From the IMG/VR virus record IMGVR_UViG_3300036770_003943, positions 1 to 64,000 of that record: a stretch of DNA of 64,000 bases; one strand, given 5' to 3'. Positions within the stretch are counted from its first letter, which is position 1; the number at the start of each line of letters is the position of its first letter. This document shows, piece by piece, positions 1-64,000 of the stretch. Position numbers and translations under genes: made by a program. The notes beneath the pieces are model-generated. The model was given only the letters and a program-made list of their open reading frames with translations, had not been told where the DNA came from and did no database searches.

Positions 1-121
1 CTTTCCATTTACCTTCAAAACTTTTTTCTGTGATTGTTTCAAAAGCATTGTCTGGTGTTAATGCTCCTGGTTTTACGCCTGTCATTGCGAAAGGCTCAAT
101 TGTGTGTCCAACTGTCTTCAT
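1..121 (-). CDS. ahpC: Peroxiredoxin AhpC, 5' part only (runs off the left edge)
   Basis: Not in the ORF track. Manual translation MKTVGHTIEPFAMTGVKPGALTPDNAFETITEKSFEGKWK matches the N-terminus of betaproteobacterial AhpC (...EKSFEGKWK precedes the YPKDFTFVCPTE motif). RBS AAGGA and a TTGACT-17-TATAAT promoter lie upstream. Confidence 0.7.
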   Translation of the reverse strand, partial: MKTVGHTIEPFAMTGVKPGALTPDNAFETITEKSFEGKWK

Positions 122-180
122 AGGTCATGTTCCTTATGTTAAAAATATAATTATACATTAGATTCAAAGAAAGTCAACAC

Positions 181-819
181 TTATTTTACTAATTGGTTGA
201 CAAAATCTAGTAACAATTTATGATGATGGTAGTTATGCCAATGCGGGGCAAGAACTTTTTTGTCATACCAATAGATATCACTTTCGGGATGAGGTCCAAT
301 TAGGCCTATATTATTTTGAATAATAGCCGCTGGATCGCCGTTTTGATACTGTGCTAGATTATGATAATTGCTTCTGTTTGAAAGAAATGTACAACCATCA
401 TAAAAAAACATCGTTTCAGGCTGTTTTAGCCATGTAACAGTGGCTACGGTACTGTAACTTCGCCGAATCTCTGAGTAAGGTCTTTTTATATACTGTACAA
501 CATCTATATTTTCTACTATATCGAAATAATGTTTACCTGCCCAATAGGCTCCCATACATATTCCTAGATAGGCCTTGCCTTTGCTTATTTGATTTTTAAT
601 GACATCCTGCTTTTCGGAAATTATTTTATAAAAACTATCACTATCACCGATACCGCCTGGAAAAGCAATTACATCAAAACGTTTAAAATACCTATCTCTT
701 ATTTGGTTACTGTTAAAACACTCGATATCGTATTCATTGTTTAGTGCTCTTATAATACCGTGTACACACTGTACACTACATTCAGGATGGTTCAGAAAAA
801 CTGCTAGTTTAATTTTCAT
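181..819 (-). CDS. Class I glutamine-amidotransferase-like (BPL_N-type) protein
   Basis: FPGG..GDS, YLGICMGAY nucleophile elbow and GPHPE (His-Pro-Glu) motifs. Confidence 0.75.
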   Translation of the reverse strand: MKIKLAVFLNHPECSVQCVHGIIRALNNEYDIECFNSNQIRDRYFKRFDVIAFPGGIGDSDSFYKIISEKQDVIKNQISKGKAYLGICMGAYWAGKHYFDIVENIDVVQYIKRPYSEIRRSYSTVATVTWLKQPETMFFYDGCTFLSNRSNYHNLAQYQNGDPAAIIQNNIGLIGPHPESDIYWYDKKVLAPHWHNYHHHKLLLDFVNQLVK

Positions 820-891
820 AATTATATATTTACTAATTCTAAACCAGAATTCTGGGTAAATAGTTCAACAAGAATCTATTATGCCATTATC

Positions 892-919
892 TATAGCAGT
901 GTAAATATAGCAGTGTAAA
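892..919. repeat. Perfect tandem 14-bp direct repeat (TATAGCAGTGTAAA x2)
   Basis: Seen directly: copies at 892-905 and 906-919, intergenic. Confidence 0.9.
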
Positions 920-930
920 CTAGCAAGAAA

Positions 931-1551
931 TTACCTAACTTTCCACAATGTCATACATTTGTCTTTGCGATTATAATAGTTAAATTCATCAATTAATTCA
1001 AATTGCGTTGATAGTAACTTTCTAATATCAAGTCCATCGTCTACCCATTGAACCTGATTGAACCTATCTGAACCGATGGGCACAAAACGTATCGGTTCAT
1101 TAACTACAACCAATTGGCCGTCGGGCTTGAGTAGTTTTTTAATAAACTTAATATCATCCTTAGGATGTTCGCTGTGTTGAAGCACAAGACTAGCAATGGC
1201 TAAATCAAATCGAACATCTTGCTCAAAAGGTTCATTCTTTTTATAATGATAAGGAGAAAAATCTATATTATCAATATACTTAACCGCACAGGATAGCATA
1301 CCGTCACTTATGTCCATGCCCATTACTTTACAGTTAGTTTTTTCAAGTAATTTTTTACTTACTCTTCCAACTCCGCACCCAAAGTCTAAAACCATACTTT
1401 CGCTGCTGACTAGTTCTTGGTCAATAAGCCAATTAACAAAAAAGTTAGTTTCTTCTTCGAACTTGTTTGGATTACGCTTATCTGGCGTAAGGCATATGGC
1501 TTTAGCATGTTCAATACTTTGCGGATTAAATACATTAACATAATAAGACAT
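931..1551 (-). CDS. Class I SAM-dependent methyltransferase
   Basis: VLDFGCGVG motif I, GMDIS, FDLAIASLVLQH, LKPDG. Confidence 0.85.
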   Translation of the reverse strand: MSYYVNVFNPQSIEHAKAICLTPDKRNPNKFEEETNFFVNWLIDQELVSSESMVLDFGCGVGRVSKKLLEKTNCKVMGMDISDGMLSCAVKYIDNIDFSPYHYKKNEPFEQDVRFDLAIASLVLQHSEHPKDDIKFIKKLLKPDGQLVVVNEPIRFVPIGSDRFNQVQWVDDGLDIRKLLSTQFELIDEFNYYNRKDKCMTLWKVR

Positions 1552-1553
1552 TA

Positions 1554-2471
1554 TTATCCACCAAAAGGAATAAATTCTAATCCAGTTGATTGAATTCCTA
1601 CTAGATCAATGTCATTCAATAGCTCAGGTCGTTTAGCAGCAACAAGTAAAACATCAGCTTGACTGTAACCATATTTTTCAATAGTTTCAACTATTTCAGC
1701 TACCTGTTGAGCTGTGGCCTGTACACCAAATGTATTTTTCCATACTTGTTTGGCAAATGTTTCATTGCTTACTCCACCTGCGTCGTTTTTGTATTCATCG
1801 CTGGTTAAAATTTTAGCAGCAATTTCTTTATCAGTCCAGCCAAGTGTTTCTGCTAAAAATAATCCTGCGCCAATATAAGCTGGTGTTACATCTGTTTTAC
1901 CTACGGCTGCTGACATCATGGCATAAATTTTTCCGGCTGTGCCGCCATTATCAATATCAAATGCTAGATGTTTATCTTGAAATTTAAGTCGTTCTACATC
2001 GTGTAGAGAAAATTCAATTATTGATGATAATGTGCTGGTTATCGCCAAATTACCGTCATTGTAAATAATATTAAATTTATTTTTAGTATCGTTAAAAGTG
2101 TAAGTGTCAACGGCACTGGTTCCAGTTACATCAACTAAAATATCAATAATGCCATCGCCAATTCTTCCTAGGCCAGCCTGTGAAAATGTAGCGATTTTAC
2201 CTTGTAATCCTACTGTGTTAACAGTAAGCAGCAAATCATTATCAGGACTTAGGCCGCCAAGAGTAGTCCCAGGAATAGTCACTGTATTTCCTGGTATGTA
2301 GCCAGTGCCTAGATTTTCACTGTCTAATGACACATTATAGTAGCCATTTGTTTTGACTACATCAAATTTAGCGCCGTCGCCTGGCTCACTAGTTCCGTTT
2401 AGTCCGGTAACATTTTGATAACTGACGTTAACTGGTTTATCTTTAATACTAATGCTAGTAGTTATTGGCAT
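1554..2471 (-). CDS. Chimeric protein: virion-type beta-rich N-terminal domain plus DUF4214-like C-terminal domain
   Basis: GTGY.PG.TVTI.G..LGG..P.NDL repeat unit typical of phage structural proteins; DVERLKFQD..LAFDID..G.AG..Y and IDLVG...TG.EF.P tail typical of DUF4214 proteins. Confidence 0.6.
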   Translation of the reverse strand: MPITTSISIKDKPVNVSYQNVTGLNGTSEPGDGAKFDVVKTNGYYNVSLDSENLGTGYIPGNTVTIPGTTLGGLSPDNDLLLTVNTVGLQGKIATFSQAGLGRIGDGIIDILVDVTGTSAVDTYTFNDTKNKFNIIYNDGNLAITSTLSSIIEFSLHDVERLKFQDKHLAFDIDNGGTAGKIYAMMSAAVGKTDVTPAYIGAGLFLAETLGWTDKEIAAKILTSDEYKNDAGGVSNETFAKQVWKNTFGVQATAQQVAEIVETIEKYGYSQADVLLVAAKRPELLNDIDLVGIQSTGLEFIPFGG

Positions 2472-2557
2472 TCTGTTTCCTTTAAGTTTACATATAATTA
2501 TGCGATGTAAACAGTTTTTTTGAGCAATTTTCTATCGTTATCAAGCGAATTGGCAAA

Positions 2558-3304
2558 CTAACTCATTGCTATGTCGAACATCCAACTGTCCCAAACATTA
2601 TTTTTAATATAATCAAAGGGCATATAAAAGTAACCTTTTTCTCCCCAGTCCTCACCAAAGCTATTTCTAATTATTAACTTTTTTTGATCTAGATCATAAC
2701 CAACCACTGTGACTGCATGGCCGCCGATAATTTGTTCGTAAGCCTGGGGTAAGGGTAATTCATACTTACCGGGCAGCTCTAAATCATAAAAGCTATTATA
2801 TACACTCATGCTAATAACCACTGGATATTCCAAGTTGACAGCATAGAGTATATCGTCTAAATTTTTAACTCTATAATATTTGTTTATCATACGAGTTCGA
2901 GCATCCATGTAGCTATCTAGACTAGGTGCCTCACTAAATTTATAGGTTATGTAGGGCCAAATTGATTCAGCACATACACCAAAGTGATTTACACTTTTAA
3001 TACCATATCTTACATAGGTTCCAGCATCTTCATCAACCATATTATCATAGGCTCTAGCATTATAGTAAACAAATAATCGACTCAGGTCAACAAATCTATC
3101 CTTGAATAGTCGGTTGACCATGAGTTCAAAAGCTCCTACGACAGCTTGCCCAACACAACTGCCAAGATGCAATTGATCTTCTATCGGACTACACCAATCT
3201 CTGAGATCAACTTTATTTTTTATTTTTGTTTGATCGAATCGACACACTAGGTCTCTATTATCTGGTCTGTCCGGTCTTACTGTAAAAGTTGATCTAGAGA
3301 TCAT
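2558..3304 (-). CDS. Papain-family (C1A) cysteine peptidase
   Basis: DLR.W..PIEDQ..LGSCVG (catalytic Cys), GGHAV (His), RNSFG..WG..GYF (Asn). Confidence 0.9.
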   Translation of the reverse strand: MISRSTFTVRPDRPDNRDLVCRFDQTKIKNKVDLRDWCSPIEDQLHLGSCVGQAVVGAFELMVNRLFKDRFVDLSRLFVYYNARAYDNMVDEDAGTYVRYGIKSVNHFGVCAESIWPYITYKFSEAPSLDSYMDARTRMINKYYRVKNLDDILYAVNLEYPVVISMSVYNSFYDLELPGKYELPLPQAYEQIIGGHAVTVVGYDLDQKKLIIRNSFGEDWGEKGYFYMPFDYIKNNVWDSWMFDIAMS

Positions 3305-3305
3305 A

Positions 3306-4001
3306 TCACATTATTGTTGGATCTCGTAACATCGGTGTAGGCGACGGTGTTGGCATGCTAGTAAATCTATTGGGAAACTGTTGTATGATCCTATCAGCAA
3401 ATAATGTACTAAATTCAGAAATGAATTCATTTAATTTGTTTGTAGACAATGTGATTTCTGTAGCATTCTTAGCTTTCCTTGCCTTTACTTGTCCAATAAT
3501 ACCGTCTGCCAGTTTTGCTAACAAGTCTCGTGTAGGTTGCCATTGGTATTGCTGATTAAAGGTATTCAATGACGTAGCTAATTCATTTAACACTGTATTC
3601 ATTTTAGTTTGACTATATGCTGCGTCTGTACCTGTTTTTACAGCATGGACTAGTAATGCGGTAAGCACAGGAATACTACGCATGGCTAGATTAATTCGTT
3701 CTCCGAATTCACTGTTGTAAAAAGGCTTGGTCATATTGCCCAATCTATCTACGTCAGAGTAAATAGCTTCAAAATTATTGACTAAACTGTCTTCGGTACC
3801 ATCTACACTCATTATCATACCATTTAATTTATTAGCCAAGTTGTCAAAGTAGTTTGAAACATTTGATCTAAAAGTTAATTCATCGAAAGTTTCGTTAGTA
3901 GGTATCCTACTACGCCTGCGTTCTAAGCTAGATTTGATTTGATTGGCTAGCGGATGATCAAAATGTTCTTCTACTATGGTGTGAGTAATCTTTTTATACA
4001 C
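3306..4001 (-). CDS. Hypothetical protein with N-terminal MYKKITHTIVEEHFDHP leader
   Basis: 231-aa ORF with RBS GGAG; shares its leader with the adjacent ORF. Confidence 0.8.
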   Translation of the reverse strand: MYKKITHTIVEEHFDHPLANQIKSSLERRRSRIPTNETFDELTFRSNVSNYFDNLANKLNGMIMSVDGTEDSLVNNFEAIYSDVDRLGNMTKPFYNSEFGERINLAMRSIPVLTALLVHAVKTGTDAAYSQTKMNTVLNELATSLNTFNQQYQWQPTRDLLAKLADGIIGQVKARKAKNATEITLSTNKLNEFISEFSTLFADRIIQQFPNRFTSMPTPSPTPMLRDPTIM

Positions 4002-4010
4002 AATTTTCTC

Positions 4011-4274
4011 CTAAGGTTTGCTTACGTATTCGTCGCAAATATAAGTTGGTCTTACCAATGCGTCCCATCTAACACACATGCTAGTTTCTGGATTATAGGC
4101 TAAACAATTGGCACAACTACTTTCTCCGCTGGCTAACACGTAGCTTTGTGGTAATTTATACGGTATGACAGATCCGTCGTCGTAATACCTTTGCGGGTAG
4201 TGCCAGCTTGTTTTAGAGTTGGGAGGATTGTCAAAATGCTCCTCTACAATGGTATGTGTTATGCGCTTATACAT
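4011..4274 (-). CDS. Small protein: MYKRITHTIVEEHFDNP leader plus four-Cys (HiPIP-like) domain
   Basis: ATG at 4274 overlaps the upstream stop (TAATG coupling); C-x2-C-x8-C-x12-C spacing. Confidence 0.7.
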   Translation of the reverse strand: MYKRITHTIVEEHFDNPPNSKTSWHYPQRYYDDGSVIPYKLPQSYVLASGESSCANCLAYNPETSMCVRWDALVRPTYICDEYVSKP

Positions 4275-4900
4275 TACATTATCCACCAATTACTGTTACG
4301 ATATACCACCTGCACACTTTGGTATGGTGTACTAATTACGTAATTGATCTTGTTATCTATTTTTTCTCCCACCTGCGGTTGAATGGTAATTTTGCCCGAA
4401 CCTTGCCCATATTCATCTTTGATAATATAAACACGCCCATCTACTGCTGTGGGCAATGTTATAGTGATATTGCTAATACTGCTAACACCAATATATTCGT
4501 CTGTTAATGTAGCAGTATAGTTGGTTGTAGTTCCGTAGACATTTATAAGATCTGCTCCGTAACTACTGATAGTAATGTCACCTGTGCCACCGCTTATGCT
4601 GATGCCTGCTCCAGCTGTTAGGCTTAGAACGCCTGTGTTTTTTATGGTAAAAGATGTAGCAGGCCCATCACTTACCAATGACAGTACGCTGATGCCAACA
4701 TCAGCTGTGGGTGTAACACTGGTAACAACTCTGTCGCCGTTGTCAAATAATTCATTGGCTTCTACTGTGTTAAATGTGACATCGGCTGTGGGGCTGAGAT
4801 CCTGATTTAGGCTGATCACTCCATTGGTAACAGTGATATAATTACCAACTTGAACTACACCTAGTTCTGTTTCTGATGTCAATGGTGCTAGATATGACAT
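4274..4900 (-). CDS. Putative virion fibre/decoration protein
   Basis: T-rich beta-type sequence; C-terminal ~85-aa domain paralogous to that of 4911-5543. Confidence 0.6.
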   Translation of the reverse strand: MSYLAPLTSETELGVVQVGNYITVTNGVISLNQDLSPTADVTFNTVEANELFDNGDRVVTSVTPTADVGISVLSLVSDGPATSFTIKNTGVLSLTAGAGISISGGTGDITISSYGADLINVYGTTTNYTATLTDEYIGVSSISNITITLPTAVDGRVYIIKDEYGQGSGKITIQPQVGEKIDNKINYVISTPYQSVQVVYRNSNWWIM

Positions 4901-4910
4901 AATTAATTCC

Positions 4911-5543
4911 TTATACTATAAACCAATTGCCATCGCGGCAAAATAAATGAACACTTTGCCACGGCACTTCCATGACGTATTCTGACTCACCATCAATGGT
5001 ACTTCCGTCACTGGCGGTAACAGTTACTTTACGATTGCCGATAGGCGGGCCCATTTCAACCTTTACAATAATTTGATGACTATCTGGGCAATCTGAGGGA
5101 AGAGTGATAGTAACCGGTCCAGAACTATTAATGCCAATATAACAATCATTGTCATCAGCAGTGTAGTCTTGTGTAACCAAAATTGCTTCGCAGTGGTAAT
5201 CACAGTCTCCAGGCGGTCCAGGAGGGCCAGCTGGTCCTGTGTCACCTTGAGGACCTTGTTCTCCAGGCGGTCCTGGCGGTCCTTCAGGTCCTTGAATGCC
5301 TTGTTCTCCAGGAGGTCCAGGCGGACCAGGAGGTCCAGGAGGTCCGGGTGGACAGTCGCAGTTTTTCTCTTGGTTTTGATTAATGATGACGGTATCATTA
5401 CCTGCTCCAGTGTCAATGTCAATTCTTGCGCCTGCTAGAACTCTTTGAGCCTGTTGAACAAGTTCAGGATTAGGTCTTTCTCCAGATGTTAATTTTAAAA
5501 GAGCTTCGTTGAGTTCAACTAGTCTTCTTTCCATGGGCGTCAT
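4911..5543 (-). CDS. Collagen-like (Gly-X-Y) protein with C-terminal beta domain
   Basis: GPP/GEQ/GDT triplet run at ~5213-5350 flanked by Cys pairs; ATG at 5543 preceded by GGAG. Confidence 0.8.
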
Positions 5544-5553
5544 AGCAGTCTCC

Positions 5554-5581
5554 AAAAAGCAGCAGCCTCGTGAGCCGCTGC
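5554..5581 (-). terminator. Intrinsic terminator after 5607-6212
   Basis: GCAGCGGCT-CACGA-GGCTGCTGC stem followed by TTTTT on the minus strand. Confidence 0.65.
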
Positions 5582-5606
5582 CTTGTTTAAGTTAATTTTG
5601 GTTAAA

Positions 5607-6212
5607 TTAACCTACGTTATTGCTGGTTGCACGTTGGCCAACACCTAATTGTGTGCCAAAGTTGACCATACTATTGCGTGTGTCATTTAACTGACTGCCA
5701 AATGCCTGTAGTTGGCTTTGTAGTGAAGCAACTTGGCTTTGACCAGCAAAGTCTCTCCAATAACGACGTCCCCAACGTTCTTCTACCAGTTCGCTGTTGC
5801 GTTCTACTAGAGCACGATTTAGATCGTTGTACTTGAGATCATTGATCAGAGCACGTGTCTTCTCACCGTCTGCGTCAATCTTGTCGCTGACATAGGTCGT
5901 CTGCTTTTGCATTTCAACTTGATTTCTCAGTGCGTTGATTTCACTGTCCTTGGCTGCTGTGGCAAATCCTGCTACCATTTGTTGTTGCTGTGCTATAACC
6001 TGAGCACGAAGGTCCATGGTGTCACGTCCCACTGTAAACAAACGATCAGCAATGCTCATTTGATGATTATTAAGCGCCGATGTTAGTGTATCTGTGTTAC
6101 TACTAGTTGATGTTATAACATCATGAGCATTTTTATTGGCTTCTAATTGAATTTCAGATGCCTGTTTTTGTTGCTCAAAACGGATATCATTTAATTGGTC
6201 TTCTACTGCCAT
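5607..6212 (-). CDS. Hypothetical helical/coiled-coil protein
   Basis: 201-aa ORF with AGGAG RBS, Q/N/A rich. Confidence 0.8.
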   Translation of the reverse strand: MAVEDQLNDIRFEQQKQASEIQLEANKNAHDVITSTSSNTDTLTSALNNHQMSIADRLFTVGRDTMDLRAQVIAQQQQMVAGFATAAKDSEINALRNQVEMQKQTTYVSDKIDADGEKTRALINDLKYNDLNRALVERNSELVEERWGRRYWRDFAGQSQVASLQSQLQAFGSQLNDTRNSMVNFGTQLGVGQRATSNNVG

Positions 6213-6230
6213 ATGTTTCTCCTATTTAAA

Positions 6231-6251
6231 TATGAGATTGAAAGTCTCATA
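6231..6251. promoter_or_regulatory. Inverted repeat TATGAGA-N7-TCTCATA upstream of the RBS of 5607-6212 (operator candidate)
   Basis: Perfect 7-bp dyad seen in sequence; function inferred. Confidence 0.35.
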
Positions 6252-6270
6252 ATTACTTACAGAGAAAACT

Positions 6271-6304
6271 AGTGGACCAATATAACGTTTAGTATTAGTC
6301 CACT
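6271..6304 (-). terminator. Hairpin downstream of the LuxR-type gene (probable terminator)
   Basis: AGTGGAC.AATA...TATT.GTCCACT dyad, followed by AGTTTT on the minus strand. Confidence 0.5.
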
Positions 6305-6311
6305 CGAAGTA

Positions 6312-6977
6312 TTATCTAGCAGTCAGAGCCAATTGTGTTCTATTACGCACACACATATTTTTCATTACCGCACTGACATGAATCTTTACAGTGCTTTCAC
6401 TTATTTTTAACACCGTGGCAATTTGCTTATTACTGAGTCCGCGATTGGCAATAAGATCAAATACCTGCCGTTGCCTATCAGTCAGATGAATTTCGTTTGT
6501 TTTGTTGGGTCTTATTGTATTACCTGACAAATTTTGTATAATATGCTTTGGCCAATAGGATTTCTGTTCCAACAATGTTGTTATAGACTGTTTACCTTCG
6601 TCGATACCATAATCAGACAGCAATGGAAAAAGTCCGTCAACCCCAGATTTTTGCATCTCTTTGATATCAGATATATGCGTGTCTTTACCCACACCAAGAA
6701 CGACCAAAGGCCTTTTATCAACACTGTTGAATTTGAACAAGGTATCCATCATTAACATAAATTCACTTAAAGAACTGTGTTTTTTTACAAAGGTAGAAGA
6801 GATTGCAATGACATCTATGCCAGATTTCAAATAGCTGTTGAGTTCTTTGAAATTCTCACAGTACTTTACTTTCACTGGCCAATCTTCAAAGTCACTTTCT
6901 TTGACATTGTTTTCATCTAAATACTGTCGATAATTTTCACGAAAAATTACTAACCTGGGTTTTTTGTTTGCTGGCAT
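6312..6977 (-). CDS. NarL/FixJ (LuxR-HTH) family transcriptional regulator with degenerate receiver domain
   Basis: LTDRQRQVFDLIANRGLSNKQIATVLKISESTVKIHVSAVMK is a clear LuxR-type HTH; probable ATG at 6977 after TAAGGAG. Confidence 0.85.
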   Translation of the reverse strand: MPANKKPRLVIFRENYRQYLDENNVKESDFEDWPVKVKYCENFKELNSYLKSGIDVIAISSTFVKKHSSLSEFMLMMDTLFKFNSVDKRPLVVLGVGKDTHISDIKEMQKSGVDGLFPLLSDYGIDEGKQSITTLLEQKSYWPKHIIQNLSGNTIRPNKTNEIHLTDRQRQVFDLIANRGLSNKQIATVLKISESTVKIHVSAVMKNMCVRNRTQLALTAR

Positions 6978-7153
6978 AATTAACTCCTTATTAACAATAC
7001 TTAAAGTGTTTAATACTTTCAACTATCCAAACTTAGTATTATTATTAATGAAGTATTATTAGTAGTATTAGCTTCTATTTTAACGATATCGTAGTAAAAT
7101 GTCTACAAAATTTATATAACTTTAGTAAGTATTTGTAAGCAAGATTGCCAATG

Positions 7154-7176
7154 AAAAAGGGCACCTAAGTGCCCTT
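7154..7176 (-). terminator. Intrinsic terminator closing the tmRNA gene
   Basis: AAGGGCAC-TTAG-GTGCCCTT followed by T run. Confidence 0.8.
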
Positions 7177-7530
7177 GGTAAGTTTGGTAACAAGGTCTTT
7201 CCTACCCCGTCAGGCTTAAGCGGCTAGCTTAACTTCCTGATAAAAATAGTCGTCATTTGCGTCTATTTAGTTTGCTAGGATTACGTCCTTCGCCTATCGC
7301 ATCGTCTGGTCAAATACTGCATCACCTGTCGAACCTAATTCCGGCCCATCATAATCAGTCTGTATCGCCATTGACCCAATCAACTGTCCATATTGCTGCT
7401 TCTTCAGTTTTTGCCAGCAATCTTTTATGAACTCATTGATTTTCTGCCACATACAAACTCCTTATGGTGGACCGGGCGGGGAACTGCCCCCCGCGTCCAG
7501 TTAATTCTTCTTATTCCTTCATACGATGAT
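7177..7530 (-). ncRNA. ssrA: tmRNA, circularly permuted (two-piece) gene
   Basis: Acceptor piece ends ...GCGGGG-GGCAGTT-CCCCGC-CCGGTCC-A-CCA at 7465. Coding piece starts GGGCCGG at 7347 and pairs with CCGGUCC including the G3.U70 Ala identity pair. Tag frame 7260-7216 = ANDDYFYQEVKLAA*. Outer ends are approximate. Confidence 0.92.
7294..7452 (-). CDS. 52-aa ORF starting in the tmRNA intervening segment and overlapping the coding piece
   Basis: TAAGGAG directly after CCA, 5-nt spacer, ATG; MWQKINEFIKDCWQKLKKQQYGQLIGSMAIQTDYDGPELGSTGDAVFDQTMR*. Confidence 0.55.
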   Translation of the reverse strand: MWQKINEFIKDCWQKLKKQQYGQLIGSMAIQTDYDGPELGSTGDAVFDQTMR

Positions 7531-7536
7531 AACAAG

Positions 7537-7542
7537 TATTTA
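7537..7542 (-). promoter_or_regulatory. Late-type TAAATA box upstream of the tmRNA acceptor piece
   Basis: Same TAAATA motif as precedes structural genes in this window. Confidence 0.55.
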
Positions 7543-7544
7543 TT

Positions 7545-7628
7545 TTATGTAAACATTACTGCTAATACAAACATTAGCACTAGCAATGAGAATATTACAG
7601 TGGTATTTTTATTTTCCGGGTCGACCAT
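7545..7628 (-). CDS. 27-aa single-pass membrane peptide
   Basis: Manual translation MVDPENKNTTVIFSLLVLMFVLAVMFT; fills the gap exactly. Confidence 0.5.
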   Translation of the reverse strand: MVDPENKNTTVIFSLLVLMFVLAVMFT

Positions 7629-7629
7629 T

Positions 7630-7824
7630 TTATTTCCCCCAATACATGTCGCCTATTATCCAAGGTTTCTCAGATTCAGCAGCACGACTAATTAAATCAG
7701 TAATTTGTTCTGTTTGACTTTTTATTTCAATCTGTTGATTTGACAAAATTTTTCTTTGTCTATCAACATCGACTCTATCTAACGAATCTTCAATAAACTT
7801 TTTTACTTGTTCGTTAGCAGACAT
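7630..7824 (-). CDS. Hypothetical protein
   Basis: 64-aa ORF in operon spacing. Confidence 0.6.
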   Translation of the reverse strand: MSANEQVKKFIEDSLDRVDVDRQRKILSNQQIEIKSQTEQITDLISRAAESEKPWIIGDMYWGK

Positions 7825-7827
7825 GAC

Positions 7828-8223
7828 TCATTGAAATGTTTGCGTAAACCTGCGACCTCGATATTCAAATGTAACTATTTCACCAGCTAAAACTTGAACA
7901 GGCTGTTGACTACAACGTATCTGCATTTCTACTGTGCCACCGTCGTTTTGACTACCCAGTTGTCCGCCAATTACAGCACCAGCTGCTGTGGCAATTTCTC
8001 TGCCATGACCTCCGCCAATTTGATTACCAATGGCAGCACCGACAATGGCGCCGACTACACCACCTCCTGTATTTCGTCTTTCAACTGGGACCTGAGTACA
8101 CTGTTGTTGATAGCTAGTAACATATCTAGGCTGACGTGCCACAACAACAGCAACATCTTGTGTCATTGACTGGGCGTAGACGGTTGGACTAATTAACAAA
8201 AGTGATAGAATAAGTTTTTTCAT
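7828..8223 (-). CDS. Glycine-zipper 2TM envelope protein with signal peptide
   Basis: MKKLILSLLLISPTVYA signal; GGVVGAIVGAAIGNQIGGGHGR..ATAAGAVIGGQLG zipper. Confidence 0.85.
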   Translation of the reverse strand: MKKLILSLLLISPTVYAQSMTQDVAVVVARQPRYVTSYQQQCTQVPVERRNTGGGVVGAIVGAAIGNQIGGGHGREIATAAGAVIGGQLGSQNDGGTVEMQIRCSQQPVQVLAGEIVTFEYRGRRFTQTFQ

Positions 8224-8229
8224 TTTATG

Positions 8230-8442
8230 TTATAGAATAGTTGCAATGTCTTGCTCAATGGTCATTTTACCTTCGCAGGCTACGTTCCATTTAACTACCC
8301 CATCTTCTATAGTTTTTTCACCGTACATCGGTACAAAAATTTTAAAATCTTTTACCAAATGTTCTACACCATTTTCAAAAATTCTCCACACATAATCACT
8401 TGAACCATGGTGAGTATTATACCTAATATGATACTTTTTCAT
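8230..8442 (-). CDS. Hypothetical protein
   Basis: 70-aa ORF coupled to neighbours. Confidence 0.65.
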   Translation of the reverse strand: MKKYHIRYNTHHGSSDYVWRIFENGVEHLVKDFKIFVPMYGEKTIEDGVVKWNVACEGKMTIEQDIATIL

Positions 8443-8768
8443 TGTGCCTCTGCTCGAATTAAAACTTCTTGTGCTGCTCCGTTTACTAACATAATTACTT
8501 TCTTATATGTTATTCCATCAATAACAACATATTGTGGATTTTGAACTATTTGTGGTTGCTGAACAATTACAGGATCCGGACGAGTTGCCGCATAGACCAC
8601 TGTGCCACCTATTAAGGCGGGAACGATCCAGCTATGATTATGATGCCAGTGATGGGCAGGCGGAGCCCAATGTCTGTGCTGTCTGTGTCCATGATGTGGT
8701 CCTGCTAGTGTTTGACCGGCATATGTTATGCCTAGAGCTGCTACTAAACCTATAACAAAATGTTTCAT
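8439..8768 (-). CDS. Secreted His-rich small protein
   Basis: Signal peptide ending ...QTLA; GPHHGHRQHRHW..HHWHHNH; W.VPALIGG.V hydrophobic patch. Confidence 0.7.
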   Translation of the reverse strand: MKHFVIGLVAALGITYAGQTLAGPHHGHRQHRHWAPPAHHWHHNHSWIVPALIGGTVVYAATRPDPVIVQQPQIVQNPQYVVIDGITYKKVIMLVNGAAQEVLIRAEAQ

Positions 8769-8816
8769 AATAGTTCTCCTATATACTATTTAATGCTTTG
8801 AGCAAAATTTGGTTGA

Positions 8817-9665
8817 CTATGTCCAAAGACTTTCCCGAATTTTGATCAAACGACACATCATTTCGGTATCTTCGTCTTGTTGTTCTTGCTCAATCTTTTG
8901 ACATAGATCCAAAATTCTCATAGTTTCCTTACGCTCATCCTCGGTCTCGCTTTCGCTGCCTAAAAATGCCAAATCACTTAACCCTTGTTCTCTGGCTTTT
9001 TCTCTACTCAAATCACAGCGAGCACTCCAACCACTGGCATCGTGTGGGTCTGGACGGTTGGGATAGACTTCTTTCCACCAAGTGTATAGTTCAAGAATTT
9101 CCCGTGCTGCTATGGCTTGATGAGTGGGTTCTTCCCGTTCGCCCTCTTCAATAAAGTCTTTATTGGTCAAAGTCATTGCCCATTTAAGATGATCTACACC
9201 GGCTTCTGGACTACGCCAAGTACGCCAACGGAACCATCCTGTGGAATACCAAGGACTCTTATATTTCTCACGAGCCTCCTTGTCCCAGGCTATGTGACTC
9301 CAAGCAGACTCAACTTCAACAAAATCAACGAGCTCATTGAAAAGACAAGGCAGAAAACGATTACCAACATCACGCCACTGCCCCCGTGGAATATCTCTTG
9401 GGTGTGCAGTAAGAGCGTGAGTGCGAGTGATCCAACGATTATTAATATAATACTTAAGGTCATAAACACGATCAATAGGCCACCATAAAAAACTCTGTAC
9501 GTAGTCAAGACCTTCTTCAGTGATCCAATATCTAATGGGATACTTTTCCTTGGAGGCCTTATGCCATGTGGCCCAACCCAGACTGGTCTCGGCAGTGGGC
9601 TTGTCTGATCCACGTAGCCAATCAGCAAACCTGCTACAACTCCAGTAATGTTTTCTAGTGGCCAT
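8817..9665 (-). CDS. Hypothetical Trp-rich phage protein
   Basis: 282-aa ORF with AAGGA RBS. Confidence 0.8.
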   Translation of the reverse strand: MATRKHYWSCSRFADWLRGSDKPTAETSLGWATWHKASKEKYPIRYWITEEGLDYVQSFLWWPIDRVYDLKYYINNRWITRTHALTAHPRDIPRGQWRDVGNRFLPCLFNELVDFVEVESAWSHIAWDKEAREKYKSPWYSTGWFRWRTWRSPEAGVDHLKWAMTLTNKDFIEEGEREEPTHQAIAAREILELYTWWKEVYPNRPDPHDASGWSARCDLSREKAREQGLSDLAFLGSESETEDERKETMRILDLCQKIEQEQQDEDTEMMCRLIKIRESLWT

Positions 9666-9964
9666 TAAATGTTTCCTTTTTTCAATCTTTGGATAAATCT
9701 CGCCTGTACCAACAATTCAGCCGATTCGGGATCTCGCAATATTTCATGCCATTCTTTCGCTATAATAAGCAATTTTTCCAAGTCCTCTTCGGGAATTTGA
9801 GCTTCGATAATGTTTATGTCGTCATGAATCATATTATTTGTCTTGTCAATATCGATGATTGGATCTAAAAAAACATTTAATGTCATTATTCTTGGACGTT
9901 TTGTTATACTACTAACATTGATATTATAGTAGTTAGCAATACTAGTCAAGGACTTATTTTTCAT
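9665..9964 (-). CDS. Hypothetical protein
   Basis: ORF 9665-9988; likely ATG at 9964. Confidence 0.6.
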   Translation of the reverse strand: MKNKSLTSIANYYNINVSSITKRPRIMTLNVFLDPIIDIDKTNNMIHDDINIIEAQIPEEDLEKLLIIAKEWHEILRDPESAELLVQARFIQRLKKGNI

Positions 9965-10391
9965 TGTTAATAACACCTTCCAATGCATTGTTTATTTGAC
10001 TGAGGCAAATATTCGACTGTGTATAACCATCGACTAAAGCCTGCTTGTAACTTTCAGTAGGTAAGGAATACTGACTATCTCGAGTCATCTTATAGACCAT
10101 AGCGATAATATTTTCATATGGTTTGCCATTCAATGGCTTGACTACTACTTCTTTCTTTATGTAGTAAAAGGGAAAACCTTCAAATTGATCTAAACTAAAC
10201 TCGCAGTCCTTTGATAAACTCCAAAGTACTCCCCACATACCTTTAGATAAATCATGTTCAATATCCGCATGATTTCTAAATACCAATTTATAATTTTCTA
10301 AATAAGCAGGTCCGATACAATCGGCTGCTGGACACCTTATTTTCATATGACTTTTATTGGTATTATATCCATAGGCAAAGTAGTATCTCAT
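9954..10391 (-). CDS. Gamma-glutamylcyclotransferase (GGCT/AIG2-like)
   Basis: YFAYG.N..M..RCP.A, WGVLW, LD.FEG.P..Y; ATGA overlap with upstream gene. Confidence 0.85.
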   Translation of the reverse strand: MRYYFAYGYNTNKSHMKIRCPAADCIGPAYLENYKLVFRNHADIEHDLSKGMWGVLWSLSKDCEFSLDQFEGFPFYYIKKEVVVKPLNGKPYENIIAMVYKMTRDSQYSLPTESYKQALVDGYTQSNICLSQINNALEGVINNEK

Positions 10392-10711
10392 ACTGTAACT
10401 TTTATTATATTCTTTACTGTAAAACTGCGCCATCCAGCGGCCTCTAAATCATACACTGCTATTGTAGTTGTGCTTTCTTTACGCTTAACTTCGGTTTGAG
10501 ATTCAGTTATCGCAGGAATCAGCCGTGTGCTTCGCGTACATCGCATGGTTCTTTCTGTGCCATCTTTTTTAAAAAAGACCACGGTAATTTCCTGATTACT
10601 TAATAAACCCAGTAACCATTCACGCAGCTTGGCCCAGTCATATTCGGTCCAGTCTTTGCTGTCATCGAAATTAAACTGTGCTTGATTTTGCTCTTGATTT
10701 AACATAGTCAT
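10388..10711 (-). CDS. WYL-like SH3-fold protein (WYL_2 type)
   Basis: TVVFFKKDGTERTMRCT and VYDLEAAGWRSF motifs. Confidence 0.75.
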   Translation of the reverse strand: MTMLNQEQNQAQFNFDDSKDWTEYDWAKLREWLLGLLSNQEITVVFFKKDGTERTMRCTRSTRLIPAITESQTEVKRKESTTTIAVYDLEAAGWRSFTVKNIIKVTV

Positions 10712-10784
10712 AGATCCATTAATTGTTAACTGCTAGTCTTTTTTCTAAATTTGGTTAATACACTAGTAAGTGTATAAACTCCTT

Positions 10785-10820
10785 AATATGAGTATACGAT
10801 ATAATCTTTACGTTGTCAAG
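10785..10820 (-). promoter_or_regulatory. Sigma70-type early promoter
   Basis: TTGACA-17-TATACT. Confidence 0.75.
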
Positions 10821-10835
10821 CCCTGAATAACCAAT

Positions 10836-11216
10836 CTAGTAAATTTCTTCGTAACTGGCTATTACACTGACATTAGTAACTGTACTGGCACCAGTTACTG
10901 CTAGGTTTATACTTTGGCCTTCTTCCAAATATAAGGTATTAACTTTGGTTATGATATCTCGACGATCCCACCAAACTATCGGTGATGCTGGTGTAGTTGC
11001 TTGCCAATTATCTAATACATAATTTACACTATTTTGGTTAATTCTAAAACTAAACACATAGGCAATATTGTTAGTCCAAATACTCAGATGATTTATTTTA
11101 ATTAATTTACCGCTATTAGCAGCATTGGTTAGTAAAGTGGTAGACAGTGCGGTGATATTAAAGGTAGCTGTTTTACCAATAATTCTTATTGCTGCTATTA
11201 TATTAGGTGCGGCCAT
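10836..11216 (-). CDS. Small putative virion protein
   Basis: MAAPNII.. start, beta-rich, ends ASYEEI. Confidence 0.6.
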   Translation of the reverse strand: MAAPNIIAAIRIIGKTATFNITALSTTLLTNAANSGKLIKINHLSIWTNNIAYVFSFRINQNSVNYVLDNWQATTPASPIVWWDRRDIITKVNTLYLEEGQSINLAVTGASTVTNVSVIASYEEIY

Positions 11217-11224
11217 GTTAATAC

Positions 11225-13501
11225 TTATCCAAAGACCATTGAAATTCCCACGGCTCTTGCCTGAGCACTAGCATTTGCTGAATTAGCTAGGTTTAATTGT
11301 GGCTCATCTGCCGGAGGGCTAACTGGACCAAGACTATCATGATACTCTATCAGAGTTTGAATTTTAGTATTATTTTTTCCTTTAATATGAAGGTAAAGTT
11401 TATAATTAACTGGATTGGTTGTAATATAAGTTCTAGTAGTATCTGTTAAACTGGTGCTTACCTTATTACTATATATAAATTCGTTTACTGGTAGACTTGA
11501 TACATTTGCTTCGCGATTAGTACTAAGATTAAGTTCAATGATATTACTAGATATTTCTGCAGTTAATTCTTCTACTCCAGTTAACTTGCTGTTAATTGGA
11601 CTGCTATCGTTTTCTGGATTTGATATAGTAAGAAGATAGTCGTAGTTATCTGTTAACGGTAATTTAGTGTCGTTTATGATTTCTATATTAGGATCAAATT
11701 TGATAGCTGCTAAAATTTCTGTTGGAGCAGCAGATGGGCTATTGCTGTTAGCAAGGTAGCAGATAATCTGATTTATGTCGTAGCCACTGTCATCATTTAT
11801 ATATTGTTTTAGGAAAAAATACTTACCAACCCCAACTTGTTGTACATATTTTATAATACGATTTCCTTCAATCACCAGTCCTTCATCATCAAAAGTTTCT
11901 TCATCGTTTTGAATAGTATATCCATTATTATACTCTAACACAGTGTTTGATGTAGTATAGCTAGCAGTTTCACTGACCACGGTGGTTGTAATACGATACC
12001 GTCTTCTCTTATAGGCATAATCATAATTTACAGTAGCTCCTAATGGATCAGTGTTAGTAGCATTGACCAAATTTAGCCATGCTTTACGATAAGCCTGACT
12101 AAGATCATAGGTTCTATCAGCCAATGGTATAACAGTTGGACTAGTGCTGTCAACTACTATGGTACCTGATTGACTGCCTCCTTGTTGTCGCCAATATAGT
12201 GTATTTGGAGTGGTAGGGTTTTGTATATTCACTGCCCAATCTATTTCACCAGTGGAAAATTCTGTAGTAGTGTCTGCGGTAATTACATCTAAGCCTAATC
12301 CATATTCAGGATCTTTTGTATATCTTATACCACTAGTCCAAACTAGGGTATGGCTGGCATCACTGTAAAATTTAATTATGGTAGAGGATAATTCTAGACC
12401 AATTCTATAATGCTTGCCTCTGGCTATGTTCACATCTGATACCACGGTTCCTTGATTATTTTTTATCTTAATAGAGCCAGATTCTTCGTAAAACAAATAG
12501 TCATACTGTTCATAGCCAGCGGTGGGATTAGTAGTTGGTGTAGCAATATTAAGATCGGTATTAACTGTATCCCACCCCATGTAGTTTGGATCTCCTGTTA
12601 TAGTTTTTTTCTCAAAGCCAATTACATTACCGCAATAGTCTAAGATTTCTACAACTTGAAACCGAACATTATCAGCAAATAATGGATCTGTTCTATTCAA
12701 GACAAAATCCACATCTCCAGGAATCATCATTGTGGTTGGATTCTTATATTCGATACCATTTTTATCTTTTACCACAATATCATCGCTGGCACTTTTAGTT
12801 CTTCTTATGGCATTTACAGTATTTCTTTTTTCATTAATACCCAATGGATCAGTAAGATTTTTACCTAAACGTTTTAATTCACTGTTAAGTCTGCGCTTCT
12901 GTCCTTTAAGGTTAGCTTCAAATGCTGTCATTGTGCCGGATAAATTGACAGGATCATTTTTGAATTGCTGTATAGCATTTTTTAATGATTTTAAATCACC
13001 AGTTACATTACTCCAATCTATTCTTAATCCAGTTGGGCCGCCGCCGAGACATACCTTAGGATTGCTGGTTTGTGCCAAAGCATTCATTATATTGTTTGCT
13101 TGGCCAAATAAGTTTTGATTAAGTTGTCCAAGTACATCAGGAATTTTAGGAGCCGCAACTGGGCTAGGACAGAGGCCACCTAGACTGAATACATTACTAA
13201 TTTGTCCTAAGGTAGCATTAACTTGTCCCAGTATTCTATCATAGCCACTTAGACTTTTGAAGTTATTAAGGGATGACTTGAGTTGAACCAAGGCAGCACT
13301 TAGAGTTGACAGTGCGCTAACACCGCTTAAGTCTTTGATCAAATCGTCTATAGCTAATTGTACACAAACTAATTTTCCTTTCCATAAATCTTTAAGACGC
13401 CCAGCCAGCAACATACAAATAAGATCTTTTTCATTCCTTGGTAAGTTGGCTGGAAATGTTACCTTTAGTGCGCCTGTGTTTAATGGAGGAATTGTGGCCA
13501 T
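11225..13501 (-). CDS. Large putative virion structural protein
   Basis: 758 aa, T/N/S-rich C-terminal two-thirds, follows the PAAR gene. Confidence 0.65.
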   Translation of the reverse strand: MATIPPLNTGALKVTFPANLPRNEKDLICMLLAGRLKDLWKGKLVCVQLAIDDLIKDLSGVSALSTLSAALVQLKSSLNNFKSLSGYDRILGQVNATLGQISNVFSLGGLCPSPVAAPKIPDVLGQLNQNLFGQANNIMNALAQTSNPKVCLGGGPTGLRIDWSNVTGDLKSLKNAIQQFKNDPVNLSGTMTAFEANLKGQKRRLNSELKRLGKNLTDPLGINEKRNTVNAIRRTKSASDDIVVKDKNGIEYKNPTTMMIPGDVDFVLNRTDPLFADNVRFQVVEILDYCGNVIGFEKKTITGDPNYMGWDTVNTDLNIATPTTNPTAGYEQYDYLFYEESGSIKIKNNQGTVVSDVNIARGKHYRIGLELSSTIIKFYSDASHTLVWTSGIRYTKDPEYGLGLDVITADTTTEFSTGEIDWAVNIQNPTTPNTLYWRQQGGSQSGTIVVDSTSPTVIPLADRTYDLSQAYRKAWLNLVNATNTDPLGATVNYDYAYKRRRYRITTTVVSETASYTTSNTVLEYNNGYTIQNDEETFDDEGLVIEGNRIIKYVQQVGVGKYFFLKQYINDDSGYDINQIICYLANSNSPSAAPTEILAAIKFDPNIEIINDTKLPLTDNYDYLLTISNPENDSSPINSKLTGVEELTAEISSNIIELNLSTNREANVSSLPVNEFIYSNKVSTSLTDTTRTYITTNPVNYKLYLHIKGKNNTKIQTLIEYHDSLGPVSPPADEPQLNLANSANASAQARAVGISMVFG

Positions 13502-13503
13502 GT

Positions 13504-13776
13504 TTAGTTAACAAATACGTTTGGACTATAAGGTTTGTGTCGCTCATGGCCACAAGTATCTTTATCACCTACACGATTAATACCTTTATTTTCAATGTAA
13601 ACATTTTTACTACCATTTTCAGTGAAAGCAATAACGTGCGCTTTTTTCCCATGAGGCGCTACGTTACTACCGTCAACACTAACTAGTAGATTATTCGCAT
13701 ATACACTGTTTTGCAGTACCTTTGTGATTTCTGCGTCAGCATCATTTCGATCAGAGTATCTGTGAACCTGCGGCAT
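13504..13776 (-). CDS. PAAR-like tail spike tip protein (gp5.4-like)
   Basis: G..VAPHG...H, GS.NVYIE...I.RVGD...CGH motifs. Confidence 0.8.
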   Translation of the reverse strand: MPQVHRYSDRNDADAEITKVLQNSVYANNLLVSVDGSNVAPHGKKAHVIAFTENGSKNVYIENKGINRVGDKDTCGHERHKPYSPNVFVN

Positions 13777-14077
13777 GTAATATACTGGATTTTCTAACCG
13801 GCGAAATTCCAGTGGTGCTTTCTATATAGGCATCTTCTACCTTGTCATTGGTAGCTGCTATACAAATAATATTGGTTGTTTTAAACAAATATTCAGCATC
13901 TGGATCTGCGGTCATCATAAAAGGCACCATCGCGAGCCCATCCCTACTGGCAGCAAGAATAACTGGTTTACTCATGGTAATTCCTTCTGAATCTTGAAGA
14001 ATTACACGACCAACCACTTCATCTCCACTGGTTAACTTAAGACTTAGTGTTTTTCCTACATTATTTTCTTTTAACAT
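13751..14077 (-). CDS. Sm-like fold protein
   Basis: LKLTSGDEVVGRV..., P.IL......L.MVPFM pattern common in T4-like phages. Confidence 0.55.
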   Translation of the reverse strand: MLKENNVGKTLSLKLTSGDEVVGRVILQDSEGITMSKPVILAASRDGLAMVPFMMTADPDAEYLFKTTNIICIAATNDKVEDAYIESTTGISPVRKSSILHAAGSQIL

Positions 14078-14085
14078 ATTAGTAT

Positions 14086-14325
14086 TTATTGTGTTTTAAG
14101 CCACGCAACTAGATCAGTATAACCACCAACGGCCTGATCATTGATAAAGATTTGAGGAACTGTGCGTGGGGCAACTCCTAAACGAGTCGTTAATTGTTCT
14201 AACAACTGTTCTCTTGTATCGATATTAATGTAATGCTCTGTATATTCCCATCCTTTGCTGTCAAACAATTTCTTTGCTTGGACACAATAAGGGCAATTAT
14301 CTTTTGTGTAAATCTCCACTTTCAT
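14086..14325 (-). CDS. grxC: Glutaredoxin
   Basis: CPYC active site, TVPQIFI, GGY.DL. Confidence 0.93.
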   Translation of the reverse strand: MKVEIYTKDNCPYCVQAKKLFDSKGWEYTEHYINIDTREQLLEQLTTRLGVAPRTVPQIFINDQAVGGYTDLVAWLKTQ

Positions 14326-14456
14326 TTTCTTTATCCATTTCCTTTGCTATCTTTTCGCATTGATCTTTGAGACTGCACCTCCGTGTGCTGACCCTAACAG
14401 TGGCTACTTGATCCATACAAGACCCTGCTACTCCCATACCCGCTAGCGGACACCAA

Positions 14457-14987
14457 TCATCTTCCTGGGGGATTGTAAGTTTGTTCGTATTCATAGCGAG
14501 CAACTCTATAGAACTGGTCTTGAGTGCCAGGTTCCTGAACTAGATAGTCCCCTGGCTTTAATGTCATTGGCGAACCCCAGGGTGCTGTAAAATTAACAGC
14601 CTGTGATCCGGTGTATTTGGCCACCATTCTAACTGCATTGATATCAGGTTTGCGTCGACCATTGCCGGCTTCGATGGGATAATTTTTAACTAACTTAGAT
14701 TCTGCACCAATGTTGTATTTTTCTTTGCTGGGCCCGCTAACAATGACATCTCCTATATTGACAGCCTTGAAGGTTTCGTGCCCATCCTCGGTTATAGTTT
14801 CAAGTTGAAACTGTTCACCGCTTTTTCCAAAACTTAGAGCAGGCATTTGATCAATGTTTTCTTGATCAATTGGCTGTTGTACAGGACTATAAGTTAGATC
14901 CTTTTTATGAGTTGGTAAAAACTTTAGTTGGCTAGCAACTTGATTGATATCAACTTCATTTAATGTTATTTCATTTATTTTCATCAT
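14457..14987 (-). CDS. PGDYG-family-like protein with MKINEI..E N-terminal extension
   Basis: APWG..MTLKPGDYLV and Y.V....YEQTY motifs. Confidence 0.6.
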   Translation of the reverse strand: MMKINEITLNEVDINQVASQLKFLPTHKKDLTYSPVQQPIDQENIDQMPALSFGKSGEQFQLETITEDGHETFKAVNIGDVIVSGPSKEKYNIGAESKLVKNYPIEAGNGRRKPDINAVRMVAKYTGSQAVNFTAPWGSPMTLKPGDYLVQEPGTQDQFYRVARYEYEQTYNPPGR

Positions 14988-14995
14988 AGCTCCTA

Positions 14996-16108
14996 TTATA
15001 ACGCAGGTAATGCGTCGTAGTCAATACTGTCGCTCATCACACCAATCACATAATTAGTGCTTTCATTTTCCTGTAAGGCTGTTTGCTTCTTGCTAGTGTC
15101 GCTGTGTTTATTAAACCAAGGAATAGGGGTTGTTTTTGGTGCAGGTTCATGATACTTGAGACCAATTTCTTTTAGAGCACCAGCAGCAGTATAATCAACA
15201 AAGTCTTTTAATATATGTGCGTTCAATCCAATCACAGGACCTTTCTTAAACAAATAATCAGCCCAGGCTTTTTCTTCACGTATAACATCCATGTAGAGTT
15301 GATAGACTTCTGCTTCGCATTCCTGTTTGGCCTGTGAGAATCTTAGATCTTCTTTAGCCACCTGATTAATCAACCAAGCAGTCCAACCTTTGTGCAATAA
15401 TTCATCTTGTAGTATTAAACTGATAATGTTTCCATTACCAATAAAGATCTTATTCTCCACCATTGCCAGGCTAGTGGCAAAACTTACCATAAACCTTAGT
15501 GCCTCAAGAGCATAACTGGCATTAAGTGCTAACCAAATTGCTTTAATATGTGTTGATTCAAGAAATGGTATAGATGGAGGCTCGGAAGTTTCTTTAATAC
15601 AATTTAATTTATGCAGGTCATCGTAATATTTGCCTACACTACTTGCCATACTTACAATCTCTTGTGTATCGTGTATAGTGTTGAATACATCCTTGGGTAC
15701 ATTATAGATGTTACGAATAATATGACTGTAACTGCGACTATGTATGTTAGTCTCAAAGAATGTCCAATTGTAAACTAAGGCTTCTAATTCAGGTAAACTA
15801 ATTACAGGAGTAAAAATTTGACTAGGTCCACGACCCTGTATACTGTCAAGAGCAGTTTGTCTAAGCAAGTTGCTGGTAAAAATATGTTTCACAGCATCGC
15901 TAGCTTCTTTGAAATCTTGTGCGTCTTTAGTTAAACTAATCTCTTCTGGTACCCAAAAGAAACCACGAGCAGTTTTTTCAAACTCGGCGAGTTTATTGTA
16001 TTTGACTTCTTCGAACCTTTGTACGGTCACTGGACCCATGACATCCAAAAACATCTTGCGATTGGTATAGTCGGTAGATTTGGTAAGATTATACTGTGCT
16101 GAACTCAT
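14996..16108 (-). CDS. nrdB: Ribonucleotide reductase class Ia beta subunit
   Basis: FWVPEEI, E..HSRSY, LEALRF..SF, DE.LH iron ligands; QE.E...Y C-terminus. Confidence 0.97.
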   Translation of the reverse strand: MSSAQYNLTKSTDYTNRKMFLDVMGPVTVQRFEEVKYNKLAEFEKTARGFFWVPEEISLTKDAQDFKEASDAVKHIFTSNLLRQTALDSIQGRGPSQIFTPVISLPELEALVYNWTFFETNIHSRSYSHIIRNIYNVPKDVFNTIHDTQEIVSMASSVGKYYDDLHKLNCIKETSEPPSIPFLESTHIKAIWLALNASYALEALRFMVSFATSLAMVENKIFIGNGNIISLILQDELLHKGWTAWLINQVAKEDLRFSQAKQECEAEVYQLYMDVIREEKAWADYLFKKGPVIGLNAHILKDFVDYTAAGALKEIGLKYHEPAPKTTPIPWFNKHSDTSKKQTALQENESTNYVIGVMSDSIDYDALPAL

Positions 16109-17003
16109 TTATATTTCCTATTTTATTTACTCTGGCAAAATTGCTAATACATTCATCGTAACTTTTAAATAATGGTCTCCATGCTGGTCTTAGCATAGTT
16201 GTTACACAAAATACAGCATGTAATCGAGGCATGGTTCCTTTGTTGTAAAAAGTATGGCGCATATGGCCGTTAAAAAGATATAATGATCCATCTGCTGGCA
16301 TATGAAATGTACCCATTGATTTTCCTGTTTGAGGATGATAGAATTCTGTAGCGCAATATTCATTTGTATATACAGGGATATGTACTCTTATATCTCCGTC
16401 AACGTGGCTACTACTTATCATATTATCTTTTGTAAGTAAAAATCGTCCATAATATAAAACAAGGTTACTGTTTAAAAATGTGTCTAGCATAGGACGAAAG
16501 ATGTCTGCCCAGTCGTTTAAAACAAAATAGCTAGTTCCCTTTGTTCTTGTTTTTTTAATATCATAACTTAGTTTAAGATCTGGACGGTCATCCCAATTAA
16601 TTAAATCGATGCTATCTTCAGTCTTCTTTTTATCCCATTTTTCAAACCAAAGAGAATCAAAGGTATATCCATAAGGTGTAAAGTAAAGAGTTTGACCAGT
16701 CTTTGGATCGGGATTATTTGTTATGCTACTAGCATCTAAACTGTCATAATTTGGATCTACAATTTTGTCTTTTACATAATCATGTTGTATACTAATACCA
16801 CTATATTTTTCCCCATAGATTGTGGTATCTTTTTTCCTATAGTTAAGTTTTTTACTCAATGAATCTAATTTACGTATAAATTGTTCACTGGCCTTGAAAA
16901 ACGGATTCTCAAATCTAATAACAGTCCATGTGGCCTGTTCTATTTCAGCTGAATGAACCAATTGTGGTATTTCTTCCCACTTTACTGAAGGCATCATGGT
17001 CAT
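16089..17003 (-). CDS. Asp/Asn beta-hydroxylase-like Fe(II)/2OG oxygenase
   Basis: H-V-D...RVHIP..TN...H motif set (SHVDGDIRVHIPV; NGHMRH; RLHAVF). Confidence 0.7.
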   Translation of the reverse strand: MTMMPSVKWEEIPQLVHSAEIEQATWTVIRFENPFFKASEQFIRKLDSLSKKLNYRKKDTTIYGEKYSGISIQHDYVKDKIVDPNYDSLDASSITNNPDPKTGQTLYFTPYGYTFDSLWFEKWDKKKTEDSIDLINWDDRPDLKLSYDIKKTRTKGTSYFVLNDWADIFRPMLDTFLNSNLVLYYGRFLLTKDNMISSSHVDGDIRVHIPVYTNEYCATEFYHPQTGKSMGTFHMPADGSLYLFNGHMRHTFYNKGTMPRLHAVFCVTTMLRPAWRPLFKSYDECISNFARVNKIGNINEFSTV

Positions 17004-19345
17004 AGAACACAGCTTTCGCAGACTTCATCATCTTGTTCTAGTTCATATTTGATTGTGTTCAAATGAATAATGTTTTCATCTTCATTGGCTACTCGAGATC
17101 CGGCTTTGTTTATTAAACTATAATAAAAAGTTTTCAAACCCCAATGGTGAGCCAACATTAAATTTTTAGCTATTAAAGTTGTTGGCACTTTGCGATCATG
17201 ATACCAAGCAGGGTTATAGAATGTATTAGTGCTTATGCTTTGATCTACATAGGCTGCTAACACTGCTGCGGTTTTTAAGTAGTCAGTACAATCACGTTGT
17301 TCCCACATCAATTGATATTTGTTCTTAAGTTTTTGATATTCAGGGACTACCTGTGTAAAACTACCTGCTTTACTTTCTTTGGTTGAAATCAAGCTCATAG
17401 GTAATTCAATTCCGTTAGTAGAATTGATAACAACAGAACTAGATTCAACAGGAGCAATAGCCATGAGTGTCGCATTTCGAACTCCATACTGTTTCATATT
17501 TTCTCTCAATGGTTCCCAATCTAACTCAGGAGTAAAGTCAGTTAATTCATTGCTTCCTTGGGCCCTACGCTCCCAAGGAAATATGCCTCGGCCATAATAA
17601 GTTAATTTACTATCCTTACATGGACCACGTTCCTTAGCTAGTTCTACCGTGGCTTCTGTTAGATAAAATGCTTGATGTTCCATCCATGTTTTTACTTCAT
17701 GTAGCGCATCAGCTGCTCCGTACTTATAGCCACGTTTAGCATGCCAATAAGCCAAATTAGTTACACCAATACCTAATGGCTGTATTTCATCATTACTGAG
17801 TTTACTTTGTATACTTAAGAAGTCTTGATAATCAAGTATGTTACAAAGACTGCGCTGAAGAATGCGACAAGCCCTACGCATGTCTTCAGGATTACGGAAT
17901 GAGCCCCAATTTATACTACCGAGTGTACATAAGGATATGCGGCCTGTATCATCATCCAAACGTTTAAAGGGCACAGTAGGAAGTAATATTTCACAACATA
18001 AATTTGACTGATATATGGTATGATACTCAGGATCAAACGGACCTTGGTTCATTACATTATCAATGAACACAAGATATATACGTCCTGTATCAGTTCTTTC
18101 CTTAAGTATTCCTCCCTTAAATACTTCCTCAGCACTCATAATCTTTTTACGTAGATCCGGTTGCTTCTCGTATTTAACATATAATTCTTCAAATAATTCA
18201 ACATCCCTATAAAATGCTTCATAGAGATCTGGTACTTCATTAGGATCAAAGAAAGTAATGTTTTCTTTATTTTTGAATCGGCGCCAAAAGAATGCTGATA
18301 AAACTACTCCGTAGTCCATATGGCGAACGCGAGTTTCTTCTGTTCCTTGATTATTTTTTAGTACAATAAGATCGTCAAATTGATAATGCCAAATTGGATA
18401 AAACACTGTTGCGCTGGCATTACGAATACCACCTTGACTACAACTACGTAGGTCTCCAAACCATTTTTTCAAAAAAGGAATCATACCAGTGTGCATGATC
18501 TCCCCGCCTCTAATGGGACTACCTAAAGGTCTAAGTCTTCCAATCTCTAAACCAATACCAGCTCGCTTACTGGCATATTTGGCCATCATCTCTCCGCTAG
18601 CAAAGATACTGTCCAAGTCATCATCACTGCGAATAAGCACACAACTAGAGAACTGTTTGGTGGGTGTGCCCAGACCAGCGAGCACAGGAGTAGCCAAAGT
18701 AAAGAGACCGTCACTTGCGGCACTATAGTATTCTTTAATGTAGCGCATTCTGGCATTGTTAGGTTCCTCTTTGTGAAATACTGTAGCGGCTGCTATCATG
18801 TAGCGTATCTGTGGTGTTTCGTAAATTTCTTTTGTAGCACGGTTGCGAACAAGATATTTTTCAATTAGTTGTTCAATAGCAGCATAACTATACTGTTCAT
18901 CTTTGTCGTGTTCTAACATATTGTTCATTCTGTCCCAATCTTCAGGAGTATACCAAGTTAATAATTCTTCACTGTATAGTCCAACCGCGACATTTTTTAG
19001 TACAATATCATAGATGTGCGGCACTGCGTAGCTGCCGTAGACATCCTTACGTAACATGCTAACACGTTGTTTTCCAGCCACATATTGATAGTTTGTGTGG
19101 CCGATATCTGGATTATGTTCTACATCAATTAAATCGACAACTGCTCTGAGTGTAACTTCGTCAATTTCTCTAGTTGTAATTCCGTCATAAAAATGTGGCT
19201 GTGCTTTGATTTCTATCATGCTTTGGCTTACATCTGCTATGCCTTTTACTATTTTTGCTATTTGGGATTGCCATTTTTCTATTTGTAGGGGTTCTGTTGT
19301 GCCATTTCGTTTTAGGACATTAATACTTTTGCCTGATATTGTCAT
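17000..19345 (-). CDS. nrdA: Ribonucleotide reductase class Ia alpha subunit
   Basis: N-terminal ATP cone, ATP..AG, SSCVL, SNLCCEI, C.LGSIN, APVESSS, DQSIS, KT.YY. Confidence 0.98.
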   Translation of the reverse strand: MTISGKSINVLKRNGTTEPLQIEKWQSQIAKIVKGIADVSQSMIEIKAQPHFYDGITTREIDEVTLRAVVDLIDVEHNPDIGHTNYQYVAGKQRVSMLRKDVYGSYAVPHIYDIVLKNVAVGLYSEELLTWYTPEDWDRMNNMLEHDKDEQYSYAAIEQLIEKYLVRNRATKEIYETPQIRYMIAAATVFHKEEPNNARMRYIKEYYSAASDGLFTLATPVLAGLGTPTKQFSSCVLIRSDDDLDSIFASGEMMAKYASKRAGIGLEIGRLRPLGSPIRGGEIMHTGMIPFLKKWFGDLRSCSQGGIRNASATVFYPIWHYQFDDLIVLKNNQGTEETRVRHMDYGVVLSAFFWRRFKNKENITFFDPNEVPDLYEAFYRDVELFEELYVKYEKQPDLRKKIMSAEEVFKGGILKERTDTGRIYLVFIDNVMNQGPFDPEYHTIYQSNLCCEILLPTVPFKRLDDDTGRISLCTLGSINWGSFRNPEDMRRACRILQRSLCNILDYQDFLSIQSKLSNDEIQPLGIGVTNLAYWHAKRGYKYGAADALHEVKTWMEHQAFYLTEATVELAKERGPCKDSKLTYYGRGIFPWERRAQGSNELTDFTPELDWEPLRENMKQYGVRNATLMAIAPVESSSVVINSTNGIELPMSLISTKESKAGSFTQVVPEYQKLKNKYQLMWEQRDCTDYLKTAAVLAAYVDQSISTNTFYNPAWYHDRKVPTTLIAKNLMLAHHWGLKTFYYSLINKAGSRVANEDENIIHLNTIKYELEQDDEVCESCVL

Positions 19346-19412
19346 TAGCAGTTTCCTTTTTCTCTCGTATATTTTATAGGTAGTGAGTATTTAACTGTCT
19401 CAAGTGATAATT

Positions 19413-19871
19413 CTACTGTATTTTAATATGGTTCAAATCCTGTTTGGAGAATCGTTTAAGTGTTTCAAATTCACAGTCTACTAGGTTTAATACTTGTCCT
19501 AGCGTATAATTTAGCAGATATTTCTCATCAATAACTACCACTAGATGAATATCTTTTTCACTAAAGTTATTAATTAATTCGATAGCCACGGGTAGTTCAG
19601 GCATACACATCCATAAAGTGTAGGCTTGTCCTAAAGCTATAGCACTGCGACAAAATTCGCCTCGATTTATCAATTCCCAAGGAGTAGGCCAATGCTGACT
19701 ATCATAAGGATCTATAGTTTTACGAACCCAGGGTGCATAGGTCCACCATGACATAACGGAATGTATCGATTCAGTTAAATCTAGTCCAGCTAAATTCGCT
19801 CTAAGTTTTCTCCAAGCTAAGATTTTTTCACTAGTAGTGCCGTACCAGAGTGTAGTGTCGTACTCTATCAT
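19413..19871 (-). CDS. Hypothetical protein, possibly transglutaminase-like cysteine protease (BTLCP fold)
   Basis: PWEL...GEFC..AIALG..YTL...H.VVV.....LLNY pattern; ATG at 19871 overlaps the upstream stop. Confidence 0.45.
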   Translation of the reverse strand: MIEYDTTLWYGTTSEKILAWRKLRANLAGLDLTESIHSVMSWWTYAPWVRKTIDPYDSQHWPTPWELINRGEFCRSAIALGQAYTLWMCMPELPVAIELINNFSEKDIHLVVVIDEKYLLNYTLGQVLNLVDCEFETLKRFSKQDLNHIKIQ

Positions 19872-20533
19872 TGGCTGTAGAAACGATCTACTCTTTTTGT
19901 CCATTCTTCGCAATAATAATCAAACTCGTTGCCTTCGATAACAAAAGGCTGTAAGTTAGCATCTCTATCTACAATATTGATTACACATTTATTAATATTT
20001 GTTCCATGTATTTCGTTATGAGCTAAAGCATAGGCGCAGGTTTGTAAAAAGTAATCAGTAATCCATTCTCGACGTTTGGGTTTTTTACTGGTTTTGTGAT
20101 CAATAATAGCAGCCTGACCTTGATGTAGACCAACCATGTCTGTAGTTCCAGCATATAATCCAGGATAATAAACACTGGCTTCAATGCCCCAAACTTCATC
20201 AACATGACAAAAAGCAGACTCAATCATTGTGTCTGCCATCTTTTTAGCCATTTCGTGTATGATGTTTGTGCCGGAAGGTCTTGGTTCACCTAGTACATGA
20301 CGTTCTAGATGAGTATGCATCAGTGTGCCTAACTCAGCCGCTTCTTTACTAATTTGATTAGCATTCGCTTGGCCAACACGATTGCGCCACTCAATAAGAT
20401 GCGTTTTATCAGCAGTTTTATCAAGTATAGTAGTAACGCTGGCAATTTTACCAGAGGGAGTATCATAAAGTCTTTGTCCGTTTACTTCTACTCGTTTTAA
20501 TTTTTCATAAGTGTATTTAGGATTAAGTAACAT
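19868..20533 (-). CDS. PD-(D/E)XK family exonuclease
   Basis: SVTTIL, GT.MH..LE, E.......YAGT.D......IIDHKTS. Confidence 0.88.
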   Translation of the reverse strand: MLLNPKYTYEKLKRVEVNGQRLYDTPSGKIASVTTILDKTADKTHLIEWRNRVGQANANQISKEAAELGTLMHTHLERHVLGEPRPSGTNIIHEMAKKMADTMIESAFCHVDEVWGIEASVYYPGLYAGTTDMVGLHQGQAAIIDHKTSKKPKRREWITDYFLQTCAYALAHNEIHGTNINKCVINIVDRDANLQPFVIEGNEFDYYCEEWTKRVDRFYSQ

Positions 20534-20565
20534 CTGTTTATTATACTACAATAACTAAACAATGT

Positions 20566-20916
20566 CTACCAACTAACTAACCACTCAAAGGTATCACTTG
20601 TCATTGCGTTGGTTCTCCTTTCTATAGAATAACCCAAATCAATGAAATAGGAAATAATTTGCCCCATCTGTAGAAATTTTGCTCTATCTTCCAAATTGCC
20701 TTGCCATACATTATAGTAGGCTATAGCAGTTGTTCTGTCAGATGTTCCAATGGCCGCTATACTGGTCATCGTTGTGCCTGTAACAGTTATTTCATATAAG
20801 CCTGAGGCAGCCGCAGTTAAAATTGATTCTTCAATATCTCTAATTTCGTTAAAAATTACCAAATCATTTTGTGCTTTAGCTCTGGCTGCTGTAGCTGTTA
20901 ACATTATGTTGTTCAT
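20566..20916 (-). CDS. Hypothetical protein
   Basis: 116-aa ORF, ATGA coupled. Confidence 0.7.
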   Translation of the reverse strand: MNNIMLTATAARAKAQNDLVIFNEIRDIEESILTAAASGLYEITVTGTTMTSIAAIGTSDRTTAIAYYNVWQGNLEDRAKFLQMGQIISYFIDLGYSIERRTNAMTSDTFEWLVSW

Positions 20917-21242
20917 CGAAGTTGATCCAATGCCTGTTTTGTTGCGACTTTTTTCATTTTTTCGTTATTTTTATCTAGTTTGGTAGTCATCAATTTTGGT
21001 TCATTTTTGTTTATAGCTATACTATCAAGTGTGGCCGAAAGTACTATATCTTTTAAATCATTTCGATGCCTATTTAAAAGATCGATCATTAGCTCCGCTG
21101 TAATATTATCTTCGCTATCTAGATCGTTAAGCAGCTGATCCATATTAATTGAATCAGCGCCTTCTGCCTTAGCTCTTAATAATATTGGTTTGATGAGGCT
21201 AAGAACCTGCTGATCACTGTCAACCAACTCGTATAAACGCAT
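20913..21242 (-). CDS. Hypothetical protein (MRLYEL N-terminus; putative head protein)
   Basis: 109-aa ORF in late operon. Confidence 0.7.
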   Translation of the reverse strand: MRLYELVDSDQQVLSLIKPILLRAKAEGADSINMDQLLNDLDSEDNITAELMIDLLNRHRNDLKDIVLSATLDSIAINKNEPKLMTTKLDKNNEKMKKVATKQALDQLR

Positions 21243-21910
21243 TATTTTAGCTCTCGTCCTGTTGGCAACTCTTCTCCACTAGCAGCATCAGCCATTCCAA
21301 ATTCATCCTCTTCAGGCTCTAATGCTGGTTCCATGCTTGGCTCTTGGCCTGGCATTTCCATTGGACTTTCACCACGTAGTATACCTTCTGCTTGACTAAC
21401 ACTATCTTTTCCTGCTTTAACTGCGGTGAGCAATGTGGCAAAGGCAGCGTCAGCAGCATCATTGAATTGCTGTCCTATGTCTTGACCAAATTCTACCTTA
21501 ACTCTTTCTACTAAAGGCATTAGATCGTCAGTTTGCATTTGAGCTACATCTTCGGCCATACCTTGTAGTTTTTCAACCATGTTCTTAACTACGAGAATTA
21601 ATTCTGCTTTAGCTAGTTCTTCGCCGCTTTGCTCGTTAACTCTACGCTGTGTACGCATTGGGGCTATTTCTTTTAATACATGCTTAAGAGCTTCAATGAT
21701 CATGGTATTTTTGACATATCTATTGTCATTTTGATAATTTCTAACTGAAGCAGATAGATTTCGGTTTTCTACTACCAGCTTGTTTATGAGTGATTGAACC
21801 TGTAGCGCATCGCCGTGTGCTTGTAGTTTCAAACCATATTGACTGTTTAGAAAATTCTCGATAATACGCTTTTTGCGTTGATCTGGATTAAAAATTTCAG
21901 TGGTATTCAT
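21242..21910 (-). CDS. Putative prohead core/scaffold-like acidic protein
   Basis: Helical, acidic tail ending GRELK, late TAAATA box upstream. Confidence 0.5.
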   Translation of the reverse strand: MNTTEIFNPDQRKKRIIENFLNSQYGLKLQAHGDALQVQSLINKLVVENRNLSASVRNYQNDNRYVKNTMIIEALKHVLKEIAPMRTQRRVNEQSGEELAKAELILVVKNMVEKLQGMAEDVAQMQTDDLMPLVERVKVEFGQDIGQQFNDAADAAFATLLTAVKAGKDSVSQAEGILRGESPMEMPGQEPSMEPALEPEEDEFGMADAASGEELPTGRELK

Positions 21911-21934
21911 AGTGTCGATCCTTTGATGTATTTA

Positions 21935-22432
21935 TCAATATATTTTAGATAATCGTCTTTTTATTTCTAGTAGTCTATGTCGTTTTTCTAAAAGTACATG
22001 ACTGTAGAATTCATTTTTATTGGTTTTTGTTTTTTCACTAAAAAAATGAATATCTTCTCTACACCTATAATATTCTTGATCTAATTCATAAATCATAACA
22101 TACTTAGGACAAGCTGTACCAATAGTTTTGTTTAAGTTAAAAATAATATTAAGGGCACTATTAAATAAACTTATACTTTTATATACAGTATTCCCTGTGT
22201 GTTTATCATAGATATCATATCGATGTTGTTCGTGTGGAATTAAAAGATATCTGTCATAAAATAGCACTCCTTGGGATGTTTCTTTAGCTGTCGCTATCAT
22301 GCCTAATACACTGTCCGGCAAAGTTTTTTCAATAAGATTTTTAACTTTTTTGTTTATGTGTTCAACGTCTAGTTTATCTTTTTTGTAGTTTGTAAAATAC
22401 TGTTTTTGTTTCTTCATTATAAAATCTATCAA
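21935..22432 (-). CDS. Hypothetical protein
   Basis: 165-aa ORF; start uncertain (overlaps upstream ORF). Confidence 0.6.
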   Translation of the reverse strand: MIDFIMKKQKQYFTNYKKDKLDVEHINKKVKNLIEKTLPDSVLGMIATAKETSQGVLFYDRYLLIPHEQHRYDIYDKHTGNTVYKSISLFNSALNIIFNLNKTIGTACPKYVMIYELDQEYYRCREDIHFFSEKTKTNKNEFYSHVLLEKRHRLLEIKRRLSKIY

Positions 22433-22589
22433 TTATTCCATTCTTAGTCATTTCTTCTGCCAATCGCTGTTGCCTTTCTTCGAGGTCATGACGATTTACA
22501 ATGTCTTGTTTTTTTAGTAAATGAATGAAAGCACGTTGTTCGTTGGTAATCATATAGCCTAGGCCAGTTACCAGTTCGCTCACTTTCAT
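22374..22589 (-). CDS. Hypothetical small protein (MKVSEL N-terminus)
   Basis: 71-aa ORF, ATGA coupled. Confidence 0.7.
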   Translation of the reverse strand: MKVSELVTGLGYMITNEQRAFIHLLKKQDIVNRHDLEERQQRLAEEMTKNGIIDRFYNEETKTVFYKLQKR

Positions 22590-22984
22590 TTTTTTCTCCA
22601 GCTGGTATCTGCCACCGGACTTTGCTTGTTTACATCTGTTCTTTCTTGACTACCTTTATGACTTATTTGAATTCCTTTTATTCCCATCATTTTGTCTGCT
22701 TTTTTAATTAGATCAATTTCTTCAGAAGTATAACCGATCATGGCTAAGTTTTCAGCCCATACACTTTCTTGTCCCCAATTTGGATCGTCGCTGGCTGCTG
22801 CTGCTGCCAATGCTATACCATAACGCATTTGCATATAAGTATCAGTATTTCTTATTCTAGGTTCAATTATTGCGCTGGGAATAGCTTCATCAACACCACC
22901 GTGTTTTACAACGCCATAGTCTTTTAGTCGATGCCCGACATAGCCATGGTAAATTCCTTCTTTTATAATTTCCTTTATTTTCAT
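22586..22984 (-). CDS. Hypothetical protein, paralog of 49037-49441
   Basis: MKIKEIIKE start; VNK.SPVA..W.KK tail shared with the paralog. Confidence 0.75.
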   Translation of the reverse strand: MKIKEIIKEGIYHGYVGHRLKDYGVVKHGGVDEAIPSAIIEPRIRNTDTYMQMRYGIALAAAAASDDPNWGQESVWAENLAMIGYTSEEIDLIKKADKMMGIKGIQISHKGSQERTDVNKQSPVADTSWRKK

Positions 22985-23403
22985 CGTTTCATTCTCAACA
23001 ATAAGTTTTGTATTTGTTTAACTTCAGGTCTGTTGGTCATTGAAGGATCATTTAGCACATTTATTAAGTCTGTCGTTTCTTGATCTTTATCCGAATCCAT
23101 CTGTCCGTTTGGGTTTGTTGGTTTACCGGCTATAGTCGGGCTTGAAGGAGTTGGTTGTATAGGTTTGAATCCACTTTTAGGTTTAGGCACTTGACTGTAT
23201 TCTATGGCTACGTTAAACCTATCATCATATTTGGATAGTAAATTTCTAGCATCTTGAAGATTATCTTTGCTGATAAAATCGACTAGATCAAGTACCTCGG
23301 TAAATTTAAGGTCTTTAGTAATAGCTGCTATGTCGGCATCATCCATGTTACCGCTTGGGTCTACAAATCTTATAAGATCTTTTAAACTTCTATCATCTGC
23401 CAT
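22981..23403 (-). CDS. Hypothetical protein
   Basis: 140-aa ORF in late operon. Confidence 0.7.
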   Translation of the reverse strand: MADDRSLKDLIRFVDPSGNMDDADIAAITKDLKFTEVLDLVDFISKDNLQDARNLLSKYDDRFNVAIEYSQVPKPKSGFKPIQPTPSSPTIAGKPTNPNGQMDSDKDQETTDLINVLNDPSMTNRPEVKQIQNLLLRMKR

Positions 23404-23406
23404 ATA

Positions 23407-23703
23407 TTACCTATTTACTGACTTATTCAAAGATTTGAGTCTCTTACTCAAAGGGTTAAACATTTTGGTTCTACGTGCCTTTCGAACTATCTTTGCATTG
23501 AAACGCTTACGTATACGTTTCATCATGAATCTCTTCTTTACATTTATTGCTCGGCTACAAGCTCCAAAACTGCTTACTGTTCGACCTTTCTTTTTACCAC
23601 TAGTACAGCGTATCATACGCTTGAGCTTTTTACCACGCTTGGCCCAAACACGTTTTGCTTCTGTTACTGTATCTTCTCCGACAATTTCAATCTGTTCATT
23701 CAT
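23407..23703 (-). CDS. Highly basic small protein, probable prohead core/DNA-condensing protein
   Basis: Acidic 15-aa N-terminus ending VTE, followed by a K/R-rich body. Confidence 0.55.
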   Translation of the reverse strand: MNEQIEIVGEDTVTEAKRVWAKRGKKLKRMIRCTSGKKKGRTVSSFGACSRAINVKKRFMMKRIRKRFNAKIVRKARRTKMFNPLSKRLKSLNKSVNR

Positions 23704-24047
23704 ACCGGAATCTTAGTTACAACATAGGCCAAGGCACTTATTAATGCGGCCACTATAGTGGCACTGGCGGCCACTATAGCCTTAAATCTATGTTCGCTTG
23801 AACGTTGGATGATTTCTTTCAATTCTTCCATGTCTTCAGATTGTTTACGCTTCATTTCGTGAACTTCTTCCGACAATTTTTCCAAGCGGACGTCTAAGGT
23901 GACAAATTTATCTTCCAATCTTTTATACCTCTCAGCACATAGTGTGACATGAGTTTCTAAATTCTGTTTCTCTATATCATAAACATTATCAGACACAATC
24001 TTATCCTTTCGTTTAAATAACTTATTAATGAGCCTAGATTGTGCCAA
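23700..24047 (-). CDS. Coiled-coil protein with C-terminal transmembrane helix
   Basis: Heptad region plus IVAASATIVAALISALAYVV; true start may be GTG near 23996. Confidence 0.6.
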   Translation of the reverse strand: MAQSRLINKLFKRKDKIVSDNVYDIEKQNLETHVTLCAERYKRLEDKFVTLDVRLEKLSEEVHEMKRKQSEDMEELKEIIQRSSEHRFKAIVAASATIVAALISALAYVVTKIPV

Positions 24048-24078
24048 AATGAATGCCTAATAGTGTATTTATCGAATT

Positions 24079-24522
24079 TTACAAGTTATCATTACGAACG
24101 AAATAGATGCTTCTTTGACTATTAGCAGATGTTTCAAACACATTCACATCAAAACTTGCTGTTTCATCTAAATTATCATAAATCGGTAGTCCGTCAATAT
24201 CTCTTTCTAGTGTTTGAACAGTAATGCTGCCAACTCGTTCGCTGGCAAATCTCAGTATCCAAATGTTATGATTTCCTGTAAAATCTCCTCCAAAACTAAA
24301 TTCGTCCATGTCAGCTGCTACTATTTTTTCAACGCTGGCCAGTATAGGCTGACTACCTAAACTAATTGCCTGTAATAAAACATTTAAATTCTGTGCTTGT
24401 TCGTAGGTATTACCAGCTGCTGGATCATACACGCCTGTGTCAGTTATATCTACTAATGTATAGCAGGTAAAATATTCAATGTTACCGCCGACTACTTCAC
24501 CGGTTCTTGCTGTGGATGGCAT
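24079..24522 (-). CDS. Putative virion protein
   Basis: 147-aa ORF, TAAATA box and GGAG upstream. Confidence 0.65.
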   Translation of the reverse strand: MPSTARTGEVVGGNIEYFTCYTLVDITDTGVYDPAAGNTYEQAQNLNVLLQAISLGSQPILASVEKIVAADMDEFSFGGDFTGNHNIWILRFASERVGSITVQTLERDIDGLPIYDNLDETASFDVNVFETSANSQRSIYFVRNDNL

Positions 24523-24557
24523 ATTAAAACTCCTTTTAATTATTTATGAACTAAAAG

Positions 24558-24586
24558 AAAAACCGCAGAACTTTCGTTGCTGCGGC
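24558..24586 (-). terminator. Intrinsic terminator
   Basis: CCGCAG...CTGCGG stem followed by TTTTT on the minus strand. Confidence 0.7.
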
Positions 24587-24609
24587 TTCCCATCCCAAAA
24601 CTAGTAGGA

Positions 24610-24987
24610 TTAAACTGCGCTTGCAGATACTGTAAAACCAACACCCGCTGATACAGTTGAACCTGTTAAATCTACTGGACCAACACCAACGCTATCGCCT
24701 AAAGCACGAATTGCTGCTTGTAATGTTGCAGCTGACGGAGCAGCGTGTCCATCACAAATTACATGAATAACACCAGTTGAAGCATTTGCCATGTCATAAG
24801 CAATTATCCCTGTTGGCAAAGCAAACAAAATTGATTCTGCTGCACCTAGAGTAACATCTTCTGCACGTAGATCAACCGCTGTTGCGCTAGCATCTTTCGC
24901 TGTAATTAAATAAAACGCTAATGTTGCACCTGGATTATAAATACCACCATCTGTGGTTCCAACATTTCCATTAACTCGAGTTACCAT
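24610..24987 (-). CDS. Putative virion (head decoration-like) protein
   Basis: MVTRVNG start, Ala/Gly/Thr rich, strong AAGGAG RBS, own terminator. Confidence 0.6.
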   Translation of the reverse strand: MVTRVNGNVGTTDGGIYNPGATLAFYLITAKDASATAVDLRAEDVTLGAAESILFALPTGIIAYDMANASTGVIHVICDGHAAPSAATLQAAIRALGDSVGVGPVDLTGSTVSAGVGFTVSASAV

Positions 24988-25029
24988 TTTACTTCTCCTT
25001 TAATCTGTCGAAAACTTTGTTTCTTAAGT

Positions 25030-25797
25030 TTATTTATCATCTTTAGGTCCAAATAAGCTGTAACCCAACTTATATCCTCCTAACAAACCAGCTATAGGCG
25101 CCAGTTTAGTCAAACTACCAGCAGCAGTTTTTGTACCGTAGCCTAAATTAGCTAACTCGGCATCTATTGGTCCTGAAATCTTGTAGCCTTTAGTTTTGCC
25201 CATATCCTCGATAAAAACTGATAATTCACTGCGTTTAGCAAAACGTTTATAATATTGTAGCATTCTGGTTACTACTAAGCTACGTTGCATATCATTTAAG
25301 GCAGGCCATTCTTGTACCAGTCGCCTTATGCTGCGTAATTTACTGTCTGTTATATTTAACTGTTTTTCTAATCTCAGCAATAAAATACCCGCATCGGGTG
25401 GTGTGATCGAGCCTGATGCAATTAAATCTAAGTATCTTTTAATAGTAGGCACATTAATGTTTAGTTTTTTTCTCAATAATTCATCAGCTTCATAGTTTTG
25501 ATCTATTTTTTTACTAAAAATACTGTTTGGGTCACTGAGAATATTCATACTAACATATAGATCTGTACCGCTTAATCTTGCTTTATTAAAGGACCTATAA
25601 AACATAGTACGATCGGCATATGTACTGCTCACTGGAGCTGTTTCGTACTCGTTATATAATACAAACAAACTGAGTAAATCTAAGAAGGCAAAATTTGCTA
25701 CGTTTCTTAAATTTAAGCTGCCTATTAATCCAGCAGTCCGATATTGTCTACTTTCAACAAGTAGATCCCAAGATTCTAATTGTTCAAATTGACTCAT
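25030..25797 (-). CDS. Hypothetical protein
   Basis: 255-aa ORF. Confidence 0.75.
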   Translation of the reverse strand: MSQFEQLESWDLLVESRQYRTAGLIGSLNLRNVANFAFLDLLSLFVLYNEYETAPVSSTYADRTMFYRSFNKARLSGTDLYVSMNILSDPNSIFSKKIDQNYEADELLRKKLNINVPTIKRYLDLIASGSITPPDAGILLLRLEKQLNITDSKLRSIRRLVQEWPALNDMQRSLVVTRMLQYYKRFAKRSELSVFIEDMGKTKGYKISGPIDAELANLGYGTKTAAGSLTKLAPIAGLLGGYKLGYSLFGPKDDK

Positions 25798-26044
25798 ACT
25801 TTGATTCTTTTATTTGTTTAATTCCCCGTTTGAACTTCATATCATCTCCGGTTTTAAGACTATTAAATAGACGTTTGAGTAAATCATCACTTTGATTTTT
25901 TGGAAAATTCTCTTGTATATATTCAACAAGATACTTTGTACTTGCTATGAGATTGATAGCTTTATTTTCGATAAAACTTTCTTTGTCTCTCTGTGGTACA
26001 ATGTTAGTAATTTCTTCTAAGATTGACTTGGTTTGCCTACGCAC
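25784..26044 (-). CDS. Hypothetical protein
   Basis: GTG start, AAGGA RBS, TAAATA box. Confidence 0.7.
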   Translation of the reverse strand: MRRQTKSILEEITNIVPQRDKESFIENKAINLIASTKYLVEYIQENFPKNQSDDLLKRLFNSLKTGDDMKFKRGIKQIKESKYESI

Positions 26045-26165
26045 GATAAAAATTCCTTGTATTTTATTTATCGAAATTTTTTATTAACTAGCAGCCTTAG
26101 ACGTTGAGTCTAAACACAAAAGCACACAATATAAAGATAAATAAACTTAACATCGGAGCAGAATT

Positions 26166-26633
26166 ATGACATTTCAAAGCACATCATTTGATATGAACAG
26201 CGTTATCAATAAACTACGTACTATAGCAGAAAACGGGGCTGAAAATCTAAGTGAACTAGATCCGGGCGCAGAAGTTGGCGGCCAAGAAATTGATAATGCC
26301 AGTTTTACTAGAACCATGGCAAGACTAGCAGCAATTAAAGATGCTGTAGCCGAAGAAAACTATAACGCTTTAAGGGCAGGGGTTCGTAGCTTATACATGA
26401 ATCGTCGGCCTAATCTACAACAAATGACAGCACTAATGGATCTTCTAGAAACTGTACTTAGTTACGTAGCTGAAGATAATGCTTTATTCCAAAGACTTAA
26501 ATCAGACCTAGCACAGGACAAAGCTGGAGATGTATTCCCTAATGAACCAGCTAGTACGGCAGAACCAACTGCTGGCACTGCTGCCAGCGCACCTGTTGCT
26601 CAACCTCCAGCAATGAGAGGCATGAAAGTTTAA
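26166..26633 (+). CDS. Hypothetical protein (isolated plus-strand gene)
   Basis: TAAATA box and GGAG RBS; stop overlaps the helicase stop. Confidence 0.75.
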   Translation: MTFQSTSFDMNSVINKLRTIAENGAENLSELDPGAEVGGQEIDNASFTRTMARLAAIKDAVAEENYNALRAGVRSLYMNRRPNLQQMTALMDLLETVLSYVAEDNALFQRLKSDLAQDKAGDVFPNEPASTAEPTAGTAASAPVAQPPAMRGMKV

Positions 26634-28030
26634 ACTTTCTTCAATATATTAGCTAACCGATTGCTCGAGTCCATAGTTCGCAACTGCGGCGTGGGCTCTT
26701 TTTTATCAATGATTTCCCCTGTTTCTGGATCTATTGTAGTACTGTGACGGCGTAGTCTTTCGTGTAAGATATCCACTGTAGTAGGAACCGATTCAGCATC
26801 TTCAGCTATGTCTGTTATCCTAAGGCTAGTAGTATCAAATTGTAATTCAATTTTAGTTCCCACCGCACTGCTACTGCGAGTTTTCATAAACTGTATTTGA
26901 ACACGTTGGCGCTCACGCATGGTAATACTGTTAAAAATACCAATAACATTATCCGCAGTCTGTATCTTACTAAGACCTCCTGCGATATGACTATGATCAA
27001 ACTCTACACTTTCTACAGCACCTCTATTCAACTGGCTGGCTGTACAAAATAGATAATTACCCTGTGTAGACATTGCTCTTAGTTCTTCACTTACCAATTT
27101 ATCCTTAATAAACAAGTCTGCTACACTGATCTTTTGACTAGCTGGCATCATCAAGTCTAAATAATCTACGATTATCCAATCAATCTTTTTATTATGTTGT
27201 ATTTGGAATTCTTTAATCCAACTCTTAAGATCATTGACAGTAATGCCGGCTGTGAGTTGTACTATTTGTATCCGACCTGCTGTTTTTCCTTTAAGGCGAA
27301 TCTTCATGTCAACTTCATCGATATTGCGATATATTTCTTTTGTAGCAATGCCCATGAGCATGGCATCCATACGCATACTACAAAGTCCTTCGCTGAGTTC
27401 TAGACTAAAGTAAACACCATTAAATCCAAGTTGACTCCAGTTAAGTGCGAGGTTCTGTAAGAACAAGCTCTTACCCGCTCCGCTACCGCCAGCAAAAATA
27501 TTAAGCTCACCACGATTAAAACCACCATATAATTTATCATCAATACTTTTCCAGCCAGTGCTGGTTCCTCCGTTCATATTCTTAAGTCTAGTAAGACGCT
27601 CTATGGGATCAGCATAATAGTCTGTTCCAAAGCTCTTAGGTAATCCCACACTGGTGGCATCTTTGATTATTCGTTCTACTTCTCCGTACCGCTGCTTGTC
27701 TAATAAATCAGCACTTTTTAATATGGCTTTTTCTAATGCTTTATGTCTGGCAAACTGCTCAAACTCACTGAGAAACCAATCCTTGTGTGCTTGAATTTCG
27801 TGTACAGTTAGTTCCAGGCCAGTTACTGCTTTGATCTGCTCGATAGTCGGGCAGTCACTATATTTGTTAACATAATCTTTAATAAACTCTGCTGTTTGTT
27901 GTAGACTTTTACTGAAGTATAAGGATTCGAGTACGTTCTGACAGCGGCTCAATAGATCCTTGTCACTGATTAAGAATTCTAAAAATAGTTTTTGTAAATC
28001 ATTGCTGTATTCTTTTATTTCTTCATTCAT
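26630..28030 (-). CDS. gp41: DnaB-like replicative helicase (gp41-like)
   Basis: GGSGAGKS Walker A, SLEL, IIVDYLD, TASQLNR, K.R.S; ATGA overlap with primase. Confidence 0.95.
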   Translation of the reverse strand: MNEEIKEYSNDLQKLFLEFLISDKDLLSRCQNVLESLYFSKSLQQTAEFIKDYVNKYSDCPTIEQIKAVTGLELTVHEIQAHKDWFLSEFEQFARHKALEKAILKSADLLDKQRYGEVERIIKDATSVGLPKSFGTDYYADPIERLTRLKNMNGGTSTGWKSIDDKLYGGFNRGELNIFAGGSGAGKSLFLQNLALNWSQLGFNGVYFSLELSEGLCSMRMDAMLMGIATKEIYRNIDEVDMKIRLKGKTAGRIQIVQLTAGITVNDLKSWIKEFQIQHNKKIDWIIVDYLDLMMPASQKISVADLFIKDKLVSEELRAMSTQGNYLFCTASQLNRGAVESVEFDHSHIAGGLSKIQTADNVIGIFNSITMRERQRVQIQFMKTRSSSAVGTKIELQFDTTSLRITDIAEDAESVPTTVDILHERLRRHSTTIDPETGEIIDKKEPTPQLRTMDSSNRLANILKKV

Positions 28031-28998
28031 TTGCAATACCTTTTTGCCATAAGTCGTATTTTAGTTGGACTATGTTCAACTGCTTGTAGTATACTATAGA
28101 CTGCGAACAGTCTTCCGTATTTAAGTACAGCGTCGCTTACATCTTTACAATCTTCCCATTCAGGAAAACTAGCACTCCAACCATAGTCTGCTGCTCGCAT
28201 AACCAAGTCTCGTCCAGCTAGATCCCTGTCAGGGATCACCACAGGTTCTATATTTAATTCTTCTATCAATTGTATTTGTCTTTCGCTGATATTATTACTG
28301 CCCACACTAACGCCTTGCGTAAATAAGGCGTCAAACTCCCCTTCACTGACTATGATATATTCACTATTTAAAGAAATATTGTCTAAGCCAAATACATACT
28401 CAGCCGGTGCTTTTCTTATATACTTCCTGACTTTTTCAGGAACCGTCCCGGCATATCTGGCCAGATAGCCGACTAGTTTATTTTCATAAGTATAAGGAAG
28501 AATTATGCGTTGATTCAAACCAAGATATTCATAATCTGTTTCAAGCCATACCGCCAAGTCAGATAGCTGTCTTTTTTCTAGATATTCTAATTTAACAGGA
28601 TCAGCAATTGGCCTGAACTCAAAGCCGGGATCAAAATCAGGCCAATCAGGTCGCCATTTAAATTCAGGTTCCCGCTTGACTAATTGTTCTAAGTCAGCTT
28701 GACTGAGTAGTTCTAAGGCTAGGCGTTGTATTTCGGCTTCGTCAAACCCTAGTTGCCGCATTAGCTTTCGTATCTTAAAACCCAAACTCCAACCAGGCAT
28801 CCATCCTGTTTTAAAATCACAGTTAAAACAGTGATAACTTAGTCCGCCATCTGGCTGATAGAGTATACCTCCTCTGCGTTTAGTATCTGGCCTGCTTTGG
28901 CCATTTACCACACACATGGGACAGTTTAAACTGATCCATCCTTTGGGACTAGGTTTTCCGTTTATTCTGCTTTTAAGCAGTGTTTGTAAGGCCATCAT
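28027..28998 (-). CDS. gp61: DNA primase (Zn finger plus TOPRIM)
   Basis: CPMC...HCFNC, R.I.P, EGEFDA, PDRD.AG, KD..D. Confidence 0.9.
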   Translation of the reverse strand: MMALQTLLKSRINGKPSPKGWISLNCPMCVVNGQSRPDTKRRGGILYQPDGGLSYHCFNCDFKTGWMPGWSLGFKIRKLMRQLGFDEAEIQRLALELLSQADLEQLVKREPEFKWRPDWPDFDPGFEFRPIADPVKLEYLEKRQLSDLAVWLETDYEYLGLNQRIILPYTYENKLVGYLARYAGTVPEKVRKYIRKAPAEYVFGLDNISLNSEYIIVSEGEFDALFTQGVSVGSNNISERQIQLIEELNIEPVVIPDRDLAGRDLVMRAADYGWSASFPEWEDCKDVSDAVLKYGRLFAVYSILQAVEHSPTKIRLMAKRYCK

Positions 28999-29010
28999 AG
29001 CCTTGTAATT

Positions 29011-29793
29011 TTAACTTCTATACAAGACTTTGTCAACAGTTCCTGTGTTCGCTATATTTGGTGTATGTTTTATTCTTATCCATTTAGCATCGGCAGTAAA
29101 GTTTTCGCCCACTGGGCCTGTGTAATTTGTATAAGTTAATACAGCTGATCCTGAAGACCAAGTTATGGGAAAATATCCCAGTACACTGTTGTATTCTACC
29201 GTACCTTCGACTTCAATGGTACCAGTATAATTTGTCATATTAATTTGTACAGTGTGTAGGTTTCCAGTGTCATTATTTGCTATATTGCTGGTCAATGGCT
29301 GGCTGGTATAAGTACCAGCCGACACAGTGAAGGTACACGATTGACTGGCTATAAACTTAGGATATGCTCCGTCTAATATTTCAATTTCAAGTGTTACTCG
29401 ACGATTGTTATCAGTATATAAACTTTGTCCTAGCCCATCAGTTTGATGTAGTACTGCGCTTATTTGATAAAAACCAGGATCAACATTTACTATTTCACTT
29501 TGAAATATGGTTAGTTCGCAAAAACCAGATTCTGGTTTAACTAACTGTGCTCTCTTTTGAAAGATCAGTTCTCCTGTACGTACATTCATTAGATTAACGT
29601 AGACTGATTTGTTAAGTAGGTTAATTGGTTTACGATCCTGATTTTTAACGTCAAAACCTAACGTACTATCCACACCTTTATAGATAGTTTTTCTTGTGGT
29701 ATTGAAAGGCATATTTCTAGTCTCACTAAATCCTTGAGCACTTATTAGAGTACTCACTTGTGGATAATGTAATAGGGTAAATGTATCACTCAT
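29011..29793 (-). CDS. Putative virion/baseplate protein (Ig-like N-terminal domain)
   Basis: IYKGVD..L.F.VKNQDRKPI.L; late TAAATA box. Confidence 0.6.
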   Translation of the reverse strand: MSDTFTLLHYPQVSTLISAQGFSETRNMPFNTTRKTIYKGVDSTLGFDVKNQDRKPINLLNKSVYVNLMNVRTGELIFQKRAQLVKPESGFCELTIFQSEIVNVDPGFYQISAVLHQTDGLGQSLYTDNNRRVTLEIEILDGAYPKFIASQSCTFTVSAGTYTSQPLTSNIANNDTGNLHTVQINMTNYTGTIEVEGTVEYNSVLGYFPITWSSGSAVLTYTNYTGPVGENFTADAKWIRIKHTPNIANTGTVDKVLYRS

Positions 29794-29840
29794 AATTATA
29801 TTTATTTAAAATAATGGTTAGCAGATTATAAATAAACCCG

Positions 29841-30209
29841 ATGGCAGATTATCACAACATACTCAACAAGTTCCCGTTTTTGTGTTTATGTAAGACAGGG
29901 GAAGAAGAACTTATAGGAATAATGCAAAACTACAGTAATACTCTAGTTAGTATCTACGTCTATAATTTTTTAAACACTAAAGAAGACAAACAACTATTCT
30001 TAGAATACGGCGATGAATGGTGGTGGCAAAGCAATCGACAATTACCGATAAACTTGGTAGTAGGTTTAAAATTTAAAAAACTTAGCTATTGTCTAAGAAC
30101 CTACAATGTAAAAGATTTTGAACTGGTACAAGGTGAACCAGTAAGTCTACAAAATATTATTACTAAAAGAATTAAACGTCGTCAAATACAACTAGTTCAG
30201 AAACTATAA
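29841..30209 (+). CDS. Hypothetical protein (isolated plus-strand gene)
   Basis: TAAATA 6 nt before ATG; WWWQSNRQLPIN motif; overlaps the end of mini-DnaE. Confidence 0.8.
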   Translation: MADYHNILNKFPFLCLCKTGEEELIGIMQNYSNTLVSIYVYNFLNTKEDKQLFLEYGDEWWWQSNRQLPINLVVGLKFKKLSYCLRTYNVKDFELVQGEPVSLQNIITKRIKRRQIQLVQKL

Positions 30210-30760
30210 CTAAGACGGTTCATCTGTAGTACAATAGCCATGGCGTAGCCAATCGCATGGCTCTTTTTAAAGCTGTAAACATCATCGGTTTTAACCCATA
30301 CTTCACGTTCAATTACCGACCAGGGTTGATTTATTAAATGTCGTTTGCCTGGTCTTATCACAGCCAGTACCATAGCTAGTTGTTCTATACTTCGTGGTCG
30401 CATTTGTCTTACAATGTCCGAATGATTATGGATGTGAAACAATTGCTCAATAATTTCCTTATGCTCTAACAACTCCCATTGAGGTTCAAATTCAAGCAAA
30501 TGATCTATTTGTTCGTTACTGGTAAAATCGCAGTATATACCTACATTTAAAAGATCTATCTTAAACCATCCTTTATCTTCAGCTTGTTTGTAATCAAGAG
30601 TAGCCATACTAGTAAATGGGTTAACAGGAGCTTCATGGAAATAAACTCCTGTGTTATGCTTACGAGGTTTATTATCATCCAAAATCATAGCAGGAACATG
30701 TGGTATTATCTTTAGTATTTGTTCTCGATCAGCAAAATCAATGTCAATATCTGTGCTCAA
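30197..30760 (-). CDS. dnaE: Minimal DNA polymerase III alpha (family C) catalytic-core protein
   Basis: DIDIDF, KHNTGVY, FKIDLL, P.S...LA.VLA.IRPG and SFKKSHA.GY motifs in DnaE order within 187 aa. Confidence 0.8.
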   Translation of the reverse strand: MSTDIDIDFADREQILKIIPHVPAMILDDNKPRKHNTGVYFHEAPVNPFTSMATLDYKQAEDKGWFKIDLLNVGIYCDFTSNEQIDHLLEFEPQWELLEHKEIIEQLFHIHNHSDIVRQMRPRSIEQLAMVLAVIRPGKRHLINQPWSVIEREVWVKTDDVYSFKKSHAIGYAMAIVLQMNRLSYSF

Positions 30761-31053
30761 TGTAAGGTTCCTTTGTTTTCAGGAAAAGGATAGATATTTT
30801 TACGTCGATCATAGATAGCACTGACGATTTGTTCGTAATCTTCTTCGTTTAACGCAGTTCTATATATGCTTAGAGCCATGGTGGTCATTATACTGGCCAC
30901 TGCCAATGGATCATGGTGGTCTAAACTTTTGTTAATCATGGCTAGAAAGTCATGATATAGATCTTCTGTACTTTTATTAGACATTATTTTTTCTAACTTT
31001 TTTATTAGCACGATTTTCTGCTGTGTACAATCGCTGTTCAAGTTGATGTACAC
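30757..31053 (-). CDS. Hypothetical protein
   Basis: ORF with GTLH acidic/His tail; start may be the internal Met (MSNK). Confidence 0.6.
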   Translation of the reverse strand: MYINLNSDCTQQKIVLIKKLEKIMSNKSTEDLYHDFLAMINKSLDHHDPLAVASIMTTMALSIYRTALNEEDYEQIVSAIYDRRKNIYPFPENKGTLH

Positions 31054-31210
31054 GCTTTAGTAGTCGTTGAAATGTTTCCGCACTAGGTACGTATATTAAA
31101 TTATTATCAATTTCTAATTCTACCATACCGTTTAGAGTACGTGCCTTAGGAGTATTTCTTCTATCTTTAAGTAAAGCTGGCACTGCTTGTTGACTTGAAT
31201 ACTGACTCAT
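30977..31210 (-). CDS. Hypothetical protein
   Basis: ATG at 31210 overlaps the upstream stop. Confidence 0.6.
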   Translation of the reverse strand: MSQYSSQQAVPALLKDRRNTPKARTLNGMVELEIDNNLIYVPSAETFQRLLKRVHQLEQRLYTAENRANKKVRKNNV

Positions 31211-31887
31211 TTTATCTCCGCTTGATTGAAAACCGTTTGAACCCATTCGGCATCTTCACGTTGTCGCAATACTTTTGCTCTCCAACTGTTGGGTTCCATA
31301 TAGTCTATAAGAGTTTGTATTTGACCTGGTTCAAATCTATCTATTAATCTACTACCCTGATCTGTGGCAAATGTACACCAAGGACTAATTCGACCCATTC
31401 TTATATCCTGTACAGCCTGGGCAGTATCCACTGATTGAAAATAATTCTGCCAGTCTTGTTTGGTTCTTTCTGCCCATGCTTTCATATTTAACACACTTCG
31501 TTCGATTGCCCGTTCTACTGATTCCTTTTTAGTTTGCTCCTTTACATAGTGATCGAACACAGCATCGCTGGTCCATCTTCTCATAGGAACACTATTCATA
31601 ATTAAAAATCGAACAAAATCTTCTCCTTTAGCTAGATTAAGATCAATTATGTACTTGGCCAATTTCATGAATCCTTTGTACAAACTATTGCCAACAAAAT
31701 CTTCATAGCTTTTTTCTTTTTTAGCATTAGGCATAGTAAGTTTACGAAACAGTAACCAGCTTTGAAAAGCTATACGATTTTGAACCTGATCTTTATCCAA
31801 TATTCTACGTTTGGCTTCGCAAAGATGCGAAGTTAATGTAGATTCTCGCGAAAATTCTTTTTTACAATACCTACACAGGTAAGTCAT
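31207..31887 (-). CDS. Hypothetical protein with N-terminal C2H(C/H)-type zinc finger
   Basis: YLCRYCKKEFSRESTLTSHLC. Confidence 0.7.
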   Translation of the reverse strand: MTYLCRYCKKEFSRESTLTSHLCEAKRRILDKDQVQNRIAFQSWLLFRKLTMPNAKKEKSYEDFVGNSLYKGFMKLAKYIIDLNLAKGEDFVRFLIMNSVPMRRWTSDAVFDHYVKEQTKKESVERAIERSVLNMKAWAERTKQDWQNYFQSVDTAQAVQDIRMGRISPWCTFATDQGSRLIDRFEPGQIQTLIDYMEPNSWRAKVLRQREDAEWVQTVFNQAEIK

Positions 31888-32431
31888 TAGCAGCAGCAAT
31901 TATATCTTTGTCTTTAATTTGAAACTGATCGAGAATGTCCCGAGCATGTGACCTTGTATAGGATCTAAACAATAGATCTAACTCCTGTTCATTGAACTCA
32001 GGATTCCTATCAGCTAACCAATTACGAAAAGCGTTGGATTTAGTTCGTCGACCTTTTCCAGGCTGTATATATGGGTGTTTAACTGATTGTCCAATACCAA
32101 CCATACTCATTAGCTTCCATTGTAGGTCGGGGCAGTGTTTAAGGTCGCTAAAGTTAGTGTTAACTAGCTCGTTGGTCATTATCAGGTAATGTTCTATGAT
32201 GTCATTATTGGCACTTTCAGCACTGCTTAAATAACGCATAACTAACCATGGACTAAAACCTTTAGTTTCTTCGGTATTTAAACTTTGATAAAAATCTTTT
32301 TTTCTAGTGTCAGCAGCTGGTAAGACACGCTTAAACATATCTAACATAGGTGCTTTCTTTTTCTTATCCTTGTCAGGGAAGCTCTGCTTGCTCCAGTTAG
32401 TTACATCAGTTAGATCATATTTTTCTTTCAT
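31871..32431 (-). CDS. gp62: Probable clamp loader small subunit (gp62-like)
   Basis: FSPWLVMRYLS motif and H..LQW.L....G pattern. Confidence 0.6.
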   Translation of the reverse strand: MKEKYDLTDVTNWSKQSFPDKDKKKKAPMLDMFKRVLPAADTRKKDFYQSLNTEETKGFSPWLVMRYLSSAESANNDIIEHYLIMTNELVNTNFSDLKHCPDLQWKLMSMVGIGQSVKHPYIQPGKGRRTKSNAFRNWLADRNPEFNEQELDLLFRSYTRSHARDILDQFQIKDKDIIAAANDLPV

Positions 32432-32442
32432 ATACTATTATA

Positions 32443-32943
32443 TTATATCATCTTCTCAATAGCAAGTACTTCTGGTAACTTGTTAGTTTCTTTGACAAAA
32501 TAAGCACACAGTGGTTTTTCGCCAGAATCCAATGGTACTGCTAATATGTGCCCGTGCTTTAACTTGGGAGTAAACCAACGTATGTCTTGAAAAATATTTA
32601 CTATTTCAAGTGGCTGAAAGTCAGGCCTAAAACTACTGATTGGGTTAAAAACAAATGCGCTAAACCCTCTATCATTTACATTCATAATAGGGACTATTTC
32701 AGGATCTCCATGATCCTTTTCTCCAATAACAATGTACCAGTCTAAGGGAACCTGTACAGTGTACTCACCAATTTTAAGTACAGCAGCAGGTGCGTGAAAT
32801 GTTTCCATAAAGATTAAAGGTACGAAATGGTAATCAACATTACGTGGATCAATCCAATCTAGCACTGCGTATCGAAGATCTTCAACTTCGTCGGGCAACT
32901 GATTTAGTTCAAATGCTGTATTGTCTACTGTTAGTATCTTCAT
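32443..32943 (-). CDS. Hypothetical all-beta protein, possibly degenerate Hint domain
   Basis: Strand pattern resembles Hint blocks; no catalytic Cys1 or terminal Asn. Confidence 0.4.
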   Translation of the reverse strand: MKILTVDNTAFELNQLPDEVEDLRYAVLDWIDPRNVDYHFVPLIFMETFHAPAAVLKIGEYTVQVPLDWYIVIGEKDHGDPEIVPIMNVNDRGFSAFVFNPISSFRPDFQPLEIVNIFQDIRWFTPKLKHGHILAVPLDSGEKPLCAYFVKETNKLPEVLAIEKMI

Positions 32944-34391
32944 TTATATTTTACTTTCTGTAAGTTGTAAGGATAACCTGCTTCCTCATAGTATTTCTTT
33001 CTTGTAGCAAGATGTCGCTTGCTAAACTTCGCACTGCTGGTTACGTCCCAAATTTCCACATGGTCCTTATCTTCTGCCCGTCGAATTCCACGGCCAATAC
33101 TTTGGATAACCCTAACAAAACTCTTTCCCGGCTCCAACAAAACAAGATTAAATATCCTAGGTATATTAATGCCTACAGCAGCAACACCATATGTGGCCAC
33201 GATAACTTTATTTTGACTAGTAGCTACTTCATCATATTCGTCTTTTCTATCTGAAGTTTTCATTGCACCGCTGACAAAACTACTTTCTGGAATACGTTCT
33301 ACTAACATTTCTCCGCATTTAACTCTGTCAACCAATACCAAAGTGTTTCCAGTCGAGCTAATGCGTTTGACAAAGTTTGCTATATGGTCGATTCGTTGTA
33401 TATTTGTGGTAAGAAATGTAAGCTCTTCTTGATAACTAGAATACTCTGCTGTATCCTGCAACTGAAGAATATTTACTTGACAGTTGGCTAATACTCCAAT
33501 ATCTTGTAAATCACGAGCAGCAATTTTATTTATTACTGGACCAATGGAGGCTAACAAGGTAACTTGTTCATAATTTTCTTTAGGGATGGTTCCAGTCAAC
33601 CCCCAGCGAATGGGCACATGAGCAAAACTAGAAGTTAATAGTTGTTTGAGTATATCAGCCTTAGCTTGATGACACTCATCCACTATCACTGCGATTACAT
33701 CCTGGGCAAAATCGTCAAGACTAACTTGACTTTCGCCGTTTTTAAATTTTTTTTCCATACTATTAAGGCTTTGCCAAGTACAAATAGTATGACGCTTATC
33801 TAACTCTTTCTTATCACCGAAGTAGACACCAACATCTAAGCCTAATAGGTCATAATCTTCGTAGGTCTGTTTTACTAAGTCTTTATTTGGCACTATAACT
33901 AGACTACGCCCATACTGTTCAACAGACTTACTTAATGTGGCAGTCATTACAGTTTTACCAGCTCCGGTGGCAATCTCTTGAACACACTGAGGTGCTTCTA
34001 AGAATTTGTTTATGGCCTCAATTTGATAGTCACGAAGGCTAACCGGCTCACCTGCCTTAGGATGTTTTTTTGGCCACTGTATATGACTGTGCATGTTTTC
34101 ATGCGCCGGTGTAAAAGAGAAATTATGATGAGGTCTGAGATCATCTATTGTTATATGATAACCGTGATCAATTATGCTAGGTAAAATTTCTTCTAGTAGA
34201 TTAAAAAAACTCGAACCTCCTAGGCTAAAGAAACTTACACAGCCATCCCATCGGCCTAACTTATAAGCAGGGCTGTGATAAGCCCATGGCTGGAAATACT
34301 TTAATTTCTTTTCTAGACTACGTCTAAGCCCTGCGTCTAATCCTATGAACTTTATGTTTACTTCATCTTTAATTTGTATAGTACATTCCAT
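32940..34391 (-). CDS. uvsW: SF2 DNA helicase UvsW
   Basis: LRDYQ, ATGAGKT, DECH, GLTGT, GINIP, QSIGRG.R. Confidence 0.95.
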   Translation of the reverse strand: MECTIQIKDEVNIKFIGLDAGLRRSLEKKLKYFQPWAYHSPAYKLGRWDGCVSFFSLGGSSFFNLLEEILPSIIDHGYHITIDDLRPHHNFSFTPAHENMHSHIQWPKKHPKAGEPVSLRDYQIEAINKFLEAPQCVQEIATGAGKTVMTATLSKSVEQYGRSLVIVPNKDLVKQTYEDYDLLGLDVGVYFGDKKELDKRHTICTWQSLNSMEKKFKNGESQVSLDDFAQDVIAVIVDECHQAKADILKQLLTSSFAHVPIRWGLTGTIPKENYEQVTLLASIGPVINKIAARDLQDIGVLANCQVNILQLQDTAEYSSYQEELTFLTTNIQRIDHIANFVKRISSTGNTLVLVDRVKCGEMLVERIPESSFVSGAMKTSDRKDEYDEVATSQNKVIVATYGVAAVGINIPRIFNLVLLEPGKSFVRVIQSIGRGIRRAEDKDHVEIWDVTSSAKFSKRHLATRKKYYEEAGYPYNLQKVKYK

Positions 34392-34421
34392 AGACTATTA
34401 TAGCATACCTGTCATAGTATA

Positions 34422-35306
34422 TCAACCTTGTTTAGGTTCAAAGTAAGTATTATACACCGTTGAATAGTTCATAATTAGAATCTCTGTTCCTTTACTTTTC
34501 TTCTTGTAAGTTTTAGGATTATTAATATGTCCTCGAGTAGCGGCACTACGGTAGACACTTTGCTTGTGCCATGTAAACTTATCTTCAGGATAAAAGTGAT
34601 GAAGGTCATCAAAATCGTAATAGCTTAAGGCAAATTTGCCTTTTATATTGGCTAAAACATCTGCTAGTTCTTGATGTTTTTCTCTTGGAAAGTCTTTGCT
34701 GTAGTAAAACTCCATATTGTAGTAAGGAGGATCAACATAGAAAAAAGTAGTTTCACTGTCATATTTTTTAATAAGATCAATACAGTCGATTTTTTCAACT
34801 TGATTTATGCTGGCTAATCGATGCGTGATTTTGTCTGTAGATAGTTTTTTAATCAGTGTATCGTATTTGCTAGGATATTTGCCACCTGCTTTTTGCTCAG
34901 TAAAGTAAGGTACATTGTTAATACTAAGGGCTGTGCCGGCAAAGACCTGCGTTTGAAGATAAAGATATTTCAAGGCTAGATCCAAATCGCCTAGTCTAAC
35001 TGTCTGCCAATCCAAGTCACCAAATAGCTCTTGTTGGTATTGTTTGTATAAAGCAAGATTGCTTTTAGGTGTTTGGATCATTAGGGATAATAAATCTTTT
35101 GATCTAGTTCGAAAGCATTCGAACACATTAGCCAGCAATGGATTAAAGTCATTATATACCTTAAATTTAGCTGACTCAACCTTTTGACTTTTGACTGAGA
35201 CCCACCCAGCACCACCAAACACTTCTATAAAATTATCAAAGCGATGTGGAAACAGTGGATCCATCCACTTAACGTGATGTGCTTTACCGCCAATATAAGG
35301 AAACAT
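34422..35306 (-). CDS. dam: DNA adenine methyltransferase (Dam/D12 class)
   Basis: FPYIGGK, EVFGGAG (motif I), YVDPPY (motif IV); target specificity not determinable. Confidence 0.9.
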   Translation of the reverse strand: MFPYIGGKAHHVKWMDPLFPHRFDNFIEVFGGAGWVSVKSQKVESAKFKVYNDFNPLLANVFECFRTRSKDLLSLMIQTPKSNLALYKQYQQELFGDLDWQTVRLGDLDLALKYLYLQTQVFAGTALSINNVPYFTEQKAGGKYPSKYDTLIKKLSTDKITHRLASINQVEKIDCIDLIKKYDSETTFFYVDPPYYNMEFYYSKDFPREKHQELADVLANIKGKFALSYYDFDDLHHFYPEDKFTWHKQSVYRSAATRGHINNPKTYKKKSKGTEILIMNYSTVYNTYFEPKQG

Positions 35307-35344
35307 AGTGTATTATATACTTCTAATAAGTAAAAATCAATCTT

Positions 35345-35749
35345 TTATTTATCGGCTAGCCAAGCTGCGAAATCTTCGCAGTTGTTCATGGTTAGTGGAA
35401 TGTAATCTTCTGGGCCGTTCTCGAGTTTAATAAAATGTTTTTCTTTTAATTCTTGTATATAATCTAAAATTTCTTCTAGACTGATATTACTGATCCATTC
35501 ACTAAGACCAGCTTCGTTACTCAATCTGCGAGACTTAAAATGTCGTTTTATCTTTTTTTCGGCTTCTTTGACGTCTATATCTTCACCAAGATATATACAA
35601 ATAAACTTTTCTGTCCATACCGGACCTACTGCTTGTTGATAAGCAGCAAGCCTTGTTCTTATTTTATCTAAAGCAGATATACCTACCTTATAGTGAGTAG
35701 CGTTGACGACTCCCGGGCAAGTTCTGATATAAAGAGCGTAGGGTCTCAT
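35345..35749 (-). CDS. T5orf172/MUG113 (GIY-YIG superfamily) nuclease-like protein
   Basis: LYI...YKVGIS.....RL..YQ...E.E..IK..F...R....EW. Confidence 0.7.
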   Translation of the reverse strand: MRPYALYIRTCPGVVNATHYKVGISALDKIRTRLAAYQQAVGPVWTEKFICIYLGEDIDVKEAEKKIKRHFKSRRLSNEAGLSEWISNISLEEILDYIQELKEKHFIKLENGPEDYIPLTMNNCEDFAAWLADK

Positions 35750-36837
35750 TGTACAGGAAAGGTACTTTCTGGTTGTGCTAGTCGAAACTTTGAGCCATGC
35801 TTTAGATAGGTTAAAATTAAGCCGCTGGTTACTACGACTGGGTGCGCCGCAAGACTGCCAAAGTGACTTAAAAATTGCTCTTTCAATCTAATATGAACTT
35901 TCTCACTTTGACCATATACGTTAGTAAGTATGTTTCCAAATTCTAAATCAAAGTCACGTGATAACATTTGACCTGTTTGTAATTCTGTCTGTTGATAGAG
36001 CCTTGCCATGGCCAACATCATAATACCACGTACTTCTTCCATGGGCCAAGTATCCCGATGAAACTTTAAGCTACGAGCAAGATATACACCTTTAATTCCA
36101 CTGCTAGCTTGAACTAGATCATAAGCACCATACAAATGTTCAATGTGACTGATATCACCGGCCTTATCACTGGTTCTCTTAATCTGACAGTGGTTACTGT
36201 CTACAATGTTTTGAATAATAACAGGTTCGGTTATTCCGCATTCAACTGAAACCATGTGTGCGTCATAATTACCACAAATTCGTTTACCAAATCTATTAAT
36301 AGTCAAAAAGCTGCGACCGGCTTTAAGTATAAGAATCTTCTCAGCTTCTTCTAAACTATGTTCATCATCAACGTCAGCTTCAGTATACCATATAGGCAAG
36401 TGACTCCATCCTTGCCGTTCGCATTCTGCCCTAGTATGACTTCCATCCCATAACAGAAAAGTTTCGCTTTTAGGATCTTTAATAGCACATGGAACAATAA
36501 TCATGTCTGGTTCAAACATACCTTCGATCTTAGCTACATGATTGGGACTTAGATCACGTTGAAATATTGGATTAATTCCAACTGAATCCATATGAGCCCA
36601 AGTAAATTTAGGTATATTTAAATTTCTAGGATCTACACTACAGCGAGGTTTTGGCGGAGGACCCAAAACTGCGTCTATTACTTCATTTATATCTTTACTG
36701 GGTATAATCCCGGAACTATAATTTTTGGCCATTTCTCTTAAATCAATGGCCGCATCTTCGACATCAAAGGGTATTGAGAATTTACTCAGAACGTCCGTGA
36801 TACGCTGCTCTTTTTGTTTGGTTTTGCTAAGTTTCAT
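35746..36837 (-). CDS. ParB/Sulfiredoxin-like (DGQH-type) domain protein
   Basis: INP.FQRDL....V.KI...F, FLLWDGSHT. Confidence 0.65.
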   Translation of the reverse strand: MKLSKTKQKEQRITDVLSKFSIPFDVEDAAIDLREMAKNYSSGIIPSKDINEVIDAVLGPPPKPRCSVDPRNLNIPKFTWAHMDSVGINPIFQRDLSPNHVAKIEGMFEPDMIIVPCAIKDPKSETFLLWDGSHTRAECERQGWSHLPIWYTEADVDDEHSLEEAEKILILKAGRSFLTINRFGKRICGNYDAHMVSVECGITEPVIIQNIVDSNHCQIKRTSDKAGDISHIEHLYGAYDLVQASSGIKGVYLARSLKFHRDTWPMEEVRGIMMLAMARLYQQTELQTGQMLSRDFDLEFGNILTNVYGQSEKVHIRLKEQFLSHFGSLAAHPVVVTSGLILTYLKHGSKFRLAQPESTFPVQ

Positions 36838-36838
36838 A

Positions 36839-38941
36839 TTAGAATACTTTGTTAAACATTACACCAGCACCAGTAGCAGTATTACCTGCTTGCCCTGCTA
36901 CATTATATTGTCTGGCCAGGTTCACTGTCAATCTTGCGTTTTGATTATTAATCACAGTGTAACCTAATACTAGATCCAAAGGACGAATATCTGATTTCAG
37001 ATTCACAATTTCCTTAGTTACAATAGGATCCGCACTAACTGTACCATCAGCCAATTCAGTAAACTTGTAATCTGTTACTGCGCTCACAGTAGCTGAACCA
37101 TTCTTAATGGCAACCGGACTAACTAAGCTAAGACTAACTTGATCTCGAACACTATCTTTGAATACTATATTGTGATGCGCTATACCAACCTTCCAAGTCT
37201 GGCTAGTAATAGCCCCATTGAATTGGACAAGACTACCACTTAGGTTACTGACCTGCGTAACAGCCAAACCATAATGGCCAAACAAACTTGTATCACCAAA
37301 CTGTCGGGCTAGCCCTAATTGGGCATAACTAGTGCTGCTGTCACCATAGGCTAGACTACCTGCTCCGTGATTACCCAAAAAGCCTGAACGTTCAGACAAG
37401 CCTCCGAGTTGGAAACTCGCTGTAGTTGAACCCATATAGTAATCTACTTGGTTAGCTAAACCGTTATCAGACTTCATTAATTTTACTGAGTAGTCAGAGC
37501 CTGTGGGCAATACAACTTCACTATAGTTATAGGGTGTTAAGGCTAACCAAGCACTGCCGTATTGGTAAGTTTGTAGTTTATTTACAGCAGTAGCTTTAGT
37601 CAAATCAACTGCGTAATGACGCCCAATTTCATCTAAAGTCATTGTATTCTTTAATACATAACTGTTGGATAATCCTGTGTTAACTGAATTTACTGTACCT
37701 GTTCCAGCAATGCTAGAACCTGCTACTAGCCCTTGACTAGGCATGGCCATTTTTAATGTACCTGTTGGCTTAGTTGCCTGGCTGAAGTTGACTAACCCAT
37801 ATCCATAAACTTCATCAACGCCAGGGGCACCTAAATCTGTAGCAGTAGTCTTAACTAGACTGACAATCTGTGCCGCACTAAGTTGTGGCCAAACCTGTTT
37901 GATTAGTGCAACACCCCCACTGACATAGGCAGCGGCCGGACTTGTACCAGAGACATAACTTGTCACACTTCCTGGAATAATCTGGTTTGGAGTTGCGGTG
38001 GGAATATTTTCTCCTGGTGCTACTACGTAAAAATCTTTTACACTGTATTTGTCGGCACAAACTGTGCCTTGTACGTCAGAACAAAAGCCCCCAGCCCGGT
38101 TGCTAAAACTGCTAATTACATTCTTGTTATTCACACTACCTACAATCAGCATCCTGCCTCCTAACATAAGGTTACCTACTGAATCGGTTTTAGTAGCATA
38201 AGCACCCGGATATTGGCTATAAGCCAAGCCTTGGTTGCCTGCCGCGGCAACTATTACCATGGTCTTACTAGCATTGGCAAAATTTGCCAAGTCTTGGGCC
38301 GAGTTACTGTATAAGTCTGTATACGGAGCAGGAGCCTTGTATACTCCTGGAGACATTTTTATTACTCCACGCTGAAACGCAGTGTCATAAGTGGCGCCTA
38401 AACTTAGATTTGCTACAGTAGCACCGTTAGCTTCGGCCCAAGTTAATGCTTGATTGATGCCGTTTGTGCTAATACCATTAGTAACAGGAACCCATTTTTT
38501 CTGGTAATTATTCCAAACTAACCCTTGTGCGACCTGAGCCAGTAATAACTTAGCTCCAGGTGCTACGCCTACCGTTCCAATATTATCCAACTTACCTGCC
38601 GCCACTGCCGCCATCTGCGTTCCATGTGTACTCCAGCTAGCTGTGAAGAAAAGATTTGAACGAAAATTATTTGGATTAAGGCGAGTGTTTTCAGCTACAA
38701 TTTCACTAAAGTTTCTAAATCCTAATACCTGACCTCTAAGGTCATTATGAGTAATATCAAACCCACTGTCTAGTATAGCAATCTTAACACCGGTTCCAGT
38801 AATACCTCGACTCCATGCTTCTGTTACACCGGTTTGGTTTAACACCGATGTGCTTAGTGATTCTTTATTTGCCTGAGCTAGCACACTTTGACTAATTGCC
38901 AAAGCTATCGATACGCTAAGAACTTTTGCTTTAAATTTCAT
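36839..38941 (-). CDS. Secreted subtilisin-like (S8) serine protease with C-terminal beta-rich domain
   Basis: Signal peptide; AILDSG (Asp), HGTQMA (His), AAAGN, SGTS.AA..VSG (Ser); terminal Phe. Confidence 0.92.
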   Translation of the reverse strand: MKFKAKVLSVSIALAISQSVLAQANKESLSTSVLNQTGVTEAWSRGITGTGVKIAILDSGFDITHNDLRGQVLGFRNFSEIVAENTRLNPNNFRSNLFFTASWSTHGTQMAAVAAGKLDNIGTVGVAPGAKLLLAQVAQGLVWNNYQKKWVPVTNGISTNGINQALTWAEANGATVANLSLGATYDTAFQRGVIKMSPGVYKAPAPYTDLYSNSAQDLANFANASKTMVIVAAAGNQGLAYSQYPGAYATKTDSVGNLMLGGRMLIVGSVNNKNVISSFSNRAGGFCSDVQGTVCADKYSVKDFYVVAPGENIPTATPNQIIPGSVTSYVSGTSPAAAYVSGGVALIKQVWPQLSAAQIVSLVKTTATDLGAPGVDEVYGYGLVNFSQATKPTGTLKMAMPSQGLVAGSSIAGTGTVNSVNTGLSNSYVLKNTMTLDEIGRHYAVDLTKATAVNKLQTYQYGSAWLALTPYNYSEVVLPTGSDYSVKLMKSDNGLANQVDYYMGSTTASFQLGGLSERSGFLGNHGAGSLAYGDSSTSYAQLGLARQFGDTSLFGHYGLAVTQVSNLSGSLVQFNGAITSQTWKVGIAHHNIVFKDSVRDQVSLSLVSPVAIKNGSATVSAVTDYKFTELADGTVSADPIVTKEIVNLKSDIRPLDLVLGYTVINNQNARLTVNLARQYNVAGQAGNTATGAGVMFNKVF

Positions 38942-38955
38942 AAATTATCCTTAAT

Positions 38956-38976
38956 AAAAAGGGCAGTTTCCTGCCC
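38956..38976 (-). terminator. Intrinsic terminator between AAA ATPase and subtilase
   Basis: GGGCAG-GAAA-CTGCCC followed by TTTTT. Confidence 0.75.
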
Positions 38977-38982
38977 ATAAAA

Positions 38983-40062
38983 CTATGCTTCCTTACGCTT
39001 AAGGATTGTAGTTTCTGCGAGACGTCTCCAATTGCTAGGACTAAGTTTACGTAAGTCCGCAATCTTAAGCACTGTACGCAAACTGAGTTCACGCAAGCGA
39101 CTACGCTCTGTCCAAACAAAGTCAACAATTTCCTGATCTGCACCATCTTCAAAATTGTACGAGTTCAACATGCCATCACGCACAATCTGCTTGATACGCA
39201 AAAACTTGTCACGCATAGTGTCAAGTGTAAGATCCAGATAGTGACAACGACTTTCTAATGCGTCCAAATGGTCCTTGAGTTTCTTGCTACGAACATGCTC
39301 AAACTTAATGTTAGTAATAAAAATCACACTACCTTTGAACTCAAACTTGTCGGGCACACCTTCACGACGCAACATGCTGGAGTCTGTGTTCCAACTAATG
39401 GTACGCTTCTTGCTTGAATCCAATGCTGCCTTGAGGATGTTAAGTGACAAGTCGTCAAGCAAAATGCTGTCGCAGTCATCAAACACTAGAACATTGTTTT
39501 TGTCTGCGTATTGAAACAACTTGCAGTAGAGTCCAATAGCACTCATAGCACCTTTGACTACTTCAAAGCGATTTTTACGCTGAGCCATTTTGTCAAAGAG
39601 GCTGGCCTGTTCAAGTACCTTCTCAACACCAAAACTCTTGCCAACTCCTGGGGGACCTGACACAATCATTGCACGAACGGCACCTGTAGTTGCACCTTCT
39701 GCCATTTCATCTAGAATGTCAAAACGCTCACGAATTCGTTCAATCGCTTGTTCTTCTGTTTCTGTATATGTTGCGGGTTCGACTGCCTTGAGCATTTGAA
39801 AGACATTATCGTCTTCTTTGTTAGCACGATTGCGTTCACTGTCTGACATGTCTACGATACTTTGTCCGCTCAACGTAATATCCTCACGTGAATTAATTTT
39901 GATTTTGACTTCTGCTGGGAAGCCAGGAAAGTTTCCTTCGTTAGCTACCTTAATAACAAAGCCACCTTTTGCGCTATCTTTGATATCGCCAAGTAAGCGA
40001 AAAGTTTGACCACGAACATCTATGTTACGATAACTGCCACGAAGAACGGTAACTTGAGCCAT
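38983..40062 (-). CDS. AAA+ ATPase
   Basis: GPPGVGKS Walker A, VLVFDDCD Walker B, VIFITN sensor 1, LESRC arginine finger. Confidence 0.88.
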   Translation of the reverse strand: MAQVTVLRGSYRNIDVRGQTFRLLGDIKDSAKGGFVIKVANEGNFPGFPAEVKIKINSREDITLSGQSIVDMSDSERNRANKEDDNVFQMLKAVEPATYTETEEQAIERIRERFDILDEMAEGATTGAVRAMIVSGPPGVGKSFGVEKVLEQASLFDKMAQRKNRFEVVKGAMSAIGLYCKLFQYADKNNVLVFDDCDSILLDDLSLNILKAALDSSKKRTISWNTDSSMLRREGVPDKFEFKGSVIFITNIKFEHVRSKKLKDHLDALESRCHYLDLTLDTMRDKFLRIKQIVRDGMLNSYNFEDGADQEIVDFVWTERSRLRELSLRTVLKIADLRKLSPSNWRRLAETTILKRKEA

Positions 40063-40125
40063 TTTCAAAACTCCTGTTTTGTTTAACTATAGAGCTAGTA
40101 TAACACTCTAGCCAATTTGTGTCAA

Positions 40126-40323
40126 TTAAACTACCAATTCATCGCTGTCAACGAGCACACGAGTTGTGGGCTCTGACCTCCAACGGAGTTGGACGGGCTT
40201 GTCCAGGACAACTGTATACTGGACCTTACCACCGTATTTTACACGACTGGATTCAACCAGGCCCGAAACTGTATTACCATGGTAGTTAGCAGTAACTTGC
40301 TCGCCGTCTTTGATCCAACCCAT
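40126..40323 (-). CDS. Small early protein (SH3-like beta fold)
   Basis: Own promoter and AAGGAG RBS. Confidence 0.8.
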   Translation of the reverse strand: MGWIKDGEQVTANYHGNTVSGLVESSRVKYGGKVQYTVVLDKPVQLRWRSEPTTRVLVDSDELVV

Positions 40324-40400
40324 TTAGTGCTCCTTGTTGCTGTCTATGTGTATATTATAACAAATCGGCTAATTCTGGTCAACCAAAATCTGTGTTGTTT

Positions 40401-40610
40401 TTACGCCACAAAATCAAAGATGTAGCCATAGGAGCCATCTGGGCTGATCTGAACCTTGCCCACGCCGTAGTCCTTGCTCAACCGGTGAAACACCTTGCGG
40501 GCTTCAGCTTCGGTGCAAACCACTGACAGCGAACCACAAAAGAAACTAGCCGCATTGTCCTGCTTGAGCACCTTAGCGACCTTGTCCAACACCACTGCTT
40601 CAAATCCCAT
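40401..40610 (-). CDS. Small early protein
   Basis: ATG at 40610 after AAGGAG; own promoter. Confidence 0.8.
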   Translation of the reverse strand: MGFEAVVLDKVAKVLKQDNAASFFCGSLSVVCTEAEARKVFHRLSKDYGVGKVQISPDGSYGYIFDFVA

Positions 40611-40669
40611 TTGCTGCTCCTTGTTATTTACTATACCTACAGTATACAATCTTGTCCAATTTGTGTCAA

Positions 40670-40891
40670 TTAAAGTGACACGCAGTGCCAGCCTTCACGC
40701 TCAATTTTACGACGTGCTTCTAACATAGTCTGGCGCAATTTTGCCACTTCTGGAGTAAACGGTGCTGCGAGTCCACCCAATTGCTGTAATTTAAGCAGAG
40801 CAGCATCACGACGCTGATAGGTCTTGACAGCAATCTCAGGCACTAAAAACTTACGATTTGATAACGCTGGGCTGGTATAAACTACTTTCAT
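40670..40891 (-). CDS. Small basic early protein
   Basis: ATG at 40891 after AAGGAG; own promoter. Confidence 0.8.
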   Translation of the reverse strand: MKVVYTSPALSNRKFLVPEIAVKTYQRRDAALLKLQQLGGLAAPFTPEVAKLRQTMLEARRKIEREGWHCVSL

Positions 40892-40950
40892 CTCTTGCTC
40901 CTTGTTTTTCACTATACCTATAGTATATAACCGAGACCAATTTGTGTCAA

Positions 40951-41373
40951 TTATTCTACCGTGTAGGGACGATTCCACGTACCGATATTGACGTCAACGT
41001 ACCAGCCCACATCGAAGTAATCCGTTTGAATGTCCGAATTATCATGGTTTCCATCGTTCATAGCGGGCATCAATTCTTGTAGAAACTTGAGTGCTTTACC
41101 GCTAAAATGGTCCTGATACCAGTAGGGATTGACGTCAATAGCCTGCTTGTCACGCAGGTATTTTACTCTGTCGGGTTCCATTTGGGAGCCGTAGGGCTTG
41201 GTAGTAAGGGTGGTAATATAATTTTCTACGAAGTCAATCTTGCCGCTCTTAATTTTGAGCATGAGAGTTGAATGGTTACGTACTGACAGTGAGCCTTTTA
41301 CGCCGTATTTTTTCAATACTGCTTTGATTTTTGGGGCTAATTTTGCCTTGCGTTCTTGACTGATATAAGCCAT
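40951..41373 (-). CDS. LPD29-like (large polyvalent protein-associated) domain protein
   Basis: SD.QTDYFDVGWY motif; K...G.K.S.S....S.L N-terminus. Confidence 0.6.
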   Translation of the reverse strand: MAYISQERKAKLAPKIKAVLKKYGVKGSLSVRNHSTLMLKIKSGKIDFVENYITTLTTKPYGSQMEPDRVKYLRDKQAIDVNPYWYQDHFSGKALKFLQELMPAMNDGNHDNSDIQTDYFDVGWYVDVNIGTWNRPYTVE

Positions 41374-41382
41374 CGTCTGCTC

Positions 41383-41466
41383 CTAGAGGTACTTGAAAAT
41401 ATTGACAATTAATACTAAACTTCCTGATCCAACAATGCCTACTGTGAAGTCTTTTATGTCCTGCAT
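41383..41466 (-). CDS. 27-aa membrane peptide
   Basis: MQDIKDFTVGIVGSGSLVLIVNIFKYL; first ORF after promoter, its stop overlaps the next RBS. Confidence 0.5.
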   Translation of the reverse strand: MQDIKDFTVGIVGSGSLVLIVNIFKYL

Positions 41467-41524
41467 AACTATATCTTTATTTACACTATACCTATAGTAT
41501 ACGGATCTTCCCAATTTGTGTCAA

Positions 41525-41986
41525 TTAACCCAACGTAGTGTCTTCCATGCCTGCGACCCTAAGTTTTGTGATATTGTTAATTTGGAAGGATTTACTATCG
41601 ATGGCTTTCATAAGCCCTAAAAACTTATTTCTAACCATGGCAAATTCGTTGATTAATAGCTGCCATTCATAAACTTCTGGGTCTCCGTCAACATAGCGAT
41701 CAGCGTCTCTACTAGTTAATGCTCTATTATATGTTTCAGTATATTTCTTAAAGGTGTCACTGCGCCGACGTCTAAGTTGTATATTAAGATATTCTAATAT
41801 AGCTTCAATTTCTTGAAGTTGGTTAAACCGATGTTCGACTATGCCTGGCATTAGTCTGGCATTCATTTCTAGATTACCTTTAAGACTTGTTTCTATCCTA
41901 GCACTAAGTATCTCAGATTCGAAATAGGCAATAGCATCGGGCAATAGTTCAATATTTCCCGTTACTTTTCGATACCAGTCACTCAT
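41525..41986 (-). CDS. uvsY: Recombination mediator UvsY-like
   Basis: Helical 153 aa, Y.R.L..RD...YVDGD, next to uvsX. Confidence 0.7.
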   Translation of the reverse strand: MSDWYRKVTGNIELLPDAIAYFESEILSARIETSLKGNLEMNARLMPGIVEHRFNQLQEIEAILEYLNIQLRRRRSDTFKKYTETYNRALTSRDADRYVDGDPEVYEWQLLINEFAMVRNKFLGLMKAIDSKSFQINNITKLRVAGMEDTTLG

Positions 41987-42243
41987 TGATCATCGTAATC
42001 GTAATTATCTTCTTCGTAACTGTCTTCTTCTGCAAAATTTTCAACAGCGTACAAATCTTTAATAACGGTATCTAGAACTGCGTCTGTGCCTAACAGTTCT
42101 TCACTTACACTATCCATATCATAGTGATTTTCCAAGCTGCGAAGAAACGCATTAGCAGCATCATATCTTTCTTTTTTATCAATATAACTCTTTACACTCG
42201 CCCAAACATCAGCAATCAAATTAACTTCATCATCATGTAGCAT
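41983..42243 (-). CDS. Hypothetical acidic protein
   Basis: 86-aa ORF coupled to uvsX/uvsY. Confidence 0.75.
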   Translation of the reverse strand: MLHDDEVNLIADVWASVKSYIDKKERYDAANAFLRSLENHYDMDSVSEELLGTDAVLDTVIKDLYAVENFAEEDSYEEDNYDYDDQ

Positions 42244-43300
42244 CCACAGTCTCCTTGGTCGTGTCTGCTTTATTTACATTAGATGCTAAATCTCTTAGCA
42301 TTATGTCTGCCATTACTCGATCTAACATTTCACCAGTCCATGCTTTGCGAAATGCTTTGTCTGTGTTGCCATCTTTATAGGTATAAACGTAGCTGTTGCC
42401 TTCACGTTTAAGCTGACCTTTTTCTTCGAGCATGTCAAAAAGGCCGCTGTATGGATCCATTCCAGTGGAATAGGGAATTTTGACTTGTACACTTTCAAAA
42501 GGTTTAGCATAGCGTGTTTTCATAACTTTACAAGCAGCTCTAATTCCATTTACTTCACTAGTTTTATTGCCGTCTTCATCTTCTTTCAATTTGAGTTTTC
42601 GCATGGCAACTACAATACTACTGGCGTAAATAAAGCCTTGGCCTCCGCTAATTTTATCGTCTGGATCAAACATATCTTGACTAGCGTAGGTGTGGTTGGT
42701 AGCTACTAATCCCACATTGTGACTACCAAACATATTTACACAGTTACGTACCAGTGCGGTTAGTGCTTTGGGTTTACGACCCATATCACCTTTAAGGTCG
42801 CCTGCGTCAAACTGATTAACATCTGTAGGAGTCAGCAACATGCCTAGGCTGTCAATAATAAACAAAACTTTTGGCCGATCTGTTACAGGCAATTCTTTGT
42901 AGTCAGCAATAAACTTGCTAATGGTCTTGGCCACATCGTCAATCATGGCCATGTTAAGTTTGAGCAACTTGTCATCGGCAGTGCTGACTCCCAGGGCGTG
43001 TAACCATGCCTCGTCTAAGGCATTTTCACTGTCAACTAATACTACAAAGATACCCTGTTCTTGGGCGTGTCGCACAAGGTTGCCTGAACAGATATAACTT
43101 TTACCTGCTCCACTTTCACCAGCGAACACTGTGACCTTACCCAATGGAACTCCTTTGAAAAAGTCTCCACTGATAAGATAATTCAGTGTATAGTTGCCAG
43201 TGCTGATCCAATCTGTAGGATCGTTAAAACCAATACTAAGGCCGTCAATGGCCTTGGTTAAATCTTTTCTAAATTTGCTTACATCAAACGGGCGTGTCAT
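42233..43300 (-). CDS. uvsX: RecA-like recombinase UvsX
   Basis: STG...LN..ISG, GESGAGKS, DSE.A, IDSLG, SGG.G..YASS. Confidence 0.95.
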   Translation of the reverse strand: MTRPFDVSKFRKDLTKAIDGLSIGFNDPTDWISTGNYTLNYLISGDFFKGVPLGKVTVFAGESGAGKSYICSGNLVRHAQEQGIFVVLVDSENALDEAWLHALGVSTADDKLLKLNMAMIDDVAKTISKFIADYKELPVTDRPKVLFIIDSLGMLLTPTDVNQFDAGDLKGDMGRKPKALTALVRNCVNMFGSHNVGLVATNHTYASQDMFDPDDKISGGQGFIYASSIVVAMRKLKLKEDEDGNKTSEVNGIRAACKVMKTRYAKPFESVQVKIPYSTGMDPYSGLFDMLEEKGQLKREGNSYVYTYKDGNTDKAFRKAWTGEMLDRVMADIMLRDLASNVNKADTTKETVDAT

Positions 43301-43544
43301 TGTAGTTATCCCTTTGGTATTCCATGATCATCTTAGTCACAGGGTCTAATTCTTTGGCAAAGTAATTGGGCATGTCTTTAGACATCATTTCCAAAATATA
43401 ATCACTAGGGTAGTGTTTTAGTAAATTCCTAGCACGTTCACGTACAACCTTTGGAACTTTTGGAGTCATAAGTGGGCTAGTAAGTTCCATAAGAAACTTC
43501 CTAGTTTGAATAATATTACGATAACGTTCGTCTGGTAAAGTCAT
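43284..43544 (-). CDS. BPSL0761-like hypothetical protein
   Basis: MTLPDERY...QTR.FL..L...TP.VP..VR..AR.LLKHYP. Confidence 0.65.
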   Translation of the reverse strand: MTLPDERYRNIIQTRKFLMELTSPLMTPKVPKVVRERARNLLKHYPSDYILEMMSKDMPNYFAKELDPVTKMIMEYQRDNYNDTPV

Positions 43545-43613
43545 GCTGTCATACCTTGCTTTGCTTAATCTGCGTTTTTTCAACATTGTGGTAAGGGGCT
43601 TTCGCCCCTGTCT

Positions 43614-44597
43614 TTATTTGGCTTGCTGACGATTGCGAATCATAGCAAGAATGTCATTGACATTCTTTTTGCCTTCGGGTGTAGCCGCAGGATCTGGATC
43701 AAACGGAGGATCATCTTCTTCCTCAATCACTGGCTTGCTAGCTACTACTGTAGGCTTAGATTGAACAGGAGCACTTACTTCTGAAGTTTCAGTGTCAGTA
43801 GCACCTAAGTTTAAACCGCTAGGCTTAAAATGTTGTCCCCAGCGTTGAGGATCATATAATTCACCATCTACACTAGCTTTAAACATTTCATACATAATCT
43901 CAATTTCTTCTTTGCTAGGTTTCTTTGGCATAAAATCGTTTAGATTAAATAGACCATGTGTAGCAATACTTTGAAGTTCGACTTCGGTCAGACTGCGTTC
44001 ACGTCGAGCAAAACTGCTGGTTGTGTAATCAGCATATTGACCTTTGGTAGTTTTAGTAAGACGGAAATCGGTGCCGCTGACATAATCTGTGAATAGATGT
44101 TCCATTTCCGGATCCATTAACGCAGCCTTGACAAGATTAAAGATGCTGCTATTAATAATAAATCTACGGATTGGATTTTCTGGCACTGTTTCTTCCGCTA
44201 GTGCGCTTTGTACTACGAATCCTTGAAAAACGTAACTACGTTTTTTCCAATACTTGTTTGCTAGTTCTTTGAGACTAGCGTCCTTGTACCAAGGACGAAT
44301 CTCAGCATGGATTGGACAGGTTTCTTTCCACATCTCCACACAGGGAACTTTTACTGTAACACGACGATTCTCATCATGGCCTTTTATTCCGCCAAATTCA
44401 ATATTAATGATTTGACGTTCGCGCCATGGAAAATCATTGGTTTGATCACCGTCAGGTAAAAACCTTAATACTGTTGTTGAATTTTCGGGGATATTCCAAA
44501 AAGGAAAGATTGCGTTGTCGCCGCCGCCGGTTTTATTTCCAGCGTTTTTGCTTTCTTGCTCTAATAAACGAGCTCTAATTTCTGCCAATGTAGCCAT
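43614..44597 (-). CDS. gp32: Single-stranded DNA-binding protein (gp32-like)
   Basis: MATLAEIRARL start after GGAG; LRFLPD, PC......CP, G.DF.L.K, acidic tail. Confidence 0.9.
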   Translation of the reverse strand: MATLAEIRARLLEQESKNAGNKTGGGDNAIFPFWNIPENSTTVLRFLPDGDQTNDFPWRERQIINIEFGGIKGHDENRRVTVKVPCVEMWKETCPIHAEIRPWYKDASLKELANKYWKKRSYVFQGFVVQSALAEETVPENPIRRFIINSSIFNLVKAALMDPEMEHLFTDYVSGTDFRLTKTTKGQYADYTTSSFARRERSLTEVELQSIATHGLFNLNDFMPKKPSKEEIEIMYEMFKASVDGELYDPQRWGQHFKPSGLNLGATDTETSEVSAPVQSKPTVVASKPVIEEEDDPPFDPDPAATPEGKKNVNDILAMIRNRQQAK

Positions 44598-44690
44598 AGT
44601 TTTTCTCCATAATATGCCAGTTAAATGTGCCTGGATCATGAAACACTTGTCTCATGAACGAATTATAGCAAATTAATATCTGCTAAGTCA

Positions 44691-44715
44691 AGAGCAAGTT
44701 CACCGAACTTGCTCT
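44691..44715. promoter_or_regulatory. Perfect 11-bp inverted repeat between a late TAAATA box and the sigma70 promoter of gp32
   Basis: AGAGCAAGTTC-ACC-GAACTTGCTCT. Confidence 0.6.
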
Positions 44716-44729
44716 ATATATTTACCTTA

Positions 44730-45995
44730 TTATTTCAATATCTGTTCTACTGTGTATTTTTTCAATGCCGATTCAAAAAAATCATTAAGCCTAAAATTGT
44801 AGTCTTGTTTGGTTTCTGCTACCTGTGCTTTGCCAATAATGCCTCGGGTTAAATTTTCTACATCAACTGGGTCCAAATATCCTTGACTCATGTGTTCTTG
44901 TACTTGAGAAAGAGATTTTTCTAACTCAGCATCTTCCAAAACAGGAAGAACCAAGTTAATTAGTTCGGTGGTATTAACTGTTGGACTTTCATATACAACA
45001 AATGAATATAGACTGGTGTCAGGCATTTCTTTTACTGTAATGCTGGTGCTTTCTTCGATTTGTTTTTTGAGTTCTTCGTAGGTTTTCATTGCTTCCATTT
45101 TAGCTTGGTACTCTTTTAAGTACCCATTAATTTTAGGAAGCAGGTCAGTTATGCTTTCATCAAATACATTTTTTGTTAGTTTTTCTTTTAAACTTTCGAT
45201 GTTTTCTTCGTTACTTTCGTGTACATCTTTCATTAAACGTTCTGAGTTGTACCTGCCTACAAGATCTTTGATTTCTGATAAACGCTGTCCTAAAGCAAAG
45301 TGTATATCATTGGCCTGTTCTTGTAACCCGTTGCTTTTAATGTAACGTGCTAACTGTAGTAATTGATTGCGCTCCTCACTTAGGCTAATAATTTTCTGTC
45401 CGATTTCATCGTAAGGAGTTCCGCCTTCGGCAACATGACGAGTCATTGTTCGTGCTGCGCCTAAATGAATGAAAGGAAATTTAAATCTTTCACCTTGATT
45501 GTTTTCGATAAAAAGTGCTCGAATATTTCTGCTTCGGCTACCATGTATTTCTTCGTTCACTGGTTTGCTGTGCCTAATAATTAGTTTGGCACCATTGGCC
45601 TGCTGGTAGCTAGTTTTTTGACTGCCAGCTATAGGGCCCAGACTTTCATTCATTTTAACCATATTTTCAACATCCTTTAATTCTATTTCTTTACCTGTAT
45701 AAGGACGCAAATCAACATTCATCCCAAACATTTTTGCTATTCCGTCTCGAATAGTATGATGTAATTTTTTAATTTTGTCGTAACCACCATCGCTATATTT
45801 TATTTTTATAACACGTTGATCTTCGCCGTCTTCTACTATTTCGACAGTAAACTTTTCATCTGTACTGTAAAAATATCTGCCTTTTTTAGCATTGAGAATT
45901 CTTTTTCCATCTTTGTCGAATATAATAACAGTATGTCCGAACCCTTTTAGTTGATCGAACACCCTATCAGCAACGGTATCGTAATCTATAGCCAT
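44730..45995 (-). CDS. Putative head morphogenesis/structural protein
   Basis: 421 aa, late TAAATA box, adjacent to terminase. Confidence 0.5.
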   Translation of the reverse strand: MAIDYDTVADRVFDQLKGFGHTVIIFDKDGKRILNAKKGRYFYSTDEKFTVEIVEDGEDQRVIKIKYSDGGYDKIKKLHHTIRDGIAKMFGMNVDLRPYTGKEIELKDVENMVKMNESLGPIAGSQKTSYQQANGAKLIIRHSKPVNEEIHGSRSRNIRALFIENNQGERFKFPFIHLGAARTMTRHVAEGGTPYDEIGQKIISLSEERNQLLQLARYIKSNGLQEQANDIHFALGQRLSEIKDLVGRYNSERLMKDVHESNEENIESLKEKLTKNVFDESITDLLPKINGYLKEYQAKMEAMKTYEELKKQIEESTSITVKEMPDTSLYSFVVYESPTVNTTELINLVLPVLEDAELEKSLSQVQEHMSQGYLDPVDVENLTRGIIGKAQVAETKQDYNFRLNDFFESALKKYTVEQILK

Positions 45996-46015
45996 GTATA
46001 TATTTACCTATTTTA

Positions 46016-47551
46016 TTAAATTATACCGATCGGCATTGGGGCAAGGAATTCGGTACTGTCTCGTTCTACTAGACGTTTGTAAGTTCTGTCGTCATATTTC
46101 ATTAAATGTTCGATAAGTCTAACAGCCAACAGGGTGCCCATAACTAAGTCATCTGTTTCACCTTCCTTAGCAGCGAAACTAGTTCCATGGGCTACAAATG
46201 TTTTAAATTCTTGTATAAGATTTTTACTTCGTGGCACCATCTTACCTGACTCTAGATAGTATTTTAGCTTGGTACAAGCAGCAATTTTACTTTTATTAGT
46301 AGTATTGAATCCTTTACGCTTACCACCAGGCTCGCTGAGAAAATATCCTGGTATTCGTTCTTCACCATATTCTTGTATGGCTACTAGAGCAGCTTCACCT
46401 AAAGTATTATTTTCAACGCTCCAGTATATTTGATCGTTACCTATACCACTATCTCTAACATGTTCGAGGATATTAATTAATACTCGCAATTGTCCACGCA
46501 CATCGGTTTTATTGTGCTGCCATTCTGCCACTTGAATTAAATCTGGTAATCTATATACTTCAATAGCAGCAGGATCTCCTCCGGTACCCAAGCTCGGGTC
46601 CCAAGCAATGACGTACATAGAGTCTTTTTCAATAGTGTCATATATGCGTAATTGTCCTATTCTACCAATAGGATCAACTCCTGACATATTAGCCAGGAAC
46701 ATACTGTTAATAAGAGTTTCATCGGCACTGATAAATTTACATTCATGTTCTCGCAAAAAGCGTTCTTCTCCGATTTTACTGCGTTCAGTATTTCCCCATT
46801 GGTCATCTCTATCTGGGTGATCACTCCATATATATTTTATACTGGCAAAACCATTCTTACCTAACTTTTGATTATTACCATATTCGTCAATGTTTTTTGT
46901 AGCTTCGTTCCAAATTTGAGCAAACTGATCATTATCTTGGTTTGGTGTGCTGGTAATAATACACTTACCGCCGGTTGCTAGGGTAGGACTCAATGAAGTC
47001 CAGAATTCCTTAGCGATACGTGGTGGTACAAACGCAAACTCATCTAAGTATACTAAGGTCAAGCTCATACCACGGCCAGTGTTTTCAGTTGTTGTGGCAC
47101 TGACTATTCTACTACCATTATCAAAGTCTATACTGCCTTTGTTATAGCTAGTAGCACCAGCTTTAATCCAACTAGGAACATTTTCATACATGAATCGCAC
47201 ACGTTGCATTATTTCTTGTGCGCCAGTGTATTTGTGAGCTGCTATTAATATAGTACTATCAGGCACAAACATAGCATACCAAAGCAAATAAGCAGCAGCA
47301 CAGGTAGATTTGCCCATCTGTCTACCTAGCATGTTAATGCTATATTTGTTTTGATGGTAGCAGGCTATTAGTTCGATTTGGTAATCATATAACTCGAAAG
47401 GTACACGACCTTTCGTCGGGTGCTGAATCCAAATATAGTTGCGTATAAAATATACAGGATCAGTAGCGGATTTAATAATTTCCGCTATCTGATTTTCTGA
47501 ATAATTTTCTTTTTTATATGCCGGCTTAATTAAACCTGCTTGAGTGCTCAT
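46016..47551 (-). CDS. gp17: Terminase large subunit
   Basis: RQMGKST Walker A, YLDEFAF Walker B, STPN, DPS.G.GGD, DDLVM nuclease motifs. Confidence 0.97.
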   Translation of the reverse strand: MSTQAGLIKPAYKKENYSENQIAEIIKSATDPVYFIRNYIWIQHPTKGRVPFELYDYQIELIACYHQNKYSINMLGRQMGKSTCAAAYLLWYAMFVPDSTILIAAHKYTGAQEIMQRVRFMYENVPSWIKAGATSYNKGSIDFDNGSRIVSATTTENTGRGMSLTLVYLDEFAFVPPRIAKEFWTSLSPTLATGGKCIITSTPNQDNDQFAQIWNEATKNIDEYGNNQKLGKNGFASIKYIWSDHPDRDDQWGNTERSKIGEERFLREHECKFISADETLINSMFLANMSGVDPIGRIGQLRIYDTIEKDSMYVIAWDPSLGTGGDPAAIEVYRLPDLIQVAEWQHNKTDVRGQLRVLINILEHVRDSGIGNDQIYWSVENNTLGEAALVAIQEYGEERIPGYFLSEPGGKRKGFNTTNKSKIAACTKLKYYLESGKMVPRSKNLIQEFKTFVAHGTSFAAKEGETDDLVMGTLLAVRLIEHLMKYDDRTYKRLVERDSTEFLAPMPIGII

Positions 47552-48363
47552 TTTTCAGATTTAAATTGTTTGTATTCTTTTATCATTTGCTGTTCACTGA
47601 GCGGATTATCTCCCTGACCAGCTGGTCTATTCAAAGCACTTCCGGGCTTACCTCTGCCACTGCCCTTCAATGCCCAATCACGAATATCACCGTAGGGTTT
47701 CGGATCTCGTTCATTAGTATGAATAGGTGTATTTTCCCATGCTTCTTGTGTCATTTGTTCTTGGCTAACCTGAGTTCCTTGTGCTACACCGGCCAACTTC
47801 ATTAACATCATTAGTTCAGCGGGATTATCTGTAGTAACATTTAAATTCTTATCACCACGCTGAATGTTTAACGTATAACGGTCAGGTGATTGCTGTTCCT
47901 GTGCTGCCATCGCTCCTGGCATACTCAATGGACTCATGTCACCACATTCTTCCAATGACTCCTTAGTAGCTTCCTGTTCATCATCTTCGCCGATACTACG
48001 TTTTTTCATTGAAGCAAGGCCAGCTTGACTGCTCGGATGGACTTGTGATCTTTCAAGATCGCCAAGACTTAGTGGACTACGCTTACTGGGAGGTAATTTC
48101 ATTTTATCTCGGGCTTGTTTTCCAGCTTCAATTGAATCAAACTCATCCTCATCATCCATTGGTGTTTCTTGAATAGACTGTAAGTGTCGCAAAACATTTT
48201 CAATATCTTCGTTTTTTTGTTTACGCATTTGTGCAAAGTCGTGTTTATCGATATCGCCGTCTTTATCTTTGTCTAGTTTTTTTTGGCCGCCTACAAGTTC
48301 CTTAGTTTCTTGTACAGTGACATCTAGTTGTTGTAGTTTAGTTAAAATATCAAACATTTCCAT
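47548..48363 (-). CDS. Hypothetical acidic protein (putative internal head/core)
   Basis: Low-complexity acidic sequence with D.D.DG..D..DF motif. Confidence 0.65.
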   Translation of the reverse strand: MEMFDILTKLQQLDVTVQETKELVGGQKKLDKDKDGDIDKHDFAQMRKQKNEDIENVLRHLQSIQETPMDDEDEFDSIEAGKQARDKMKLPPSKRSPLSLGDLERSQVHPSSQAGLASMKKRSIGEDDEQEATKESLEECGDMSPLSMPGAMAAQEQQSPDRYTLNIQRGDKNLNVTTDNPAELMMLMKLAGVAQGTQVSQEQMTQEAWENTPIHTNERDPKPYGDIRDWALKGSGRGKPGSALNRPAGQGDNPLSEQQMIKEYKQFKSEK

Positions 48364-48364
48364 A

Positions 48365-49018
48365 TTAGTCCCTCGCAAAGGTAGGCTGTTTACCTAGTTT
48401 AGCAGTTTTAGTTAAAGGGCTGGTCTTCACAGCATCTTTTGGATCTCCAATTATTGGTTCACTTAGAGGAACATCTGGGTCCTTTAGTTTTGGTTGCTTA
48501 GTCTCTTTTTTACGAGCATCGCTTAATTTTTTTAGTTCTTTAAGAAATGCGCTGTTATATTTGTCACCATATAAATCACTAGCTTTTTCTTCGGCTGCTT
48601 CATCTTTAGTGTAATCTGTGCCTATCTTAGCTTCTAACTTTTTTGGATTTTTTAGAAATTTTTCTTGTTCTTCGTCACGTTGAGCTTCGATTTCTCTTGG
48701 CTCATTGGCATTTCTGACTACTACTGATCCTTCAGGCAAGTCTAATAACTTAGCTAGTTCTATGTGTAACATTTCGGTGCTAACTGGCAAATTAGCAGTA
48801 AAATCTATAATATAAACTTCAGCCATATCCATGTTAGGAAAATCCAATGGACGTTTCATTAGTATTGTTTTGTTAGGACGACTTATACGCTCGGCATCAT
48901 ACTTTTCTAGATGATGTTCAATTTTATCCATCATTTCATCGGTAACATCACAGGCAATCTTAATCCGGATATCGTGTTTTTGTAAAATTGATTCTATATA
49001 TTCTCTAAGAGTTTTCAT
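48365..49018 (-). CDS. Hypothetical protein with MKTLREYIE N-terminus
   Basis: N-terminus resembles T4 capsid-targeting sequences. Confidence 0.7.
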   Translation of the reverse strand: MKTLREYIESILQKHDIRIKIACDVTDEMMDKIEHHLEKYDAERISRPNKTILMKRPLDFPNMDMAEVYIIDFTANLPVSTEMLHIELAKLLDLPEGSVVVRNANEPREIEAQRDEEQEKFLKNPKKLEAKIGTDYTKDEAAEEKASDLYGDKYNSAFLKELKKLSDARKKETKQPKLKDPDVPLSEPIIGDPKDAVKTSPLTKTAKLGKQPTFARD

Positions 49019-49036
49019 GGGTAGATCTCCAATAAA

Positions 49037-49441
49037 CTATTTATGCTTATGGCTATCTTTCTTTTTCCATTTAGAACTAGCAACTGGACTTACTTTGTTT
49101 ACTTGTTTATCTTCAACGCTTTTATTTTTAGGATTTGGATGTAATTCATCGGTCCAGACTAGACCATTGGCTTTATAAGCCTGTTTAAGCATATCTGTTT
49201 CATGTTTTGTGTAAGGATTAATTAAATTATTTCTTCCTACCCAGCTTTCGCTACTGCCTTTTAAGGGAGTAATACCATCAGCTTCTGCAGTTTTCATACC
49301 TAGTCTATACAAGTCGTAAACTCGATCAGCAGTACCAGATACTAAATGAGCACTAGGTAACGTGTTGATAGCATCAGTGTGAAGTCGACCTGCTGTCTTA
49401 GTGTAGTTTCTATCTTCGATTATTATTTCGCGAATTAGCAT
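49037..49441 (-). CDS. Hypothetical protein, paralog of 22586-22984
   Basis: MLIREIIIE start; shared internal motifs. Confidence 0.72.
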   Translation of the reverse strand: MLIREIIIEDRNYTKTAGRLHTDAINTLPSAHLVSGTADRVYDLYRLGMKTAEADGITPLKGSSESWVGRNNLINPYTKHETDMLKQAYKANGLVWTDELHPNPKNKSVEDKQVNKVSPVASSKWKKKDSHKHK

Positions 49442-49474
49442 GATAGTATCTAGCAAAATAAGCTAGATATCTTA

Positions 49475-49969
49475 TCATACTTTAGTATTATTATTTTTTA
49501 AGTTTTGATTAATAATGTTTAATATAGCATTTCTATCTGTATTAAGTTCCGTCGGTTTGTCTGCGTCTTCGTCTTTGCCTAGATCTTTTTGTAGCCTTGC
49601 TAGTCTCAACTGAAGTTCGACCATCTTAAGTTTTTTTTCTAACTTAGTTGTTTTAGCAGTTATAGCATTGCCCATCATAGTGCTAGCGACTTCGAATATT
49701 TTACCAGCATTGCGATCATCTACATTAAAGCCTAAATCCATTAATTTTTCATAACTATCCATAGCCTTATTGGCATATTCATCTAAATCCCTGTCCTCTA
49801 TTTCTAAGCCACGAACTTGAGGTAGTGCTTCGTTAATACGATTAGCCACAGTAAGTTGATCTTTAACACGTTCTATAGTGTCAGGCATAGGGATAATTTC
49901 TGCTTTAGGTGCAGGTTCTTCGTCGGGCTGTGAATCTATGTTAAAAAATTCTTCTAGTCGTTTAGTCAT
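49475..49969 (-). CDS. Putative terminase small subunit
   Basis: Helical 164 aa, DR..IL C-terminal motif, packaging-gene context. Confidence 0.5.
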   Translation of the reverse strand: MTKRLEEFFNIDSQPDEEPAPKAEIIPMPDTIERVKDQLTVANRINEALPQVRGLEIEDRDLDEYANKAMDSYEKLMDLGFNVDDRNAGKIFEVASTMMGNAITAKTTKLEKKLKMVELQLRLARLQKDLGKDEDADKPTELNTDRNAILNIINQNLKNNNTKV

Positions 49970-50433
49970 CTTTTTTTCACTCTTGTTGTTGATTTAGTCT
50001 TAGGTTGCCAATTCCGATAAATGTCTTCCTCAGTGAGTATTCTAAATTTCATACCATGTGTTTGACACCAAGCACGACATGCCTCCCATTTGGCCATATT
50101 CAAAACTACTGCAGCTTTTTCTTGCTGCGTTCGTGCCTGTTCTAATAAGGCTTGATTTCGAGGTTTAACTTCTATAACTTCGCTAATTTTATTCCCATTC
50201 TTGTCTTGATACGTAATTAAAAAGTCGGGATAATAAAAAGTATTTCTTCCAGTAAAAGGATTACGGTAAGGAATCCTGAGACTTTCACTAGCCCAAGCTA
50301 TTATATTGGGGTGGTTATCACAAAATCTCATGACTGTTAGTTCCCAACCACTGCGATATTTAGGATTATTATTGCCTATATATTTTTGAGGATTAACAGG
50401 ACTGAAAAAACCCTGTGTATAATTATTGGCCAC
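49966..50433 (-). CDS. gp4: Head completion nuclease (gp4-like, TnsA-type PD-(D/E)XK)
   Basis: YRSGWE...M.FCD, W.SE...IPY, Y.PDF, IEVKP, KW.AC..W, F.ILTE. Confidence 0.88.
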   Translation of the reverse strand: MANNYTQGFFSPVNPQKYIGNNNPKYRSGWELTVMRFCDNHPNIIAWASESLRIPYRNPFTGRNTFYYPDFLITYQDKNGNKISEVIEVKPRNQALLEQARTQQEKAAVVLNMAKWEACRAWCQTHGMKFRILTEEDIYRNWQPKTKSTTRVKKR

Positions 50434-50712
50434 TTAAACCGCCTGTTGTCTGATATTGGCAGGTATAAAGCTAGAATCAACGTAACCGATCTGACTGCTG
50501 TTAGTGCGTGAGTTATTTAAGCTAGCATATATTTCCTGATCAAACCTTATACCCTGACTACTAATACTACGAACAATTTTGTCCAAACTTATATCTAATT
50601 CTAAACTTATGGTATAAAGATTTTTACCTAATAGTTTAGCCTGCTCTGGACTAAAATTCAATGATAATAGTTTGCCGTAGAGTAAATCAAATTTATTTGA
50701 TTCTATAGCCAT
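50434..50712 (-). CDS. Hypothetical protein
   Basis: 92-aa ORF. Confidence 0.7.
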   Translation of the reverse strand: MAIESNKFDLLYGKLLSLNFSPEQAKLLGKNLYTISLELDISLDKIVRSISSQGIRFDQEIYASLNNSRTNSSQIGYVDSSFIPANIRQQAV

Positions 50713-51365
50713 TATAGGACATCACTAAAAGTAGTTGTAGGATTACTAGCAGGACTGATTTGTTCTGTATCTTCGTCGTAGGTAACACTTTCATATCTAA
50801 CACTAATTTGCCAAGTTACAGCATCGCTAGCACTATAATCCAAAGTGTCGTGCTGTACATCAACAATTTTAGGACGCCATAGAGTTACTGTGCTTTTATT
50901 TTCTAATTCAGTCAAATCTTGATTACTATTGTAAAATCTAATAATTTCAATCTTATCTAATGGACAATCTTTTGTGGTATCTAATAATTTTAAACCAAAA
51001 TCATCAAAACCTTTTCTTAGACTGGTTTTTTGTTGTGCGAAATTGCCGCTAATAATATTCATGTAGGCCTTGATAAACTTTTGAAATCTATTATCTAGAG
51101 TATCATTAAAACTCATACTAATAGGTTCAAAGTTCATTTTAGTAGGTATAGGTTGTCTGACATTCCAACTATTAGCTATTTCTGTATCTATGCTATACTT
51201 TGGTAATTCAACTGTTCGTACACTGTCAAATATAAGTCGAGCAGGAGTTTGTAGTTTATCTACATATTGACTGCTGTAAAATGCGATCTGATAATGGTAC
51301 TTAGTGCGGACTGTTTTTAGTCCGCCCAAGTTATACCATGTCATAGCCTGCGTTAAAGCTGCCAT
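50712..51365 (-). CDS. Tail-tube-like baseplate protein (gp19/gp54 fold)
   Basis: V.LPK..I, FEPI...F.D, .LDY......W.I..RYE. Confidence 0.7.
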   Translation of the reverse strand: MAALTQAMTWYNLGGLKTVRTKYHYQIAFYSSQYVDKLQTPARLIFDSVRTVELPKYSIDTEIANSWNVRQPIPTKMNFEPISMSFNDTLDNRFQKFIKAYMNIISGNFAQQKTSLRKGFDDFGLKLLDTTKDCPLDKIEIIRFYNSNQDLTELENKSTVTLWRPKIVDVQHDTLDYSASDAVTWQISVRYESVTYDEDTEQISPASNPTTTFSDVL

Positions 51366-51374
51366 TGACTATCC

Positions 51375-51986
51375 TTATGTGGCCTGATTACCTGCTCCGA
51401 TAGGTAATACGCCAGATGTTAGAGCGCCAGTTGTAGTTGCTGATGCTTGTTCATCGCTGTGAATATCAGCATTATCATAACGAATCTGCAGAGTGATTGT
51501 CATAACATCGCTGGTAGCGTAGTTATTCTCACCGTAGTTTACGTTTTGAATAAAACATCCAGCCAAGCTCCATGTTTCTAATACTTCACCTGGTTGACTG
51601 CCATCTAGCTGTTCTATTACCATGCCAAACTTATAATCACGACCTGCTACTGGAGCACTTTGTAAACCATGGCTCAATTGCTTTTGTAATTGACTGGCCA
51701 CATGCTTACTCACTGTATTATTAATATCATCTCTTAGAGTTAGCGTAATTGGTTCCCAGGTATGCTTACCAGCCACGTATACTTTACTATTATAGGCATC
51801 AATAGTAATCTCATCGTGTGTTAGGCTAGGTCTCGATACACTAACTGTATTTTGTGTAACTTCTACAGTAGGACCATTATTACGACCAAAATCAAATAAT
51901 AATACTCTGAATCTATATTGAAGTTTAGGCATAACCATTGAGTTACCGCCTACTGTAGGAACTCCAAACTGTGTTAAATCTGCCAT
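51375..51986 (-). CDS. gp19: Tail tube protein
   Basis: PKLQYRFRV, AGK..WEPITLT.RDD, W.L.GC....VNYG...Y, I.L.IRYDNA. Confidence 0.9.
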   Translation of the reverse strand: MADLTQFGVPTVGGNSMVMPKLQYRFRVLLFDFGRNNGPTVEVTQNTVSVSRPSLTHDEITIDAYNSKVYVAGKHTWEPITLTLRDDINNTVSKHVASQLQKQLSHGLQSAPVAGRDYKFGMVIEQLDGSQPGEVLETWSLAGCFIQNVNYGENNYATSDVMTITLQIRYDNADIHSDEQASATTTGALTSGVLPIGAGNQAT

Positions 51987-52013
51987 CTTAATCTCCTTCG
52001 GCTCATTTATTTA

Positions 52014-54431
52014 TCATGCTGATAATTCGCCGGTGTTGACCACACGAATTGGAATGTAAATGAATTCAGCTGCCTTGGCTGGTTCAATGGCTACATCAAT
52101 CCAAAGTTCGTTTCTGTCAATTCTGGCAGGTGTGTTATTTGTTTCGTCGCAAACAACAATAAAATCGTAGATGGCTCTTTTGGCTAGTAAATCTCCTAAA
52201 AAGCTATCAAATACTTGTTTAGCATTTGCTCTTGTAATTTTGTCGTTGGGCTCGAAAATAAACGGACGAGCTAACGGATCAAAACGCTCACGTAGGTATG
52301 CTAATAGTCTGCTTACATTAACACGGTCTAATGCGCTGGTAAAGTTTTGTAAAGTTCTTTGACCAAATACAAATAAACCTTGTCCTGGGAATCTAGCGAT
52401 GGGATTAATACCTACCCTGCTACCATCACCATATAATGTATCTCGTTGTCCAGGTGTTAAAGATACTGCGATAAATTCGCCTTCGCTGTTAATATAACCA
52501 ACATTGCTGGCATTTGTTACTACACCTCGTGTCAAACCAGCTGGAGCGAACCAAGGATAAGCAACTTGATCATTATAGGCAAATGTTCGTAGTGCTATAT
52601 GACTAGCAGGTACTACTACGTTATTACCGTCTAAATCTGTAGTCAATCCACTGGGATAATAGGCAGCAGCTTGATTCGTTGATGTAACTAGGCCATCTTC
52701 GCCATTAGTTGTGGCCAATGATCCAGACATCCAATCTAACAATGATTGTCCAGCCGGATTCAGTCTAAATGGTGTATCAACAATAATAAAACCTGTTTCT
52801 TTTCTATCAACGTTTAAAGTCAGCATTTCATCTAGTAATTCTGGATAGCCAGGAGCAGCAATTAGTGTAAAGTAAGTCATTTCTTCTCTAATTTGTGTAT
52901 TAGAACTTACTGCTGCCTGCATAGCTTTGACGACTGCTTGACGCTGTGCTTTTCTTAACATATATGGAGAACCATCTGCTTTGTTTCCACTGTAAGTTGC
53001 CCAAACTTTTGCGCCAGTTGGAACACCTGAACCATCTAGTACATTTGAATAAATTTTCACATTGCCTGTACTTACAATGCTGTTCCAGCATAATATACCG
53101 TTTGGATATAGTGCAGGATCTGGGGCATTAGTGTCTATTAGTGTAGCACCACCTGCATTGCTAGTATCACCTGCTGTGTCAGTTAGGTCAGCGAAAATTA
53201 CACCGTTTGGTGTAGTTTGATCAGCTGTGTCTCTTGCTACCCATGCTGAACCATCATAGACATAAATTGCCGGATAGTTTTCAATGTCGCTGTTATTGAT
53301 CCAAACGTCTCCGCCAGATGGACTAGTTGGTTCTTCACTGTCAATTGTCACTGTACCCGAAACTGGAATCCAGTTTCCACTACTCTTAGTATATAAATCA
53401 GCTGTTAAACTACTATTATACCATAATGTACCTAATGTTGGCTCAGATGTAGGAGCATCAGCATTAGCTTCTTCACCTAGGCTACTCCAAGATGTTGTAT
53501 AATAGCGCAGTTCGATATTTGCTGTACCGTCTGCTACTTTAGCGTACATTTTTCCGCTGACTAATGAACTACCAAAACCAGTAGTAGCTGCGCTATCAGT
53601 ATCATAAACAGGAACATTTTGAATTACCCATGGGCTGCTTGCTGGTAAATTAGCACTTACATATTTTTTAACAATTACTTTTAGACCATTGTTGGGAGTA
53701 GTTGTTTTAATCCAAACATCACCGATCGCTGTAGCAGTAGGAATATTGTAGTGTGCTCTAGCAAAAACAGTTTTTCCTAATCCAGCATTGGTACAAATGA
53801 CCCAAGAGCCTGATACTTTTTTGTAGAATTGATAGCTGCTTACTGTGCTGGTAGCAACAAGGGCATAATCACCGTTACTACCTATTGTGTTTAATGGAGC
53901 AACACCTAAACTACTAACTGTATCTGCCAAATCTGTAATTATTGTAACATCCTTGTTGACCCAACTCGCTGTGCCAGTAGCACTCGCTTCAAACAGACCG
54001 TACACACTAGTTGTTAAATCAAACCAAAACGTACCATTGGCCGGAGCACTACGAGGTTCTCCGGGATTACTTTCTAATTGTGCTAAATCAATATCTGCCC
54101 TTAGAGCATATGCTCTATTAGCAATACCCAAAAAACTATAGACTGCTAGTAGCCCATATTCATTCGTTTCAGCACCGTGTACTGGGGTGCCATCGATTAC
54201 TTTAAATTGTGGCTGACCAAAATATTCAACTAATTCACGCTGACTGGTCAGCAAATAAGGTTTGTTAGCATTAACTGGCTTGGTTGCTTCTGCATAACCG
54301 GTAGCACTAAGATTAACTTTATTTGATTCTGTGGCTAGAATAATTAACGGTACAGAACCTTGCCCTGCTGATCCATATTGGCTTTCGTCTGTAACTGTAA
54401 CTGATACGCCCGGGGATACTAGTGTAGCCAT
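52014..54431 (-). CDS. gp18: Tail sheath protein
   Basis: LVSPGV.V...DES, FG.P, PWFAPAG..RG, G.RT......LDR.NV.RL, FEPND..TR. Confidence 0.96.
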   Translation of the reverse strand: MATLVSPGVSVTVTDESQYGSAGQGSVPLIILATESNKVNLSATGYAEATKPVNANKPYLLTSQRELVEYFGQPQFKVIDGTPVHGAETNEYGLLAVYSFLGIANRAYALRADIDLAQLESNPGEPRSAPANGTFWFDLTTSVYGLFEASATGTASWVNKDVTIITDLADTVSSLGVAPLNTIGSNGDYALVATSTVSSYQFYKKVSGSWVICTNAGLGKTVFARAHYNIPTATAIGDVWIKTTTPNNGLKVIVKKYVSANLPASSPWVIQNVPVYDTDSAATTGFGSSLVSGKMYAKVADGTANIELRYYTTSWSSLGEEANADAPTSEPTLGTLWYNSSLTADLYTKSSGNWIPVSGTVTIDSEEPTSPSGGDVWINNSDIENYPAIYVYDGSAWVARDTADQTTPNGVIFADLTDTAGDTSNAGGATLIDTNAPDPALYPNGILCWNSIVSTGNVKIYSNVLDGSGVPTGAKVWATYSGNKADGSPYMLRKAQRQAVVKAMQAAVSSNTQIREEMTYFTLIAAPGYPELLDEMLTLNVDRKETGFIIVDTPFRLNPAGQSLLDWMSGSLATTNGEDGLVTSTNQAAAYYPSGLTTDLDGNNVVVPASHIALRTFAYNDQVAYPWFAPAGLTRGVVTNASNVGYINSEGEFIAVSLTPGQRDTLYGDGSRVGINPIARFPGQGLFVFGQRTLQNFTSALDRVNVSRLLAYLRERFDPLARPFIFEPNDKITRANAKQVFDSFLGDLLAKRAIYDFIVVCDETNNTPARIDRNELWIDVAIEPAKAAEFIYIPIRVVNTGELSA

Positions 54432-54492
54432 CTTGTTCTCCTTTTTAACTTAACTGTATTTAGTAAAAAATTGGAGAAAAGACGATATTTAT

Positions 54493-55146
54493 TCAAATGG
54501 CCATTTTTTGTGGTTCATGATGCACCAATTGGAATACTTGCTTGTACAAGTCATCAATGCTGTGATTATTGTCAATTATCGCATCAAAATTTGTAGCAGT
54601 CCAGCTATACTCACTGGAATGAATATTAAAAGTATCTAACTCACTTTTACCTAAGGCCCAGCCGATAGTACTCGGACCGCTCATATAGGCACGAGCAGCA
54701 TCCATCCAGGCTGGCTCATCGCCACGCACTACTCTAATAACGATGCCACCTTGGTTTTTAATTGCTTTAATTTCATTAGGAAATCTACAATCACTGATAA
54801 CAATATCGTCGTTGGTTTTTCTTAATTTGTTTTCTAAACTAGCCACCCAAATGTCATCATTAAAGTGATTACGTAAAACATCAGTGCCCCAATATTGTAA
54901 AACCCATCTTGGGGTAAGATGATCTATTTCAAGTCTATTAGACCACCAAGTGTCGACTTGTTCTCTCCATTGCCGGGCTTCTTTAGTTCGACCTTCTAGT
55001 AAAGTTCGATCCCATCCAAACACGGCCGCTACCGCATCCTTTAAGGTATTAGCAAAACTTTCTCGTCTGAACTCATGTACATTAACAAGGTAATCAGCAA
55101 TAGTATCCTTACCGGCACCTATAAGGCCACACACACCAATAATCAT
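54493..55146 (-). CDS. gp1: Deoxynucleoside monophosphate kinase
   Basis: G..GAGKDT, SFA..LK, TPR..LQ..GT, ISD.RFPNE, H.SE. Confidence 0.93.
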   Translation of the reverse strand: MIIGVCGLIGAGKDTIADYLVNVHEFRRESFANTLKDAVAAVFGWDRTLLEGRTKEARQWREQVDTWWSNRLEIDHLTPRWVLQYWGTDVLRNHFNDDIWVASLENKLRKTNDDIVISDCRFPNEIKAIKNQGGIVIRVVRGDEPAWMDAARAYMSGPSTIGWALGKSELDTFNIHSSEYSWTATNFDAIIDNNHSIDDLYKQVFQLVHHEPQKMAI

Positions 55147-55200
55147 AAGTTATCCCTCTTGATGTATTATATAGTATATAATGTCTCGATGTCAATTGAA

Positions 55201-55407
55201 TTATTTGTTTTTATCCGTAGGACTTTCACCAGTAAGTGATGGCCTAGCAAACCAAAGTTTAAACCATTCATCGCTTCCAGGTCTAATATTATGCTTACGT
55301 TGATATTCAGCTTTACTCGTGCCTATACTACCACTCACTGGACTGTCACTGCCGTCTGTTTTTTCATGAATGCCTGCTAGTATCCTAAGTTTATCTAAAT
55401 CATCCAA
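55201..55407 (-). CDS. Small hypothetical protein
   Basis: IRPGSDEWFKLWF motif; start uncertain (TTG 55407). Confidence 0.6.
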   Translation of the reverse strand: MDDLDKLRILAGIHEKTDGSDSPVSGSIGTSKAEYQRKHNIRPGSDEWFKLWFARPSLTGESPTDKNK

Positions 55408-56146
55408 TGATAAATCCCCCGTAACCTCCGCCGTCAACATAATTCTTTAGATCTTCTTCTAGTTTTTCTATGTCTGCTTGTGCTTCACTTTTTAATGCGT
55501 CTCCATTTAAACTGGTCCCACCTTGTGGACCGGCAATGGTGGCAAACTTACTACGTGCTTCTCCTAACATAAACTTGGCCTTGGCAAAAGCGTAATCTCT
55601 CAACCAACCTGTAGCATAAGGATCCGTTAATAAATCTTCTTCGTCACGTTCAATCCAACACCACAAATACATAGTGTCATCTGATCTAAATTTACGATGA
55701 AACACAATTGTTTTATCAGTTTGTACAAAATGAAAAGTAACATAGCCGCCGAACATTCTTGCCAAAAGCTCACGTCTGTCAGCATACAATTCATAATTCA
55801 TTAGACCAGGAAAATTAGTAGCATTTTGTAGCAGCATGTTATTAAGGTACATAGTATTAAAAGGCTCAAAGTCTACTCCAGTACCGCTAGTTCCAGCCGT
55901 ACCTGTTTGCCTTAGTATAGCTTCTCTTACTAAGACAACGTTAGTTGGCAACTGATATTCTTGCTTTTCTGGTATGATATCTAAGGGAATAAATCGTTCT
56001 GCTACGGCGCGACTGCTACGAGCTCTATATTTTCTAAATGCTTGACTTAGAGCGAGATCATAATGAGCAGAGTCGAGTTCTACATCGACCATGCCTCCTC
56101 CTAGTCTAAGTTCTATGTCTTTTATTACGTCTTCTTTAATACCCAT
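55400..56146 (-). CDS. gp13: Neck protein gp13-like
   Basis: RLG...VDVEL, W..DYA.A..K..LG..RSKF...GP.G...LNG..L..E. Confidence 0.88.
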   Translation of the reverse strand: MGIKEDVIKDIELRLGGGMVDVELDSAHYDLALSQAFRKYRARSSRAVAERFIPLDIIPEKQEYQLPTNVVLVREAILRQTGTAGTSGTGVDFEPFNTMYLNNMLLQNATNFPGLMNYELYADRRELLARMFGGYVTFHFVQTDKTIVFHRKFRSDDTMYLWCWIERDEEDLLTDPYATGWLRDYAFAKAKFMLGEARSKFATIAGPQGGTSLNGDALKSEAQADIEKLEEDLKNYVDGGGYGGFIIG

Positions 56147-56181
56147 AAAAAATCCCCCGATAATATATTTATCGAGGGATT
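56147..56181 (-). terminator. 12-bp hairpin plus U run containing a late TAAATA box
   Basis: AAUCCCUCGAUA-AAUAUAU-UAUCGGGGGAUU-UUUU-AUG. Confidence 0.7.
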
Positions 56182-56193
56182 AAGTATATGATA

Positions 56194-57390
56194 CTACTTA
56201 TAAACTTTGACTAAGACTGTTTCAGACCCAATACGTCCATTTAGTTTAATTTCGGTACTCTTAATACCTTTAAACCATTTTTTAGCTGCGGGTTTGCCAG
56301 TATCTGAGAACTCTTTAATTTGCTTGTCAGGCTTGCGTAGAGTTTTTTGGACACTAGTGGCTTCATCAAATCCAAAGATCTTTGACCCTTTTACACTGAG
56401 CTTACCCATATGGCTGTCAGCAATGTAAATACCCAACTTACGAGTCTTTGTATTATATACCCACAGTTCTTCCGCTGTAAGAATGTTAACTGGGTCCACA
56501 CTTTTAAGTTTTAAGTCAGCAAACTCTTTGAGATACTGTAGTTTAGCAACTACTTTTTCCGGCGGCACTGCTTTCTTTTTACGCGGAGCTTTAGCTGCCT
56601 TTTTAATCATGCCATAACTATTACAGTCATTAAGAGCTTGTTGCCACCAAGCAATTACAGCCTTGACTTGCCGCTTGCCCCAATGTTTATATGCTTCTAC
56701 TAACTGTCCTTCTTTGCCTTCGGCAACTAGTTCAAATTCATTAATGTTTCGTTGAACAGTGTTAGCAATGTATTTGACATGAGCAGGTTGAATATTGTGC
56801 CTAGTTAACAAGTCGACTAATTTTGGATCTCCTTTAAAGTCATTTTTGATAAAATCATCAAACGCACCTTCTAGGTCTCCCATACAGCCTTGAGCTTTTT
56901 CACGTAGGCGATCTTGAATGTTGAACTTAGGTACAACTGGCTTGGCCTGTTCGATGGCTACTGGAATTAATTTTGAATCATGTCCAGTCAATTTGAGTGC
57001 TCGGACCACACTACGTAAGGTACCGAACTTTAGCTTAAGTCCTAGTCGGCCAGCACGTAGAATAAAGCCAATAGTGCTTCCGGGACTAAGTTCTCCTTTT
57101 TTGATAGCTTCAACTTGACTGCGTCGACGTGGGTTACGGTTAAGGAATTCTAGCAGCCATTCCTGGCTTTGCTTGCTGTCTTGTGTAAAATTATACCAAT
57201 TTAAAGTGCGAGCAACACGAATACGATACTCACGATGACTCCAAATATCTTGTTCATCTAAACCAGGATGCTGCGGTTCGCTTCCCACATATTTGGCATC
57301 GGCATCTTTATAGACGACAGCTTTAGGCGCAGGCTCAAAACGCCAAGCAATTTTATTTCCGCTTAGTTTTGGTTGTTTTCGAGTTGCCAT
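56194..57390 (-). CDS. Hypothetical protein
   Basis: 398-aa basic ORF with AGGAG RBS. Confidence 0.8.
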   Translation of the reverse strand: MATRKQPKLSGNKIAWRFEPAPKAVVYKDADAKYVGSEPQHPGLDEQDIWSHREYRIRVARTLNWYNFTQDSKQSQEWLLEFLNRNPRRRSQVEAIKKGELSPGSTIGFILRAGRLGLKLKFGTLRSVVRALKLTGHDSKLIPVAIEQAKPVVPKFNIQDRLREKAQGCMGDLEGAFDDFIKNDFKGDPKLVDLLTRHNIQPAHVKYIANTVQRNINEFELVAEGKEGQLVEAYKHWGKRQVKAVIAWWQQALNDCNSYGMIKKAAKAPRKKKAVPPEKVVAKLQYLKEFADLKLKSVDPVNILTAEELWVYNTKTRKLGIYIADSHMGKLSVKGSKIFGFDEATSVQKTLRKPDKQIKEFSDTGKPAAKKWFKGIKSTEIKLNGRIGSETVLVKVYK

Positions 57391-57817
57391 ACTTTCTCCT
57401 AATTAGTTCAAATGCCTTATGCATCAATAATGATTCTTTACTATAGGCTTCAATTTCCCATGGTCTGTCCAAATACTTGTTTTTAGTTAGTTTACCTAAC
57501 CAAAAATAACCATATCGTTTATTATGAGGTTTGATCTTTAATTGTCCAAGAACAAACTGTTTGATATGTACCATTTCATGTGCTAGTATCCTAGCCATTT
57601 TGTCTTGTTTCAATGTACTCTGTAAGAAAATGAAATACTGCCCATCATGTTCGGTAGCAAAGCCATCTGCTTCAAAACTACTCTGAACATCCCGACGAGT
57701 TACTATAGTAACACTTTTTGGATTTTTGTCCAATTTTAATAGCAAGGCATAGGCCTGCGCCAATTCAACGAGTACCTCTCGTTTTAACTTGCTACGACAA
57801 TTAGCTTGAATGTCCAT
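57353..57817 (-). CDS. Zn metallopeptidase (HExxH, SprT/ImmA-like)
   Basis: LAHEMVHIKQ and PWEIEAY. Confidence 0.8.
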   Translation of the reverse strand: MDIQANCRSKLKREVLVELAQAYALLLKLDKNPKSVTIVTRRDVQSSFEADGFATEHDGQYFIFLQSTLKQDKMARILAHEMVHIKQFVLGQLKIKPHNKRYGYFWLGKLTKNKYLDRPWEIEAYSKESLLMHKAFELIRRKYGNSKTTKTKRK

Positions 57818-57853
57818 TTTCACAGTATAGCAAATTAGTCATTTTATGTCAAT

Positions 57854-57875
57854 AAAAAACCCGCCTAAGCGGGTT
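57854..57875 (-). terminator. Intrinsic terminator after the porin gene
   Basis: AACCCGC-TTAG-GCGGGTT followed by TTTT. Confidence 0.8.
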
Positions 57876-57892
57876 AAATTAAGTTCCTACGA

Positions 57893-58912
57893 TTAGAAAC
57901 GATGACGCACTCCAACGCCCATTACACGAGTATCTGCCCATGCTGCGTTAGTACGATTAACTCCATCATTTGTGTAGTCAGTGTCACGCAGAGCTGCGTA
58001 GATGTCTGTACGCTTGCTCATAGCATGACTTACTCCCAGTGCCCAACTAGCTGTTTCAGCACTGCGGCTACCTACAAAATTGTGGTCGAAGTGGCTGTAA
58101 CTAGCCATAATGGTATTGCCTTTGCCCATCGGCAAACTAGCACCAATGCTGTAACCTTTATCTTCTTTGGTTACTAGATCACTGTTTTCTACACGATTCC
58201 ATTGTGCGAATAGTTTGGCTTTTTTCAAGTCAATGCTGACGCCACTGATGAACGATGTCATATTATGACGTCCTGGTCCAGCATCAATTTCTTGCCATGT
58301 AGCGGTAAAACCAACTGGGCCTTGAAACATCATTGCTCCAACACTTTTACCACCTTGTTTACTGCCAAACGCATCGTCTTGTACACCAGCTGAATATACA
58401 CCAGTTAGTGCCAATGGACCAGCATTAGTTTTAACTAAAACAGAATTGTTCCAGCCTGTGTCGCTGCCACCGCCTGCTAGATTATAGTTGTTTACACCAA
58501 AACGCTGTGTAACCATGGGAGAAAATACAAAACTATCGCCTAACGCATTAAACGCAATAGTTGAAATAAAGTAAGGAGTGGTTACACGACCTACTTGTAG
58601 TTCAGCCGCCTTGTTGCTTAATCCAACATAGGCATTGCGAGCAAACATTACATCGCCATTAAAACGTCCTTGTTGAGCAGTGTCTGGGCGTAAAAATTGT
58701 TCTAATACAACATTAGCCTTTACTCCGCCACTTAGGTCTTCCGAACTACGAATACCAATGTAACTGGTTGTCATACCGCCGGCGTTAACCTGTGCAGGCG
58801 ATTTACCGTCAGTCTTACCAACATAACCGTCGACTAGACCATATATACTGGTTTGAGCTTGTGCTAATGAAGCAGCTCCAGCAAGTAATGCTGCCAATAA
58901 AAGTTTTTTCAT
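57893..58912 (-). CDS. Gram-negative general porin (betaproteobacterial type)
   Basis: Signal peptide, SIYG.VD.Y, S..G.R.SEDL.GG, R.A.VGL, Y..SKRT..Y, GVRHRF terminal Phe. Confidence 0.93.
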   Translation of the reverse strand: MKKLLLAALLAGAASLAQAQTSIYGLVDGYVGKTDGKSPAQVNAGGMTTSYIGIRSSEDLSGGVKANVVLEQFLRPDTAQQGRFNGDVMFARNAYVGLSNKAAELQVGRVTTPYFISTIAFNALGDSFVFSPMVTQRFGVNNYNLAGGGSDTGWNNSVLVKTNAGPLALTGVYSAGVQDDAFGSKQGGKSVGAMMFQGPVGFTATWQEIDAGPGRHNMTSFISGVSIDLKKAKLFAQWNRVENSDLVTKEDKGYSIGASLPMGKGNTIMASYSHFDHNFVGSRSAETASWALGVSHAMSKRTDIYAALRDTDYTNDGVNRTNAAWADTRVMGVGVRHRF

Positions 58913-59106
58913 TCTTGTTTCCTTTTTAAAATCATATACACTAATATATAGTTGCTTTTACCTATTAATGTACATGTAGTCATTATTTAAATCATCTCTT
59001 ACGGTAGGATAAAACAAACTATAACTATTATCGTTGTAGATTAGCAACAATAATATACCTACTTAAATTGAAAAGATAAAAATCAATAGCAGGTAAATAC
59101 TATACT

Positions 59107-60153
59107 ATGCCTAGACTAAGCCTTTGGAAAACAGAAAAAACATCTGACTATCACTTTATGGATAAAGTGATTCGCGAACAATTTTTGGTTGGTGGTACTG
59201 GAGTTTTGGTACACAAATATCTTAAGCCGGCGGATCAAGGAGCCAGTAATGATGCTACCAGACCTAACTATAATGTTGAAAGTGAACTAAACGAAACTAA
59301 AATACAAGATCTATTATTTCTCGAAAATAGAGATAGAATTTATGATCCTGACATTTATGAACTACGTGGAGTATATAATGTAGGGGATCAAGACTTTGAC
59401 TTAACGCAGTTTGGGTTATTTCTTAGTGCTGATACTATTTTTATTACGTTTCACACCAATGATATGGTAGAACGAATGGGACGTAAGCTCATGGCTGGAG
59501 ATGTATTAGAATTACCGCATGTTAGAGACGACTTACTGTTAGATCAAACTAAACCAGCAATTAATAAATTCTATGTGGTACAAGATGCCAGTCGTGCTGC
59601 CGAGGGGTTTAGCCAAACTTGGTATCCTCATATATGGCGTGTCAAAGCTAGCCCGATGACTGATGCTCAAGAATATCGAGACATTCTTCAGAAAGTATCT
59701 GAAAACAATGTAGATACTTTAAAAGATGCCCTAAGCACATATCAGCGTGAATTAGAAATAAGCAATGCTATAGTTGAACGAGGTCAACAATTAGCTCCAA
59801 CTATTTTAGACAATGATAATAACCTATTAACCGATGCTACTAAAGGCTATCAGAAAAATGCCGACGATGTATATGATCACGGAGAAACTTTGGCTTCGGG
59901 ATTAAGTTTTCCAATTAACCCGCAGCAAGGCGATTTCTTTCAACGTACAGATTACAGCCCGCCAGTATTGTTTGTATATCGTGGTACAAGATGGCAAAGA
60001 ATGTCTGTACAAAATGGTGCTGTAGATGTTAAAGATAAAAACTTAAACGCAGCCCCGTTCATTAACAATGATGCTACCACTGTGGTAGGAAATGAAGAAG
60101 TTCCAGAGCGTCAAGCTCTAAGCCAAGTTATCAAACCCAAAACGGATTTCTAA
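59107..60153 (+). CDS. gp14: Neck protein gp14-like (head-tail connector)
   Basis: MPRLSLW..., FLENRDR.YD, DL.QFGL, GRKLM.GDVLELPH. Confidence 0.7.
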   Translation: MPRLSLWKTEKTSDYHFMDKVIREQFLVGGTGVLVHKYLKPADQGASNDATRPNYNVESELNETKIQDLLFLENRDRIYDPDIYELRGVYNVGDQDFDLTQFGLFLSADTIFITFHTNDMVERMGRKLMAGDVLELPHVRDDLLLDQTKPAINKFYVVQDASRAAEGFSQTWYPHIWRVKASPMTDAQEYRDILQKVSENNVDTLKDALSTYQRELEISNAIVERGQQLAPTILDNDNNLLTDATKGYQKNADDVYDHGETLASGLSFPINPQQGDFFQRTDYSPPVLFVYRGTRWQRMSVQNGAVDVKDKNLNAAPFINNDATTVVGNEEVPERQALSQVIKPKTDF

Positions 60154-60155
60154 CT

Positions 60156-60293
60156 ATGCACATTTATAGAATAAAAAATTTAGTTAATGGCAAGATATAT
60201 ATAGGCCAAACTGTACAAAAAAATCCTAAGATGAGATGGTGCGCCCATATCAATAATGCTAGAAAAGGAGGCGACAGTTTAACGCTGTTGTAA
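60156..60293 (+). pseudogene. Truncated GIY-YIG homing endonuclease (45 codons)
   Basis: MHIYRIKNLVNGKIYIGQT.....MRW..H; stops before the catalytic Glu. Confidence 0.8.
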
Positions 60294-60297
60294 GACT

Positions 60298-61650
60298 ATC
60301 AATTTTTTTTACGATGAACAAATAAGAAGATACCTAACGCAGTTCATGCGTATATTGGGTGGCTTTAGTGTCAAAACTGGTAAGGACAGAAATGGCAATG
60401 AGACCTACATACAAGTACCAGTAAGATATGGTGATATCAACCGTATGGCTGCTCACATCCTTAAGAATCAAAGTGAGAACATGATCAACACTGTGCCTTT
60501 TATCAGTTGTTATGTGACTGATTTACAGATTAGTGCTGAACGTAGAATGAATCCAACTCATACTGATAAGGTCAGAGTTTATGAAAAGAAATTCGATACG
60601 ACCACCGGAGAGTATATAGATAGTGAAGTAGGTAATACTTATACTATCGAAAGATATATGCCAGTGCCCTACGACCTTACAGTACAAGTAGATATATGGA
60701 CTAGTAATACAGATCAAAAATTACAAATATTAGAACAATTACTAGTGTTGTTTAACCCTAGTATTAACTTAAAAACTAACGACAATCCTTTTGATTGGAG
60801 TAATTTAACTTATACAGAATTAGTCAACGTAGTATGGAGTGTAAGACAAGTTCCGTCAGGGACTGATGATATCATTGACGTAGCAGCGTTAAACTTTACA
60901 TTGCCTATATTAATAAACCCCCCAGCAAAAGTAAAACGTCAAACTCTAATACATACCATACTGACTGAAATACGCAGATTGCGAGATGATCAAGAACTTG
61001 ACTGGGTGCCATCAAACCCTACTCCAAACAAAGAATGGGTCGTTGTTACTTTTGAAAACTTTAAACTACAGGTACGAATAGAAGGGGATCACGCACTCTT
61101 ACTTAATAGTTCTGGTGGAAATACCGATGCCAATGGTGATGTTTTAAGTTGGGAAGAAGTTCTTAAACCATTCGGCGAATTAAGATTGGGCATTAGTAAT
61201 TTGAGACTGCGTAGAGGAGCAGATCCTAGCGATTTCAGCGAAGATATTATCGCAACGTTCACAGGTTTAGATCCAACTGTTTTAAACAAGGCTTATATAT
61301 CCTTGGATACTGATAGTTTACCCAGTGCTACTGTGCCTGCAGTAAATGCTATTATTAACCCTACTAAGTCTGCCCCAGGATCTGGGTTACCGACAGCAGT
61401 AACTAACCAACGGTATCTTGTTCTTCAAGCAGTACCACAAAGTACATTTTGGGGAGTAAACACCGCGAAAGCCAATGACATAATTCAATATAACGGCAGT
61501 TCATGGATAGTTAGCTTTGATAGTTCAAGCAATTCTAGTGCCGTTGTCTTAAATACTGCTACAGGATATCTTTACGAATGGCGCAATCAACAATGGATCA
61601 GCGCAGTTGAAGGTACATATCAAAACGGTTATTGGAGATTGTATTTGTGA
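60298..61650 (+). CDS. gp15: Tail terminator/sheath stabiliser gp15-like; start codon uncertain (ATC 60298 or ATG 60346)
   Basis: FFYDEQIRRYL.QF.R, VP..YG, P.I, MPVPY.L...VDIW.SN.DQK.Q..EQ...LFNP. Confidence 0.85.
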   Translation: MNFFYDEQIRRYLTQFMRILGGFSVKTGKDRNGNETYIQVPVRYGDINRMAAHILKNQSENMINTVPFISCYVTDLQISAERRMNPTHTDKVRVYEKKFDTTTGEYIDSEVGNTYTIERYMPVPYDLTVQVDIWTSNTDQKLQILEQLLVLFNPSINLKTNDNPFDWSNLTYTELVNVVWSVRQVPSGTDDIIDVAALNFTLPILINPPAKVKRQTLIHTILTEIRRLRDDQELDWVPSNPTPNKEWVVVTFENFKLQVRIEGDHALLLNSSGGNTDANGDVLSWEEVLKPFGELRLGISNLRLRRGADPSDFSEDIIATFTGLDPTVLNKAYISLDTDSLPSATVPAVNAIINPTKSAPGSGLPTAVTNQRYLVLQAVPQSTFWGVNTAKANDIIQYNGSSWIVSFDSSSNSSAVVLNTATGYLYEWRNQQWISAVEGTYQNGYWRLYL

Positions 61651-62123
61651 AGCAGTTTAAAGGAGTTGGTGGTATAATAGTTAGTGAAAAAACAGGCAAA
61701 GTTCTAACAGTGTTACGTAGCAGCAAAGAAACCCATCCTAATACTTGGACTTTTGCGGGTGGTAAAGTAGATGCCAATGAAACAGCCAGCCAAGCTCTAA
61801 TCAGAGAACTAGAAGAAGAATTACAACTTATCAAAGTTAAAAAAATTATTCCCTTACATAGGTATCAAAGTAGAAGCAAAGATTTCATCTACGATACTTT
61901 TATTGTGTTAGTAAAACAAGAATTTATTCCTGAATTAAACTGGGAAAATAGTGGTTATGCTTGGACATATATAAATACTTTACCAACACCATTACACCCT
62001 AAGACAAGACAAATGATTACATCTAGCAGAATTATCAATAAGTTTAATAATTTTTATACTTGGGTAGACAAGAAGAATGGCAGCGACGATAATACCATTT
62101 CCGAAGAGCGAGTCGGCACTTAA
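61647..62123 (+). CDS. NUDIX hydrolase
   Basis: W..AGGKVD.NET..QA..RELEEE Nudix box; GTGA overlap with the gp15 stop. Confidence 0.9.
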   Translation: MKQFKGVGGIIVSEKTGKVLTVLRSSKETHPNTWTFAGGKVDANETASQALIRELEEELQLIKVKKIIPLHRYQSRSKDFIYDTFIVLVKQEFIPELNWENSGYAWTYINTLPTPLHPKTRQMITSSRIINKFNNFYTWVDKKNGSDDNTISEERVGT

Positions 62124-62466
62124 AAAAGCTCGCAGCTTGGACCTTTATTACTGCTGGGACAGCAGGCTTAATAATCCTTTACTCAACAGCATATACCGTC
62201 AAGAAACTAGTTATGTAGAAAGATGGTTTCTACAAAGTCAATACTTATTAAATCAAGAAGAACTAGACCATCCCATCATGAAACAATTATTAACCAAAGA
62301 AGATAATACCCTAAGTTTACTTATTGATGTTACAGAAAAAGATTTAGCTGTTCAAAGATATTTTAGTGATGTAATTAATTATGACAGTGTTACAGTTAAT
62401 GTTAATAAGCTAAACAGATGGATGGCTAAGTGGCAATGTCTACAACAATATCGTCAACGACGCTAA
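62077..62466 (+). CDS. Hypothetical protein
   Basis: 129-aa ORF with AAGAAGA upstream. Confidence 0.65.
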   Translation: MAATIIPFPKSESALKKARSLDLYYCWDSRLNNPLLNSIYRQETSYVERWFLQSQYLLNQEELDHPIMKQLLTKEDNTLSLLIDVTEKDLAVQRYFSDVINYDSVTVNVNKLNRWMAKWQCLQQYRQRR

Positions 62467-63064
62467 AAGCCTTAGTGCCAATGTGAAGTAATTCGGCAGT
62501 TGTTTTTACGTCTAGCCAAGCTGTTATGTTTTTAGCTAACACTTTTCTAAAAAACTCTATATCTTCACCGGTATATTGCATTTGATTAGGATGAAACGCT
62601 ATCTCAAACCATGGTAATTCGATTTCATCAAACACAGTAATTTTGATTAGACAAAACCCCAAGGCCATACATTCAACGGGTATATGACTTTCGGTCTGTT
62701 CAGCTACATCTATATAACTTTCCCAAGCGTCAATTTTATGCCAAGCTGTAGTAATATAAGGTTCAACTCTTTTACTATAAGCAGCACCCACTAGATCTTC
62801 ATCAAATTGAATAAGATTTAAAACATGTTCAGGCTCAAATTGAATGTCACTGTCAATGAATAAAACATGCGTAGCTCCCCACTCATAAGCACACATTACT
62901 AGTTCATGTCTTTGATTTACGATTAATGTGCCTGGACATAAAAACAATCTATGTTCAATTTCATTTTTAGTTAAGAACTCACTGAGATTATACATGCTAT
63001 AGGCAAAGGCACTATGTACAGTATCTCTCGCTGGTACACAAACAGCAATTTTTACTTGATTCAT
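62426..63064 (-). CDS. Glycosyltransferase family 2-like protein
   Basis: V.VP.RD, LFIDSD (DxD), GFCLI...VF, PWF, GED..F. Confidence 0.82.
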   Translation of the reverse strand: MNQVKIAVCVPARDTVHSAFAYSMYNLSEFLTKNEIEHRLFLCPGTLIVNQRHELVMCAYEWGATHVLFIDSDIQFEPEHVLNLIQFDEDLVGAAYSKRVEPYITTAWHKIDAWESYIDVAEQTESHIPVECMALGFCLIKITVFDEIELPWFEIAFHPNQMQYTGEDIEFFRKVLAKNITAWLDVKTTAELLHIGTKAFSVVDDIVVDIAT

Positions 63065-63597
63065 TTTACAGGTTTAAGAATAATACGTTGCTTGTTTAAG
63101 TTATTAGCAGTTTCGGTAGGTACTATACCAATCTCAGTTTCTGCTTTAACTGTAGCATTTTTTACTAGATTGGCCAACTTCAAACTATTCTGAATAGTTT
63201 TAATGTAACTTTCTTCGGGCAATCGAATTAACTTGGTCATAGTGTCTTCACTGAGTTTATCATTAACTAATAATTCAACAGCAGCAATTTTACCTAGTAG
63301 ATCAATCCAATAGTTTTCTTCGTAGGCCTGCCAATTTTTAACTACTCTTAGCATTTCTTGAATATTTTGTTGTTCTAAGTACTCTACTAACAAATCGTGT
63401 TCTTCTTTGAGGCATGTCTTTTCGTAGACAGGCAATTTAGAGTTAGCTAAATCACTGGTAATTTTTCTAACTCGATTAACGAGGCTAATGTAAAAACGTG
63501 CTTTACCTACTCCAGTATTTCCTCGGAAGTTTTCAAACTCGTAGCTACTTTCTACGTGATGCGGTGTTATTTCAAATAGTTCTTTTAATGATATCAT
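63061..63597 (-). CDS. Hypothetical helical protein
   Basis: 178-aa ORF, ATGA coupled. Confidence 0.75.
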   Translation of the reverse strand: MISLKELFEITPHHVESSYEFENFRGNTGVGKARFYISLVNRVRKITSDLANSKLPVYEKTCLKEEHDLLVEYLEQQNIQEMLRVVKNWQAYEENYWIDLLGKIAAVELLVNDKLSEDTMTKLIRLPEESYIKTIQNSLKLANLVKNATVKAETEIGIVPTETANNLNKQRIILKPVK

Positions 63598-64000
63598 AAA
63601 TGTAAACCAGTTAGAGTTTTGTCGTCGCCAATATATCCGACAGGAAAGGTATTAAATGCTAAACTTATTCTTGTTTTTTCATTTTCCACTGGCGGCACAT
63701 GATGACCAGTAGAACTTGGAAAAACTAAACAACTATACTGAGTAACAGGATACCACCAACTCGGACTATTAAACACATTGAATTCTTTTGCTGGTATGTC
63801 TAATTGTTTCCAAGAATCTTTATGGAAGTATATACGATCTGAATCGCTGGTTTGAATATAAAATACACCACTTAGAAAACTGTTTGGATGAGCATGTTTA
63901 TGATGGAATTGACCTTTTTCACTATAATTAAACCAGGTTTGAGTCAATCGAAGACGAATATCTTTTTCTGGACAATATAGTTGTGTGAAATATGTGTCCA
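63594..64000 (-). CDS. Fe(II)/2OG oxygenase (TIGR02466-like), 5' end beyond the window
   Basis: H.H.H.NS.LSGVFY, FPS...H.V......RISLAFN; frame open to the window edge. Confidence 0.85.
   Translation of the reverse strand, partial: DTYFTQLYCPEKDIRLRLTQTWFNYSEKGQFHHKHAHPNSFLSGVFYIQTSDSDRIYFHKDSWKQLDIPAKEFNVFNSPSWWYPVTQYSCLVFPSSTGHHVPPVENEKTRISLAFNTFPVGYIGDDKTLTGLHL

What the first reader, a model, noticed from the sequence alone, without database searches (positions are those of the whole stretch)
3306..4274. Two adjacent unrelated proteins share a 17-aa N-terminal leader under purifying selection, directly upstream of a papain-like protease
MYKKITHTIVEEHFDHP and MYKRITHTIVEEHFDNP are 15/17 identical, yet 9 of the identical codons differ synonymously. 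The peptide, not the DNA, is therefore being conserved. The rest of the two proteins is unrelated (helical 231 aa vs four-Cys 87 aa). The next gene is a C1A peptidase. By inference this is a modular targeting/cleavage tag: either a substrate leader for the co-encoded protease, or a capsid-targeting sequence cut after IVE by the head protease.
Basis: partly seen in the sequence, partly recalled or inferred. Interest (0 to 1): 0.65.

Follow-up and report, generated by a model that had tools for sequence, protein, structure and literature searches.

The report
Portable 17-residue leader in jumbo phage
Two neighbouring, unrelated proteins of an uncultured T4-like jumbo phage start with the same almost invariant 17-residue peptide, a portable tag found on at least four kinds of protein in one conserved gene cassette. 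It most likely acts like phage T4's capsid-targeting sequence, though the papain-like protease encoded beside it remains a serious alternative partner.

Summary
ORF1 (3306-4001, minus strand, 231 aa) and ORF2 (4011-4274, minus strand, 87 aa) share 15 of 17 N-terminal residues, with 9 synonymous codon changes. Their bodies are unrelated: a helical bundle and a HiPIP-like four-Cys domain.

A leader-only profile found 160 cluster representatives among 1.84 billion proteins, nearly all starting at residue 1. The leader sits on at least four body types. M1, Y2, H7, E11 and E12 are invariant, while synonymous sites are randomised.

All leader genes lie in one conserved cassette:
- a GerE/LuxR regulator
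- small fibre-like proteins
- one to four leader proteins
- a xylellain-like C1 peptidase

The genome also encodes a T4-type prohead protease (Peptidase_S77). The leader keeps I9-x-E11, the same form as the conserved [LI]-x-E site at the inferred maturation site of the clade's major capsid protein.

Best reading (about 0.4): a capsid-targeting-like propeptide. Main rival (about 0.25): a recognition peptide for the cassette's C1 peptidase. Co-folding supports ORF1's body, not its leader, binding that peptidase.

I rate it a new variant of a known kind. The mechanism is unproven.

The parts
3951..4001 (-). Leader of ORF1, codons 1-17 (MYKKITHTIVEEHFDHP), GTG start
   Evidence: In the AF2 model it is coil with pLDDT about 65 and is not packed on the body.
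3306..4001 (-). ORF1: 231-aa leader-tagged helical-bundle protein (family A of the cassette)
   Evidence: 157 homologues at E<=0.01. AF2 pLDDT is 90.9, with helices over residues 41-208. No informative fold match was found.
3615..3785 (-). ORF1 residues 73-129: the most conserved block of the body and the predicted contact surface for the C1 peptidase
   Evidence: Conservation from the alignment. Co-fold interface (ipSAE 0.82 versus best control 0.48).
4224..4274 (-). Leader of ORF2, codons 1-17 (MYKRITHTIVEEHFDNP), ATG start overlapping the stop of the upstream gene
   Evidence: AF2 pLDDT is about 52.
4011..4274 (-). ORF2: 87-aa leader-tagged protein with a HiPIP-like four-Cys body (C54, C57, C67, C80)
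   Evidence: 27 homologues. The four Cys are invariant. The top Foldseek PDB hits are HiPIPs, with probability 0.94-0.96 and rmsd 2.0-2.5 A over about 50 residues. A leaderless homologue exists in phage HTVC111P.
2558..3304 (-). Xylellain-like papain-family (C1) cysteine peptidase without a long prodomain; its start lies 1 nt after ORF1's stop
   Evidence: PF00112 at E 3e-15. Q44, C50, H196 and N214 are invariant in 23 homologues. The closest solved chain is 3OIS at E 2e-54.
4274..4900 (-). Small fibre-like protein (208 aa), a conserved cassette member with 2-6 paralogues in relatives
   Evidence: tblastn against the related loci. Contigs of a freshwater metatranscriptome run cover it.
4911..5555 (-). 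Collagen-repeat fibre-like protein (214 aa) with the same C-terminal domain type
   Evidence: PF01391 at E 5e-10. Conserved in the cassette.
5607..6212 (-). 201-aa protein, no leader; found by tblastn only in the closest relative L058 (51% identity), and unrelated to ORF1
6312..7022 (-). GerE/LuxR-type regulator at the head of the cassette
   Evidence: PF00196 at E 1e-16. Found at the same position in about 25 related loci.

Best explanation
The shared 17 residues form a portable, unstructured N-terminal tag. Its consensus is M-Y-K-K-I-T-H-x-I-x-E-E-H-F-D-H-P, and in many relatives weaker similarity continues to about residue 27.

The tag directs several unrelated proteins of one accessory cassette to a common destination. 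The most likely destination is the assembling prohead core, as with the capsid targeting sequence of phage T4's internal proteins and Alt. There the phage's T4-type prohead protease (Peptidase_S77) would cut the tag after I9-x-E11, leaving the cargo inside the head to be ejected with the DNA.

Candidate cargo:
- ORF1's helical bundle
- the HiPIP-like ORF2
- leader-only mini-proteins
- a further beta-domain family

ORF1's body is predicted to bind the leaderless C1 peptidase encoded next to it, so the peptidase could enter the head carried on ORF1.

Shown: the conservation, modularity and disorder of the tag, the cassette, the presence of the S77 gene, and the I-x-E pattern. Inferred: targeting to the prohead, cleavage by S77, and carriage of the peptidase.
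For: 1. **Selection on the peptide.** Across 52 leaders from about 30 phage contigs, M1, Y2, H7, E11 and E12 are at 100% and K3, I9 and H13 at 98%, while their codons are mixed (for example TAT 24 / TAC 28).
2. **Leader versus body.** Nearly all invariant columns of the ORF1 family lie in the leader, whereas the bodies average 30-32% identity. In a search seeded only with bodies, 55 of 58 hits carry the intact leader, and the other 3 are N-terminally short, two of them on contigs of about 1 kb or less.
3. **Modularity.** A leader-only profile finds 160 cluster representatives in 1.84 billion proteins, almost all at residue 1. The bodies are the helical family, the HiPIP-like family, a 146-171-aa beta family, and 51-67-aa mini-proteins. 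ORF2's body occurs without a leader in a podophage.
4. **Disorder.** The leader is unstructured in both AF2 models.
5. **Head protease.** The genome has a T4-like head module with a Peptidase_S77 gene at genome 115061-115693 (E 2e-25), next to the portal, scaffold and major capsid protein (MCP) genes. Two related leader-bearing contigs also have it.
6. **Cleavage motif.** Three clade members keep [LI]-x-E followed by A or S at the inferred MCP maturation site. The leader keeps I9 and E11 while position 10 varies (V, T, I, M, K, R).
7. **Precedent.** T4 capsid targeting sequences (CTSs) are propeptides of about 10-20 residues that bind the prohead core and are removed by gp21; they are the only conserved part of very diverse internal proteins (PMC7411985, PMC3012670). 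SPN3US gp53 and gp54 share an identical 15-residue N-terminus with AXE-12 although only 34% identical overall (PMC5694885).
8. **Carriage of the peptidase.** Co-fold of the C1 peptidase with ORF1 gave ipSAE 0.82 against a best control of 0.48. That mark was reached by 58 of 80 solved complexes and 2 of 110 mismatched pairs; the counts hold only roughly because my own alignments were used. The runs share at least 62% of contacts and partner pLDDT is at least 80. The interface is ORF1 residues 73-129.
Against: - No proteomic or cleavage data exist. [LI]-x-E is a short, common motif.
- Conservation continues past the putative cut: E12, H13 and F14 are near-invariant. A cleavage site alone does not require that.
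- All leader genes found lie in one cassette, about 110 kb from the head genes, together with a peptidase, a regulator and fibre-like proteins. In five large related records no leader gene occurs elsewhere.
- ORF1 and ORF2 are neutral to acidic (pI 5.1-6.9). As I recall them, T4's internal proteins are basic.
- One leader family has a weak match to the C-terminus of a tail protein (phrog_17312, E 7e-5). An external location would not fit an internal-protein tag.
- Close relatives lack the helical ORF1 yet keep a 55-aa leader mini-protein abutting the peptidase gene. That weakens the idea that the peptidase is carried on ORF1.
Confidence: 0.4

Rival explanations
1. The leader is the recognition and cleavage peptide, or an occupant of the active-site cleft, for the cassette's own xylellain-like C1 peptidase. 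Several cassette proteins would then be matured, released or held by that peptidase. The logic resembles leader-guided processing of bacteriocin and RiPP precursors by clan-CA peptidases, but here it would act on folded proteins. ORF1's body would serve as an exosite.
For: - Every leader gene found lies in the peptidase's cassette. In most loci the nearest upstream gene of the peptidase carries a leader, whatever its body: helical, HiPIP-like, a 96-aa protein, or a 55-aa mini-protein.
- Close relatives keep only a leader mini-protein plus the peptidase.
- The co-fold supports a physical complex of ORF1 and the peptidase.
- The peptidase has an intact Q-C-H-N active site and no long prodomain.
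- Aromatic F14 (F, Y, W or H) followed by a variable residue 15, or Y2-K3, would suit a papain-type S2 pocket (the specificity is from general knowledge of the family).
- There is a weak Peptidase_C39_2 hit at E 2e-4, below the family cut-off.
Against: - The confident co-fold interface involves ORF1's body, not the leader or the catalytic residues.
- L023 has two leader proteins but no peptidase anywhere in its 36-kb contig; the slot downstream of the leader gene holds two large ORFs of 1023 and 930 aa with no family match.
- In L021 and L024 fibre genes separate the leader genes from the peptidase.
- The adjacency can be explained by inherited gene order plus deletions.
- A propeptide that does not touch its own body gives no obvious reason for cleavage unless it also targets.
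- There is no GG motif and no ABC exporter.
Confidence: 0.25
2. The leader is an uncleaved docking peptide, binding by strand or helix addition. It would tether the tagged proteins, and through ORF1 the peptidase, to a cassette-encoded structure such as the small fibre-like proteins on the virion surface.
For: - Fibre-like paralogues are the most constant cassette members besides the leader genes.
- A third leader family has a weak match to a tail-protein C-terminus.
- Invariant residues span the whole 14-17 residues rather than a short cleavage site.
Against: - No evidence of contact was obtained.
- The fibre-like proteins give no Pfam or PHROG match beyond the collagen repeat.
- Helical-bundle and HiPIP-like bodies are not typical virion appendages.
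- Known N-terminal anchor domains of phage fibres are far longer (general knowledge).
Confidence: 0.15
3. The peptide acts in another way: as a nascent-chain translational regulator, as an N-terminal degron for a host or phage AAA+ protease, or as a His/Glu/Asp metal-binding motif.
For: - The peptide is conserved at the amino-acid level independently of what follows it, and P17 is frequent.
- H7, E11, E12, H13, D15 and H16 are potential metal ligands. Several bodies are metal-related: the HiPIP-like domain and His-rich repeats.
- A ClpX-like gene lies about 9 kb from the cassette in L002.
Against: - There is no specific support for any of the three.
- Known arrest peptides and degrons are much less invariant across such divergence (general knowledge).
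- None of these readings explains the confinement to one cassette.
Confidence: 0.08
4. The shared N-terminus is only a remnant of a recent local duplication or gene conversion and has no function of its own.
For: The two genes are adjacent and the shared part lies at the 5' ends.
Against: Synonymous sites are saturated between the two copies. The same peptide is kept on proteins whose bodies have diverged to 22-30% identity, and on unrelated bodies, across about 160 protein clusters.
Confidence: 0.02

Closest known systems
[quoted passage not shown]
   Same: - A short N-terminal propeptide (10-20 residues in T4, 11-17 here).
- It is the only conserved part of otherwise diverse proteins.
- It ends in x-x-Glu, in a phage with a gp21-type (S77) prohead protease.
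- The cargo includes enzymes (PMC7411985, PMC3012670).
   Different: - No evident sequence similarity to the T4 CTS.
- Conservation runs 6 or more residues past the putative cut.
- The tagged genes sit in one cassette with a regulator, fibre-like proteins and a papain-like peptidase.
- The bodies are not basic.
- Packaging and cleavage are untested.
Identical N-terminal propeptides of the ejection-protein paralogues gp53 and gp54 of Salmonella phage SPN3US (phiKZ gp93 is processed at SLE-13)
   Same: About 15 N-terminal residues are kept identical while the rest diverges to 34% identity. They contain the protease motif at residues 12-15 and are interpreted as CTS-like (PMC5694885).
   Different: Those proteins are paralogues of one family with propeptides over 100 residues long. 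Here the bodies are unrelated, and the phage belongs to the T4/PA5oct-like lineage, not the phiKZ-like one.
Double-glycine leaders of bacteriocin and RiPP precursors cut by clan-CA C39 peptidases
   Same: A conserved N-terminal leader sits on variable downstream parts, encoded beside a papain-fold cysteine peptidase, with a response-regulator-type gene in the cluster.
   Different: - No GG motif and no ABC transporter.
- The peptidase is family C1 (xylellain-like).
- The main bearer is a 230-aa folded helical bundle.
- The setting is viral.
Encapsulin cargo-loading peptides
   Same: A short disordered terminal peptide shared by unrelated cargo, including helical-bundle and Fe-S proteins, loads them into an HK97-fold shell (general knowledge).
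   Different: Those peptides are usually C-terminal and are not cleaved. No encapsulin-type shell gene lies in the cassette. ORF1's body has no conserved di-iron ligands.
Xylellain (PDB 3OIS), a bacterial C1A cysteine peptidase
   Same: It is the closest solved relative of the neighbouring peptidase (E 2e-54), aligned over residues 9-242 with the same catalytic residues.
   Different: The phage enzyme is predicted to pair with a separate helical-bundle protein. Its substrates are unknown.

Membership tests
T4-type capsid targeting sequence (functional class) | Short (about 10-20 aa) peptide at the extreme N-terminus | tested here: met
   The leader starts at residue 1 in nearly all of the 150 listed hits of the 160 found. 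The conserved core is 17 aa and the putative cut lies after residue 11.
T4-type capsid targeting sequence (functional class) | Shared by otherwise unrelated or hypervariable proteins | tested here: met
   At least four body types. The ORF1 and ORF2 bodies show no similarity: BLASTP finds nothing and hhalign gives 0.1%.
T4-type capsid targeting sequence (functional class) | Ends at the prohead protease's motif (cleavage C-terminal to Glu; [LI]-x-E in T4) | tested here: met
   I9 is at 98%, position 10 is variable and E11 is at 100%. The clade's major capsid protein keeps [LI]-x-E followed by A or S at its inferred maturation site. This is sequence-level evidence only.
T4-type capsid targeting sequence (functional class) | The genome encodes a gp21-type prohead protease and a T4-like head module | tested here: met
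   PF03420 at E 2e-25, at genome 115196-115627, beside the portal, scaffold and major capsid protein genes.
T4-type capsid targeting sequence (functional class) | Directs the protein into the prohead core and is removed in the mature virion | not testable with these tools
   This needs virion proteomics or N-terminomics, or packaging of a leader fusion.
Double-glycine leader / C39 peptidase systems | GG (or GA/GS) cleavage motif at the end of the leader | tested here: not met
   No Gly appears in the 17-residue consensus.
Double-glycine leader / C39 peptidase systems | C39 peptidase domain, usually fused to an ABC exporter | tested here: not met
   The peptidase matches PF00112 above its cut-off. 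PF13529 scores 22.4, below its 24-bit cut-off. No transporter gene appears in the cassette.
Papain family, Peptidase_C1 (neighbouring gene 2558-3304) | Family profile above its cut-off, and the catalytic Gln-Cys-His-Asn | tested here: met
   PF00112 scores 57 bits against a 20.7 cut-off. Q44, C50, H196 and N214 are invariant in 23 sequences. 3OIS matches at E 2e-54.
High-potential iron-sulfur protein (ORF2 body) | Four cluster-binding Cys in a HiPIP fold | tested here: inconclusive
   Four Cys are invariant. The top PDB fold hits are all HiPIPs, but with E 0.06-0.5 (probability 0.94-0.96, TM 0.4-0.5) on a model of pLDDT 76. There is no Pfam hit. Cluster binding is untested.

The most novel reading that the evidence does not exclude
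The leader is not a capsid tag. It is the address label of a previously undescribed, self-contained viral system built around a papain-like peptidase. A GerE-type regulator would control a set of leader-tagged folded proteins (two helical-bundle families, a HiPIP-like Fe-S protein, mini-proteins) and small fibres. The tagged proteins would be recognised, processed or assembled by the C1 peptidase held on ORF1's body. That would be leader-guided protein maturation of the bacteriocin/RiPP kind, transplanted to folded proteins in a jumbo phage.
Probability: 0.2. Interest if true: 0.75.

Novelty: new variant of a known kind. Interest (0 to 1): 0.55.

Why it matters
- **A testable packaging tag.** If the leader is a capsid-targeting tag, it would be, to my knowledge, the first one outside the T-even and phiKZ-like phages that can be defined at the sequence level. 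It is sharply defined, with about 12 near-invariant residues. That makes internal or ejected proteins predictable from sequence in an uncultured clade of T4-like jumbo phages from freshwater, aquaculture, wetland and subsurface metagenomes. T4's CTS is already used to load foreign proteins into heads, so this tag could be tried the same way.
- **An unusual payload.** The reading would imply that a papain-like protease and an Fe-S protein are delivered into the host with the DNA.
- **If the peptidase is the partner instead.** The cassette would then be a new leader-guided processing system for folded proteins.
- **Either way.** The tag gives an experimental handle on a conserved cassette of otherwise unannotated genes.

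Tried and rejected
- **Phage database searches.** tblastn and blastn of the region and of ORF1 found no match. ORF2 matched only leaderless pelagiphage homologues. The fibre-like gene found nothing.
- **Fold of ORF1.** Foldseek PDB, BFVD and the VIA-align wide search returned only generic helical bundles, designed proteins, or the protein's own family. The ESM Atlas feature search gave only unnamed clusters scoring 0.85-0.87.
- **Annotations.** Pfam and PHROGs give nothing for ORF1 or ORF2. The JGI label 'Zn-dependent protease with MMP-like domain' on some ORF1 homologues has no support: no Pfam match, and no invariant His or Glu in the body alignment.
- **Prokaryote genomes.** A scan of 185,579 species found no relative, so the family looks purely viral or metagenomic.
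- **Literature.** A full-text search for the leader string found no paper.
- **Timing of expression.** The T4 late-promoter motif TATAAATA occurs only 10 times in the genome and lies upstream of 3 genes, so it gave no timing information for the cassette.
- **Context of other leader proteins.** The third leader family (P0261, P0272) lies only on contigs of 1.5 kb or less with no DNA served.
- **Peptidase homologues elsewhere.** Those in Burkholderia phage FLC9 and in a 595-kb uncultured phage have no cassette or leader nearby.
- **The 201-aa protein at 5607-6212.** It is not a leaderless ORF1 paralogue.
- **Reads.** The runs laid were contigs only. They show presence and rearranged relatives, but no transcript ends.

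Full report
**1. The observation.**
On the minus strand, ORF1 (3306..4001, 231 aa, GTG start behind a GGAGA ribosome-binding site) begins MYKKITHTIVEEHFDHP. ORF2 (4011..4274, 87 aa) begins MYKRITHTIVEEHFDNP, and its ATG overlaps the TAA of the upstream gene.

Fifteen of 17 residues agree. Nine identical residues use different synonymous codons, and the start codons differ as well. Among all 31,375 pairs of predicted N-termini in the 231,776-bp genome this pair ranks first. A six-frame scan finds no third copy.

The bodies are unrelated. BLASTP finds nothing at E<=100 and profile-profile probability is 0.1%. ORF1 models as a confident helical bundle (pLDDT 90.9). ORF2 models as a small domain with four invariant Cys whose best PDB matches are all HiPIPs.

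The next gene (2558..3304) is a papain-family peptidase. It matches PF00112, Q44, C50, H196 and N214 are invariant, and its closest solved relative is the xylellain entry 3OIS.

**2. What the genome is.**
The window is the first 64 kb of an IMG/VR virus record estimated about 65% complete.
- It encodes a tail sheath and a large terminase 54% identical to that of the Pseudomonas phage PA5oct group.
- It has a T4-like head module outside the window: portal, a Peptidase_S77 prohead protease (genome 115061-115693), scaffold and major capsid protein (MCP).
- The one run that holds the whole stretch, possibly the source sample, is labelled a subsurface metagenome. Partial matches come from aquaculture, freshwater and wetland runs.

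**3. The leader across relatives.**
ORF1 has 157 homologues and ORF2 has 27, and essentially all of them begin with the same peptide. That search is seeded by shared words and is therefore biased towards the leader, so I ran two controls.

- A leader-only profile against 1.84 billion cluster representatives found only 160 proteins. The match starts at residue 1 in nearly all of the 150 listed.
- A search seeded only with ORF1 bodies returned 58 proteins at 22-36% body identity. Of these, 55 have the intact leader and the other 3 are N-terminally short, two of them on contigs of about 1 kb or less.

In the ORF1 family nearly all invariant alignment columns lie in the leader, while the body averages about 30% identity.

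Across 52 leaders with DNA in hand, M1, Y2, H7, E11 and E12 are invariant and K3, I9 and H13 are at 98%. Synonymous codons are used almost at random. Positions 8 and 10 vary freely. That set was itself fetched through leader patterns, so the percentages are somewhat inflated.

Selection therefore acts on the peptide. No prokaryote genome in the 185,579-species collection carries the family.

**4. Modularity.**
The leader occurs on the following bodies:
- the helical ORF1 family, often as two paralogues per phage
- the HiPIP-like ORF2 family
- a 146-171-aa family with a beta-rich C-terminus that weakly resembles the end of a tail protein
- mini-proteins of 51-67 aa that are little more than leader, linker and a '..KDIM' tail
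- His-rich peptides

ORF2's body exists without any leader in Pelagibacter podophage HTVC111P gp24. In both AF2 models the leader is coil with pLDDT 50-65 and does not pack on the body. These are the properties of a linear, portable motif.

**5. The cassette.**
In about 30 viral contigs the leader genes lie in one conserved cassette. It begins with a GerE/LuxR regulator. One or two leader-tagged helical proteins follow in many loci; in this window that slot holds an untagged 201-aa protein. Next come two to six small fibre-like proteins, some with collagen repeats. An optional leader-tagged HiPIP-like, mini or other protein follows, then the leader-tagged helical protein (ORF1 type), and finally the C1 peptidase.

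In five large related records no leader gene lies outside the cassette.

There are exceptions:
- L023 has two leader proteins but no peptidase in its 36-kb contig.
- L021 and L024 have fibre genes between the leader genes and the peptidase.
- L047 and L058 lack the helical ORF1 but keep a 55-aa leader mini-protein abutting the peptidase gene. A contig in run X2 that joins 3190 to 4231 may have the same arrangement.

**6. ORF1 and the peptidase.**
Co-folding the peptidase with ORF1 gave ipSAE 0.82 (three runs, 0.81-0.83) against a best control of 0.48. That mark was reached by 58 of 80 solved complexes and 2 of 110 mismatched pairs. The counts hold only roughly because my own alignments were used. 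The runs share at least 62% of contacts and partner pLDDT is at least 80.

The confident interface is ORF1 residues 73-129 against peptidase residues 85-90, 107-108 and 126-136. That stretch is the most conserved block of ORF1's body. Neither the leader nor the catalytic residues are among the confident contacts. The model supports binding but does not prove it.

**7. Mechanism.**
A tag this conserved, on unrelated bodies and free of its own body, implies recognition by one common partner. The best-precedented partner in this lineage is the prohead core together with the S77 protease.

- T4's CTS is a 10-20-residue N-terminal propeptide. It binds the core, is removed by gp21, and is the only conserved part of very diverse internal proteins (PMC7411985, PMC3012670).
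- These proteases cut after Glu (PMC5694885).
- SPN3US gp53 and gp54 keep an identical 15-residue N-terminus with AXE-12 (PMC5694885).
- Here I9 and E11 are fixed while residue 10 varies.
- The clade's MCP keeps [LI]-x-E followed by A or S at its inferred maturation site.

I therefore rank a CTS-like propeptide first, at about 0.4, with the peptidase possibly carried in on ORF1.

The main rival, at about 0.25, is that the cassette's own C1 peptidase recognises or cuts the leader. It is favoured by the strict confinement to the cassette and by relatives that keep only leader plus peptidase. It is weakened by the co-fold geometry and by L023.

A retained docking peptide for the fibre-like proteins (about 0.15) and other roles (about 0.1) remain open. 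A functionless duplication remnant is contradicted by the codon data.

**8. Known or new.**
The kind of feature is known: a short cleavable N-terminal targeting propeptide in T4-type phages. This instance has no evident similarity to T4's CTS. It is unusually long and invariant, it extends past the putative cut, and it is tied to a cassette with a papain-like peptidase, a regulator and fibre-like proteins, which is not described for any CTS system I know of. I found no paper containing the motif. I rate it a new variant of a known kind. Membership of the CTS class is met for every sequence-level criterion and untested for the defining functional one.

**9. Limits.**
- All related sequences come from metagenomes and most contigs are fragments, so absences are weak evidence.
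- Several retrievals were seeded by the leader itself.
- No cleavage, packaging or expression data exist. The runs laid were contigs only.

Noticed in passing
window 4011-4223 (ORF2 residues 18-87): The ORF2 body looks like a miniature HiPIP. It has four invariant Cys and its top PDB fold hits are all HiPIPs. A leaderless 69-aa homologue is gp24 of Pelagibacter phage HTVC111P. A phage-encoded Fe-S mini-protein of unknown role.
   Followed up: partly
window 3306-3330; L069 5350-5553; L071 1621-1776: ORF1's C-terminus (..RDPTIM) and the ends of the 51-67-aa leader mini-proteins (..KDIM) share a tail. The DNA there (..GATATAATGTAAGGAG..) is also the ribosome-binding region of the next gene, so the constraint may act on the nucleotides rather than the peptide.
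   Followed up: partly
window 4274-4900 and 4911-5555; 2-6 paralogues in L002-L035: A family of small fibre-like proteins, one with GPP collagen repeats, shares a C-terminal domain with no Pfam or PHROG match beyond the collagen repeat. The 4274-4900 gene is covered at 94-99% by contigs of a freshwater metatranscriptome run (X6).
   Followed up: partly
window 36839-38941 (minus strand): A 700-aa subtilase (Peptidase_S8, E 3e-40). It is a third protease gene in this genome, besides the S77 and C1 enzymes.
   Followed up: no
window 7828-8223 and 8439-8768 (minus strand): A 131-aa protein with an N-terminal hydrophobic, signal-like stretch and a glycine-zipper domain (Rick_17kDa_Anti). Next to it is a 109-aa protein with a similar hydrophobic N-terminus and a His-rich stretch (HHGHRQHRH..HHWHHNH).
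   Followed up: no
genome 77144-95223 (outside the window): Three tandem giant genes (2244, 1862 and 1879 aa) share the N-terminus MLDIVLSFPAP... They are the only other strongly shared N-terminus in the genome and are probably whole-length paralogues.
   Followed up: no
genome 207539-208879, 214920-216230 and 219325-220404 (outside the window): Three proteins share the N-terminal octapeptide MRLLELKQ/E, matching at 8 of 16 positions. This may be another small shared N-terminal motif, or they may be paralogues.
   Followed up: no
window 3999-4001: ORF1 is the only one of the 52 leader genes examined that starts with GTG rather than ATG.
   Followed up: yes
window 1554-2471 (minus strand): A 305-aa protein just downstream of the peptidase also occurs in relatives at 50% identity, but upstream of the regulator (L002, L003, L005). 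Relatives carry a weak DUF4214 label. Its function is unknown.
   Followed up: no

What the first reader, a model, noticed from the sequence alone, without database searches (positions are those of the whole stretch)
7154..7542. Phage-encoded circularly permuted two-piece tmRNA under a late-type promoter
On the minus strand the T-arm/CCA piece (ends 7465) precedes the GGGCCGG 5' piece (starts 7347). The 7-bp acceptor stem has G3.U70, and ACGAUG (coding piece) can pair with CAUCGU (acceptor piece). The tag ANDDYFYQEVKLAA ends in the ClpX-type LAA. The T-loop GGCAGUU resembles alphaproteobacterial two-piece tmRNAs, whereas the envelope genes look betaproteobacterial, so the RNA may be foreign to the host. 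A TAAATA box at 7537-7542 implies late expression. No smpB gene is in the window.
Basis: partly seen in the sequence, partly recalled or inferred. Interest (0 to 1): 0.72.

Follow-up and report, generated by a model that had tools for sequence, protein, structure and literature searches.

The report
Phage two-piece tmRNA carrying a nested ORF
A huge freshwater or groundwater phage carries its own split ribosome-rescue RNA (a two-piece tmRNA), which is a known kind of phage gene, but the spacer normally discarded between the two halves carries a ribosome-binding site and a small open reading frame, a pattern shared by dozens of related phage tmRNA genes that I did not find described in the papers I could search.

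Summary
Window 7530..7157 (minus strand) is a circularly permuted tmRNA gene. It scores 108.7 bits on Rfam tmRNA_permuted (cut-off 47) and 68.8 bits on alpha_tmRNA (cut-off 50).

The window is the first 64 kb of a 232-kb jumbo myovirus contig. That contig has no smpB and no tRNA genes.

The late-promoter idea is supported. NATAAATA boxes precede the tail sheath, tail tube, adaptor and virion genes. The phage encodes a T4 gp55-type late sigma factor. The box at 7544-7537 predicts a start at about 7531, just upstream of the first helix.

The idea that the RNA is alpha-type and foreign to a beta-type host cannot be decided. The RNA is a mosaic: an alpha-like T-loop with a beta-like 3' domain.

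Phage two-piece tmRNAs are already published (Melnitz, pelagiphages), so the RNA itself is an ordinary new member.

The new point is the 117-nt intervening segment. It has AAGGAG plus ATG 12 nt after the CCA end and a 52-codon frame. It is 97% identical in two relatives whose tRNA-like parts are only 63-74% identical.

Across 67 distinct viral permuted tmRNA genes with spacers of 80 nt or more, 37 carry such a frame (shuffles give 2.8). They show a synonymous-substitution bias, and two are HNH endonucleases.

The parts
7537..7544 (-). Late-type promoter box AATAAATA (a 7 of 8 match to T4 TATAAATA). By the T4 rule it predicts a start at about 7531/7530.
   Evidence: Sequence. The motif is enriched in non-ORF DNA and lies upstream of structural genes. 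A gp55-type late sigma factor is present in the genome.
7526..7553 (-). Overlapping sigma-70-like site TTTACA-16-TGtTATCAT. Its start would be at about 7519, inside the helix strand.
   Evidence: Promoter scan, 10 of 12 matches plus TG. It is judged less compatible with the covarying helix H1.
7465..7530 (-). Acceptor piece of about 66 nt. It contains the H1 5' strand (7528-7520), the H2 5' strand (7516-7512), the H3 5' strand (7505-7498), the T-arm (7494-7476, loop GGCAGUU at 7488-7482), the acceptor 3' strand (7475-7469), A73 (7468) and CCA (7467-7465).
   Evidence: Covariance-model alignment, two-strand fold and RNAalifold covariation. The same 34-nt 3' end occurs in 7 other viral contigs.
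7348..7464 (-). Intervening segment of 117 nt, removed on maturation. Its two ends form a leader-trailer helix, and it holds SD AAGGAG at 7463-7458.
   Evidence: The segment is 97% identical in L039 and L044, although their tRNA-like parts are only 63-74% identical to the window's.
7294..7452 (-). ORF of 52 codons starting at ATG 7452, 12 nt after the CCA end. It runs 54 nt into the coding piece. In L039 and L044 one extra A gives a 32-codon version that ends inside the spacer.
   Evidence: No homologues were found.
7177..7347 (-). Coding piece. It contains the acceptor 5' strand (7347-7341), the H3 3' strand (7328-7321), the H2 3' strand (7316-7312), the H1 3' strand (7308-7300), the pseudoknot-1 region (7299-7274), the resume codon GCA (7260-7258), the tag ORF (7260-7216) and the 3' hairpins.
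   Evidence: The tag region recurs in other viral tmRNA genes.
7152..7176 (-). Intrinsic terminator: an 8-bp stem AAGGGCAC/GUGCCCUU followed by a U run.
   Evidence: Terminator scan.
7630..7824 (-). Upstream 64-codon ORF. Its homologue in contig L034 lies inside the tmRNA spacer.
   Evidence: BLASTP gives 45% identity over 47 aa, E 2e-12.
6312..6977 (-). Downstream gene for a GerE/LuxR-type (sigma-70 region 4-like) HTH regulator. It is context only and not part of the RNA.
   Evidence: Pfam GerE 1.1e-16 and Sigma70_r4_2 9e-9.

Best explanation
This is a functional two-piece (circularly permuted) tmRNA gene of a jumbo myovirus.

Shown by sequence, fold and comparison: the gene order is acceptor piece, then a 117-nt intervening segment, then the coding piece. 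The two pieces can be joined by a 7-bp acceptor stem with G3.U70 and by three further helices that covary among relatives. A tag frame starts at GCA and ends in LAA. A late-type promoter box lies upstream and an intrinsic terminator downstream.

Inferred from established tmRNA biology:
1. A single precursor of about 375 nt is made late in infection by host RNA polymerase carrying the phage gp55-type sigma factor.
2. Host RNase P cuts 5' of G7347, and host 3'-processing enzymes expose CCA at 7465.
3. Host AlaRS charges the RNA through G3.U70 and A73.
4. Host SmpB and EF-Tu deliver it to ribosomes stalled on broken mRNAs. The phage contig has no smpB.
5. Translation resumes at GCA 7260, adds ANDDYFYQEVKLAA, and the LAA end directs the product to ClpXP-type proteolysis.

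The likely benefit is to keep ribosomes free during late infection, when mRNAs are being degraded.

The intervening segment is probably not inert. It carries a strong ribosome-binding site and an ORF, as do more than half of the related phage tmRNA genes with long spacers. The precursor may therefore also serve as a small mRNA.
For: - Covariance-model scores are well above the cut-offs, and ARAGORN at a relaxed threshold gives the same call and tag.
- The two-strand fold has 26 intermolecular pairs. In 13 relatives, 22 of 39 pairs show compensatory changes and G3.U70 is invariant.
- The family is conserved in at least 27 viral contigs with this T-arm and in 101 distinct viral permuted tmRNA genes overall.
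- The late-promoter motif, the structural genes it precedes and the gp55 homologue support late expression. A terminator follows the gene.
- The phage contig covers the locus at an even 16x with no differences in the best-holding DNA run.
- Relatives' tag regions are present in two metatranscriptome runs.
- Published precedent exists: Melnitz and the pelagiphages carry two-piece tmRNAs (PMC9004378).
- For the spacer.
Against: - There is no RNA evidence for this phage itself. The RNA runs hold only related tag regions.
- The T-loop is non-canonical (GGCAGUU).
- ARAGORN at default settings misses the gene.
- No smpB is found, but the record is only about 65% complete.
- A sigma-70-like promoter that would truncate helix H1 overlaps the late box.
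- The window's spacer ORF differs by a frameshift from the two relatives that share the spacer. It has no homologues. Alone it is only weakly unlikely by chance: 147 of 2000 shuffles reach the same coverage, before the ribosome-binding site is counted.
Confidence: 0.85

Rival explanations
1. The locus is mainly an expression cassette for the small spacer ORF. In this view the tmRNA halves serve as processing signals that release a mini-mRNA, and trans-translation by this RNA is secondary. This overlaps with the best explanation rather than excluding it.
For: - The spacer is the best-conserved segment between the window and L044/L039: 97% against 63-74% for the tRNA-like parts.
- 37 of 67 long spacers carry ORFs, against 2.8 in shuffles.
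- Substitutions are biased towards synonymous changes.
- HNH endonucleases and a known phage protein family occur in spacers.
- SD-like motifs are almost exclusive to ORF-bearing spacers: 26 of 39 against 1 of 62.
Against: - The tRNA-like domain, the helices and the tag frame are themselves conserved and covary.
- Many relatives have short hairpin spacers without any ORF, so the tmRNA function stands alone.
- The window's ORF is frameshifted relative to its two relatives.
Confidence: 0.1
2. The RNA acts as a decoy or modifier of host trans-translation. It would either titrate SmpB or re-route tagged proteins with a phage-specific tag, rather than simply adding rescue capacity.
For: - The phage encodes no SmpB.
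- The T-loop is non-canonical.
- Some relatives have long atypical tags that do not end in AA.
- A phage RNA consisting only of the tRNA-like domain (mycobacteriophage DS6A) is cited as a tmRNA inhibitor (PMC4131195).
Against: - This RNA has a complete mRNA-like domain. Its resume context AAUAGAC-GCA and its LAA end are like those of working tmRNAs.
- The identical tag peptide recurs on different tRNA-like backbones, which argues for selection on a translated tag.
Confidence: 0.06
3. The gene is a non-functional passenger: a decaying copy of a host ssrA picked up by the phage.
For: - There is no smpB and no direct evidence of expression.
- ARAGORN misses the gene at default settings.
- Its parts look mosaic.
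Against: - All defining elements are intact.
- Compensatory changes across many viral contigs show continuing selection on the structure.
- The gene has its own promoter box and terminator.
- No copy of the exact 34-nt acceptor end exists in 185,579 species genomes, so it is not a fresh capture.
Confidence: 0.04
4. The gene is bacterial DNA joined to a phage contig by mis-assembly.
For: A 49-nt stretch of the tag region (7216-7264) is shared exactly with more abundant entities in the same sample. Unitigs break there.
Against: - Contigs of equal depth (16x) and with no differences flank both sides.
- The neighbouring genes on both sides are phage genes on the same strand.
- Related viral contigs carry the same arrangement.
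Confidence: 0.02

Closest known systems
Two-piece tmRNA (ssrA) of Methylophilales phage Melnitz and of the pelagimyophages HTVC008M and Mosig (Buchholz et al. 2022, PMC9004378)
   Same: - Both are phage-borne, circularly permuted tmRNAs in large aquatic T4-like myoviruses without smpB.
- Both show alpha-like features, which raised the same host-mismatch question for Melnitz.
- Both lie next to a transcription-factor gene.
- RF04321 hits HTVC008M at 90.6 bits.
   Different: - There is no detectable DNA similarity to any INPHARED phage.
- The Melnitz gene is reported after an early promoter and with a glutamine riboswitch. Here there is a late-type box and no riboswitch hit.
- The HTVC008M spacer is a 49-nt hairpin without an ORF. 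Here the spacer is 117 nt with an SD and an ORF.
Cellular two-piece tmRNAs of Alphaproteobacteria (Caulobacter; RF01849) and of a betaproteobacterial lineage (RF01850)
   Same: - The gene order, the acceptor stem with G3.U70, the joining helices, pseudoknot 1 and the ANDx...AA tag are the same.
- The T-loop GGCAGUU is close to the alpha consensus GGCgGUA.
- The 3' motif CCUUGUUACCAAA equals the beta consensus.
   Different: - The window passes the alpha cut-off (68.8 against 50) but fails the beta cut-off (42.3 against 84). It mixes features of both.
- The consensus spacers in the Rfam models are only about 35 nt, too short for an ORF.
- The exact acceptor end is absent from 185,579 species genomes.
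tmRNA genes interrupted by group I introns that carry homing endonuclease genes, and the permuted tmRNA with a tRNA-Ala in its intervening sequence (PMC11915505)
   Same: In both cases a part of the tmRNA gene that is removed from the mature RNA hosts other genetic elements, including homing endonuclease genes.
   Different: - There the host element is a self-splicing intron in the T-loop of one-piece genes, and the enzymes are LAGLIDADG endonucleases.
- Here it is the processing-removed spacer of permuted genes. It carries HNH endonucleases (L027, L088), 21-27-aa hydrophobic peptides and other small ORFs.
- That paper does not mention protein-coding spacers.
T4-type late promoters (TATAAATA read by gp55 with gp33 and gp45)
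   Same: - An 8-nt box with no -35 element precedes the virion genes.
- A gp55-family sigma factor is encoded.
   Different: - The consensus here is NATAAATA; the first T is not conserved.
- No transcription start has been mapped.
- gp33 and gp45 homologues were not searched for.

Membership tests
Permuted (two-piece) tmRNA, Rfam RF04321 | Covariance-model score at or above the curated gathering score | tested here: met
   108.7 bits against 47, E 2.9e-20, with the full model 1-213 matched. The same result comes from the whole-record search.
Permuted (two-piece) tmRNA, Rfam RF04321 | Permuted order: the 3' half of the tRNA-like domain, ending in an encoded CCA, lies upstream of the 5' half and the tag frame | tested here: met
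   CCA is at 7467-7465, G1 at 7347 and the tag at 7260-7216, all on the minus strand.
Permuted (two-piece) tmRNA, Rfam RF04321 | A 7-bp acceptor stem with the alanine identity pair G3.U70 and discriminator A73 | tested here: met
   7347-7341 pairs with 7475-7469, with G7345.U7471 and A7468. G.U is invariant in 13 relatives.
Permuted (two-piece) tmRNA, Rfam RF04321 | Inter-piece helices that hold the two RNAs together, supported by covariation | tested here: met
   Helices H1, H2 and H3 are recovered by the two-strand fold. H1 and H3 each show 3-7 sequences with compensatory changes per pair.
Permuted (two-piece) tmRNA, Rfam RF04321 | A pseudoknot upstream of the resume codon | tested here: inconclusive
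   The stem AGGA/UCCU (7289-7286 with 7280-7277) is predicted and varies compatibly in relatives. The crossing stem is only CG/CG (7299-7298 with 7285-7284). No pseudoknot-aware tool was available.
Permuted (two-piece) tmRNA, Rfam RF04321 | A tag frame that starts at an Ala codon without an AUG and ends in a hydrophobic Ala-rich C-terminus and a stop | tested here: met
   GCA at 7260, 14 codons giving ANDDYFYQEVKLAA, then TAA. The upstream context AAUAGAC was read from the sequence.
Permuted (two-piece) tmRNA, Rfam RF04321 | The precursor is actually cleaved into two RNAs, and the RNA works with SmpB | not testable with these tools
   No RNA run holds this phage. smpB is absent from the 232-kb record, so host SmpB would be needed.
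Alphaproteobacterial subtype (RF01849) | Score at or above the gathering score, and a GGCNGUA-type T-loop | tested here: met
   68.8 bits against 50. The T-loop GGCAGUU compares with the consensus GGCgGUA. This shows resemblance, not origin. The same T-arm also occurs in one-piece viral tmRNAs.
Betaproteobacterial subtype (RF01850) | Score at or above the gathering score of 84 | tested here: not met
   42.3 bits, with the acceptor piece left unaligned. Relatives with the same acceptor end do pass: L008 91.6, L016 115, L018 95.4. The window's 3' motif equals the beta consensus.
T4-type late promoter | A TATAAATA-like box about 6 nt upstream of the start, used for late genes, with a gp55-family sigma factor encoded by the phage | tested here: met
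   AATAAATA lies at 7544-7537. Of 49 ATAAATA copies, 29 lie in the 5% non-ORF DNA. They precede the sheath, tube, adaptor and virion genes. phrog_12791 gives E 3.6e-79 and phrog_234 gives E 3.8e-25 at G000:125907-126734. The transcription start itself was not mapped.

The most novel reading that the evidence does not exclude
In a large set of aquatic phages, the intervening segment of the two-piece tmRNA gene is a gene slot. Host tRNA-processing enzymes would cut a small mRNA out from between the two tmRNA halves.

The slot holds small hydrophobic peptides, HNH endonucleases or, in this window, a 52-codon (32-codon in two relatives) ORF behind AAGGAG. The pre-tmRNA would then be both a messenger and a ribosome-rescue RNA.

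In 22 of 37 cases the stop codon ends one base before the RNase P site. A released message would therefore end at its own stop codon and could itself be a substrate of the tmRNA that flanks it. That last step is speculation.
Probability: 0.4. Interest if true: 0.75.

Novelty: new variant of a known kind. Interest (0 to 1): 0.55.

Why it matters
A tmRNA in a phage is no longer surprising in itself, and this one adds a member from a jumbo freshwater or groundwater myovirus with a late-type promoter.

What would matter is the spacer. If it is translated, it is a new way of packing a protein gene inside a stable-RNA gene, with expression tied to tRNA-type processing. It would also link a small phage protein to the ribosome-rescue system transcribed with it.

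The modular swapping of acceptor piece, spacer and tag seen among relatives shows that phage tmRNA genes evolve by cassette exchange. This weakens the use of tmRNA type as a marker of host or of host jumps.

All of this can be tested with a cloned 450-bp fragment.

Tried and rejected
- **ARAGORN at default settings** finds no tmRNA in the window and no tRNA in the whole 232 kb. The relaxed threshold was needed.
- **DNA search of INPHARED phages**: megablast and blastn find no match to the locus.
- **Exact 34-nt acceptor end** in 185,579 species genomes: none.
- the degenerate genome scan had one N too many. The nearest cellular tmRNA, and hence the host, could therefore not be sought.
- **L039 as a host candidate**: it has Bmp-type and outer-membrane-like neighbours and 44% GC. 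I rejected it because the 12-kb contig L044 shares the same downstream gene and several genes with this phage. L039 may also be a low-coverage chimera.
- **RNA runs**: only related tag regions are present, and nothing from this phage's spacer or acceptor piece.
- **Spacer ORFs against databases**: Pfam and PHROGs give no family for the window's ORF. The homologue search returned only a spurious gene call across a related tmRNA.
- **Cyanobacterial tmRNA model**: no hit.
- **The 37-aa L006 peptide** was too short for the protein search. The L035 ORF is an orphan.

Full report
**1. What is there**

Rfam's tmRNA_permuted model matches 7528-7216 over its full length at 108.7 bits (gathering score 47, E 2.9e-20). 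The alpha_tmRNA model matches 7574-7174 at 68.8 bits (gathering score 50). ARAGORN finds nothing at default settings. At a relaxed threshold it calls a permuted tmRNA with the tag ANDDYFYQEVKLAA.

A two-strand fold of the predicted pieces recovers 26 intermolecular pairs:
- the 7-bp acceptor stem, 7347-7341 with 7475-7469, including G7345.U7471;
- helix H3, 7505-7498 with 7328-7321;
- helix H2, 7516-7512 with 7316-7312;

The T-arm is a 6-bp G-C stem with the loop GGCAGUU. A73 and CCA are encoded. An intrinsic terminator lies at 7176-7157.

**2. Where it sits**

The window is the first 64 kb of a 231,776-bp IMG/VR virus record that CheckV estimates as 65% complete. Its GC content is 38.5% and nearly all genes are on the minus strand. 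Neighbouring and nearby genes include:
- a collagen-like tail fibre gene, a papain-like protease and the RNR small subunit;
- tail sheath, tail tube, head-tail adaptor and virion proteins.

The sheath is 39-46% identical to those of the jumbo phages PA5oct, Atu_ph07, Phosso and the RaK2 group. The record has no SmpB and no tRNA gene. In the best-holding public DNA run (a subsurface metagenome), contigs cover the locus at an even 16x with no differences. Lower shares occur in aquaculture, freshwater and lake runs.

**3. Is it a real, selected RNA?**

The exact 34-nt acceptor end occurs in 7 other viral contigs and in none of 185,579 species genomes. A degenerate T-arm pattern finds 27 viral contigs. 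Most of them hold full permuted tmRNAs scoring 73-125 bits, and five hold one-piece tmRNAs with the same odd T-arm.

RNAalifold on 13 relatives predicts 39 pairs, and 22 of them keep pairing through changes on both sides. H1 appears as CAUCGU/ACGAUG, UUGCUGU/ACAGCA, GACUGU/ACAGUC and AUUGUUGU/ACAACA. H3 varies likewise. G3.U70 never varies. This is the signature of a working structure, not of a decaying capture.

**4. Promoter**

ATAAATA occurs 49 times in the genome, and 29 of these copies lie in the 5% of DNA not covered by ORFs. In the window the box lies 5-55 nt upstream of the start codons of the tail sheath, tail tube, adaptor and three virion protein genes.

The phage encodes a T4 gp55-type late sigma factor at G000:125907-126734 (phrog_12791 E 3.6e-79; phrog_234 E 3.8e-25).

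The tmRNA gene has AATAAATA at 7544-7537. By the T4 rule (my knowledge of T4 late promoters: the box spans -13 to -6), the start falls at about 7531. That is 3 nt before helix strand C7528.

A sigma-70-like TTTACA-16-TGtTATCAT site overlaps the box. It would start transcription at about 7519 and lose the covarying H1 strand, so I rank it second. Some relatives have both a clean TTGACA-17-TATACT site and the AATAAATA box, so dual control is possible. Late expression is inferred, not shown.

**5. Alpha, beta or foreign?**

- The window passes the alpha model, fails the beta model (42.3 bits against 84) and has no cyanobacterial hit.
- The T-loop matches the alpha consensus GGCgGUA. The beta consensus is the canonical UUCGAUU.
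- The 3' motif CCUUGUUACCAAA equals the beta consensus rather than the alpha GGCAACAGAAA.
- Relatives with the identical acceptor end pass the beta cut-off.
- The tag region ANDDYFYQ(E/D)(V/L/F)KLAA recurs on viral tmRNAs that have a quite different, canonical tRNA-like domain.

The gene is therefore a mosaic. The tmRNA subtype says little about its origin, and the host remains unknown. My mistyped pattern cost the last scan of bacterial genomes, so the closest cellular tmRNA could not be sought.

**6. What is already known**

Phage tmRNAs are known. Two-piece forms were described in OM43 phage Melnitz and in pelagimyophages, and 53 two-piece calls were made among 18,146 phage genomes, mostly aquatic. 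The same question of an alpha-type RNA in a non-alpha host was raised there (PMC9004378). The 2025 tmRNA database lists 79 phage sequences and is the source of RF04321 (PMC11915505). As a phage two-piece tmRNA, this is a new member of a known kind.

**7. The intervening segment**

Between CCA (7465) and G1 (7347) lie 117 nt. They begin UAAGGAGUUUGUAUG: an AAGGAG Shine-Dalgarno motif, a 5-nt spacer and ATG 7452. A 52-codon frame follows and runs to 7294, 54 nt into the coding piece. Taken alone this is only mildly unlikely: 147 of 2000 shuffles give equal ORF coverage, before the SD is counted. Three lines of evidence make it worth attention.

(a) *Conservation.* Two other contigs share this spacer at 97% identity: L039, and L044, a 12-kb contig that shares several genes with this phage. 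Their acceptor pieces are only 63-66% identical to the window's, and the stretch from G1 to the resume codon is 74-89% identical. The part that is thrown away is the best conserved. It has evidently been exchanged between different tmRNA backbones.

(b) *Family-wide pattern.* I collected 101 distinct viral permuted tmRNA genes.
- Of the 67 with spacers of 80 nt or more, 37 have an ATG ORF filling at least 80% of the spacer. Dinucleotide shuffles give 2.8 +/- 1.7, with a maximum of 8.
- 32 of the 37 have an SD, against 0.2 in shuffles. The antisense strand has 3 such ORFs.
- The ATG lies 11-14 nt after the CCA end in 29 of 37.
- The stop codon ends one base before G1 in 22 of 37.
- Strong SD-like motifs in the first 12 nt after CCA occur in 26 of 39 ORF-bearing spacers and in 1 of 62 others.

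(c) *They are genes.*
- Same-length pairs differ at third, first and second codon positions 110, 64 and 29 times. For example, L084 against L104 shows 11 synonymous and 1 non-synonymous codon change.
- Two spacers hold HNH endonucleases (L027 E 8e-24; L088 E 3e-27), and one holds a member of phrog_419.
- Fourteen hold 21-27-aa hydrophobic peptides such as MNDDLTPLAIGVVVVLVVFALVLL.
- The spacer ORF of L034 is a homologue (45% identity, E 2e-12) of the window's own 64-codon ORF at 7824-7630, which here lies just upstream of the tmRNA.

Against coding in this particular window: L039 and L044 have one more A in an A-run. That gives a 32-codon frame ending inside the spacer, so the window's C-terminal half is not conserved as protein. 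No homologues exist.

The two ends of the spacer also form a covarying leader-trailer helix. This helix accounts for some conservation and may mask part of the SD.

Cellular consensus spacers in the Rfam models are only about 35 nt. The isolate HTVC008M has a 49-nt hairpin spacer. The held literature mentions a tRNA and a repeat element in such spacers, but no ORFs.

**8. How it most likely works**

Shown:
- the gene anatomy;
- the pairing and its covariation;
- the tag frame;
- the promoter box and its association with late genes;
- the terminator;
- the absence of smpB from the contig.

Inferred from established tmRNA biology:
1. One precursor is transcribed, probably late in infection.
2. 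RNase P cuts at G7347 and 3' processing exposes CCA at 7465.
3. Host AlaRS alanylates the RNA through G3.U70.
4. Host SmpB and EF-Tu deliver it to stalled ribosomes.
5. Translation resumes at GCA 7260, adds the 14-residue tag, and ClpXP-type proteases recognise the LAA end.

The spacer ORF, if used, must be translated from the precursor or from a released fragment. In this window it overlaps the 5' half of the tRNA-like domain, so translation and maturation of any one molecule would exclude each other.

**9. Verdict**

The RNA is an ordinary new member of a published class. The gene-bearing spacer is, as far as I could find, undescribed. It is robust at the family level and plausible but unproven for this window.

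My confidence is 0.85 that this is a functional phage tmRNA, about 0.65 that it is under late control, and about 0.4 that the window's spacer ORF is expressed and functional.

Noticed in passing
G000:125907-126734 (outside the window), and ATAAATA boxes in the window at 56172, 54492, 52014, 49044, 29805, 24547, 21935 and 14089 (minus strand): The phage has a T4 gp55-type late sigma factor. A NATAAATA box lies 5-55 nt upstream of the tail sheath, tail tube, adaptor and virion protein genes. This amounts to a T4-like late regulon in a PA5oct/RaK2-like jumbo phage.
   Followed up: yes
window 7630-7824 (minus strand) and L034:3623-3850: The 64-codon ORF just upstream of the tmRNA has a homologue (45% identity, E 2e-12) that in contig L034 sits inside the tmRNA intervening segment. 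The acceptor piece has evidently moved relative to this gene.
   Followed up: partly
L084, L104, L115, L122, L135, L124, L151, L068, L103 and others (tmRNA intervening segments): A family of 21-27-aa hydrophobic peptides (MNDDLTPLAIGVVVVLVVFALVLL and variants) is encoded between the two tmRNA halves. Each has AAGGAG, an ATG 12-14 nt after CCA and a stop codon ending 1 nt before G1. Substitutions are strongly biased towards synonymous changes. The N-terminal MNDD/MNDN resembles the start of tmRNA tags (ANDD...); I have no explanation for this.
   Followed up: partly
L027:1252-1626 and L088:503-871: HNH homing-endonuclease genes (phrog_2255, E 8e-24 and 3e-27) lie inside the intervening segments (359 and 707 nt) of two viral permuted tmRNA genes.
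   Followed up: partly
All 101 viral permuted tmRNA genes, the 4 nt before G1 (window 7351-7348): UGAU (73 genes) or UAAU (17 genes) precedes G1. A stop codon therefore sits at -4 to -2 in about 90% of the genes, whether or not the spacer has an ORF.
   Followed up: no
L023:about 1440-1560, L002 and L004 (tag regions): Some close relatives have long atypical tag frames, for example AKTSTKLGTFKVTAGKGFRFSGSKAASTKEVAFV. These do not end in Ala-Ala.
   Followed up: no
window 7216-7264: In the source-like DNA run, this exact 49-nt stretch of the tag frame is at about 50x while the phage is at 16x. Many 85-95% similar contigs, including some in two metatranscriptome runs, cover only 7181-7276. Other, more abundant entities share this tag region. 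I could not tell whether they are phages or the host.
   Followed up: partly
window 6312-6977 (minus strand): A GerE/LuxR-type HTH protein with sigma-70 region 4 similarity is encoded directly downstream of the tmRNA terminator. In phage Melnitz, the tmRNA is reported directly upstream of a transcription co-activator gene.
   Followed up: no
whole record G000 (231,776 bp): No tRNA gene was found by ARAGORN in a jumbo phage contig that nevertheless carries a tmRNA. The record is estimated to be only 65% complete.
   Followed up: partly
L026:10600-10755: A 104-bit partial match to OLE RNA (RF01071, model positions 437-594) lies inside a dense tRNA array on a 110-kb viral contig. The same contig also has a one-piece tmRNA.
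   Followed up: no
L035:about 1600-1650: There are three tandem copies of CCAUAAGGAAAUAU, that is, the CCA end plus an SD-like motif, at the start of the intervening segment.
   Followed up: no
L039 (ENA contig, 1535 bp): This contig looks like a recombinant or chimeric tmRNA gene. Its acceptor piece is of the L036/L044 type, while its spacer and 5' coding piece are of the window's type. Helix H1 would then pair only through G.U wobbles. Coverage is very low, so an assembly artefact is possible.
   Followed up: partly

What the first reader, a model, noticed from the sequence alone, without database searches (positions are those of the whole stretch)
7294..7464. Protein-coding intervening segment in the tmRNA: processing would create a nonstop mRNA that is a substrate for the tmRNA itself
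Seen in sequence: the 117-nt intervening segment begins with TAAGGAG immediately after CCA, then 5 nt, then ATG (7452). The frame crosses the predicted RNase P site (7348/7347) exactly at a codon boundary after 35 codons and stops at 7294 inside the coding piece (52 aa; amphipathic WQKINEFIKDCWQKLKK N-terminus). Established: this spacer is a short excised linker in the Caulobacter two-piece tmRNA, and E. coli arfA uses an RNase III-cut nonstop mRNA so that ArfA accumulates only when trans-translation fails. Inference: the uncut precursor yields the 52-aa protein while ribosomes melt the tRNA-like domain. The cut RNA yields a stop-less 35-codon message whose product is tagged and degraded. This would be a self-contained sensor or feedback switch coupling tmRNA maturation and activity to a small effector peptide.
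Basis: partly seen in the sequence, partly recalled or inferred. Interest (0 to 1): 0.85.

Follow-up and report, generated by a model that had tools for sequence, protein, structure and literature searches.

The report
Frameshifted small gene inside phage tmRNA
A giant phage's two-piece tmRNA gene carries a small protein gene in the stretch that is cut out during maturation; the 52-codon reading frame that seemed to cross the cutting site exists only because one A is missing, but protein genes in this slot turn out to be common in phages and seem not to have been described.

Summary
The sequence facts are correct. A complete permuted (two-piece) tmRNA gene lies on the minus strand. Its 117-nt intervening segment (IVS) starts with TAAGGAG directly after CCA, and an ATG ORF of 52 codons crosses the predicted RNase P site.

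Five homologous IVSs (L230, L514, L512, L513, L516) share the same ribosome-binding site and ATG, but they encode a conserved 32-34 aa peptide that stops at a TGA 7 nt before the RNase P site. The window lacks one A in an A-run (A5 instead of A6). Its conserved C-terminus is intact, but sits in the -1 frame. The read-through ORF is therefore a frameshift allele or an assembly error, not a nonstop sensor.

The "protein-coding IVS" part is real and general. Among 91 IVS families of phage two-piece tmRNA genes, 36 hold an ORF that starts just after CCA and spans the IVS (10.4 expected). These include a thioredoxin, a PGDYG protein and HNH homing endonucleases. I found no report of this in the searchable literature.

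The parts
7465..7528 (-). Acceptor piece of the two-piece tmRNA: 5' strand of P2, T-arm, 3' acceptor strand CCGGTCC, then ACCA. The encoded CCA is at 7467-7465.
   Evidence: Rfam RF04321 alignment, model positions 1 to about 65; sequence.
7348..7464 (-). Intervening segment (IVS), 117 nt, removed on maturation. It folds as a long hairpin whose closing stem pairs the ribosome-binding-site/start region with the end of the peptide gene.
   Evidence: MFE -30.1 kcal/mol, z = -3.9, 0 of 200 shuffles as stable. The closing stem is invariant in 4 homologues. Closing stems are general in IVS families.
7458..7463 (-). Shine-Dalgarno AAGGAG, 1 nt after CCA and 5 nt before the ATG.
   Evidence: Identical in L230, L512, L513, L514 and L516. 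An SD core in the first 12 nt occurs in 21 of 36 ORF-bearing IVS families and 3 of 55 ORF-less ones.
7408..7452 (-). Codons 1-15 of the conserved small-peptide gene (MWQKINEFIKDCWQK).
   Evidence: aligned with L230/P0122.
7408..7412 (-). A-run of 5 A, the frameshift site. Homologues L230 and L514 have 6 A.
   Evidence: Alignments. L514 is an independent contig with A6.
7355..7408 (-). Conserved C-terminal 17 codons (TEEAAIWTVDWVNGDTD) plus stop TGA 7357-7355. They are intact but in the -1 frame relative to the ATG.
   Evidence: Translation. Identical to the L230 C-terminus. The substitution pattern is synonymous in this frame.
7294..7452 (-).
7177..7347 (-). Coding piece of the tmRNA: 5' acceptor strand GGGCCGG (with G3.U), P2, and the tag reading frame 7260-7216 (ANDDYFYQEVKLAA, stop TAA).
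   Evidence: Rfam alignments; sequence.
7157..7176 (-). Intrinsic-terminator-like hairpin plus T-run that ends the tmRNA transcription unit.
   Evidence: 1 site found, 0.3 expected.
7526..7553 (-). Promoter-like site (TTTACA, 16 nt, TG-TATCAT). Weak evidence: the number of such sites equals the shuffle expectation, and it overlaps the 5' end of the Rfam match.

Best explanation
The locus is a jumbo-phage two-piece (circularly permuted) tmRNA gene. Its excised intervening segment doubles as the coding sequence of a small protein of an uncharacterised family: about 32 aa, consensus MWQxIKxW..ESW..T.EAAxWTVDWVxGD, predicted as two helices.

In the normal allele the gene starts at an AAGGAG/ATG that abuts the CCA end. 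It stops at a TGA 7 nt before the RNase P site, inside the 3' arm of the IVS closing stem. In the window one A is missing from an A6 run. Frame 0 therefore misses that TGA and runs 17 codons into the mature tmRNA, while the true C-terminus sits intact in the -1 frame. The 52-aa ORF is a recent frameshift mutation or a homopolymer assembly error, not an evolved read-through.

Shown: the homology, the frames, the selection pattern, the hairpin, and the generality of coding IVSs.

Inferred: (1) the primary transcript serves as mRNA; (2) ribosomes load on the ribosome-binding site as soon as it emerges, before the 3' arm is transcribed; (3) once the IVS is free of ribosomes, the closing stem (ribosome-binding site opposite the stop codon) and the acceptor stem form; (4) RNase P and 3'-end processing then release the two tmRNA pieces. 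On this allele, ribosomes in frame 0 would make an aberrant product, or stall at the cut end and be rescued. That would be a by-product of the deletion.
For: The tmRNA is complete.

Homologous IVSs have the identical ribosome-binding site, ATG and MWQ: L230, L514 and L516, L512 and L513. All five end at GAC TGA TTATGAT|GGG. The window's -1 frame, 7408-7358, translates to the conserved C-terminus.

Whole-ORF pN/pS is 0.26-0.51 in frame and 0.6-1.2 off frame.

A profile search finds 15 further small proteins of 29-51 aa. Some lie outside tmRNA genes: between two tRNA genes in L517, and in an ordinary gene array in L518. It is therefore a real protein family.

Class level: 36 of 91 IVS families carry a spanning ORF against 10.4 expected (P about 1e-24); for 130-300 nt it is 16 of 18 against 0.5; the reverse strand gives 5. 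The IVSs include a thioredoxin (PF00085, 75 bits), a PGDYG protein and HNH endonucleases, inside Rfam-confirmed tmRNA genes. Other IVS peptide families have pN/pS of 0.07-0.77 in frame.
Against: There is no expression data of any kind. The ribosome-binding site and AUG are largely base-paired in the predicted closing stem, which could block translation of the folded RNA. The closing-stem pairs never vary among the four aligned homologues, so the structure has no covariation support. I cannot tell whether A5 is a true mutation or an assembly error, because no reads are available. The peptide has no known function or homologue with a function.
Confidence: 0.75

Rival explanations
1. One reading: the 52-codon frame is the designed product. 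RNase P cleavage converts it into a nonstop message whose 35-aa product is tagged by the tmRNA, giving a self-contained sensor of tmRNA maturation or activity.
For: The frame-0 ORF exists and crosses G1 at a codon boundary. In other IVS families ORFs do read into the mature coding piece: 9 of 24 ORF-bearing families with an IVS of 97 nt or more. One such family (L429/L433/L138/L420) keeps this under purifying selection, with pN/pS of 0.07-0.48. The architecture is therefore tolerated elsewhere.
Against: All five homologues use the other frame and terminate inside the IVS. The conserved motif EAAxWTVDW is lost from the frame-0 product. Across families the ORF ends fall at -1 (15), inside the IVS (6) and as read-through (15), with no preference for read-through.
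Confidence: 0.04
2. The A5 run is a recoding site. Ribosomal -1 slippage of tRNA-Lys on A-AAA, or transcriptional slippage, restores the 32-aa peptide in a fraction of events, so two products are made.
For: A -1 shift after the AAA codon (7410-7408) gives exactly the L230 protein. The downstream frame carries no further damage.
Against: There are only five A's, no X-XXY-YYZ heptamer and no conserved stimulator. The closest relatives simply have A6, and L512/L513 have no A-run at all. An intact downstream frame is equally expected for a very recent deletion or an assembly error.
Confidence: 0.05
3. The IVS is only an RNA processing hairpin (for example an RNase III or RNase P guide). Its ORF is never translated, and its conservation reflects RNA structure alone.
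For: The hairpin is strong (z = -3.9). ORF-less IVSs have the same closing stem and similar z-scores. The three window-L230 differences are all compatible with the structure. The ribosome-binding site is partly sequestered.
Against: Third-position, synonymous substitution pattern. The same peptide family is encoded outside tmRNA genes. An SD core is present in 21 of 36 ORF-bearing and 3 of 55 ORF-less IVS families. Domain-bearing proteins are encoded in other IVSs. The interior helices are not conserved between the window and L512/L513.
Confidence: 0.1

Closest known systems
Two-piece (circularly permuted) tmRNA of Caulobacter and other Alphaproteobacteria, some Betaproteobacteria and cyanobacteria (Keiler, Shapiro & Williams 2000; Sharkady & Williams 2004, as cited in PMC11915505); Rfam RF04321/RF01849/RF01850
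   Same: The gene order is acceptor piece, CCA, IVS, coding piece. It has a G3.U acceptor stem, a tag ending in LAA, and an IVS removed by tRNA-processing enzymes. Full-length Rfam match.
   Different: Here the IVS is long (117 nt) and carries a ribosome-binding site plus a conserved peptide gene. The described IVSs are treated as non-coding linkers. The 2025 tmRNA database paper singles out only an IVS with a tRNA gene and one with a repeat element.
Phage-encoded two-piece tmRNAs of aquatic phages (OM43 phage Melnitz, pelagimyophages; PMC9004378)
   Same: A complete ssrA in large aquatic myophages. Two-piece forms predominate in aquatic phages.
   Different: That work reports a glutamine riboswitch in the gene. 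In the passages I read and the text searches I ran, it reports no protein-coding IVS.
Intron-form tmRNA genes whose group I intron carries a LAGLIDADG homing endonuclease gene (PMC11915505)
   Same: A tmRNA gene interrupted by a segment that is removed from the RNA and that can carry a protein gene, including a homing endonuclease.
   Different: Removal here is by RNase P and 3' processing of a permuted gene, not by self-splicing. The site is between CCA and G1, not the T-loop. The cargo is HNH endonucleases, a thioredoxin and small peptides.
E. coli arfA (nonstop mRNA made by RNase III; product repressed by trans-translation; PMC10107115)
   Same: Only as a concept: an endonucleolytic cut inside an ORF would yield a nonstop message subject to tmRNA.
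   Different: In the conserved allele of this gene the stop codon lies upstream of the cut. The read-through is a frameshift artefact. Nothing indicates a ribosome-rescue function for the peptide.
Dual-function RNAs (SgrS/SgrT, RNAIII/hld) and small ORFs within tRNA gene clusters of large phages (from my own knowledge, not checked here)
   Same: One transcript yields both a functional RNA and a small protein. The MWQ peptide gene also occurs between two tRNA genes (L517).
   Different: The coding part here is the portion discarded from the mature RNA. It overlaps the processing stem.

Membership tests
Permuted / two-piece tmRNA (Rfam RF04321) | Covariance-model score above the gathering threshold over the whole model | tested here: met
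   108.7 bits against 47, model positions 1-213, not truncated.
Permuted / two-piece tmRNA (Rfam RF04321) | Permuted order: T-arm, 3' acceptor strand and CCA upstream; 5' acceptor strand GGG... downstream; complementary, with G3.U70 | tested here: met
   CCGGTCC-ACCA at 7474-7465 pairs with GGGCCGG at 7347-7341, G3 opposite T.
Permuted / two-piece tmRNA (Rfam RF04321) | Tag reading frame with a GCA resume codon, ending in hydrophobic ..LAA plus a stop | tested here: met
   7260-7216 reads ANDDYFYQEVKLAA then TAA.
Permuted / two-piece tmRNA (Rfam RF04321) | Processing into two RNAs and activity in trans-translation | not testable with these tools
   No RNA data are available.
   Five homologues stop 7 nt before G1. 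The window frame results from a 1-nt deletion.
   Needs reporters in ssrA/smpB mutants.
MWQ small-peptide family (unnamed; alignment A4) | N-terminal MWQ..[IL]..[WF], length 29-39 aa | tested here: met
   Window codons 1-15 are 14 of 15 identical to P0122.
MWQ small-peptide family (unnamed; alignment A4) | C-terminal motif EAAxWTVDWVxGD in frame with the start | tested here: not met
   The motif is present and intact, but in the -1 frame. The window holds a frameshifted member.
Homing-endonuclease-bearing IVS (L234, L239, L243, L213) | An HNH endonuclease ORF in the IVS | tested here: not met
   The window ORF has no Pfam or PHROG hit. The window IVS is only 117 nt.

The most novel reading that the evidence does not exclude
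Translation of IVS-encoded genes is mechanistically coupled to tmRNA maturation in phages. Ribosomes loading on the ribosome-binding site that abuts CCA would keep the closing and acceptor stems open, and so time RNase P processing. In the roughly one third of families whose ORF reads into the mature coding piece (for example the L429 family, under purifying selection), cleavage would create nonstop messages that the tmRNA itself clears. The IVS would also be an exchangeable gene-cassette slot, being better conserved than the tmRNA body between loci.
Probability: 0.15. Interest if true: 0.85.

Novelty: new variant of a known kind. Interest (0 to 1): 0.55.

Why it matters
For the finding as written: the attractive self-targeting nonstop switch is not there. 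The read-through is a one-base deletion in a conserved small gene, which is a useful caution for ORF-based readings of single sequences.

For the field: the intervening segment of permuted tmRNA genes has been treated as a disposable linker. In phages it is frequently a protein-coding slot holding small peptides, a thioredoxin and HNH homing endonucleases. The ribosome-binding site is fused to the CCA end, and the gene's end is built into the processing stem. The slot is also better conserved than the surrounding tmRNA body between loci.

This raises three directly testable questions:
- How do translation and tRNA-type processing share one precursor?
- Is the excised IVS a stable mini-mRNA?
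- Are tmRNA genes safe harbours for mobile genes?

It also matters for annotation. ARAGORN missed this gene, and gene callers produce chimeric ORFs such as P0001.

Tried and rejected
- ARAGORN on the window found no tRNA or tmRNA.
- GenBank phages: no DNA match to the locus or to 25 kb of the window. No protein match to the peptide. The L508 tmRNA gave only short T-arm or thioredoxin matches.
- Synteny route: the LuxR-like neighbour has no relative but itself. The 282-aa neighbour has 466 relatives, but the flanks are not syntenic and none of the 14 loci searched holds a tmRNA.
- The 52-aa ORF as a protein query found only itself in IMG/VR. In 5.8 billion proteins it found only P0001, a gene-caller chimera that runs from the IVS end through the tag frame of L230. 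P0001 finds only itself.
The host therefore remains unidentified.
- The T-arm-specific metagenome scan mostly returned standard bacterial tmRNA 3' ends.
- I first read L230's extra A as a frameshift in L230, a contig with very low coverage. L514, L512, L513 and L516 reversed that: the window is the odd one.
- I considered the IVS ORFs as decayed homing-endonuclease remnants. I rejected this because there is no similarity and the ORFs start inside the closing stem.
- Pfam, PHROGs, PDB sequences and the ESM Atlas gave nothing for the peptide family. The AlphaFold model shows two helices only, and I did not take it to a fold search.
- The flanks of L230 (Bmp-like and a 181-aa protein) looked bacterial. 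The 181-aa family, however, sits in phage-like contigs.

Full report
**What is in the window.** The window is part of IMG/VR contig IMGVR_UViG_3300036770_003943, 231,776 bp. It is a jumbo myophage-like genome with a tail sheath, a large terminase, a ribonucleotide reductase and helicases, almost all on the minus strand. On that strand Rfam finds a complete permuted tmRNA at 7528..7216 (RF04321, 108.7 bits against a gathering score of 47; also alpha_tmRNA, 68.8 bits). ARAGORN reports nothing. A terminator-like hairpin follows at 7176-7157.

- CCA at 7467-7465, TAAGGAG at 7464-7458, five bases, then ATG at 7452.
- A 117-nt intervening segment (IVS), 7464-7348.
- G1 of GGGCCGG at 7347, exactly at the start of codon 36.
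- TAG at 7296-7294.
- A tag frame, 7260-7216, reading ANDDYFYQEVKLAA.

The next gene downstream (ATG 6977) uses the same TAAGGAG.

**The IVS as RNA.** The 117 nt fold into one long hairpin (MFE -30.1 kcal/mol, z = -3.9, no shuffle as stable). The closing stem pairs IVS positions 1-3 and 6-14 (the ribosome-binding site and start region) with positions 100-108 and 111-113. The last four bases, UGAU, remain as a leader before G1.

**Finding relatives.** Nothing similar exists in GenBank phages. Neighbouring genes gave no syntenic tmRNA. The 52-aa ORF has no relative in IMG/VR. Pattern scans built on the tmRNA itself were productive. Pooled, they gave 181 permuted tmRNA loci with 152 distinct IVSs in 104 sequence families. 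Rfam confirmed the eight of nine representative loci that it detected as complete permuted tmRNAs: L508 136 bits, L512 118, L429 112, L232 109, L209 105, L513 105, L441 87 and L230 85. L239, whose IVS is 517 nt, did not reach threshold.

**The decisive comparison.** A protein search picked up P0001, a gene-caller ORF on ENA contig L230. The IVS of L230 is 97% identical to the window's but has one more A in the A-run. I first took this for a frameshift in a contig with very low coverage. Four further homologous IVSs settled the direction:
- L512 and L513, from a scan for CCA-TAAGGAG-N3-5-ATGTGG.
- L514 and L516, found through a profile search and contig look-ups.

All five share the ribosome-binding site, the ATG and the N-terminus MWQ. 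All encode a 32-34 aa peptide ending ..EAA[IT]WTVDWV[NY]GDTD (GEAGEWTVDWVNGDTD in L516). All stop at a TGA that lies 7 nt before G1 (GAC TGA TTATGAT|GGG).

L514 is an independent JGI contig. It has the A6 run, encodes a peptide identical to that of L230, and contains a tmRNA scoring 107 bits.

In the window, codons 1-15 (7452-7408) match this family. The remaining 17 codons are present and undamaged, but in the -1 frame (7408-7358, stop at 7357-7355). The window therefore lacks one A in the run 7412-7408.

The substitution pattern confirms which frame is under selection. Over the whole ORF, pN/pS is 0.26-0.51 in frame against 0.6-1.2 off frame.

The 52-codon ORF is thus made of 15 real codons, 20 out-of-frame codons, and 17 codons dictated by the tRNA-like domain. 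Whether A5 is a genuine recent mutation or a homopolymer assembly error cannot be decided without reads. A -1 slip on the A-run would restore the protein, but nothing supports recoding: there are only five A's, no heptamer, relatives have A6, and L512 and L513 have no run.

**The peptide family.** A profile of three peptides searched against 1.84 billion representatives returned 15 more small proteins of 29-51 aa. Their consensus is MWQxIKxW..ESW..T.EAAxWTVDWVxGD. Contexts vary:
- Some are in tmRNA IVSs (L514, L516).
- One lies between two tRNA genes, starting 9 nt after the first tRNA and ending 6 nt before the next (L517).
- One sits in an ordinary overlapping gene array (L518).

It is therefore a real small phage protein, not a by-product of the hairpin. 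It has no match in Pfam, PHROGs, PDB sequences, GenBank phages or the ESM Atlas. AlphaFold predicts two helices (pLDDT 88). Its function is unknown.

**Coding IVSs are general.** I took one representative per IVS family of 60-300 nt (91 families) and kept the first 25 and last 14 nt fixed in the shuffles.
- 36 families have an ATG within 25 nt of CCA whose frame stays open to the IVS end, against 10.4 expected (P about 1e-24).
- For IVSs of 130-300 nt it is 16 of 18 against 0.5 expected. For 97-130 nt it is 8 of 14 against 2.1.
- Shorter IVSs are near chance. The reverse strand gives 5.

An SD core in the first 12 nt is found in 21 of 36 ORF-bearing families but only 3 of 55 ORF-less ones (Fisher P = 2.5e-8), with spacings of 3-9 nt in 20 of the 21.

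The cargo includes:
- a thioredoxin (L508, PF00085, 75 bits);
- a PGDYG-domain protein (L441);
- HNH homing endonucleases (L234, L239 and L243 match phrog_655 or PF01844; L213 matches phrog_2255).

L239 is the 40-nt IVS of L232 plus a 477-nt endonuclease insertion. The two share an identical T-arm and a 93%-identical coding piece.

Three other small-ORF families with diverged members show their lowest pN/pS in the ORF frame (0.07-0.77).

ORF-bearing and ORF-less IVSs have the same closing stem (a median of 10 of the first 11 nt paired with the last 22) and similar z-scores. The gene is therefore built into the processing hairpin, with the ribosome-binding site opposite the last codons and the stop.

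**Where the ORFs end.** Of the 36 ORFs, 15 end at -1, using the TRA of the conserved TRAT leader. Six end 7-14 nt inside the IVS. Fifteen read into the mature coding piece. For IVSs of 97 nt or more the counts are 9, 6 and 9. Read-through is thus tolerated. In the L429 family it is conserved under purifying selection, but it is not preferred. This is the only remaining support for a nonstop-type coupling, and it does not concern this gene's conserved allele.

**Mosaicism.** Between loci that share the MWQ cassette, the IVS is the best-conserved segment. Identities for the acceptor piece, the IVS, coding-piece nt 1-60 and coding-piece nt 61-190 are:
- window vs L230: 66%, 97%, 95%, 81%;
- window vs L514: 69%, 97%, 70%, 82%;
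- window vs L512: 75%, 78%, 62%, 62%.

The bodies are of different Rfam types: alpha_tmRNA for the window, beta_tmRNA for L512 and L513. The cassette, or the tmRNA modules around it, are exchanged between genes.

**Mechanism (inference).** The precursor would be transcribed from upstream of 7528 to the terminator. The ribosome-binding site emerges right after the acceptor piece, so ribosomes can start before the 3' arm exists. When the IVS is free of ribosomes, the closing stem and the acceptor stem form, and RNase P and 3'-end maturation release the two tmRNA pieces. In the intact allele the excised IVS would be a complete mini-mRNA with its ribosome-binding site occluded. In the window's allele, frame-0 ribosomes would run into the tRNA-like domain, or to the cut end, as a by-product of the deletion. 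None of this has been tested.

**Literature.** Two-piece tmRNAs in aquatic phages are known (PMC9004378). The 2025 tmRNA database paper notes homing endonuclease genes only in group I introns of intron-form genes. For permuted genes it notes only an IVS with a tRNA gene and one with a repeat element (PMC11915505). Full-text searches for coding IVSs found nothing. Absence from this library is not proof of novelty.

**Verdict.**
- Observation: confirmed.
- The protein-coding IVS: supported, and it extends to a widespread and apparently undescribed feature of phage two-piece tmRNA genes.

Noticed in passing
L239:2722-3177 (+), compared with L232; also L234, L243 (empty counterpart L242) and L213: HNH homing-endonuclease genes are inserted in the IVS hairpin of phage two-piece tmRNA genes. 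L239 and L232 are a presence/absence pair: T-arm 100% identical, coding piece 93%, IVS prefix of 17 nt and suffix of 29 nt shared.
   Followed up: partly
L508:213-464 (-), inside tmRNA L508:28-539: A complete thioredoxin (WCGPC motif, PF00085, 75 bits) is encoded in a 268-nt IVS. Its ribosome-binding site follows CCA directly, and its stop is in the TRAT leader. L441 similarly encodes a PGDYG-domain protein.
   Followed up: partly
L517:1419-1687: A member of the same MWQ peptide family sits between two tRNA genes, 9 nt after one and 6 nt before the next. The family therefore tends to occupy spacers of tRNA-type precursor transcripts.
   Followed up: partly
window 7348-7464 compared with L230, L514, L512 and L513: The IVS cassette is more conserved than the tmRNA acceptor and coding pieces around it, and it occurs in alpha-type and beta-type tmRNA bodies. 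This suggests cassette or module exchange.
   Followed up: partly
L395:122-480 (also L396): A 105-nt IVS starts like the window's (TAAGGAG, ATG, MWKRI..) but has a TAG after 12 codons. The tag ANDDYFYQDLKLAA and the 3' part are close to the window's. It is possibly a decayed or divergent cassette.
   Followed up: no
L230:651-806 (P0001): The gene caller produced a 51-aa 'protein' that starts in the IVS end, runs through the tRNA-like domain and finishes in the tmRNA tag frame, because the TAG of the window is CAG there. This is an annotation artefact of unrecognised tmRNA genes.
   Followed up: yes
window 8817-9665 (-): A 282-aa protein with no Pfam or PHROG match has 466 relatives in IMG/VR (up to 94% identity), but the surrounding DNA is not conserved between contigs. 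It is a widely shared phage gene of unknown function.
   Followed up: partly
window 6312-6977 (-): A LuxR/GerE-type HTH protein (PF00196, 60.6 bits) lies immediately downstream of the tmRNA terminator and has the same TAAGGAG ribosome-binding site. It has no relative in IMG/VR other than itself.
   Followed up: no
window 7828-8223 (-) and 4911-5555 (-): A secreted glycine-zipper 2TM protein (PF05433) lies upstream of the tmRNA. A collagen-repeat protein (GPP repeats, PF01391) lies downstream.
   Followed up: no
window 1-64000: ARAGORN finds no tRNA and misses the permuted tmRNA that Rfam scores at 108.7 bits. Surveys of phage tmRNAs based on ARAGORN probably undercount genes with a long IVS.
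   Followed up: no
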